A stretch of DNA of 32,000 nt, taken from positions 1 to 32,000 of the forward strand of contig NZ_LZJF01000180.1 of assembly GCF_001666835.1 (NCBI RefSeq), given 5' to 3'. Shown in pieces: positions 1-32,000 of the stretch. This stretch comes from Mycobacterium sp. E3251 (GTDB taxonomy: Bacteria; Actinomycetota; Actinomycetes; Mycobacteriales; Mycobacteriaceae). Position 1 is the stretch's first letter. Each line of letters begins with the position of its first letter. The position numbers were made by a program, and so were the translations under genes. The notes under the pieces are model-generated. The model searched no databases and was not told where the DNA came from. It saw only the letters and a program-made list of their open reading frames with translations.

Positions 1-77
1 ACGAAATCGTCGACGGTGATCCAACCGGGCGCGGTATGCGGCCCGGCGGTCATCGCGTCGGCGACGCGCACGCCGGA
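1..77. repeat. Left arm of a perfect 77-bp inverted repeat (reverse complement of 228..304). The window edge cuts it, so its length is a minimum.
   Basis: Manual base-by-base comparison: revcomp(1..77) equals 228..304 with no mismatch. Pairing fails at 78 vs 227. Confidence 0.95.
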
Positions 78-227
78 AAACATCTGCTGGGTCGATATCC
101 GCGTCTCCTCCTCGCGACTGGCCGCGAAGATGAACCAGCCGATGAACGCCAGCCAGACACCGCCGATCACGCCGCCCAACAAGAATTCGGCCAGCCCCAG
201 CCCGATCAGGATGAAGGCGACCACCCG
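78..227 (-). other. 150-bp (exactly 50-codon) spacer between the IR arms. Its minus strand encodes the transmembrane segment that belongs directly in front of the plus-strand CBS region.
   Basis: The minus-strand translation is [50 protein letters not shown]. It continues in frame into [14 protein letters not shown] (the IR sequence), which is also the beginning of the plus-strand CBS ORF. Confidence 0.75.
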
Positions 228-662
228 TCCGGCGTGCGCGTCGCCGACGCGATGACCGCCGGGCCGCATACCGCGCCCGGTTGGATCACCGTCGACGATT
301 TCGTCCAGCGCTATGTGCTCGGTGACCGGCATTCGGCATACCCGGTCGTCGACCGGAGCGGGGCGATTACCGGTCTGATCACGTTGCGCCGGTTGCGCGA
401 GGTCGCGCCCGCCCAGCGCGCGACCGTCACCGTGGGGGAGGTCGCGCAACCGCTTCACGAGGTCCCGTCCGGTGCGCCGCAGGAGCCGCTGACGGCCCTG
501 CTGGAGCGGATGGCGCCGGCCGGTCCCCGCAGCCGTGCCCTGGTGTTCGAGGGGGCTCAGGTGGTCGGCATCGTCACGCCCACCGATGTGGCGCGCCTCA
601 TCGAGGTCTATCGGCTTGCCCATCCCGAAGACGCGAAACCGGCGTCAGCGCAAAGCTTTTAG
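228..662 (+). CDS. C-terminal tandem-CBS portion of a membrane CBS-domain protein (M50 site-2-protease/CBS type, Rv2625c-like). The upstream part of the gene is not colinear in this window.
   Basis: Uses the frame of ORF 36..662. From [10 protein letters not shown] onward there are two CBS-like repeats ([19 protein letters not shown] and [21 protein letters not shown]). Residues encoded by 36..227 are the antisense of a TM segment and look non-genuine. The TAG stop is at 660..662. Confidence 0.7.
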
Positions 663-691
663 TAGGCCTCGTTTTTACAAGCAATGTTGTG

Positions 692-697
692 TAAACT
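692..697 (+). promoter_or_regulatory. Candidate -10 hexamer TAAACT, positioned for a leaderless fdxA transcript.
   Basis: TANNNT match ending 7 nt before ATG 705, in a 42-bp AT-rich gap without a Shine-Dalgarno sequence. Confidence 0.3.
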
Positions 698-704
698 CTT
701 GCCC

Positions 705-1061
705 ATGACGTACGTGATCGGGAAGCCATGCATCGACGTGATGGATCGCGCCTGCGTGGACGAGTGTCCCGTCGATTGCATCTACGAGGGCGGCCGCGCG
801 CTCTACATACATCCCGACGAATGCGTGGACTGCGGAGCATGCGAGCCGGTGTGCCCGGTCGATGCCATCTACTACGAAGACGACCTGCCCGAGGAGCTCA
901 GACCGTACCTGGCCGACAACGAGGCGTTCTTCACCGAAACGCTGCCCGGCCGCGACGCCCCCCTGGGATCCCCGGGTGGGGCGGCCAAGCTCGGGCCGCT
1001 CGGTGTAGACACGCCTTTGGTGGCCGCTCAGCCGAGGGCCGACCAAGCGGAAGGAGCGTGA
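705..1061 (+). CDS. fdxA: 7Fe-type ferredoxin (3Fe-4S plus 4Fe-4S).
   Basis: N-terminus is MTYVIGKPCIDVMDRACVDECPVDCIYEG...DECVDCGACEPVCPVDAI, with the tail LPGRDAPLGSPGGAAKLGPLGVDTPLVAA as remembered for mycobacterial FdxA (Rv2007c). I chose ATG 705 rather than the upstream ORF-track start at 684. Confidence 0.9.
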   Translation: MTYVIGKPCIDVMDRACVDECPVDCIYEGGRALYIHPDECVDCGACEPVCPVDAIYYEDDLPEELRPYLADNEAFFTETLPGRDAPLGSPGGAAKLGPLGVDTPLVAAQPRADQAEGA

Positions 1062-1068
1062 GGGTCCT

Positions 1069-1749
1069 GTGAAGTTGTCGCCGACGTCGATCGGGGAATC
1101 CGCCAGCCGCCGCCGCGAGGTTTTGCGGGTGCTGCGGGCGTCGCCCGATCCCATGAGCATCGCCGCGATCGCCGACGTGCTTGGCGTCCATCCGAACACG
1201 GTCCGCTTCCACCTCGACAGCCTGGTCGGTGACGGGCAGGTGGAGCACGTCGAGCTGGACCGCAAGGGGCCGGGTCGCCCGCCGCTGATGTTCCGCGCGG
1301 TCCGGCAGATGGACCGCGGTGGCACGCGGCACTACCGCCTGCTCGCCGAGATCCTGGCCGTGGCGTTCGCCGGAGAGCGCGATGCCGGCGCCAAGGCGCA
1401 GGCCGCGGGCCGGGCCTGGGGCCGCAAACTGGATGCCAGCCTGGAAGCGGTGCCCACGGAACCCGCCAGCGCCGACGACGCCATCGACCACTTGGTCAAC
1501 ATGCTCGACGAGCTCGGCTTCGCGCCCGAACGGCGGGCGGCCGACGGAGAGCAACAGGTCGGCCTGCGGCACTGCCCGTTCCTGGAGCTGGCCGAAAACC
1601 GGACCGCCGTCGTGTGCCCGGTGCATCTGGGTCTCATGCAAGGCGCCATGGAGGCCTGGGGAGCGCCGGTTTCGGTCGATCGGCTCGAAGCGTTCGTCGA
1701 ACCGGATCTGTGCGTGGCGCACCTGGCGCCGCGGACCGCGGCCAAATGA
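1069..1749 (+). CDS. Winged-HTH (ArsR-like) transcriptional regulator with a Cys/His-containing C-terminal domain (Rv2621c-like).
   Basis: GTG start. The HTH is MSIAAIADVLGVHPNTVRFHLDSLV. The C-terminal part reads HCPFLELAENRTAVVCPVHLG...DLCVAHL. The stop overlaps the next gene's start (ATGA at 1746..1749). Confidence 0.8.
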   Translation: MKLSPTSIGESASRRREVLRVLRASPDPMSIAAIADVLGVHPNTVRFHLDSLVGDGQVEHVELDRKGPGRPPLMFRAVRQMDRGGTRHYRLLAEILAVAFAGERDAGAKAQAAGRAWGRKLDASLEAVPTEPASADDAIDHLVNMLDELGFAPERRAADGEQQVGLRHCPFLELAENRTAVVCPVHLGLMQGAMEAWGAPVSVDRLEAFVEPDLCVAHLAPRTAAK

Positions 1750-2171
1750 GCGCCGGGCCGGCGGTCGCCGTTGCGCTCACCTTCGTGTGGCTCGGCATGG
1801 TGTTGGCGATCTCGTTCCTGGAAGCCCCGCTGAAATTCCGCGCGCCCAACGTGACGTTGCAGATCGGGCTCGGCATCGGGCGGCTGGTGTTCCGGGCCCT
1901 CAACACCGTCGAGGTCTGCTTCGCCCTGGTCCTCGTGGCGATCGTGGCCGGGGGCTTGACGACGACGGGCACCACCGCCGCGGTTTTCGTCGCGGCGGGC
2001 GCGCTGGCCGTGCAGTTGATCGCGGTGCGCCCCCGACTGACCCGCCGCTCGGACAGCGTGCTCGCCGGGTCGGACGGGCCGCGCTCCCGCGCCCACTACG
2101 TCTACGTCGGCTTCGAGGTGGTCAAGGTAATCGCGTTGGTCGTGGCGGGGATACTGCTACTGACGGCCTGA
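1746..2171 (+). CDS. Small integral membrane protein with about 4 TM helices (Rv2620c-like).
   Basis: ATG 1746 overlaps the upstream TGA. Hydrophobic segments include AVAVALTFVWLGMVLAISFL, VEVCFALVLVAIVAGGL, AAVFVAAGALAVQLIAV and VVKVIALVVAGILLL. Confidence 0.75.
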   Translation: MSAGPAVAVALTFVWLGMVLAISFLEAPLKFRAPNVTLQIGLGIGRLVFRALNTVEVCFALVLVAIVAGGLTTTGTTAAVFVAAGALAVQLIAVRPRLTRRSDSVLAGSDGPRSRAHYVYVGFEVVKVIALVVAGILLLTA

Positions 2172-2202
2172 TGGTGTCCGCTCAACCGCAAAGGACTCAG
2201 CT

Positions 2203-2547
2203 ATGGAATCAATCTCGTTGACGAGCCTCGCGTCCGAAAAGCTGGCCGAGGCCAAGGAATCGCACAGCGGGCGGGCCGCCCACACCATCCACGGTGGCCA
2301 CAGCCACGAGCTTCGGCAGACCGTGCTGGCTTTGCTTGGCGGCCATGAGCTTTCCGAACACGACGGCCCCGCCGAGGCAACGCTGCAGGTGCTGCAGGGC
2401 CACGTGCGGATGACCACCGGCGACGACGCCTGGGAGGGCAAAACCGGCGACTATGTCGCGATCCCGACCGAACGGCACGCCCTGCACGCGGTCGAGGATT
2501 CGGTGGTCATGCTGACCGTGCTCAAGACCCTTCCGTCGGTTCACTAG
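2203..2547 (+). CDS. Cupin-domain protein (Rv2619c-like).
   Basis: 114 aa. His-rich motif HTIHGGHSHELRQTV and beta-strand pattern ATLQVLQGHVRMTTG...GDYVAIP...HALHAVEDSVVMLTV. AAAGGA lies upstream of the ATG. Confidence 0.7.
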   Translation: MESISLTSLASEKLAEAKESHSGRAAHTIHGGHSHELRQTVLALLGGHELSEHDGPAEATLQVLQGHVRMTTGDDAWEGKTGDYVAIPTERHALHAVEDSVVMLTVLKTLPSVH

Positions 2548-2551
2548 CCGG

Positions 2552-3493
2552 ATGCTTTCCACGCCCTGGTCAAGGGAATTCGGGTTGCGGGTACCGATCG
2601 TCAACGCGCCCATGGGCGGCGTCGCCGGGGGCCGGCTGGCCGCGGCGGTGACCGCGGCCGGTGGCCTGGGCATGGTCGGCATGGGCAGCGTCGCCACGAG
2701 GGAACTGCTGCAAAGCCAGCTGCAGCACGTGCAGGGAACGTTCGGCATCGGCCTGGTCGATTGGGTGATGCGCACCGAGGCGGGGCTGCTCGAGGATGCG
2801 CTGGCGGCTCGGCCGGCCCTGCTGTCAGTCAGTTTCGGGACCGACTGGTCCTGGGTCGCAAAGGCGCACGACGCCGGGATCCCCACCGCCACACAGGTTT
2901 ACGACGGCGCCGGGGCGCGCCAGGCGGCCGATGCCGGCGTCGACATCCTGGTCGCCCGGGGGTCCGAGGGTGGCGGTCACGGCGAGACGAAGCTCGCGAC
3001 GCTGCCGTTGCTCGACACCGTGCTGGACGCCGTCTCGGTGCCGGTCCTCGCGGGCGGCGGTGTCGCTTCGGCGCGCAGCCTGGCCGCCGTGCTGGCCGCC
3101 GGTGCGAGCGGGGCGTGGGTGGGAACCCGCCTGGCCGCGTGTCCGGAGGCGCTCTCCGGCGAAGGCAGCCGCCGCGCGCTGATCGCGGCCCGGGCCACCG
3201 ACACCGCCGTCACCCGGGCCTTCGACGTCGCCCAGGCCCGGCCGTGGCCCGCGCGGTTCCCGTCCCGGGTGCTGACCAACGACTTCGTCGAGCGTTGGAC
3301 GGGTAAAGAGGACACGCTCAACCCGCAGGCCTGCGACGACCTCGCGGCCTCCATCGCCGCCGACGACCGCCGGGTGGCCCCCGTGGACGCCGGTCAGGGC
3401 GTCGGGATGATCCGCGACGACGCGTCGGTGGCAGAGGTGATCGACGAAATGTGTTCGGGCGCAGAGCGTCTGCTGAGCGTCTGGGGCTCCTAG
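2552..3493 (+). CDS. Nitronate monooxygenase (2-nitropropane dioxygenase family, FMN TIM barrel).
   Basis: Motifs PIVNAPMGGVAGGRLAAAVTAAGGLGMVG, ILVARGSEGGGHG and PVLAGGGVASARSLAAVLAAGASGAWVGTRL. Confidence 0.88.
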   Translation: MLSTPWSREFGLRVPIVNAPMGGVAGGRLAAAVTAAGGLGMVGMGSVATRELLQSQLQHVQGTFGIGLVDWVMRTEAGLLEDALAARPALLSVSFGTDWSWVAKAHDAGIPTATQVYDGAGARQAADAGVDILVARGSEGGGHGETKLATLPLLDTVLDAVSVPVLAGGGVASARSLAAVLAAGASGAWVGTRLAACPEALSGEGSRRALIAARATDTAVTRAFDVAQARPWPARFPSRVLTNDFVERWTGKEDTLNPQACDDLAASIAADDRRVAPVDAGQGVGMIRDDASVAEVIDEMCSGAERLLSVWGS

Positions 3494-3512
3494 CATCGAC
3501 AGCCTGCCAGGC

Positions 3513-4049
3513 TCAGACCCCGCGCAGATAGCGCTTGGCGATGACGCGCTGGGCCACCGCCACCACTGGCCTGGCGGCCTTGCTCCACCAGGTCGCGGGC
3601 CGCGAGAATGCCGTCACCTCCGCGAACACCGCGGAGGTGACGGGGTCACGCCGCACCACGAAGCGCTCCTCGCCGGACTCCGGATGTCCCGGCAATGTCC
3701 CGTAGGCGAATCCGCGGATGTCGGGCTCGTCGACGACATACACCACCCGGCATGGCGCGGGCAGAAAACCCATGCGCACCACCACAACTGTGCCGACCTC
3801 GGCGACGTCGGAGCTGGCGCGCACCCGCAACCCCGCCCCGTGCTGCATGCCCCAGCGCATGACGGCGTCGGCGGCCCGCTCGAAGCGCTGCTGGCCCGTG
3901 CCGATCTGAGTCTCCGTGTGCAGGTGGCCGTATCCGGCGGGCAAGTTGCCGGATGCGGTCGCCCCCACCTCGGGATAGGTCAGCGGGAGTTCCTCGAGCG
4001 CTGCTAAGTCCACCCGCCCAGCTTGCCACGCCGAGGTGCGCGGCGACAT
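3513..4049 (-). CDS. DUF1990-family protein.
   Basis: Only the C-terminal 178 codons of ORF 3513..4865(-), starting at MSPRTSAW. Motifs LTYPEVGAT, GFAYGTLPGHPESGEERF and FAEVTAFSRP. The remainder of that ORF is antisense to the reductase gene. Confidence 0.8.
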   Translation of the reverse strand: MSPRTSAWQAGRVDLAALEELPLTYPEVGATASGNLPAGYGHLHTETQIGTGQQRFERAADAVMRWGMQHGAGLRVRASSDVAEVGTVVVVRMGFLPAPCRVVYVVDEPDIRGFAYGTLPGHPESGEERFVVRRDPVTSAVFAEVTAFSRPATWWSKAARPVVAVAQRVIAKRYLRGV

Positions 4050-4070
4050 TTCCGGCGTACGGTCGTAAAA

Positions 4071-4955
4071 GTGACCGCACAAAACTCGAAAACTGTTGCA
4101 CAAGCGTCCGGAACCTTCACCCTCGGCGGCGACTTGACCATCAACCGGCTCGGGTTCGGCGCCATGCGCCTGACCGGCAAGGGTGTCTGGGGCGCGCCCG
4201 CCGATCGCGACGAATGCGTCCGGGTGTTGCGTCGCGCCGTCGAACTGGGCGTGAACTTCATCGACACCGCGGACTCCTACGGCCCCTACATATCCGAGGA
4301 CATCATTCGCGAGGCGCTGCACCCCTACGACGGGTTGGTCATCGCGACCAAGGCGGGGCTGCTGCGCACCGGGCCGGACGTCTGGATCCCGCTGGGCAAC
4401 CCGAGCTATCTGCGCCAGGAATGCGAGATGAGCCTGCGCCGCCTGGGCGTCGACACCATCGACCTGTTCCAGCTGCACCGCATCGACCGCGACTTCCCGC
4501 TGGCCGACCAGGTGGGCGAGCTGCTGACCCTGAAGAACGAGGGCAAGATCCGCCACATCGGTCTGTCCGAGATCAACGTCGACCAACTCTCGGAGGCCCA
4601 GCGGACCACCGAGATCGTGTCGGTGCAGAACATGTACAACCTGTCCGCCCGGGGCGCCGAACCGCTGCTGGACGCCGCGACCCGACAGGGCATCGGTTTC
4701 ATCCCGTGGTTCCCACTGGCCGCCGGGCCGCTGGCCGCCCCCGACGGCCCGCTGCAGCGCATCGCCGGCGAGCACCACGCGACTCCGTCGCAACTCGCGC
4801 TGGCGTGGTTGCTGAAACGGTCGCCGGTGATGCTGCCGATTCCGGGCACCTCGAAGGTGGCTCACCTGGAGGAGAACGTCGCCGCCGCCGAGATCACGCT
4901 GTCCGACGACGAGTTCGACACCCTCTCAGCGGCCGGGGCTCAACAGACGGTCTGA
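4071..4955 (+). CDS. Aldo-keto reductase.
   Basis: Motifs LGFGAMRLTG, NFIDTADSYGP, LFQLHRID, IRHIGLSE and PIPGTSKVAHLEENV. I chose GTG 4071 so the gene does not overlap the divergent DUF1990 start. The start is uncertain, and ORF-track 4023 is an alternative. Confidence 0.88.
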   Translation: MTAQNSKTVAQASGTFTLGGDLTINRLGFGAMRLTGKGVWGAPADRDECVRVLRRAVELGVNFIDTADSYGPYISEDIIREALHPYDGLVIATKAGLLRTGPDVWIPLGNPSYLRQECEMSLRRLGVDTIDLFQLHRIDRDFPLADQVGELLTLKNEGKIRHIGLSEINVDQLSEAQRTTEIVSVQNMYNLSARGAEPLLDAATRQGIGFIPWFPLAAGPLAAPDGPLQRIAGEHHATPSQLALAWLLKRSPVMLPIPGTSKVAHLEENVAAAEITLSDDEFDTLSAAGAQQTV

Positions 4956-4986
4956 CCGCGCCGCCCCTTCGGCCGCGCAATACGGT

Positions 4987-5613
4987 GTGCTGGTGGCGGA
5001 ACATCAGCAGCACCCCGGCGGCGGGTTCAACCCACCGGAGCCGACGACCAAGGGCGGACCCGACTACGGCAGGTTCATCGATGCCGTGCGCACCCTGCAG
5101 GACCACGCCCGCGCCGTCGACGCCCCCGACGCGGTGATCACCGAGGCCGCCAACCTGCTGGACAAGGTGTCGGCGCTGCTGAGCCCGTTCGACGCCGACG
5201 AGTGGGAGTCCCCGTCGGGGCGTCGCATGGACCTGCCGATGCGCGGCAACATCCTGTCGGTGCCCATGAAGGCCCGCAAGACCGACGACGGCCGCATCCA
5301 GGGTTCGGCCCGGTTCGCCCGGTTTCACCTGGGCCGCAACGGTGCCGTGCACGGCGGCTGCCTGGGAATGCTGTTCGACAGCGTGCTGGGGCTGACGTCC
5401 TCGGTCCTCACCGGGGGCCCCTACCAGCGCACGGCCTACCTGAAGATCGACTACCGCCGCATCGTGCCGATCGAGAAGGAATTGCAGTTCGACGCCGGCA
5501 TCGACCGGGTGGACGGGCGCAAGATCTTCGTGTCCGGCCGGTTGACCGACGGTGACACGCTGCTGACCGAAGCCGACGCCCTGTTCGTGCGGCTCAAGCC
5601 GGGTCAGCCCTAG
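4987..5613 (+). CDS. PaaI/hotdog-fold thioesterase-family protein.
   Basis: 208 aa with a GTG start. The hotdog core reads GRNGAVHGGCLGMLFDSVLG...YLKIDYRRIVPI...GRKIFVSGRL. Confidence 0.7.
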   Translation: MLVAEHQQHPGGGFNPPEPTTKGGPDYGRFIDAVRTLQDHARAVDAPDAVITEAANLLDKVSALLSPFDADEWESPSGRRMDLPMRGNILSVPMKARKTDDGRIQGSARFARFHLGRNGAVHGGCLGMLFDSVLGLTSSVLTGGPYQRTAYLKIDYRRIVPIEKELQFDAGIDRVDGRKIFVSGRLTDGDTLLTEADALFVRLKPGQP

Positions 5614-7184
5614 CGGCCCAGCAGGCGCCACAGGTCGGCGGCGTCGGCGTCAATCGCCTCGAAGATGTCGGCAGTCCGCTCTTGGCCCCACACGGCAGGT
5701 CCACTCGCCAACAGCTTTTCGCGGCTGACGGCGTCGGGACTGGTTTTCACATTGCCGGCGCCGCCGCGGGGAACACCGCATTCGGCCGCCAACTCCTGTC
5801 CGTCGCGCAACCTCACCCGTACCCGGGCCGGGAAGGTCATGGTGAATGCGTCCAGCGCTGCCGGCGCCCACAACTGTCCTGTCGCCGCTCGTCCGGCCGC
5901 CCCGATTCCACCATCGCGCAGCGCGCGGAGTAGGGCGACCGAGTCGCCGAGGGCGAAGCGAACGCCCTTGTGTTCCTTGCGAGTTCGCCGGACGGCGGCG
6001 AGCAGCCGGCGGGCTGGCGTGCCGACTGTCATAGCGCGAACCGGAAGAAGCGGCGCCATCGCCTCGGCCGTACGCAAGGTGAGCGACCAGTCGTGCCGCA
6101 ACGACACCCGTGCGGCGACGTCGGCGAGCTCGCGGTGGTGGCCGGCCAGCCATTCCTCGTTGACCTCGTCCGGCGTGAGCCGGCCGGCGACAAGAGTGGC
6201 GGCAACGGTCCACGGGATCGAGAAGTTGATGGTCACCGGGGTGGGCGTGCGGCCGGCCGTGTACCCGTGCGACATGGCATCCATGCCGCACGTCAGCACG
6301 CCCGCATCGACCGCCACCGACGCGACGTCCGCGGCCGGTGGCGGCCCGAGCTCGTGCAGCGCGTCGACCGTCGTGTCGACATACGCGCAGCCCGGATACC
6401 GCTTGACGCTCAGAGTCCGTGTCGCCCAACCGGAGCCAAGCCCGCCCAGAAGTGCGGGCAGCGGCGCATAGGAGAACGCATCGAAGAAGCCTTGTGGGTG
6501 GTCGAGGGCATCCAGTGGGCCGGTGACGCCGTTGGCGGCCAGGCGGGCGGCCCGGACGCCGGCCAGTGTCGGTTCCGCGGCCGTCAGCAGCTTCGAATCG
6601 GGGGCCATGAATCCCGGGACGGTGGCGCGCGGAGCCTGGTAGAGAGCAAGGGCCAGGGCATGTGCCAGCCGGCGCGCATCGAGTCCAAGCAGTCGTCCGG
6701 CGCTGACGGCGGCTCCGGCGGCATGCACGAACGACCACAGCTGACCGTTGAGCGGCCCCAGCAGGCAGGCGCCGCCCAAGCGGGCCTCGAGCTCGTTGGC
6801 CGCGACCTGGGCGGCCAATTGCTCGGCCGCCGGGGCGCCGGTCTCGGCCGCGAGGAGGACCGGTACCCATACGGCGGAGTGGCCGGCGTGCGCGAAGCAC
6901 ATGTAGTCGTCGAAGTCGAGCGCGATCGACAACGCGGCCGCGGCGTAGAGGGCGTCGTCGACGGCGACGGATCGGTGTAATCCCGGCACCGCCGCGGGGC
7001 CGTCGCCGGCCCAGCTCTCGACGCCGGCGAGCACGCGCCGTGACGCGGCGTCGCGGGCCGACGCGGCCGTGGCCGCGAACACGGATCGGCGCTGGGTGCG
7101 GCACAGGTCGACCACGGTGTCGGGGACGTCCTCGAGACGCAGCTCAGCGGCCCACCCGGCCAACCGTTCGATGGTGGTGACCAC
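5610..7184 (-). CDS. MmgE/PrpD-family protein (2-methylcitrate dehydratase-like).
   Basis: Taken from the 573-aa ORF, using GTG at 7184 (VVTTIERLAGWAAEL...), which leaves a 131-bp divergent promoter gap to thrS. Length and motifs (HALALALYQA, KRYPGCAY) fit the PrpD fold. Its stop overlaps the convergent thioesterase stop (CTAG at 5610..5613). Confidence 0.8.
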   Translation of the reverse strand: MVTTIERLAGWAAELRLEDVPDTVVDLCRTQRRSVFAATAASARDAASRRVLAGVESWAGDGPAAVPGLHRSVAVDDALYAAAALSIALDFDDYMCFAHAGHSAVWVPVLLAAETGAPAAEQLAAQVAANELEARLGGACLLGPLNGQLWSFVHAAGAAVSAGRLLGLDARRLAHALALALYQAPRATVPGFMAPDSKLLTAAEPTLAGVRAARLAANGVTGPLDALDHPQGFFDAFSYAPLPALLGGLGSGWATRTLSVKRYPGCAYVDTTVDALHELGPPPAADVASVAVDAGVLTCGMDAMSHGYTAGRTPTPVTINFSIPWTVAATLVAGRLTPDEVNEEWLAGHHRELADVAARVSLRHDWSLTLRTAEAMAPLLPVRAMTVGTPARRLLAAVRRTRKEHKGVRFALGDSVALLRALRDGGIGAAGRAATGQLWAPAALDAFTMTFPARVRVRLRDGQELAAECGVPRGGAGNVKTSPDAVSREKLLASGPAVWGQERTADIFEAIDADAADLWRLLGR

Positions 7185-7315
7185 GCTGGCACGGTAGGCG
7201 CAGTTCGATCGAGGGGTCAATGAGTGGTGGCCCGGCGGTGTGGGGTGGTGGTCGGCCACACGGATAGCATGGTCGCGATCGTTCCGAGATGTCCAAAGCC
7301 TGGAGAATTGACCCG

Positions 7316-9370
7316 ATGAGTGCCGCCGCACAGCTCACGCCGCAAGCCCCGATCCGGGTTCCTGCCGGCACTACCGCGGCCGCCGCGGTGCGGGAGGCGG
7401 GGCTGCCGGGCCGGGGTTCCCCGGACGCGATCGTGGTGGTGCGCGACGCCGACGGCAGGTTGCGCGACCTGAGCTGGGTGCCCGAGGCCGACGTCGAGGT
7501 CGTCCCGGTGGCGGCCAACACCGACGAGGGGCGCAGTGTCATCCGGCATTCGGCCGCGCACGTGCTGGCCCAGGCCGTCCAGGGCATGTTCCCCCACGCC
7601 AAGTTGGGCATCGGGCCGCCCATCACCGATGGCTTCTACTACGACTTCGACGTGGCGGAGCCGTTCACGCCCGAGGATCTGGCGGCGCTGGAAAAGCGGA
7701 TGCGCCAGATCGTCAAAGAGGGGCAGCTGTTCGAGCGGCGCGTCTATGAGTCCAAGGACCAGGCGCGCTCGGAGTTGGCCAACGAGCCGTACAAGCTGGA
7801 ACTCGTCGATGACAAGTCCGGCGACCCCGACATCATGGAGGTGGGTGGCGACGAGCTCACCGCCTACGACAACCTCAATCCCCGCAGCCGGGAAAGGGTT
7901 TGGGGCGACCTGTGCCGCGGGCCGCACATCCCGACCACCAAGCACATCCCGGCGTTCAAGCTGACCCGAAGTTCCGCCGCCTACTGGCGGGGCGACCAGA
8001 AAAACGCCAGCCTGCAACGCATTTACGGCACCGCGTGGGAATCCCAGGAGGCGCTGGACCGCCACCTCGAGCTGCTCGAGGAAGCGCAGCGCCGCGACCA
8101 CCGCAAGCTGGGCACCGAGCTGGACCTGTTCAGCTTCCCCGACGAAATCGGTTCCGGGCTGGCGGTTTTCCACCCCAAGGGCGGCGTCGTGCGCAGGGAG
8201 CTGGAGGAGTACTCGCGGCGCAAGCACATCGAGGCCGGGTACGAGTTCGTCAACACTCCGCACATCACCAAGGCGCAGCTGTACGTCACGTCGGGTCACC
8301 TGGAGTGGTACGCCGACGGAATGTACCCGCCGATGCATCTCGACGCCGAGTTCAACGAGGACGGCACGGTGCGCAAGCCGGGCCAGGACTACTACCTCAA
8401 GCCGATGAACTGCCCGATGCACCACCTGATCTACCGGTCGCGCGGACGGTCGTATCGCGAACTTCCGTTGCGGCTCTTCGAGTTCGGCAGCGTGTACCGC
8501 TACGAGAAGTCCGGCGTGGTGCACGGCCTGACCCGGGTGCGGGGCATGACGCAGGACGACGCGCACATCTACTGCACGCGCGAGCAGATGCGCGACGAGC
8601 TGGCGTCGGTGCTGCATTTCGTGCTCGACCTGCTGGCCGACTACGGGCTCGACGACTTCTACCTGGAGCTGTCCACCAAGGACCCGGAGAAGTACTCCGG
8701 TTCTGACGAGCTATGGGACGAGGCCACCGAGGTCCTGCGCGACGTCGGCGTGGCCTCCGGGCTGGAGCTGATCCCCGACCCCGGCGGCGCGGCGTTTTAC
8801 GGCCCGAAGATCTCGGTGCAGGTCAAGGACGCGCTGGGCCGGAGCTGGCAGATGTCGACCATCCAGCTCGACTTCAACATGCCGGAACGCTTCGAACTCG
8901 AATACACCGCCGCCGACGGCTCGCGTCAGCGGCCGGTGCTGATCCACCGCGCGTTGTTCGGGTCCATCGAGCGGTTCTTCGGCATCCTCACCGAGCACTA
9001 CGCCGGCGCGTTCCCGGCGTGGCTGGCGCCCGTGCAGGTGGTCGGCATCCCGGTCGCCGACGAACACGTGCCCTACCTGGAAAGCGTTGCCGCGCAGCTT
9101 AAATCGCAGGGTGTGCGGGTGGAGGTGGACGCCAGCGACGACCGGATGGCCAAGAAGATCGTCCACCACACCAACCAGCGCGTCCCGTTCATGCTGCTGG
9201 CCGGCGACCGCGACGTCGAGGCCGATGCCGTCAGTTTCCGCTTCGGTGACCGCACGCAGATCAACGGGGTGCCACGGGACAGCGCCGTCGACGCCATCGT
9301 GGCTTGGGTCGCCGATCGCCAAAATGCATCTCCCACAGCCGAACTCGTAAAGGTGACCGGCGGTGAGTAG
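7316..9370 (+). CDS. thrS: Threonyl-tRNA synthetase.
   Basis: Near-colinear match to remembered M. tuberculosis ThrS ([63 protein letters not shown]). I chose ATG 7316 (MSAAAQL). Confidence 0.97.
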
Positions 9371-9373
9371 ACA

Positions 9374-9946
9374 ATGACCGAAGAGGAACGCGCCGACGAC
9401 ACCATCCTGGACACGGGCGTCGGCCAAAGTGACCATCTGCAGCGCCTGTGGACGCCCTACCGGATGAACTATCTGGCTGAGGCGCCGATGAAGCGCGACC
9501 CCAACTCCTCGGGCAAGACCGAGCAGCCGTTCACCGACATCCCGCGACTCTCCGACGAGGAAGGCCTGGTGGTCGCCCGCGGCGAGCTCGTCTACGCCGT
9601 CCTCAACCTGTACCCGTACAACCCCGGGCACCTGATGGTGGTGCCGTACCGGCGGGTGTCCGAGCTCGAGGACCTCACCGAGGACGAGAGCGCGGAGTTG
9701 ATGGCCTTCATCCAGAAGGCAATTCGCGTCATCAAGAACGTGTCGCGGCCGCACGGATTCAACGTCGGGCTCAACCTCGGGACGTCGGCGGGCGGGTCAC
9801 TGGCCGAACACCTGCACGTGCACGTCGTGCCGCGCTGGGGCGGCGACGCGAACTTCATCACCATCATCGGCGGGTCGAAGGTGATCCCGCAGTTGCTGCG
9901 CGAAACCCGGCGGCTGCTGGCCACCGAGTGGGCACAGCAGCCATGA
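9374..9946 (+). CDS. HIT-family nucleotide phosphorylase/hydrolase (Rv2613c-like Ap4A phosphorylase).
   Basis: Histidine triad HLHVHVVPRW. Lies 3 nt after the thrS stop. Confidence 0.88.
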   Translation: MTEEERADDTILDTGVGQSDHLQRLWTPYRMNYLAEAPMKRDPNSSGKTEQPFTDIPRLSDEEGLVVARGELVYAVLNLYPYNPGHLMVVPYRRVSELEDLTEDESAELMAFIQKAIRVIKNVSRPHGFNVGLNLGTSAGGSLAEHLHVHVVPRWGGDANFITIIGGSKVIPQLLRETRRLLATEWAQQP

Positions 9947-9999
9947 GCCGCGGCGGCGACGATGCAGAGCGGAGCGATGCTGAGGAGCGGCGCCAATGA
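9943..9999 (+). repeat. Single MIRU-like intergenic repetitive unit carrying an 18-codon coupling mini-ORF.
   Basis: The core GGCGACGATGCAGAGCGGAGCGATGCTGAGGAGCGGCGCC resembles the MIRU core as I remember it. The mini-ORF MSRGGDDAERSDAEERRQ begins with ATGA on the HIT stop and ends with ATGA on the pgsA1 start. Confidence 0.55.
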
Positions 10000-10628
10000 G
10001 TAAGGTGCCGTTCCTGTCGCGGGCGGCGTTCGCGCGGCTCACCACTCCGACCGCCCGGGCGTGCCTGCGGCTGGGTTTGACCCCCGACGCGGTCACCATC
10101 CTGGGCACCATCGTCGCCGTGGCGGGGGCGCTGATCCTTTTCCCGATGGGCAAGCTCTTCATCGGCACGCTGGTGGTGTGGTTCTTCGTGCTGTTCGACA
10201 TGCTCGACGGGGCGATGGCCCGGGAGCGCGGGGGCGGCACCCGTTTCGGCGCCGTGCTGGACGCCACGTGCGACCGGATCAGCGACGGCGCGGTGTTCTG
10301 CGGGCTGCTGTGGTGGATCGCGTTCGGCCTGCACGACAAGCTGCTGACGGTGGCGACGCTGATCTGCCTCGTCACGTCACAGGTCATCTCCTACATCAAG
10401 GCGCGCGCCGAAGCCAGCGGACTGCGCGGCGACGGCGGCATCATCGAACGCCCGGAAAGGTTGATCATCGTGCTGGTAGGTGCCGGCGTGTCCGACTTCC
10501 CCTTCGTCGCCTGGCCGCCCGCCCTGGCGGTGGCGATGTGGCTGCTGGCGGTGGCCAGCGTGGTCACCTGCGTGCAGCGGTTGCGCACCGTGTGGACCTC
10601 GCCCGGCGCGACGGAGCGCATGCCGTGA
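9996..10628 (+). CDS. pgsA1: Phosphatidylinositol phosphate synthase (CDP-alcohol phosphatidyltransferase).
   Basis: MSKVPFLSRAAFARLTTP... and the motif DMLDGAMARERGGGTRFGAVLDATCDRISD. Near-identical to remembered Rv2612c. Confidence 0.95.
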   Translation: MSKVPFLSRAAFARLTTPTARACLRLGLTPDAVTILGTIVAVAGALILFPMGKLFIGTLVVWFFVLFDMLDGAMARERGGGTRFGAVLDATCDRISDGAVFCGLLWWIAFGLHDKLLTVATLICLVTSQVISYIKARAEASGLRGDGGIIERPERLIIVLVGAGVSDFPFVAWPPALAVAMWLLAVASVVTCVQRLRTVWTSPGATERMP

Positions 10629-11566
10629 TCCCGGGCCTGAGTTTGATCGGCACCCCCCGGCGCCTGGCATCCGGCACCGCGAGCGACTGGGGGTATGCGG
10701 CCGGCTGGATGGCCGTGCGGGCGATGCCGGAATTCGCCGCGCGCACCGCGTTCGGGGCGGGGGCGCGCTACGCGGCCCGCGGCGGCGGCCCGGACCAATT
10801 GCGCAAGAACCTGGCCCGCGTCATCGGCGTGCCGCCCGCCGAGGTGCCCGATGCGCTGATGCGGGCCTCGCTGGCCTCCTACGCCCGCTACTGGCGTGAG
10901 GCGTTCCGCCTGCCGGGGATGGATCTTCGCGCGGTCGCCCGCCAACTCGACGAGACATTCAAGGGTGCGGACAACCTGGACGCGGCGCTGGCGAAGGGCC
11001 GCGGGGCGGTCTGCGCGTTGCCGCACAGCGGCAACTGGGACATGGCCGGGGTGTGGCTGGCGCAGACGCGGGGCACCTTCACCACCGTCGCCGAGCGGCT
11101 CAAGCCCGAATCGCTGTATCGGCGTTTCATCGACTACCGGGAAAGCCTCGGCTTCGAGGTGCTGCCGCTGTCCGGCGGCGACCGGCCGCCCTTCGAGGTG
11201 CTCTGTGACCGGCTGCGGGACAACCGGGTGGTCTGCCTGATGGCCGAACGTGACCTCACCCGCTCCGGCGTCGAGGTCGACTTCTTCGGCGAACCCACCC
11301 GGATGCCCGCCGGGCCGGCGAAGCTGGCGATCGAGACCGGGGCGGCGCTGCTGCCCTCGCACTGCTGGTTCGCCGACGACGGTTCGCGCGTCTGGATTCA
11401 GCCGCCGCTGGACTGCAGCAGCGGCGACGTGCAGGCCATCACCCAGGCGCTGGCCGACCGGTTCGCCGAGAACATCGCCGCCCACCCCGAGGACTGGCAC
11501 ATGCTGCAACCCCAGTGGCTGGCCGACCTGTCCGATGCCAAACAGGCGCGGCTCAGGGAGACCTGA
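10625..11566 (+). CDS. patA: Phosphatidylinositol mannoside acyltransferase (LPLAT family).
   Basis: GTG 10625 overlaps the pgsA1 stop (GTGA). Motifs DWGYAAGWMAVRAMPEF, LPHSGNWDMAG, FTTVAERLKPESLYRRFIDYRESLGFEVLPL and DWHMLQPQWLADL match remembered Rv2611c. Confidence 0.93.
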   Translation: MIPGLSLIGTPRRLASGTASDWGYAAGWMAVRAMPEFAARTAFGAGARYAARGGGPDQLRKNLARVIGVPPAEVPDALMRASLASYARYWREAFRLPGMDLRAVARQLDETFKGADNLDAALAKGRGAVCALPHSGNWDMAGVWLAQTRGTFTTVAERLKPESLYRRFIDYRESLGFEVLPLSGGDRPPFEVLCDRLRDNRVVCLMAERDLTRSGVEVDFFGEPTRMPAGPAKLAIETGAALLPSHCWFADDGSRVWIQPPLDCSSGDVQAITQALADRFAENIAAHPEDWHMLQPQWLADLSDAKQARLRET

Positions 11567-12690
11567 TGCGAATCGGGATGGTCTGCCCATACTCGTTCGA
11601 CGTGCCGGGCGGGGTGCAGTCGCACGTCCTGCAGCTGGCCGTGGTGATGCGCAGGCGCGGCCACGAGGTGAGCGTCCTGGCGCCGGCCTCGCCGCACGCG
11701 GTGTTGCCCGACTACGTGGTGTCCGCCGGCAAGGCCGTCCCCATTCCCTACAACGGCTCGGTGGCCCGGCTGCGCTTCGGCCCGGCCACTCACCGCAAGG
11801 TCAAAAAGTGGCTTGCCGAAGGCGATTTCGACGTCCTTCACCTGCACGAGCCGAACGCGCCGAGCCTGTCGATGCTGGCCCTGAACATCGCCGCGGGGCC
11901 GATCGTTGCGACGTTTCACACCTCAACCACGAAGTCGCTGACGCTGACGGTGTTTCAGGGCATCCTGCGCCCGATGCACGAGAAGATCGTCGGCCGTATC
12001 GCGGTATCCGACCTGGCCAGGCGCTGGCAGATGGAGGCGCTGGGCACCGACGCGGTGGAGATCCCCAACGGGGTGGACGTCGACTCGTTCGCCAAGGCGC
12101 CGCGACTCGAGGGCTACCCGCGGCCGGGCAAGACGGTGCTGTTCCTGGGCCGTTACGACGAGCCCCGCAAGGGCATGTCGGTGCTGCTCGACGCCCTGCC
12201 CGGGGTGGTCCAGCGCTTGCCGGACGTGCAGCTGCTGGTCGTCGGCCGCGGCGACGAGGACGAATTGCGCGGCCAGGCGGGCGAATTGGTGAAGCACATC
12301 CGCTTCTTGGGTCAGGTCGACGACGCCGGGAAGGCCTCGGCGATGCGCAGCGCCGACGTGTACTGCGCGCCGCACCTTGGCGGCGAGAGCTTCGGCATCG
12401 TCCTGGTCGAGGCGATGGCCGCCGGCACCGCGGTGGTGGCCAGCGACCTGGACGCCTTCCGGCGCGTGCTGTGTGACGGCGAGGTCGGCTGCCTGGTGCC
12501 GGTCGGCGACGGCGTAGCGCTCGCGGACGCCCTGGTTTCGGTGCTAGAAAACGATGTGCTGCGCGAACGCTATGTGGCGGCCGGTTCGGCCGCGGTCCAG
12601 CGCTACGACTGGTCGGTGGTGGCCAGCCAGATCATGCGGGTATACGAGACGGTCGCCGCGTCCGGCGCCAAGGTCGAGGTGGCGAGCTGA
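11566..12690 (+). CDS. pimA: GDP-mannose-dependent alpha-mannosyltransferase PimA (GT4).
   Basis: MRIGMVCPYSFDVPGGVQSHV and ESFGIVLVEAMAAGTAVVASD. One-nucleotide overlap with patA (TGATG). Confidence 0.95.
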   Translation: MRIGMVCPYSFDVPGGVQSHVLQLAVVMRRRGHEVSVLAPASPHAVLPDYVVSAGKAVPIPYNGSVARLRFGPATHRKVKKWLAEGDFDVLHLHEPNAPSLSMLALNIAAGPIVATFHTSTTKSLTLTVFQGILRPMHEKIVGRIAVSDLARRWQMEALGTDAVEIPNGVDVDSFAKAPRLEGYPRPGKTVLFLGRYDEPRKGMSVLLDALPGVVQRLPDVQLLVVGRGDEDELRGQAGELVKHIRFLGQVDDAGKASAMRSADVYCAPHLGGESFGIVLVEAMAAGTAVVASDLDAFRRVLCDGEVGCLVPVGDGVALADALVSVLENDVLRERYVAAGSAAVQRYDWSVVASQIMRVYETVAASGAKVEVAS

Positions 12691-13715
12691 TGTCGTGGCT
12701 GATCGTCCCCATCGCGATCCTCGTGGGGCTCCTCGCGATATTGGGCGCCTGGGCCTATCAGACGGCCAACCGGCTGGACCGGCTGCACGTCCGCTACGAC
12801 CTGTCGTGGCAGGCGCTCGACGGTGCGCTGGCGCGGCGCGCGGTGGTCGCGCGTGCGGTCGCCATCGACGCGTACGGCGGCGCCTCGGAGGGCAGGCGGC
12901 TGGCAGCGCTGGCCGACGCCGCCGAGGCCGCGCCGCGGCAGGCGCGCGAGTCGTGCGAGAACGAGCTCTCGGCCGCGCTGGCGATCGTCGATCCGGCGTC
13001 GCTGCCGGCCGGGCTGATCGCCGAGCTGGCCGACGCCGAGGCCCGGGTGGTGCTGGCCCGCCGCTTCCACAACGACGCCGTGCGAGACACCCTGGCACTG
13101 CGCGAGCGATTCCTGGTGCGGACGCTCCGCCTGGGCGGGACTGCCGCGCTGCCAAGCTATTTCGAGATCGTCGAGCGGCCGCACGCGCTGGCACACGGCG
13201 ACCACGGGGTGCTCAGCCACCGCACGTCGGCGCGCGTGGTGCTGCTCGACGAGACCGGCGCGGTGCTGCTGCTGCGCGGTTCGGATCCCGCGATCGCCCG
13301 GGAGCACGCGCCGAGCTGGTGGATAACGGTGGGCGGCGAGGTGCGCAAGGGGGAGCGGCTGGCCGAGGCCGCCGCCCGGGAGTTGGCCGAAGAGACCGGG
13401 TTACGAGTCGCGCCGGCAGAGATGGTCGGCCCGGTGTGGCGGCGTGACGAGGTGTTCGAGTTCAACGGCGCTTTGATCGACAGCGAAGAGTTCTACTTCG
13501 TCCACCGCACCCAGCGGTTCGAGCCATCCGTCGCGGACCGAACGGACCTGGAACGCAGCTACATCCACGGCCACCGCTGGTGTGATGCCGCCGAGATCGT
13601 CCGACTGGCCGCGGCCGGCGAGACGGTGTACCCGATGCAGCTGTCCGAACTGCTCACCGACGCGGCCGCGCTCGCCGGCGGCCGGGCGCCGGGACCGCTG
13701 CAATCGATCCGCTGA
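12690..13715 (+). CDS. Membrane-anchored LemA-like / Nudix hydrolase fusion (Rv2609c-like).
   Basis: ATG overlaps the pimA TGA. N-terminal TM is WLIVPIAILVGLLAILGAW. The Nudix box is GGEVRKGERLAEAAARELAEETGL. Confidence 0.88.
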   Translation: MSWLIVPIAILVGLLAILGAWAYQTANRLDRLHVRYDLSWQALDGALARRAVVARAVAIDAYGGASEGRRLAALADAAEAAPRQARESCENELSAALAIVDPASLPAGLIAELADAEARVVLARRFHNDAVRDTLALRERFLVRTLRLGGTAALPSYFEIVERPHALAHGDHGVLSHRTSARVVLLDETGAVLLLRGSDPAIAREHAPSWWITVGGEVRKGERLAEAAARELAEETGLRVAPAEMVGPVWRRDEVFEFNGALIDSEEFYFVHRTQRFEPSVADRTDLERSYIHGHRWCDAAEIVRLAAAGETVYPMQLSELLTDAAALAGGRAPGPLQSIR

Positions 13716-13720
13716 CCGCG

Positions 13721-15001
13721 CTATAGCCGGTCGAATGGGACGCCGAAGTCGGTCGGCGCGCTCAATGCGGCGGCGAGCGATTCCGGAATTGCTTGCGCCG
13801 CAACCGGAGTCAGGCCCGAGGCGGTGGCGAACGAGATGGATTGGAAGGGTCCGGGGAGCCCGGTGGCGTAACCGAAGTCGATGAACGGCTGAAGGAAGGG
13901 CTGGAGCAGGTCGGCGAGCGGATTCCCCAGGATGGGGATCATCCGCAGCGGGTCCAGCAGCGGCAGGTTCTGGGGAATCAGATAGTAGGTGGTCACGCCG
14001 ATGTGTGTCTGGATGGCGGTGGCAAGCTGCGCGGCGGTGAGCGTCGGATATGTCGAGTGCAGGTAGGGAAAACCCAAGAGGGCGTTGAGGTCCGCCCCGA
14101 TGTTGAAGATGCTCCGCGGGAAGTACGCGATGGGGTCGTATTGGAGCGTGTAGATGGCGGTCTGGTAGAGGGTGTCCACCGGAGTCACGACGTGAAACGC
14201 GCCAAAGCCGGGGATGAAGTGCGTGAGGATGCCGGTGCCGGGAACGTTCGGGTCGGAGAGCAGCACGAACGACAGCAGGTCCGAACTCGGCCGGATGGCC
14301 GCGGGCAGGGCGTCGAGATAGCGCATTTCGAGGGTGGCAATCGTGGCGCTCTGCGAATAGCCCAATACGACAACGTGATTGCCCGCACCGGTCTCGCTCA
14401 GAATGGCGCTGTTGAGTATCGAGACGCCCTGCCGGACCGACTGCCCGAAGGTTTCGCTGGTGAGCCCGGTGACGGGCCAGAAGTCCTCGGGAGTGGTCAG
14501 GCCCACCGGCGTATAGCCGGGGTAATGCGGGGCGATGTAGGTGCCGTAGACGGAACTCACGTAGGACGGGGTGGGTTGCGGGTTTCCGGTGCCGCCCATG
14601 ATCAGCGCGATGTTGCTCGACGACGTCGTCGTCGGCGTGCTTTGCAATTGGCTTGCCAGGCCCAAGCTTCCGCTCACCATCTGCTGCGAGGGCAGGGCCG
14701 GCGCTTGCGTGGCGGCCGCGTTGGAGGCCTCCGCCTGGGCATACGAATCGCTGCTGTCGATCAACGACTGCACGAACCGCTGATGAAACGCCTCCGCCCG
14801 CGCGCCGATCTCCTGATAGTGCTGGCCGAACGTCGCGAACAGCGCCGCGGTGCGGACGGACACCGCATCCGCGGCCGGGGGGAACACCATGGTCGTCGGG
14901 GTGGCAGCCGCCCCGTCCGCGGCCGCTATCGCCGAACCGATGCCCTGCAAATCTCCGGCGGCCGCTGCCAGCGTCTCCGGGGCCGTGACCACGAACGACA
15001 T
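13721..15001 (-). CDS. PE-family protein with a C-terminal PE-PPE (alpha/beta serine hydrolase-like) domain.
   Basis: Starts at MSFVVTAPETLAAAAGDLQGIGSAI. YxxxE motif SYAQAE. Thr/Ser linker. GYSQS nucleophile-elbow motif. Only the last 426 codons of ORF 13721..15700(-) are used. Confidence 0.9.
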   Translation of the reverse strand: MSFVVTAPETLAAAAGDLQGIGSAIAAADGAAATPTTMVFPPAADAVSVRTAALFATFGQHYQEIGARAEAFHQRFVQSLIDSSDSYAQAEASNAAATQAPALPSQQMVSGSLGLASQLQSTPTTTSSSNIALIMGGTGNPQPTPSYVSSVYGTYIAPHYPGYTPVGLTTPEDFWPVTGLTSETFGQSVRQGVSILNSAILSETGAGNHVVVLGYSQSATIATLEMRYLDALPAAIRPSSDLLSFVLLSDPNVPGTGILTHFIPGFGAFHVVTPVDTLYQTAIYTLQYDPIAYFPRSIFNIGADLNALLGFPYLHSTYPTLTAAQLATAIQTHIGVTTYYLIPQNLPLLDPLRMIPILGNPLADLLQPFLQPFIDFGYATGLPGPFQSISFATASGLTPVAAQAIPESLAAALSAPTDFGVPFDRL

Positions 15002-15015
15002 CGCATCGCCCCCGA

Positions 15016-16134
15016 CTAGCCGACCACCGGGCGCGCCAGCACACCGGAGCGCGGCGCCTCGGTCGCCGCATTCACCCCGGCCATCCCGCGCCCGGACGTG
15101 GTAACCGCCGGCTTGAACGGCACTCTCGGCACGCTCGGCGCCGCTTGACTCACGCCGGCGGTCGGCACGCCGGCAACCGGAGCAGTCGACGTGGCCGCCT
15201 GCACCTCGGTGGCCCAGCCCGGCGGAACCGACAGCGCCCCAATGGAACCCGCCCTGCCCGCCTGGGCCAACACCGCGGGAGCGCCCAGCTGTGGCGGGGC
15301 CTGCGCCCCAACGGCGGAACCGGCGGAGGCCAAGGCCGACCCCATGGACGGCATGCCGGCGACGGCGCTGCTCATCAACGGATTGGCGCCACCCATGAAC
15401 TGGCCCAGGACCTGACTGACGAGCATGCTCATGGGTTGCATGGCGAACTCGCCGCCCATCGAGAGCATCTCCAGCGGCGACAGCCCCGAAGTCGACGACG
15501 GGGAGAGCCCAAACGACTGAAACAGCGACGACATCAGCTGCGCGTCCGACATGGCCGATTGCGCCTGATCCGCCACCGATGCCGCGGCTTGAGGCGCGGG
15601 GCCGAGGCCGTCGGGCGGTTCGGCGAACGACGTCAACTGCGCCCCCACTGCCAGCGTGCTGGCATCGTAGGCGGTCATCGCGGTGGCGTCCTGGGCCCAC
15701 ATCTCGGAGTAGTGCGCCTCGGTGGCCATGATCGCCGGGGTGTTCTGGCCGAAGAAGTTCGTCGAGATCAACGCCATCAGCTGAGCGCGGTTAGCGGCGA
15801 TCACGGGCGGGGGCACCGTCATCGCGAACGCCGCCTCGTAGGCGGCGGCCGCCGCCGTCGCCTGGGTCGACACTTGCTCGGCCTGCAACGCGGTCGCCGC
15901 CAGCCAGGTGACGAACGGGCTGGCCGCGGCAGCCATCGCGACGGCCGACGGACCCAGCCACGGCCCGCTCGTCAGCGCCGAGATCACCGTCGCATACGAG
16001 GAGGCCGCCCACCCCAACTCGGCGGCCAACCCTGCCCAGGCGGCCGCGGCGGCCAGCATGGACCCCCCACCCGGACCGGCATACATCAATCCGGAGTTGA
16101 TCTCGGGCGGCAACAGCCCAAAATCCGGCACCAT
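15016..16134 (-). CDS. PPE-family protein (SVP subfamily).
   Basis: [22 protein letters not shown], a WxG motif (PWLGP), [10 protein letters not shown] and the C-terminal [15 protein letters not shown] Shine-Dalgarno upstream. Confidence 0.93.
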
Positions 16135-16360
16135 CCCGACCCCTCCTCAGCCAGGTTGGCGGCCGCCGTACCGCAACTAGGTGGCCACGCTTTTCGTCGC
16201 GCCCGTATCCACGGGTGTGAGCAAACTAACGATCAAGTGTGTGTAGCAAGGGGTCGATTTACGGGCCTAGGGCCAATCGGCCCTTTGTGGGTCCCACAGT
16301 GGGAAAACTCGTCTCCCGTCCCCACTAGACTGGGTCGACAACGGTTGAAGGAGATCAGCA

Positions 16361-17272
16361 GTGGATACCGCCGCGTCACCCAACGGCAGCGGACGAACCG
16401 GAACCGCGCGCGTCAAGCGCGGCATGGCCGAAATGCTCAAGGGCGGCGTCATCATGGACGTCGTCACCCCGGAGCAGGCCCGCATCGCGGAGGGCGCCGG
16501 CGCCGTCGCGGTGATGGCGCTGGAGCGGGTGCCCGCCGACATCCGCGCCCAGGGCGGCGTGTCGCGGATGAGCGACCCCGACATGATCGAGGGCATCATC
16601 GCCGCCGTGACGATCCCGGTGATGGCCAAGGCGCGCATCGGGCACTTCGTCGAGGCGCAGATCCTGCAGAGCCTCGGCGTCGACTACGTCGACGAGTCCG
16701 AGGTGCTGACCCCCGCGGACTACGCCCACCACATCGACAAGTGGAAGTTCACCGTGCCGTTCGTGTGCGGGGCGACCAATCTGGGCGAGGCGCTGCGCCG
16801 CATCAGCGAAGGCGCGGCGATGATCCGGTCCAAGGGCGAGGCCGGGACCGGAGACGTCTCCAACGCGACCACGCACATGCGGGCGATCGGTGGCGAGATC
16901 CGGCGGCTGACCTCGATGTCGGAAGACGAATTGTATGTAGCCGCAAAGGAATTGCGGGCGCCCTACGACCTCGTCGTCGAGGTGGCCCGGGCCGGCAAGC
17001 TGCCCGTCACCCTGTTCACCGCGGGCGGCATCGCCACCCCCGCCGACGCGGCGATGATGATGCAGCTCGGAGCCGAGGGCGTCTTCGTCGGGTCGGGGAT
17101 CTTCAAGTCGGGGGATCCCGCGCAGCGCGCCGCCGCCATCGTCAAGGCCACCACGTTCTACGACGACCCGGATGTGCTGGCCAAGGTGTCGCGCGGCCTC
17201 GGCGAGCCGATGGTGGGCATCAACGTCGAGCAACTCGCTCAGCCCCACCGGCTGGCCGAACGCGGCTGGTAA
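16361..17272 (+). CDS. pdxS: Pyridoxal 5'-phosphate synthase, lyase subunit PdxS.
   Basis: [34 protein letters not shown] and [11 protein letters not shown] start preceded by GAAGGAG. Confidence 0.96.
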
Positions 17273-17280
17273 AACAGTCC

Positions 17281-18117
17281 GTGGCGATCGAAGAGATCCT
17301 CGATCTCGAGCAACTCGAGGTCAACATCTACCGCGGTCGGGTGTTCAGCCCCGAGTCGGGATATTTCCAGCGCACGTTCGGTGGCCACGTGGCCGGGCAG
17401 TCGCTGGTCTCGGCGGTGCGCACGGTCGACCCCCGTTACCAGGTGCACTCGCTGCACGGTTACTTCCTGCGGCCCGGGGACGCCAACGAGCCCACGGTCT
17501 TCATCGTCGAGCGCACCCGCGACGGCGGCTCGTTCGCCACCCGGCGCGTCAACGCCATCCAGCACGGCGAGATCATCTTCAGCATGGGCGCGTCCTTCCA
17601 GACCGACCAGGAGGGCATCCACCACCAGGACGTCATGCCGGCCGCGCCGCCGCCCGACGGGCTGCCCGGCCTGGACTCGATCAAGGTGTTCGACGACGCC
17701 GGCTTCAAGCAGTTCGAGGAGTGGGACGTCTGCATCGTGCCGCGCGAGCGCCTGCAGCTGTCGCCCGGCAAGGCCTCCCAGCAGCAGGTGTGGTTCCGCC
17801 ATCGCGACCCGCTGCCCGACGACCCGGTGCTGCACATCTGCGCGCTGGCCTACATGAGCGACCTCACCTTGTTGGGGTCGGCGCAGGTCAACCACCTCGA
17901 CGTGCGAGAGCATCTGCAGGTGGCGTCGCTGGACCACGCGATGTGGTTCATGCGGGCGTTCCGGGCCGACGAGTGGCTGCTGTATGACCAGTCGTCGCCG
18001 TCGGCCAGCGGTGGTCGCTCGTTGTGCCAGGGCAAGATCTTCACCCAGTCCGGCGAGATGGTGGCGGCGGTCATGCAGGAGGGGCTGACCCGCTTCCCGC
18101 GCGGATTTCAGTCGTGA
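17281..18117 (+). CDS. tesB2: Acyl-CoA thioesterase II.
   Basis: [31 protein letters not shown] and [11 protein letters not shown]. This is only the last 837 nt of the 990-aa ORF-track entry. Confidence 0.92.
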
Positions 18118-18710
18118 GCCGTCCCCTGATCGGCGTGCTGGCGCTGCAGGGCGACACCCGCGAGCACCTGGCGGCGCTGCGCGAAGCCGGGGCCGAGTCG
18201 ATCCCGGTGCGGCGCCGCGCGGAGCTGGAGAAGGTCGACGGGCTGGTCATTCCCGGTGGCGAATCCACCACGATGAGCCACCTGCTGCTCGACCTCGACC
18301 TGTTGGAGCCGCTGCGCGGGCTGCTGGCCGACGGGCTGCCGGCCTATGGCGCCTGCGCCGGGATGATCCTGCTGGCCAGTGAGATCCTCGACGCCGGCGC
18401 GGGCGGCCGGGAGGCGCTGCCCCTGCGTGCGATCGATATGACCGTGCGGCGCAACGCTTTTGGGCGGCAGGTCGACTCGTTCGAGGGCGACATCCCGTTC
18501 GCCGGTTTGGACGGCCCGGTGCGCGCGGTGTTCATCCGCGCCCCGTGGGTGGAGCGGGCCGGCGACGACGTGCAGGCGCTGGCCGAAGCGTCGGGGCACA
18601 CGGTCGCGGTGCGGCAGGGCGCGAAGCTGGCGACGGCGTTTCATCCCGAGGTGACCGGCGACCGGCGCGTCCACCAGCTCTTCGTGGACATCGTCAACGG
18701 CACCGCCTGA
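18114..18710 (+). CDS. pdxT: Pyridoxal 5'-phosphate synthase, glutaminase subunit PdxT.
   Basis: GTG 18114 overlaps the tesB2 stop (GTGA). Motifs [25 protein letters not shown] and FHPE. Confidence 0.95.
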
Positions 18711-18757
18711 CCCATCAGTCACATCAGCACCAGCTTTCGGGTGATGATGTGACCCCG

Positions 18758-18787
18758 GAAATTGATAGCGCGGGCGATATCAATTTC
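18758..18787. promoter_or_regulatory. AT-rich perfect 10-bp inverted repeat GAAATTGATA-N10-TATCAATTTC upstream of yebC (candidate operator/promoter element).
   Basis: Seen directly in the sequence. It stands out against the GC-rich background and lies about 140 bp upstream of ATG 18925. Confidence 0.35.
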
Positions 18788-18924
18788 GGGAAGGCGCATA
18801 TCCCTGTGTTCTTGTGACTGCTGGGGCGGCCGGGCCGTGAGGGGAGCGGCCGGGCAATCTCCGCCAGCCGTCCACGTAGACTCGTCTGGCGAACTTTCGG
18901 AGACAGAAGAGGTAAGAGACACCC

Positions 18925-19680
18925 ATGAGCGGCCATTCCAAGTGGGCCACCACCAAGCACCAAAAGGCCGTCAAAGACGCGCGCCGCGGCAAGGAATTCG
19001 CCCGGCTCATCAAGAACATCGAGGTCGCCGCCCGGACCGGCGGTGGGGACCCAGCGGGCAACCCGACGCTCTACGACGCCATCCAGAAGGCGAAGAAGAC
19101 CTCGGTGCCCAACGACAACATCGAGCGTGCCCGCAAGCGCGGCGCAGGCGAGGAAGCCGGCGGCGCCGACTACCAGACGATCATGTACGAGGGCTACGGG
19201 CCCAACGGCGTGGCGGTGCTGATCGAATGCCTGACCGACAACCGCAACCGCGCGGCCGGCGAGGTCCGGGTGGCGGTGACCCGCAACGGCGGCACCATGG
19301 CCGATCCCGGCTCGGTCTCGTATCTCTTCACCCGCAAGGGCGTCGTCACCCTGGAGAAGAACGGGCTGACCGAAGACGACGTGCTGACCGCGGTTCTCGA
19401 CGCCGGTGCCGAGGACGTCAACGACCTCGGTGAGAGCTTCGAGATAATCTCGGAGCCGACGGACCTGGTCGCGGTGCGGACGGCGTTGCAGGACGCCGGC
19501 ATCGACTACGAGTCCGCCGAGGCCAGCTTCCAGCCGTCGGTCAGCGTCCCGGTGGACGTCGACGGCGCCCGCAAAGTCTTCAAGCTCGTCGACGCCCTCG
19601 AGGACAGCGACGACGTGCAGAACGTCTGGACCAACGTCGACCTGTCCGATGAGGTGCTGGCCGCTCTCGACGAGGACTGA
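18925..19680 (+). CDS. yebC: YebC/PmpR (TACO1) family protein (Rv2603c-like).
   Basis: [50 protein letters not shown] and WTNVD. Confidence 0.95.
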
Positions 19681-19693
19681 GGGGCGGGCCGCA

Positions 19694-20728
19694 TTACGAG
19701 GCCAAGTCGAGCCTTCCTGTCAGCGTCATCCAGTCGGCGCCCGAGACCGCATAAGCCGGAGGGTCGTGAATCACGGCCACGTTGTCGCTCCATAGGAATC
19801 GCTGCTGAAGCCCGCTGAAGTCGCGGCATCCGATGGTCAGTGGTTGGCTGCCGGGAATGCTTAGGGTCACAGCGGGCATCGTCGAAAAGTACTGGCCGGC
19901 AACATCGTCGAGCCGGTAGGTGGCCCTGGTCGCGGTCACCTGCGAAAGCGAGGCCGAGGCGGTGAGCGCGTTGCTGTCCGCGTCGATCACCCGGATCGTG
20001 TCGTCATCGACGTCGACGAACAGCTGCGGCTGCGACAGCGATTGCGCCAATCGCTGTTTCTTCATCAGCGCAAACGGCCCCATCTGCTGGATCAACAAGG
20101 GGTTCGGAAACAGCACACAGCGAGCCGGATCTCCCGGTGCGGGTTCGCCCACAGCCAAGCCGCGCCAGCGGCCGCTCAGGGACAACATCGCGACGAACTC
20201 CGGCTGGGACAACCAGGCATCGACGAGCGGCGCCGGCGGGGCACTGAGAGGTGTCGTCGGGCCAATCCGGCAGTCACGTCCGCCGAGAATGAATTGATGG
20301 CGGCCGCGCCGCAGATGAAGCGCCAGTCCCGTACTCGCCCACAGGCCTAGCTCGGCGTCAGCGAATGAGTAGAAATCGCCCCGAGCGCCGTCGATCGTGA
20401 GTCCCTCGGATGTGACGTCTAGGTGGTACTTGCGGCGCCATCGCCAAAGGAACAGGGCGCCGAGGGCGAGCCCCAAAACGGCCAACAACGCGAGCCAGCC
20501 GTAGGCGATCACCGGGCCGGGAACGTTCGGGAAGGACCGGTGGGAGCCGCGCGAGTTGCCAAAGGTGCGTCCGACCATCATCAGCACGACACTCAAAACG
20601 ATCGCCCAAAAGCCGATCTGGATGTAGATCGTCGCGCGCTTGCCGGTCAGTTTGGCCCAATTGGGCGAGTAGATCGAGCAGGACGCCACGAACGGGCGCG
20701 ACGCGGAAGACTCTCCGTTGACACTCAT
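19694..20728 (-). CDS. Hypothetical membrane protein with 2 TM helices followed by two PH-like repeats (lineage-specific).
   Basis: ATG 20728 is preceded by AAGGAG with a 5-nt spacer. TM helices are IYIQIGFWAIVLSVVLMMVG and VIAYGWLALLAVLGLALGALFLW. I recognise no characterised family. Confidence 0.65.
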   Translation of the reverse strand: MSVNGESSASRPFVASCSIYSPNWAKLTGKRATIYIQIGFWAIVLSVVLMMVGRTFGNSRGSHRSFPNVPGPVIAYGWLALLAVLGLALGALFLWRWRRKYHLDVTSEGLTIDGARGDFYSFADAELGLWASTGLALHLRRGRHQFILGGRDCRIGPTTPLSAPPAPLVDAWLSQPEFVAMLSLSGRWRGLAVGEPAPGDPARCVLFPNPLLIQQMGPFALMKKQRLAQSLSQPQLFVDVDDDTIRVIDADSNALTASASLSQVTATRATYRLDDVAGQYFSTMPAVTLSIPGSQPLTIGCRDFSGLQQRFLWSDNVAVIHDPPAYAVSGADWMTLTGRLDLAS

Positions 20729-20756
20729 GTCGACTCCTTGCTCGCCCGTCACCGGC

Positions 20757-21155
20757 TTATCCGTGGAACCCCGGGTCGTAGTGCGGCGGCACGGGGCACC
20801 AACCCGGGCCGCAATTCACACCCGAGGGATTGTCGGGCGGCGGATTGTCGCCGTCCCAGGTGTGTGAACTTTGCAGCGTCGGCTGTCCGTTGAGGGCGAT
20901 CCGCGGAACGTTTCCCCACCCGTCGGCGACGATGTACCACGTGTGGCACACAGACATATCCCAGACGTAGTTCTGTGCGACACCGCGGGACGAATTCGGC
21001 CCGCTCGGCCACTCCATTGACTGCCCTGGACACCAAGTGAACGGGCCCTTGTTGGCATGCGCGATGCCCTGGGCCAGTCCGATACCTGCGATTGCAAGGC
21101 CGACTGAGAGAACCAGGCCCGCCGCAGCCCGCAACACTTTTCTAGCGATATTCAT
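20757..21155 (-). CDS. Small secreted Trp/Cys-rich hypothetical protein.
   Basis: Signal peptide MNIARKVLRAAAGLVLSVGLAIAGIGLAQGIAHA followed by NKG. The mature part has 4 Cys and many Trp. GAAGGAA lies upstream of the ATG. Confidence 0.7.
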   Translation of the reverse strand: MNIARKVLRAAAGLVLSVGLAIAGIGLAQGIAHANKGPFTWCPGQSMEWPSGPNSSRGVAQNYVWDMSVCHTWYIVADGWGNVPRIALNGQPTLQSSHTWDGDNPPPDNPSGVNCGPGWCPVPPHYDPGFHG

Positions 21156-21325
21156 GTGCGTTCCTTCGGCTTGCGTCCGGCGGGTCGCCTAGGTGGCGTC
21201 GCCTTGCAAGTACACCGGTATCGGTGGGCTACCGATCCCAACACCAGAAACCGCGAGATCTCCGGCGCTCGCTGCTCAGTGTGCGCCGCGGGACGCTAAA
21301 AGCGCCGTCGAATTTCGAAACGGCC

Positions 21326-22912
21326 CTAGTCGTAGCCGTGCCGCATGTCCTCGACGATGCGCGGATTGTCCAGCGTCGAGGGCTCGAGCGGGCGGGGGCG
21401 AGTGTCGTCGGGAAACACCGTCGCGGCGTCGAGAACGTGCTGGTTCAGGAAGCGCAGCGGGGGCGCGTTGGGCGGCACGGTGGGTGTGGGCGCACTGCCC
21501 CCGCGGCGCGCCAGCACGAAACCCCAGTCACCGAACGTCGGCACATACACGTGGTAGGGCGTGACCGAGTAGCCGGCCGCGCGGATCGACGAGGCGGTGC
21601 GCCAGAACGCGGTCTGCGTCGAGAACGGGCTGCCCGCCTGCACAACCATCAGGCCGTTTTCGGCGAGCGCGTGTCCGATGAGTGCGTAGAACTCGGTCGA
21701 ATACAGCCGGCCCAGGACCGGGGTGTCGGGGTCGGGCAGGTCGACGATGACCGCGTCGAAGCCGCCGGGCGGCACGACGTCCGGGTGCGGGGAGCGCAAC
21801 CAGCGCATCGCGTCGTCGATCACCACCCTGACCCGTGGGCTGTCCAGCGAGCCGCCGTTGGCCCTGCGCATCGTGGTGCGCGCCAGCTGAATCACCGCGG
21901 GGTCGAGCTCCACCTGCACGATCCTCGTGACGCCCGGCTGACGCAGTAGCTCGCGGGCCACCAGTCCGTCCCCGCCCCCGAGGACCAGGACCGATCGCGC
22001 GCCCGCCCCGAACGCGGGGTAGACCAGGCTTTCGGTGTAGCGGTACTCGTCCCGGGTGGAGAATTGCAGCCCCCCGTCGAGGTACAGGCGCATGTCGTTA
22101 CCGCGCTGGGTGACCACGATCTCCTGGTAGGCGGAGTGTTGGTAGGCGATGATCGGGTCCGCGTAGAGGCGCTGTCTGCTCGTGGTCTCGATGTCGGCCG
22201 AACGGGCCAGCAGCGTGACGAGGAGGGCGAGCGCGGCGGCGAGTGCGCACAGCGCCGTCGCCAGTTGTCGGGCCGAAACGACCCGGCGCAGTACGAAGAT
22301 CGCCACGACGGCCGCGGCCAGCAGGTTGACGATGCCGGTGGCCGCGGCGCCGCGAATCATGCCGAGCTGCGGCAAGAGCAGGAACGGCCACACCAGCCCG
22401 CCCAGCAGCGCGCCGAGGTAATCGGCGGCGTTGAGGTTGGCCAGCGTCCGGCCGGTTTCGGGCGCCTCGCCGCTGCGGCCGCGCTGCAGCATCGTCATCA
22501 GCAGCGGCACCTCGGCGCCGACCAGCCCGCCGATCAGGGCGGTGCCCACCGCCAGCATCCACATCGACTCGTCGTCGATGAATGCGAACACCGTGTACAG
22601 CGCCGCCGCCGACAGGCCGCCGACGATGCTCAGTAGCACCTCCACCGCGACGAACGCGATGGCTGCGTGCGCCAGCAGCGGCTTGACCACCAGGGCGCCC
22701 ACGCCGAGCGCGGCGATGTAGCCCGCGACGATCAGTGACGTGGCGACGATGCCGCCGCCGTTGAGGCTCGCCGCCAGCGTGAGCAGCGCGAGTTCGTAGA
22801 CGATGCCGGACGCCGCACATGCCGCAACGGCGGCCAGCAACACGGCGCGCCACCGCGCCGAAGGCTCCACGGGCCGGCTCACCTCTGGCACCGGCCGATC
22901 AACGGATGTCAT
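21326..22912 (-). CDS. speE: Polyamine aminopropyltransferase (spermidine synthase) with an N-terminal polytopic membrane domain.
   Basis: About 200 aa of TM helices, then [31 protein letters not shown] and [10 protein letters not shown]. Length and architecture match Rv2601c. Confidence 0.92.
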
Positions 22913-23364
22913 GACACCGCGGCGGCCGTGACTCCTCCCACGGCGAGCAATATCAGCGCCACGGCGAACGATCCCGGATGCAACTCCGGCTCGTCGATGT
23001 GCTCGTGGAAGCTGCCGGGTATCAGCAGGTGCATCGTGAGCAGCGCCACCCCCAGCAGGATCACGCCCATCAGCCCGTACACCGCCACGCCGACGAGCCC
23101 CTGGCCCAGCTGGCTATAGCTGTTCGCGATCGCGGTGATGATGACCACGGTTAGGGAGATGTACATCGCGCCCGCGACGATGACGGCGTTGGGGCGACGG
23201 TCGATGAACACCAGCCGGCGCAGATTGCCCGGGGTCAACACGTCGACCGCGTAGAACCCGACAAGCAGCACTGCCATGCCGACCAGGAAGTACAGGATCG
23301 TTGCGACCGCGCCCTTCAGGACGGGATTGAGGTCGACGGTGCCGATCTCGACGGCGAGGTACAT
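22909..23364 (-). CDS. DUF350-family membrane protein (Rv2600-like, YjfL-type).
   Basis: 151 aa and 4 TM helices. ATGA overlap with the speE start. Confidence 0.8.
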
Positions 23365-23391
23365 GGTTTTCTCCTTTGTGGTGGTGAGCCG

Positions 23392-23823
23392 TCACTTGGT
23401 TCCGCCGGGGCCGCCGGGCGTACCGCCGGCGCCGCCCGAGGGCGAGCCGGGCGTGAAGCCGGGGCCCAGGAAGATGAAGGCGCCGTGGCTGTATCCGGCG
23501 TTCAGGCCCTCCAGGCGGATGCTGCACGGGCGACTGCCGTCGGGGCCGACGATCACGATGTTGTTGCTGTAGCGCAGGTACTCACTGTCGCCGTTGGCGG
23601 CACGCGCCTCGGGGGACTGGTACTCGGCAAGCGTGTCGGCCACGTCGTCGGGAGGCCCGTTGCATTCGTAGCGCTTCCCGTTCGCGTCGTGGGCGTACTC
23701 GTGATAGTGGCTGGCGATGTAGGAAGCAATATTCTTCTGCGACAAGATGATTCCGGGCACCAGGCAGGCGACGGCGGCGACGGCCAGCGCACCGGCGATC
23801 ACGAACAGGCGATTGCGGCTCAT
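23392..23823 (-). CDS. Membrane-anchored protein, Rv2599-like (DUF4247-type, family number from memory).
   Basis: I chose ATG 23823 (MSRNRLFVIAGALAVAAVACLV) because of the ATGA overlap with the upstream stop. Gly/Pro-rich C-terminal tail. Confidence 0.72.
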   Translation of the reverse strand: MSRNRLFVIAGALAVAAVACLVPGIILSQKNIASYIASHYHEYAHDANGKRYECNGPPDDVADTLAEYQSPEARAANGDSEYLRYSNNIVIVGPDGSRPCSIRLEGLNAGYSHGAFIFLGPGFTPGSPSGGAGGTPGGPGGTK

Positions 23824-24332
23824 GGGTGCCACCGGCTCACCGTATGGACCACGTCACCGCCGGACCCAAAAGGGCTGCGCGGGTAGAGGTGCCAGGTCTG
23901 CCAATGCCAGCCGGCGCCGTCGGGTTCGGCAGCCAACGCGGTCAGCGCGGCGTCGTCGCCGGGGAAAGTGCCACCGAGCCAACCCTTTTCCCGCGCGCAC
24001 CGGTCACGAAGCTCACGCGCCAAGCGGCGGAAGGCCGCCTCGTCGTACGAGTCGGTGCGGGATTGCAGGGAGTACCCGGGCGCGGCGGTGCGCTCCGGCA
24101 GGTCGACGCCCAGGCCGCGCGCCGTGCAGGAGACCTCTTCGGAGAACCGGCCCGCGCCGTGCTCGACGGTGACGACGTGCGATGCGCCCAGCACCCCCAG
24201 CCGCAGGGCGCCGCCGCCCGGGTGGTGCAGAAGGCAGTCCGCCAGCGGCAGGGGTGCGGGCGCGTTGAGCGCGAGTCCGAGCTTCTGCCCGGAGACGTCC
24301 GACGGCGCAACGGCGAGCTGATGAAGGGGCAC
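23820..24332 (-). CDS. Soluble protein, Rv2598-like (DUF2617-type, family number from memory).
   Basis: 170 aa with a GTG start 9 nt after the upstream stop. Same-strand operon position. Confidence 0.7.
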   Translation of the reverse strand: MPLHQLAVAPSDVSGQKLGLALNAPAPLPLADCLLHHPGGGALRLGVLGASHVVTVEHGAGRFSEEVSCTARGLGVDLPERTAAPGYSLQSRTDSYDEAAFRRLARELRDRCAREKGWLGGTFPGDDAALTALAAEPDGAGWHWQTWHLYPRSPFGSGGDVVHTVSRWHP

Positions 24333-24341
24333 CGACGCGCC

Positions 24342-24953
24342 CTAGGGGGTCGACGGCGGGGGCGCCGGATACACGGTGAGCTCGCCCGTCAGCACGGGCT
24401 TGCCGGTCGAAACCTCCCACGGCATGCCCGGCGCCCAGCGCTCGAACGAAAGCAGCGCGGACTCGTCGGAGTTGGCGCAGTCGACGAACTCCATCTCGCC
24501 ACCCGCCGGCAGGCCCGTGGTGCCCTCGGTGGTGAACGACGCGCGACCGCGTTCGGACTCGTGAAACGTCACCCCGTCGACGACGTAGGAGTCGCCCGGC
24601 TGCAGCTGGACGTCCTTGCGGCTGACCCACATCGCCAGCTCGAGGCGCCCGTCGTCCTCTTCGACGCTGAACCAGATCGGCTGGTCGCCGCCCTCCAGCA
24701 GATGTTCCCACCACACGAACGGGCCCTCGCGATACGTCACCGATCCGCGGACCACGTAGTCGACGCCGCCGTAGCTGACGATCGCGCCGGGGCCGAGTTG
24801 CCGGGGCCCGAACTCGGGCATCGCGTTGAACGAGAGGGGATCCTGGCGTCCGCGCGGCGGGGCCGATTGCTTGGGCCGCCGCAAAGCGATGACCAACACC
24901 ACGATTGACGCGATGAACAGCACGATCGCGATAATGACCAGCAGTGATCCCAC
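24342..24953 (-). CDS. Membrane-anchored protein, Rv2597-like (DUF4178-type, family number from memory).
   Basis: GTG start. N-terminal TM is SLLVIIAIVLFIASIVVLVIAL. A beta-rich C-terminal domain follows (VDYVVRGSVTYREGPFVWWEHLL). Confidence 0.75.
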   Translation of the reverse strand: MGSLLVIIAIVLFIASIVVLVIALRRPKQSAPPRGRQDPLSFNAMPEFGPRQLGPGAIVSYGGVDYVVRGSVTYREGPFVWWEHLLEGGDQPIWFSVEEDDGRLELAMWVSRKDVQLQPGDSYVVDGVTFHESERGRASFTTEGTTGLPAGGEMEFVDCANSDESALLSFERWAPGMPWEVSTGKPVLTGELTVYPAPPPSTP

Positions 24954-25102
24954 GCGAACCCTTCCGTTGCCACATTGCTTGAGCGAACGTGGGGTAAAGC
25001 TAACAGCTTTTTTGCGGGTTCGGCGCTGTAACGTCCCGAGCCGGGAATCGGCGGCGAAGCCGCGTGTCCTCCGCGGAGCCGTCGGCCCCGGCCGCTAGGG
25101 TA

Positions 25103-25118
25103 TCGAACAGCTGTTCTA
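25103..25118. promoter_or_regulatory. LexA (SOS) box upstream of ruvC.
   Basis: TCGAACAGCTGTTCTA compared with the mycobacterial consensus TCGAAC-N4-GTTCGA (14 of 16 positions). Ends 16 nt before ATG 25135. Confidence 0.7.
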
Positions 25119-25134
25119 CAGGTGGGAGCGGGCA

Positions 25135-25689
25135 ATGCGCGTGATGGGCGTCGACCCCGGACTGACCCGATGCGGACTGTCGGTGGTCGAAACCGGGCGC
25201 GGGCGAAACGTTGTCGCGCTCGACGTCGACGTGGTGCGGACCCCGTCTGATGCGCCGTTAGCCCATCGGCTGCTGGCCATCAGCGATGCCGTCGAGCACT
25301 GGCTGGCCACCCACCAACCGGATGTCGTGGCCATCGAGCGGGTGTTCTCCCAGCTGAACGTCTCGACGGTGATGGGCACCGCGCAGGCCGGCGGGGTGGT
25401 CGCGCTCGCGGCCGCCAGACGCGGCATCGACGTGCACTTTCACACCCCGAGCGAGGTGAAGGCCGCGGTGACGGGCAACGGCGCCGCCGACAAGGCCCAG
25501 GTCACCGCGATGGTCACCAAAATCCTTGCGCTGCAAGCCAAACCGACGCCGGCCGACGCCGCCGACGCGCTGGCGCTGGCGATCTGTCACTGCTGGAGGG
25601 CGCCGATGATGGCCCGGATGGCCGCGGCCGAGGCGCTGGCCGAGCAGCAGCGGCACAAGTATCTAGCGAAGCTGAAGGCCGCACGATGA
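25135..25689 (+). CDS. ruvC: Holliday junction resolvase RuvC.
   Basis: [21 protein letters not shown] and [14 protein letters not shown]. Confidence 0.96.
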
Positions 25690-26285
25690 TCGCGTCGGTG
25701 CGCGGCGAGGTGCTCGAGGTGGCGCTCGACCATGCGGTGATCGAGGCCGCCGGGGTCGGCTACCGGGTGAACGCGACACCGTCGACGTTGGCGACCCTGC
25801 GCACCGGGACCGAGGCCCGGCTGATCACCGCGATGGTGGTGCGCGAGGATTCGATGACGCTGTACGGGTTCACCGACTCCGACACCCGCGACCTGTTCCT
25901 CACGCTGCTGACGGTGTCGGGCGTGGGGCCACGGCTGGCCATGGCGACGCTGGCGGTGCACGACGCCGCGGCGCTGCGGCAGGTGCTGCACGACAGCGAC
26001 GTCACGGCGCTGACCCGGGTGCCCGGGATCGGTAAACGCGGCGCCGAGCGGATGGTGCTCGAGTTGCGGGACAAGGTCGGTGCCGTCGCGGCGGGCGCTC
26101 CGGGTGGCGCATCCGCGGTAAACGGGCACGCGGTCCGGGGCCCGGTGGTGGAGGCCCTGGTCGGTCTCGGCTTCGCCGTCAAGCAGGCCGAAGAGGCCAC
26201 CGACAAGGTGCTGGCCACCGAGCAGGACGCGACGACGTCGGGCGCCCTGCGCGCCGCGCTGTCGCTGCTGGGCAAGTCCCGATGA
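25686..26285 (+). CDS. ruvA: Holliday junction branch-migration complex subunit RuvA.
   Basis: [30 protein letters not shown] and [16 protein letters not shown] overlap with ruvC. Confidence 0.96.
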
Positions 26286-27325
26286 GCGACTACGACGACC
26301 GCGAGCTGTCCCCGGCGCTGGCCGTCGGGGAGGGGGACATCGACGTCAGCCTGCGGCCGCGTTCGCTGCAAGAGTTCATCGGCCAGCCGCGGGTGCGCGA
26401 ACAGCTCCAGCTGGTGATCGAGGGAGCCAAGAACCGCGGTGGGACACCGGATCACATCCTGCTGTCGGGTCCGCCCGGGCTCGGCAAGACGTCGCTGGCC
26501 ATGATCATCGCGGCCGAACTCGGGACGTCGTTGCGGGTGACGTCGGGCCCCGCGCTGGAACGCGCCGGCGACCTGGCCGCCATGCTGTCCAACCTGGTCG
26601 AGCACGACGTGCTGTTCATCGACGAGATCCACCGCATAGCGCGGCCCGCTGAGGAGATGCTGTACCTGGCCATGGAGGACTTTCGGGTCGACGTGGTGGT
26701 GGGCAAGGGTCCCGGCGCGACGTCGATCCCCCTGGAGGTCGCGCCCTTCACCCTGGTCGGCGCCACCACCCGGTCCGGCGCGCTGACCGGCCCGCTGCGC
26801 GACCGGTTCGGCTTCACCGCACACATGGACTTCTACGAGCCCGCCGAGCTCGAGCGGGTGCTGGCCCGCTCCGCCGGGATTCTGGGTATCGAGCTGGGCG
26901 CCGAGGCGGCCGAGGAGATCGCCCGGCGCTCGCGCGGCACGCCGCGCATCGCGAACCGGCTGCTGCGCCGGGTCCGGGACTTCGCCGAGGTCCGCGCCGA
27001 CGGGGTGATCACCCGCGACGTCGCGAAGTCCGCGCTGGCGGTCTACGACGTCGACGAACTCGGCTTGGACCGGTTGGACCGGGCGGTGCTGTCGGCGCTG
27101 ACCCGCAGTTTCGGCGGCGGGCCGGTCGGGGTGTCGACGCTGGCGGTGGCCGTCGGCGAGGAGGCCGCCACCGTCGAGGAGGTGTGCGAGCCGTTCCTGG
27201 TGCGCGCCGGGATGGTGGCCCGCACCCCCCGAGGCCGGGTGGCCACCGCTCAGGCGTGGACCCACCTGGGCATGAGCCCGCCGGCGGGGGCGGCCGGGCT
27301 GGGCCAACCCGGGCTGTTCGACTAA
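26282..27325 (+). CDS. ruvB: Holliday junction DNA helicase RuvB (AAA+).
   Basis: [12 protein letters not shown], Walker [12 protein letters not shown], Walker B LFIDEIHR and [19 protein letters not shown] overlap with ruvA. Confidence 0.97.
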
Positions 27326-27560
27326 TTCGCCGCCCTCACCGACCGCCTGGCGAATTGCAGCCAAATCGTGACCTTTGCGGCTGGCCGGCGCGCGTACGGG
27401 CGGCTGCCCGGATCGGGCCTGCTCAGAGCGCCGCCACCGGCGCCGCAGGTACCTCGGCGCAGGGCCGCAGCAAACGGGATGCGCGGCCCGCGGCAGGTTA
27501 TGCGCGGGCGCCGTCGGGTAACCAGGCTCACAACAGCAATACCTGTTGAAGGAGATCCTG

Positions 27561-28241
27561 ATGAGGAACACGCGCTACGACTATGAACGCCCTCGCGCGC
27601 TCTACATGCCGCGCACCCGCGGCGCGCTGACCGGCCTGCTCCTGATCTTGTTGGGCGCCTGGGGCGCATTGGTGCCGTTCTTCGGGCCCAACATCGATTG
27701 GGCGTACATGTCCGACCCGGCTTGGACGTGGACGACGACCAAGGGCTGGCTCGAGGTGCTCCCCGGGGCCGCCACGGCGGTGGGTGGCCTGCTCGTGCTG
27801 TTGTCCGGTAACCGGGCCAGCGCCGTGTTCGGTGGCTGGCTGGCGGTCGCCGGCGGCGCCTGGTTCGTGGTGGGCCGCGCGTTCGCGTCGACCCTGGGCA
27901 TCGGGGACCTCGGTCAACCGGTGGCGTCGACGGACCTGAAACGAGCCCTGTTGGAGATCACCTACTTCACCGGTCTGGGCGCCCTGATCGTGTTCCTGGG
28001 CGGGGCGGCGGTCGCGCGCGTGGCCGTTCGGCACGCGCGCGATGTCGTGGTGAGGGAACCGGCGCCAGTGGCGGCGGACGCCGTGCCTGCGGGTGAGCCC
28101 GCCATGTACGACGAGACTCGCGGCCCGACGCGGGCGCGGGCGGATGCACTGACAGCCGAGCCCGAGCCGCGCGGGCGGGGCCTGTTCGGTCGGCGCGCCG
28201 GTGGCGGTCTTTTCCACCGCCACCACCACGCCGGGGTGTAG
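27561..28241 (+). CDS. Conserved integral membrane protein (4 predicted TM helices), paralogue A.
   Basis: ATG 27561 lies 6 nt after GAAGGAG. Motifs GLLLILLGAWGALVPFFGP, WLEVLPGAATAVGGLLVLL and GGWLAVAGGAWFVVG. It has a disordered charged tail and is a paralogue of 28890..29576. Confidence 0.75.
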   Translation: MRNTRYDYERPRALYMPRTRGALTGLLLILLGAWGALVPFFGPNIDWAYMSDPAWTWTTTKGWLEVLPGAATAVGGLLVLLSGNRASAVFGGWLAVAGGAWFVVGRAFASTLGIGDLGQPVASTDLKRALLEITYFTGLGALIVFLGGAAVARVAVRHARDVVVREPAPVAADAVPAGEPAMYDETRGPTRARADALTAEPEPRGRGLFGRRAGGGLFHRHHHAGV

Positions 28242-28262
28242 GCGGTAACCGGTAACTCGGGA

Positions 28263-28297
28263 GGCGCCGGTAGCCGTTGGCTACCGGCGCCCTTTCG
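28263..28297 (+). terminator. Intrinsic terminator-like hairpin after membrane paralogue A.
   Basis: Perfect 13-bp stem GGCGCCGGTAGCC / GGCTACCGGCGCC with the loop GTT, followed by CTTTCGTG. Confidence 0.65.
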
Positions 28298-28373
28298 TGT
28301 CAGGGCAGTCCCGCCGGCCGCGGGTCGGTAAAGTCTGCCGGGACACGCAGGCCTCGACGAGCGAGGAGGAGCG

Positions 28374-28760
28374 ATGATCGCCGCCGGGTTGGTGTTCGCC
28401 GCATTGGCGGCGTTACTGCACGTGTACATCTTCGTGATGGAATCGTTGACCTGGACTTCGCCGCGGACCCGTGCCACGTTCGGCACGACGGCCGAGGAGG
28501 CCGAGACCACCAAGCTGCTGGCCTTCAACCAAGGTTTCTACAACTTGTTCCTTGCGGTGGTCAGCGGCGCGGGCATTGCCGCAATCGTGTTGCGGCACAA
28601 CGCCGTTGGTGCGGCGCTGATTTTCGCCGGCGTCGGTTCGATGGCGGCGGCCGCGGTGGTGCTGCTCCTGTCCGCGCCGGACAAGGCGCGGGCCGCGGTG
28701 ACGCAGGGCGCCTTTCCGGTGATCGCGATCGTGCTGCTGCTGCTCGGACTTCACCAGTAA
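28374..28760 (+). CDS. DUF1304-family membrane protein.
   Basis: 128 aa. Motifs HVYIFVMESLTW and AFNQGFYNLFLA, with 4 TM helices. GAGGAGGAG lies upstream of the ATG. Confidence 0.78.
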   Translation: MIAAGLVFAALAALLHVYIFVMESLTWTSPRTRATFGTTAEEAETTKLLAFNQGFYNLFLAVVSGAGIAAIVLRHNAVGAALIFAGVGSMAAAAVVLLLSAPDKARAAVTQGAFPVIAIVLLLLGLHQ

Positions 28761-28889
28761 CAGCAGCCTCACCAGCCCCAATGGCCACGGGGGCGGGGTG
28801 GTTTGCGCGCGCCCGATGGGTTACGACTGGAAAACGCCGGGTACCCATCTCCGGCCGGAAATAGGCCCGGTATTTAACGAGGGGATGTC

Positions 28890-29576
28890 ATGAAATACGC
28901 AGAAGACGGCCAAACCCGCGGGCTGAGCATGCCGCGTTCGCGTGGCGCGGTCAGCGGATTGCTCCTGGTCATCTTGGGAGCTTGGGGGGCGTTAATACCG
29001 TTTGTCGGACCGCGCTTCAATTTCGCCTACACACCCGACCGGGAGTGGGCGTGGAGTACGGCTCGTGGGTGGCTCGAGGTCCTGCCGGGAGCCGCGACCG
29101 TGCTGGGCGGTCTGTTGTTGATCGTCGCCGGAAACCGGGTGGCGGCCATGTTGGGCGGTTGGCTGGCGGTGCTGGCCGGCGCCTGGTTCGTCGTCGGTGG
29201 TCAGCTCGCGCCGCTGCTGGGAATCGGCTCCGCCGGCGACCCGGTCGCCGCCACCGATCGCAAGCGTGCGGTGCTCGAGGTCAGCTATTTCTCCGGACTG
29301 GGCGCGTTGATCGTCTTCGTCGGCGGTGTGGTGCTGGCGCGCACGGCCGTGCGGCTGGCGCGTGACGTGCAGCCCGTGCCGCCGGCGGCGGCCGTGTCGG
29401 CGCCGGGCGTCGAGCCCTACCGCGAAGCGGCATACGAGCCCGCCGAGGTGTCCTCGGGCGCGTTGACCAAGCCGCGTTCGGCCGCCGACCCGGAGCCGAA
29501 GCGGGGGTGGCGTCGCCAACGCCCGGCGTCGGGTGCCAACGCCGCGTACCTGCGCTGGCCACACCCACAGCAGTAG
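28890..29576 (+). CDS. Conserved integral membrane protein (4 predicted TM helices), paralogue B.
   Basis: Motifs GLLLVILGAWGALIPFVGP, WLEVLPGAATVLGGLLLIV and GGWLAVLAGAWFVVG. The start is uncertain, and the internal MPRSRGA Met is an alternative. Confidence 0.75.
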   Translation: MKYAEDGQTRGLSMPRSRGAVSGLLLVILGAWGALIPFVGPRFNFAYTPDREWAWSTARGWLEVLPGAATVLGGLLLIVAGNRVAAMLGGWLAVLAGAWFVVGGQLAPLLGIGSAGDPVAATDRKRAVLEVSYFSGLGALIVFVGGVVLARTAVRLARDVQPVPPAAAVSAPGVEPYREAAYEPAEVSSGALTKPRSAADPEPKRGWRRQRPASGANAAYLRWPHPQQ

Positions 29577-29592
29577 CCGATTCACGAGAACG

Positions 29593-29632
29593 GCGATCGC
29601 CCAGTCCGCGACGGACTGGGCGATCGCTGTTT
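29593..29632. terminator. Bidirectional intrinsic terminator between convergent genes.
   Basis: 15-bp perfect stem GCGATCGCCCAGTCC / GGACTGGGCGATCGC with the loop GCGAC, followed by TGTTTTG on the plus strand. Confidence 0.75.
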
Positions 29633-29637
29633 TGCGC

Positions 29638-32000
29638 TTACAGCAGGCCGAGCAACTGCAGGTCGGTGATGTACTTGACGATGATCGGCGCCGAGACATG
29701 CGGAATGTCTTTGTCGGGGCCGATTTTCGCCTCCTGCACCGCGGCGCGGAAGCGATCGGTCGGTGCCATCGATCCGTTGATCGGCTCTGAAGGCTGCTGG
29801 TAGTTGTGCAGCAGCGGCAGCAGCGAGTACTGGCGTTGCCGCTCGGGCAGGCCCCGCATCGTCTGCTCGAACCGGCGCAGCCATTCGCCGTAGTCGGCGA
29901 TCCGCTGGATCCCAAAGCCGGCGTCGATCAGCCAGTCGACGTACTCGTCGAGCCCGATGCCGTCGTCGTACGGGTTCATCACGTGGTACGTCTGGAAGCC
30001 GTCCCCGGTGTCCAGCACCTGCGTCCCCAGCGTGGAGATCGCCGCGGCGATGAATTCGACCGGCAGGCCGTCGTAGTGCGAACGCTGACGGTTGCCCTCG
30101 GCGTCCAGCTCGTAGAACGAACCGGGTGCGACACCGGTCGCCACCAGGCTCAGCATCAGCCGGGTGAACATGTCGGGCAGGTTGAGCTGCCCGGCGTAGG
30201 TGGTGTCGGCCAGGATCATGTCGCACCGGAAGACCGTGACGGGCAGGCCGCACAGGTCGTGCGCCTCCCGCAGCAGCACCTCGCCGGCCCACTTGCTGTT
30301 GCCGTAGCCGTTGGCGTAGTTGTCGTTGATCTCGCGGGTAGCGCTGATCTGCCGGACGTCGGCGTCTTCGACGAACTGGCCCGGCTTGATCTGGTCACCG
30401 ACGCCGATCGTCGAGACGTAGGCGTACGGCTTCAGCTTGGTGGTCAGCGCGATCCGGATCAGTTCGGCGGTACCCAGCGTGTTGGGGCCGAACAGCTCGC
30501 TATACGGCAGGACGTGGTTCACCAGAGCGGCCGGATCGACGATCAGATCGACGGTGTCGGCCAGCCGCTGCCAGGCCGGCTGGTCCAGGCCGAGGTTGGC
30601 CTCGCCCTTGTCGCCGGCGATGACTTCGAGGTGGTCGGCGGCCAATTGCTGATAGTGCGCCACCAACTTCGGGTCGCCGTGCGGTGAGCCCACGCCGAAC
30701 GTCTTGTCCAGCCGGGCGCGCGCCTCGTCGTCGGACTTGGCCCGCACCAGCGCGATCACCTTGCCGTCCACCATGTCCATGCGCTCGAGCCACTCCAGCG
30801 CCAGGTAGCGGCCCAGGAAGCCGGTCGCGCCGGTCAGCAACACCGTTCGCACCTCGGTGGTGGGCCGGGGCAGGCTCGGTGCCGCGGTCAGGGTCTCCGC
30901 CTCGAGGAACTTGTCCAGGGTCAGGTCGCCTGCGTGCACCGTGCCGGCATCGCGTCCGTGGACCGCGGCGAAGGTCGGCCGCTTGGTGCCCTGGCGCTCG
31001 CCCTCGATGTAGCTGGCGATGGCCTGCAGGTCGCTGGCCGGGCTGACGATGACGCCCACCGGGACGTCGATGTCGAAGATCTCGCGCAGCAGGTTCCCAA
31101 ACGTCAACGCCGACAACGAGTCTCCGCCCAGGTCGGTGAAGTGCGCGTCCGGGGTCAGCTCGGTGCTCGCCGTGCCGAGCATGGCCGCGGCGGCCCGGCT
31201 CACCGTCTGCAGCACCGGCGCGTTCGCGCCGTTGCGGCGCAATTCGGCAAGCTCGTTGGCCTGCCCCTGGGCCAGCTCGGCGTAGAGCTGCTCGAGCCGC
31301 TCGCCGTAATGCTGCTTCAGCTTCGGCCACGCCAGCTTGCGGATCCCGGTCAGCAGACCGTTCTCCAGGCTGAACGGGGTGGTCTCGATGATGAAGTCGC
31401 GCGGCACCTCGTAGGACTGCAGGCCCGCCTGACGTGCGACGGCCTGCAACGAGTCGGCGATCTTTCCCTTGAGCGTCTCGAGGTCCCCCGAGGCCAGCGC
31501 TTCTTCGGTGGGCACCACGACGGCCAGCAGGTAGGGCTGGGCGCTGTTGCCGTAGACGTAGATCTGGCGCACCAGCGGGCTGTTGCCGAACTCGGCCTCC
31601 AGCTTGGCCAGGGTCACGAACTCGCCCTGCGCCAGCTTCAACACGTTGTTGCGGCGGTCGACGTACACCAGCTTGTCCGGCGCGATCTCGGCGAACACGT
31701 CGCCGGTCCGGTAGTAGCCGTCTTCGTCGAACACGTTCGCGGTGGTCTCGGCCCGCTTGTAGTAGCCGGGGAACATGTTCTCGGTGCGCAGCAACAGCTC
31801 GCCGCGCGGGTGCGGCCGGTCGGTGCTGAAGTAGCCCAGGTCCGGCACGTCGACGAGCTTGTAGTCGATCACCGGCGGGCGCTGAATCTCGCCGTCGAAC
31901 AGCACCATCCCGGCTTCGGTCGAGCCGTAGCCGTCCATCAGGTGCATCTCGAGCAGCGACTCGACCCAGGTGCGCAACTCCGGCGAGGTCGGGGCCGAGC
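29638..32000 (-). CDS. fadD9: Carboxylic acid reductase / fatty-acid-AMP ligase FadD9 (partial; the N-terminus lies beyond the right edge of the window).
   Basis: Adenylation-domain end ([14 protein letters not shown]), carrier-domain motif LGGDSLSAL, and terminal reductase domain ([26 protein letters not shown]). The reading frame stays open to position 32000. Confidence 0.93.

Follow-up and report, generated by a model that had tools for sequence, protein, structure and literature searches.

The first 304 nucleotides of the window (by which we mean the whole 32,000-nt stretch of Mycobacterium sp. E3251 DNA that was analysed) hold a perfect inverted repeat inside the reading frame of a site-2-protease-type gene, and the question that this locus raises is whether the repeat belongs to the chromosome at all. 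A preliminary description had named three candidates for it: an intragenic inverton whose flipping would toggle the membrane anchor of a CBS-domain protein, a longer inverted duplication, and a fold-back artefact. Intragenic invertons are known (bioRxiv 10.1101/2023.03.11.532203), and the first candidate, if true, would make this a Mycobacterium example of a recoding inverton inside a gene. The comparisons described below, which are all of sequences, lead us to a different answer, namely that the hairpin is very probably not a structure of the genome but a technical strand-split (fold-back) chimera, cut short by a de Bruijn assembler running at k = 77.

Geometry of the hairpin

An inverted-repeat search confirmed the perfect 77-bp repeat of the preliminary description: positions 1–77 and 228–304 are exact reverse complements (100% complementary) that lie 150 nt apart. 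An arm pair of this size is far beyond chance, and no further inverted repeat above 32 nt at 72% identity was found in the first 3 kb. The spacer (78–227) is 50 codons long, and its minus strand does encode the transmembrane (TM) stretch previously described, a hydrophobic segment ending ...QQMF that corresponds to residues 193–242 of a 386-amino-acid M50/CBS protein of relatives (below). Translation of the plus-strand open reading frame (ORF) 36–662 shows that it reads the antisense of the TM segment and then the CBS pair, and a computed flip of the spacer restores the native reading into the CBS-side frame; both statements had been made beforehand and both stand. Pfam assigns only CBS to the ORF at the hairpin end, and a Pfam scan of the window gave no peptidase domain, in agreement with the earlier observation that none is colinear with the hairpin there. 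Thus, of an HExxH domain, TM segments and a CBS pair, the CBS pair alone is colinear in the window. The features discussed here are collected in Table 1.

Table 1. Positions of the hairpin features, the neighboring gene and the other short inverted repeats at which contigs break. Positions are those of the window unless the related contig L001 is named. IR, inverted repeat.
Feature	Position	Strand	Remarks
Left arm, R′	1–77	−	Native minus-strand sequence; reverse complement of codons 1–26 of the CBS-side segment; no copy upstream of Q in relatives
Q′, last TM stretch of the site-2 protease	78–227	−	Continuous on the minus strand with 1–77
Native 12-nt IR arm TCCGGCGTGCGC, codons S-G-V-R	228–239	+	Strand-switch microhomology
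Right arm, R	228–304	+	First 77-mer common to the native (Q→R) and chimeric (Q′→R) paths
Genuine 3′ part of the Peptidase_M50 + tandem-CBS gene	228–662	+	144 codons + stop; Pfam CBS
Ferredoxin gene	705–1061	+	Pfam Fer4; anchor for retrieving related contigs
Site B	L001 12994		Three contigs break; 9-nt IR, 255-nt loop
Site C	L001 2138		Recurrent break; 8-nt IR, 116-nt loop
Site D	11224–11231 CCGGGTGG / 11295–11302 CCACCCGG		Native 8-nt IR, 63-nt loop; in acyltransferase (Lip_A_acyltrans) gene
Site E	15843–15853 / 16158–16168		CGGCGGCCGCC; native 10–11-nt IR, loop ~304–305 nt; two breaks at window 15852

The native locus in related genomes

Related contigs were retrieved by exact-protein match to the adjacent ferredoxin, and these relatives are NCBI-annotated as Mycobacterium sp. 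E1386-type, M. simiae group. In four of the contigs (L001–L004; GCA_001672745.1, GCA_001672665.1 and Logan SRR3394714 and SRR3394773) a single gene encoding a 386-amino-acid Peptidase_M50 + CBS protein lies directly upstream of the ferredoxin gene. Its parts follow one another on one strand in the order P (the M50 domain, with HExxH at residues 66–70), Q (the TM segment) and R/S (the CBS pair); a prime denotes the reverse complement of a part. The same P-Q-R order is present in L100, a 148-kb contig of the later run SRR24581811, whose Q is 100% identical to that of the window, and the Q of L001–L004, which is on the same strand as R, differs from the window's by one synonymous SNP. R is single-copy in all of these contigs, and its reverse-complement copy is absent from them. 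More widely, the nine close-relative contigs either have the native, intact arrangement or are cut at it, and all 79 orthologous loci from species-representative genomes are colinear; blastn on the orthologous loci gave 55 single HSPs that span P-Q-R and not one minus-strand HSP. The gene under the hairpin is an ordinary colinear site-2 protease with the full Peptidase_M50 + CBS architecture in all relatives, and window 228–662 together with the reverse complement of 78–227 encodes residues 193–386 of the WP_067948763.1-type protein. Alignment of the orthologous locus in relatives had been proposed as a check on the inverton reading, and the colinearity that it revealed throughout does not bear that reading out.

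Comparison with this native locus also decomposes the hairpin. Window 1–239 is the relatives' minus strand and window 228 onward is their plus strand, and these two parts overlap solely in a 12-nt inverted repeat (IR) that is native to the gene (228–239). The sole non-native junction of the hairpin region is therefore 227/228, and the path through the window is R′-Q′-R, where an inverted allele would read P-Q′-R. Window 1–239 differs from L001 by one SNP (position 159) and from L100 by none within Q.

The 12-nt inverted repeat

In L001–L004 and L100 the segment Q is bracketed by a perfect 12-nt IR, GCGCACGCCGGA / TCCGGCGTGCGC, of which GCGCACGCCGGA (codons A-H-A-G) forms the native end of the P region, directly before Q, and lies outside the window. 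The preliminary description had noted a 7-nt core at the inner ends of the hairpin arms; a repeat is indeed present at this place, but it is 12 nt long and already part of the native gene. In relatives this 12-nt IR alone bounds Q, and the arms of 77 nt have no native counterpart. It is not a conserved element: 38 of 44 orthologues lack any perfect IR at the inner ends, and the longest among the others is 8 nt. Conserved peptides that flank the TM segment, AHAG before it and S/AGVR after it (compared in L019–L083), can be encoded by mutually reverse-complementary codons, and the IR is perfect in the window's lineage because the wobble bases of its AHAG and SGVR codons happen to match. When the native minus strand is folded as single-stranded DNA (ssDNA) the 12-nt arms pair, in a stem that extends imperfectly to ~22 bp, and snap-back of such a strand is therefore plausible. 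The fold has a z of −1.47 and gives no sign of selection for structure.

Contig breaks at short inverted repeats

The base at which the window changes strand is also a base at which other assemblies stop. Four Logan (k = 31) contigs, each from a different run and together representing two lineages (SRR3392833_164, SRR3392834_313, SRR3394702_497 and SRR3394785_1108) start exactly at window 228, and two of the four are identical to the window over the compared 10.8 and 15.8 kb. The Q′-R junction recurs in at least five data sets. A chimeric junction would have to be fairly abundant to come through graph cleaning in four samples, a point that weighs against a technical origin. One of these runs, SRR3394702, also supplies the other side of the break. 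Its upstream contig (SRR3394702_220) crosses the IR and includes a further 18 nt of native Q; the final 31-mer of that contig begins 1 nt ahead of the IR. It follows from the position of this break that the R′-ir-Q junction (the reverse complement of Q′-ir′-R, where ir is the IR) is present in SRR3394702 and that P-ir-Q′ is absent, because a contig that met the latter would have ended on the final IR base. Inversion creates both junctions equally and gives a symmetric graph topology, so the one-sided junction argues against inversion in SRR3394702.

Breaks of this type are not confined to the protease gene. Of nine distinct contig breaks, six adjoin an IR of 8 nt or more (a count that accepted either of two expected geometries), where the null at random positions is 6.9%, and the four sites other than position 228 listed in Table 1 (B–E) show the same signature in these data sets. 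At site D the window reads through natively and sister assemblies carry a chimera of the same kind. The deposited contig LZKH01000020.1 starts there with ~65 nt of reverse-complemented loop, joined via the 8-nt IR to native sequence, and its first 73 nt are the reverse complement of positions 19891–19963 of LZKH01000114.1. The latter contig ends on the 77-mer 11295–11371, which starts at the IR arm; a terminal hairpin was looked for at this end and none was found, and the 77-mer vertex at site D explains the end. Among the k = 31 contigs, two (L015 and L017) have the first chimera-specific 31-mer of site D as their exact start, and another (L008) ends on the 31-mer that begins 1 nt before the left arm. 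The two contigs that end at site E are L016 and L017. This site lies at the end of a PE / PE-PPE + PPE gene pair (13721–16134, minus strand), in very GC-rich, repeat-prone sequence.

Three breaks (window 5143, window 27109 and L001:14782) have no adjoining IR of at least 8 nt and could possibly be due to coverage gaps or other repeats. Conversely, 56 other IRs of 10 nt or more, three of them 12 nt long, are traversed by the window without a break. An IR is therefore neither sufficient nor necessary for a break; the breaking process is stochastic, and other causes of fragmentation exist.

A possible origin of the chimera and of its 77-nt arms

These features can be accommodated by the following sequence of events. 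During library preparation, single-stranded minus-strand fragments would snap back on the 12-nt GC-rich repeat, after which the 3′ tail would be trimmed and the end would be extended along the same strand. The product molecules would have the structure ...S′ R′ Q′ R S..., and the strand-split or fold-back reads obtained from them would introduce a single false junction into the assembly graph, the Q′→R step at 227/228. The observed strand switch takes place at one locus and over a short distance, its switch point lies inside a natural short IR whose arms pair in the ssDNA fold, and the arms of the hairpin are longer than the native IR. The mechanism also allows a P-side hairpin (P-Q-P′), of which there is no trace in SRR3394702. 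Strand-split artefact reads, which map partly to the Watson and partly to the Crick strand, arise from ssDNA and T4 polymerase end repair and are suppressed by S1 nuclease (Haile et al. 2019, PMC6344851), and IR-mediated chimeric reads have been reported in sonicated libraries and described by the PDSM model (PMC10908179). A wet-lab origin, with libraries rich in ssDNA, would seem to apply here as well; a literature search for a published description of the preparation of these mycobacterial libraries or of their sequencing project did not find one.

The length of the arms would be explained by the assembly step. SPAdes has a largest default k of 77 for 150-nt reads. At k = 77, the 77-mer that immediately follows the false junction in the de Bruijn graph (228–304) would be a vertex with two incoming paths, and a contig that follows the chimeric edge would run back through Q′ to the conjugate vertex (1–77). 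There it would end, since the edge that comes next is the reverse complement of one already in use, and it would therefore begin with an arm of exactly 77 nt. The arm of the window is 77 nt long and touches base 1, and a contig end in the sister NCBI assembly GCA_001672745.1 is likewise defined by a 77-mer. From this agreement we infer that the assembler's k of 77, and not biology, set the arm length, and window position 1 is then presumably the end of a contig that was assembled with this k. The start of LZKH01000020.1, 65 nt before the 77-mer, is an offset that the plain k = 77 model does not predict. The preliminary description had cautioned that position 1 might be a k = 77 cut at an unresolved hairpin produced by fold-back chimeras, and the strand composition of the window, the breaks at short IRs and the 77-mer end in the sister assembly all favor that caution.

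Alternative explanations

Could Q nevertheless be a genuine intragenic inverton, a segment that part of the population carries inverted between the 12-nt IRs, with both orientations mixed by the assembler? The resulting protein would have the last TM stretch of the site-2 protease swapped for a hydrophilic 50-amino-acid segment, and the antisense frame of Q is in fact open and in frame, although such frames are often open at 69% GC. The recurrence of the Q′-R junction is what such an element would give, and short junction k-mers cannot separate inversion from fold-back, since inversion and paired hairpins give the same junction sequences. However, the P-ir-Q′ junction, which is obligatory for an inverton and expected to equal Q′-ir′-R, does not occur in the SRR3394702 graph (k = 31), which does contain Q′-R, and the assembled path of the window contains no P. 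Searches for the inverted form elsewhere were also negative: antisense-Q 5-mers occur in none of the 120 best protein hits (native Q occurs in 56), exact protein look-up of the chimeric ORF 36–662 and of its edge-extended form 3–662 returned no record, and the junction 34-mer had no match when all species-representative genomes were scanned. Some hits to the inverted isoform at 91% coverage appeared at first sight to support it and were rejected, as they carry native Q and align via their flanks only. The predicted truncated P-side products have no entry in the clustered protein collection, but their absence carries no weight, as this collection also lacks the known 144-amino-acid cut product. 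The earlier caveat that no recombinase gene is visible was upheld, in that no recombinase domain was found among the scanned ORFs of the 32-kb window or in the precomputed Pfam calls of syntenic loci; a recombinase might still be encoded at a distant place in the genome. The IR itself is only 12 nt long and is missing from most orthologues, and junctions of the same type occur at unrelated 8–11-nt IRs of other genes. A toggled membrane anchor is thus not supported, and we consider the intragenic inverton highly improbable. A low-frequency true inversion at this site deserves as little credence or slightly less, and an in vivo inversion of the 150 bp that needs no linked invertase, is frequent enough to break assemblies and replaces a helix by a soluble linker in the isoform is extremely improbable.

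The two remaining alternatives leave the orientation of Q fixed. A real inverted duplication or palindrome, fixed in the chromosome with the M50 gene truncated and with arms that extend well to the left of the window, would also branch the k-mer graph at 228, and the left arm touches position 1, which makes its length a minimum, as the preliminary description had pointed out. Yet the identical junction is found in two lineages ~1.3% apart, each of which has natively assembled isolates, so that a palindrome would need recurrent identical rearrangements. In addition, the arm is exactly 77 nt long and stops at window base 1, the junction is present in no species-representative genome, SRR3394702 has the P side and has it joined to native Q, and the signature shared by sites B–E points to a process that is data-set-wide. 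We therefore regard a long genuine inverted duplication as very unlikely. Pure assembler error, in which the graph was mis-joined through the 12-nt IR alone without any chimeric reads, would fit the coincidence of the switch point with exactly the native IR, but 12 nt is far below a k of 31 or 77 and cannot branch a graph by itself, so the reads must contain k-mers that span Q′ + ir′ + R. Independent assemblers (Logan with k = 31 and the k = 77-like NCBI assembly) moreover break at the same base, and we think that an assembler fault of this kind has only a very slim chance of being the cause.

Other features of the neighborhood

Three further regions came to our notice. Comparison of window 3494–3520 with L001:12797–14016 shows that an HTH_20 regulator gene and a DoxX gene are missing from the window's lineage (also L005 and L012); the difference is a ~1.2-kb indel among close relatives, between the NMO and DUF1990 genes, and break site B lies inside a gene missing from the window's lineage. 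Window 19694–21160 (minus strand) has two ORFs of ~344–352 and 132 amino acids, without a Pfam match, between YebC-like and spermidine-synthase-like genes. The window, L013–L015 and L018 have them and SRR24581811 (L012) does not; the region is a strain-variable insertion. A large ORF at window 29638–31977 (minus strand) combines AMP-binding (C-terminal part), PP-binding and NAD_binding_4 domains and resembles a carboxylic-acid reductase or the terminal reductase of an NRPS.

Discussion

The hairpin at the start of the window is most likely an artefact, neither a DNA switch nor a biological feature, and as such it carries no biological weight; the underlying gene encodes an ordinary site-2 protease. 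Its value is that of a cautionary example for inverton screens and for assembly quality control. Short GC-rich IRs in high-GC genomes can seed fold-back chimeras that fragment assemblies, and such chimeras leave hairpin or reverse-complemented ends in deposited records (the first 65 nt of LZKH01000020.1, for example), create spurious ORFs such as 36–662 here, and pass for intragenic invertons when inverton screens rely on repeats or short reads. A simple filter would be to distrust a perfect IR that combines three traits: an arm as long as a common k (such as 77 or 127), contact with the end of a sequence, and arms that reach beyond the native IR on one flank only.

How does this locus compare with known systems? 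It resembles the intragenic invertons (Chanin, West et al.; PhaseFinder/PhaVa) in having a short in-frame IR-flanked segment inside a gene, inversion of which would recode the protein, but it differs from them in that both junctions are not in evidence, no recombinase was found in the window, the 12-nt IR is not conserved, and the assembled alternative is the hairpin R′Q′R only and not the inverted allele PQ′R. With the site-2 protease of the WP_067948763.1 type (Mycobacterium sp. E1386) it shares residues 193–386, the window-derived part being identical or nearly so; the N-terminal 192 residues, HExxH included, fall outside the window, and the TM segment is on the wrong strand in it. The k-mer-length terminal repeats left by de Bruijn assemblers are similar in that the arm is exactly 77 nt and touches the first base, and in that the sister contig end is defined by a 77-mer, but their usual form is a direct overlap on circular replicons, whereas here the overlap is of the contig with its own reverse complement. 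Strand-split artefact reads were described at the read level, in human FFPE or sonicated DNA, whereas the artefact is seen here indirectly, through contig breaks and a hairpin contig end in assemblies of high-GC mycobacterial isolates. The likeness to these and to other IR-mediated fold-back chimeras (PMC6344851, PMC10908179) is nonetheless close, since in each case Watson and Crick parts of one locus, a short distance apart, are joined at a natural short IR, and since the same thing recurs at many IRs of the same libraries.
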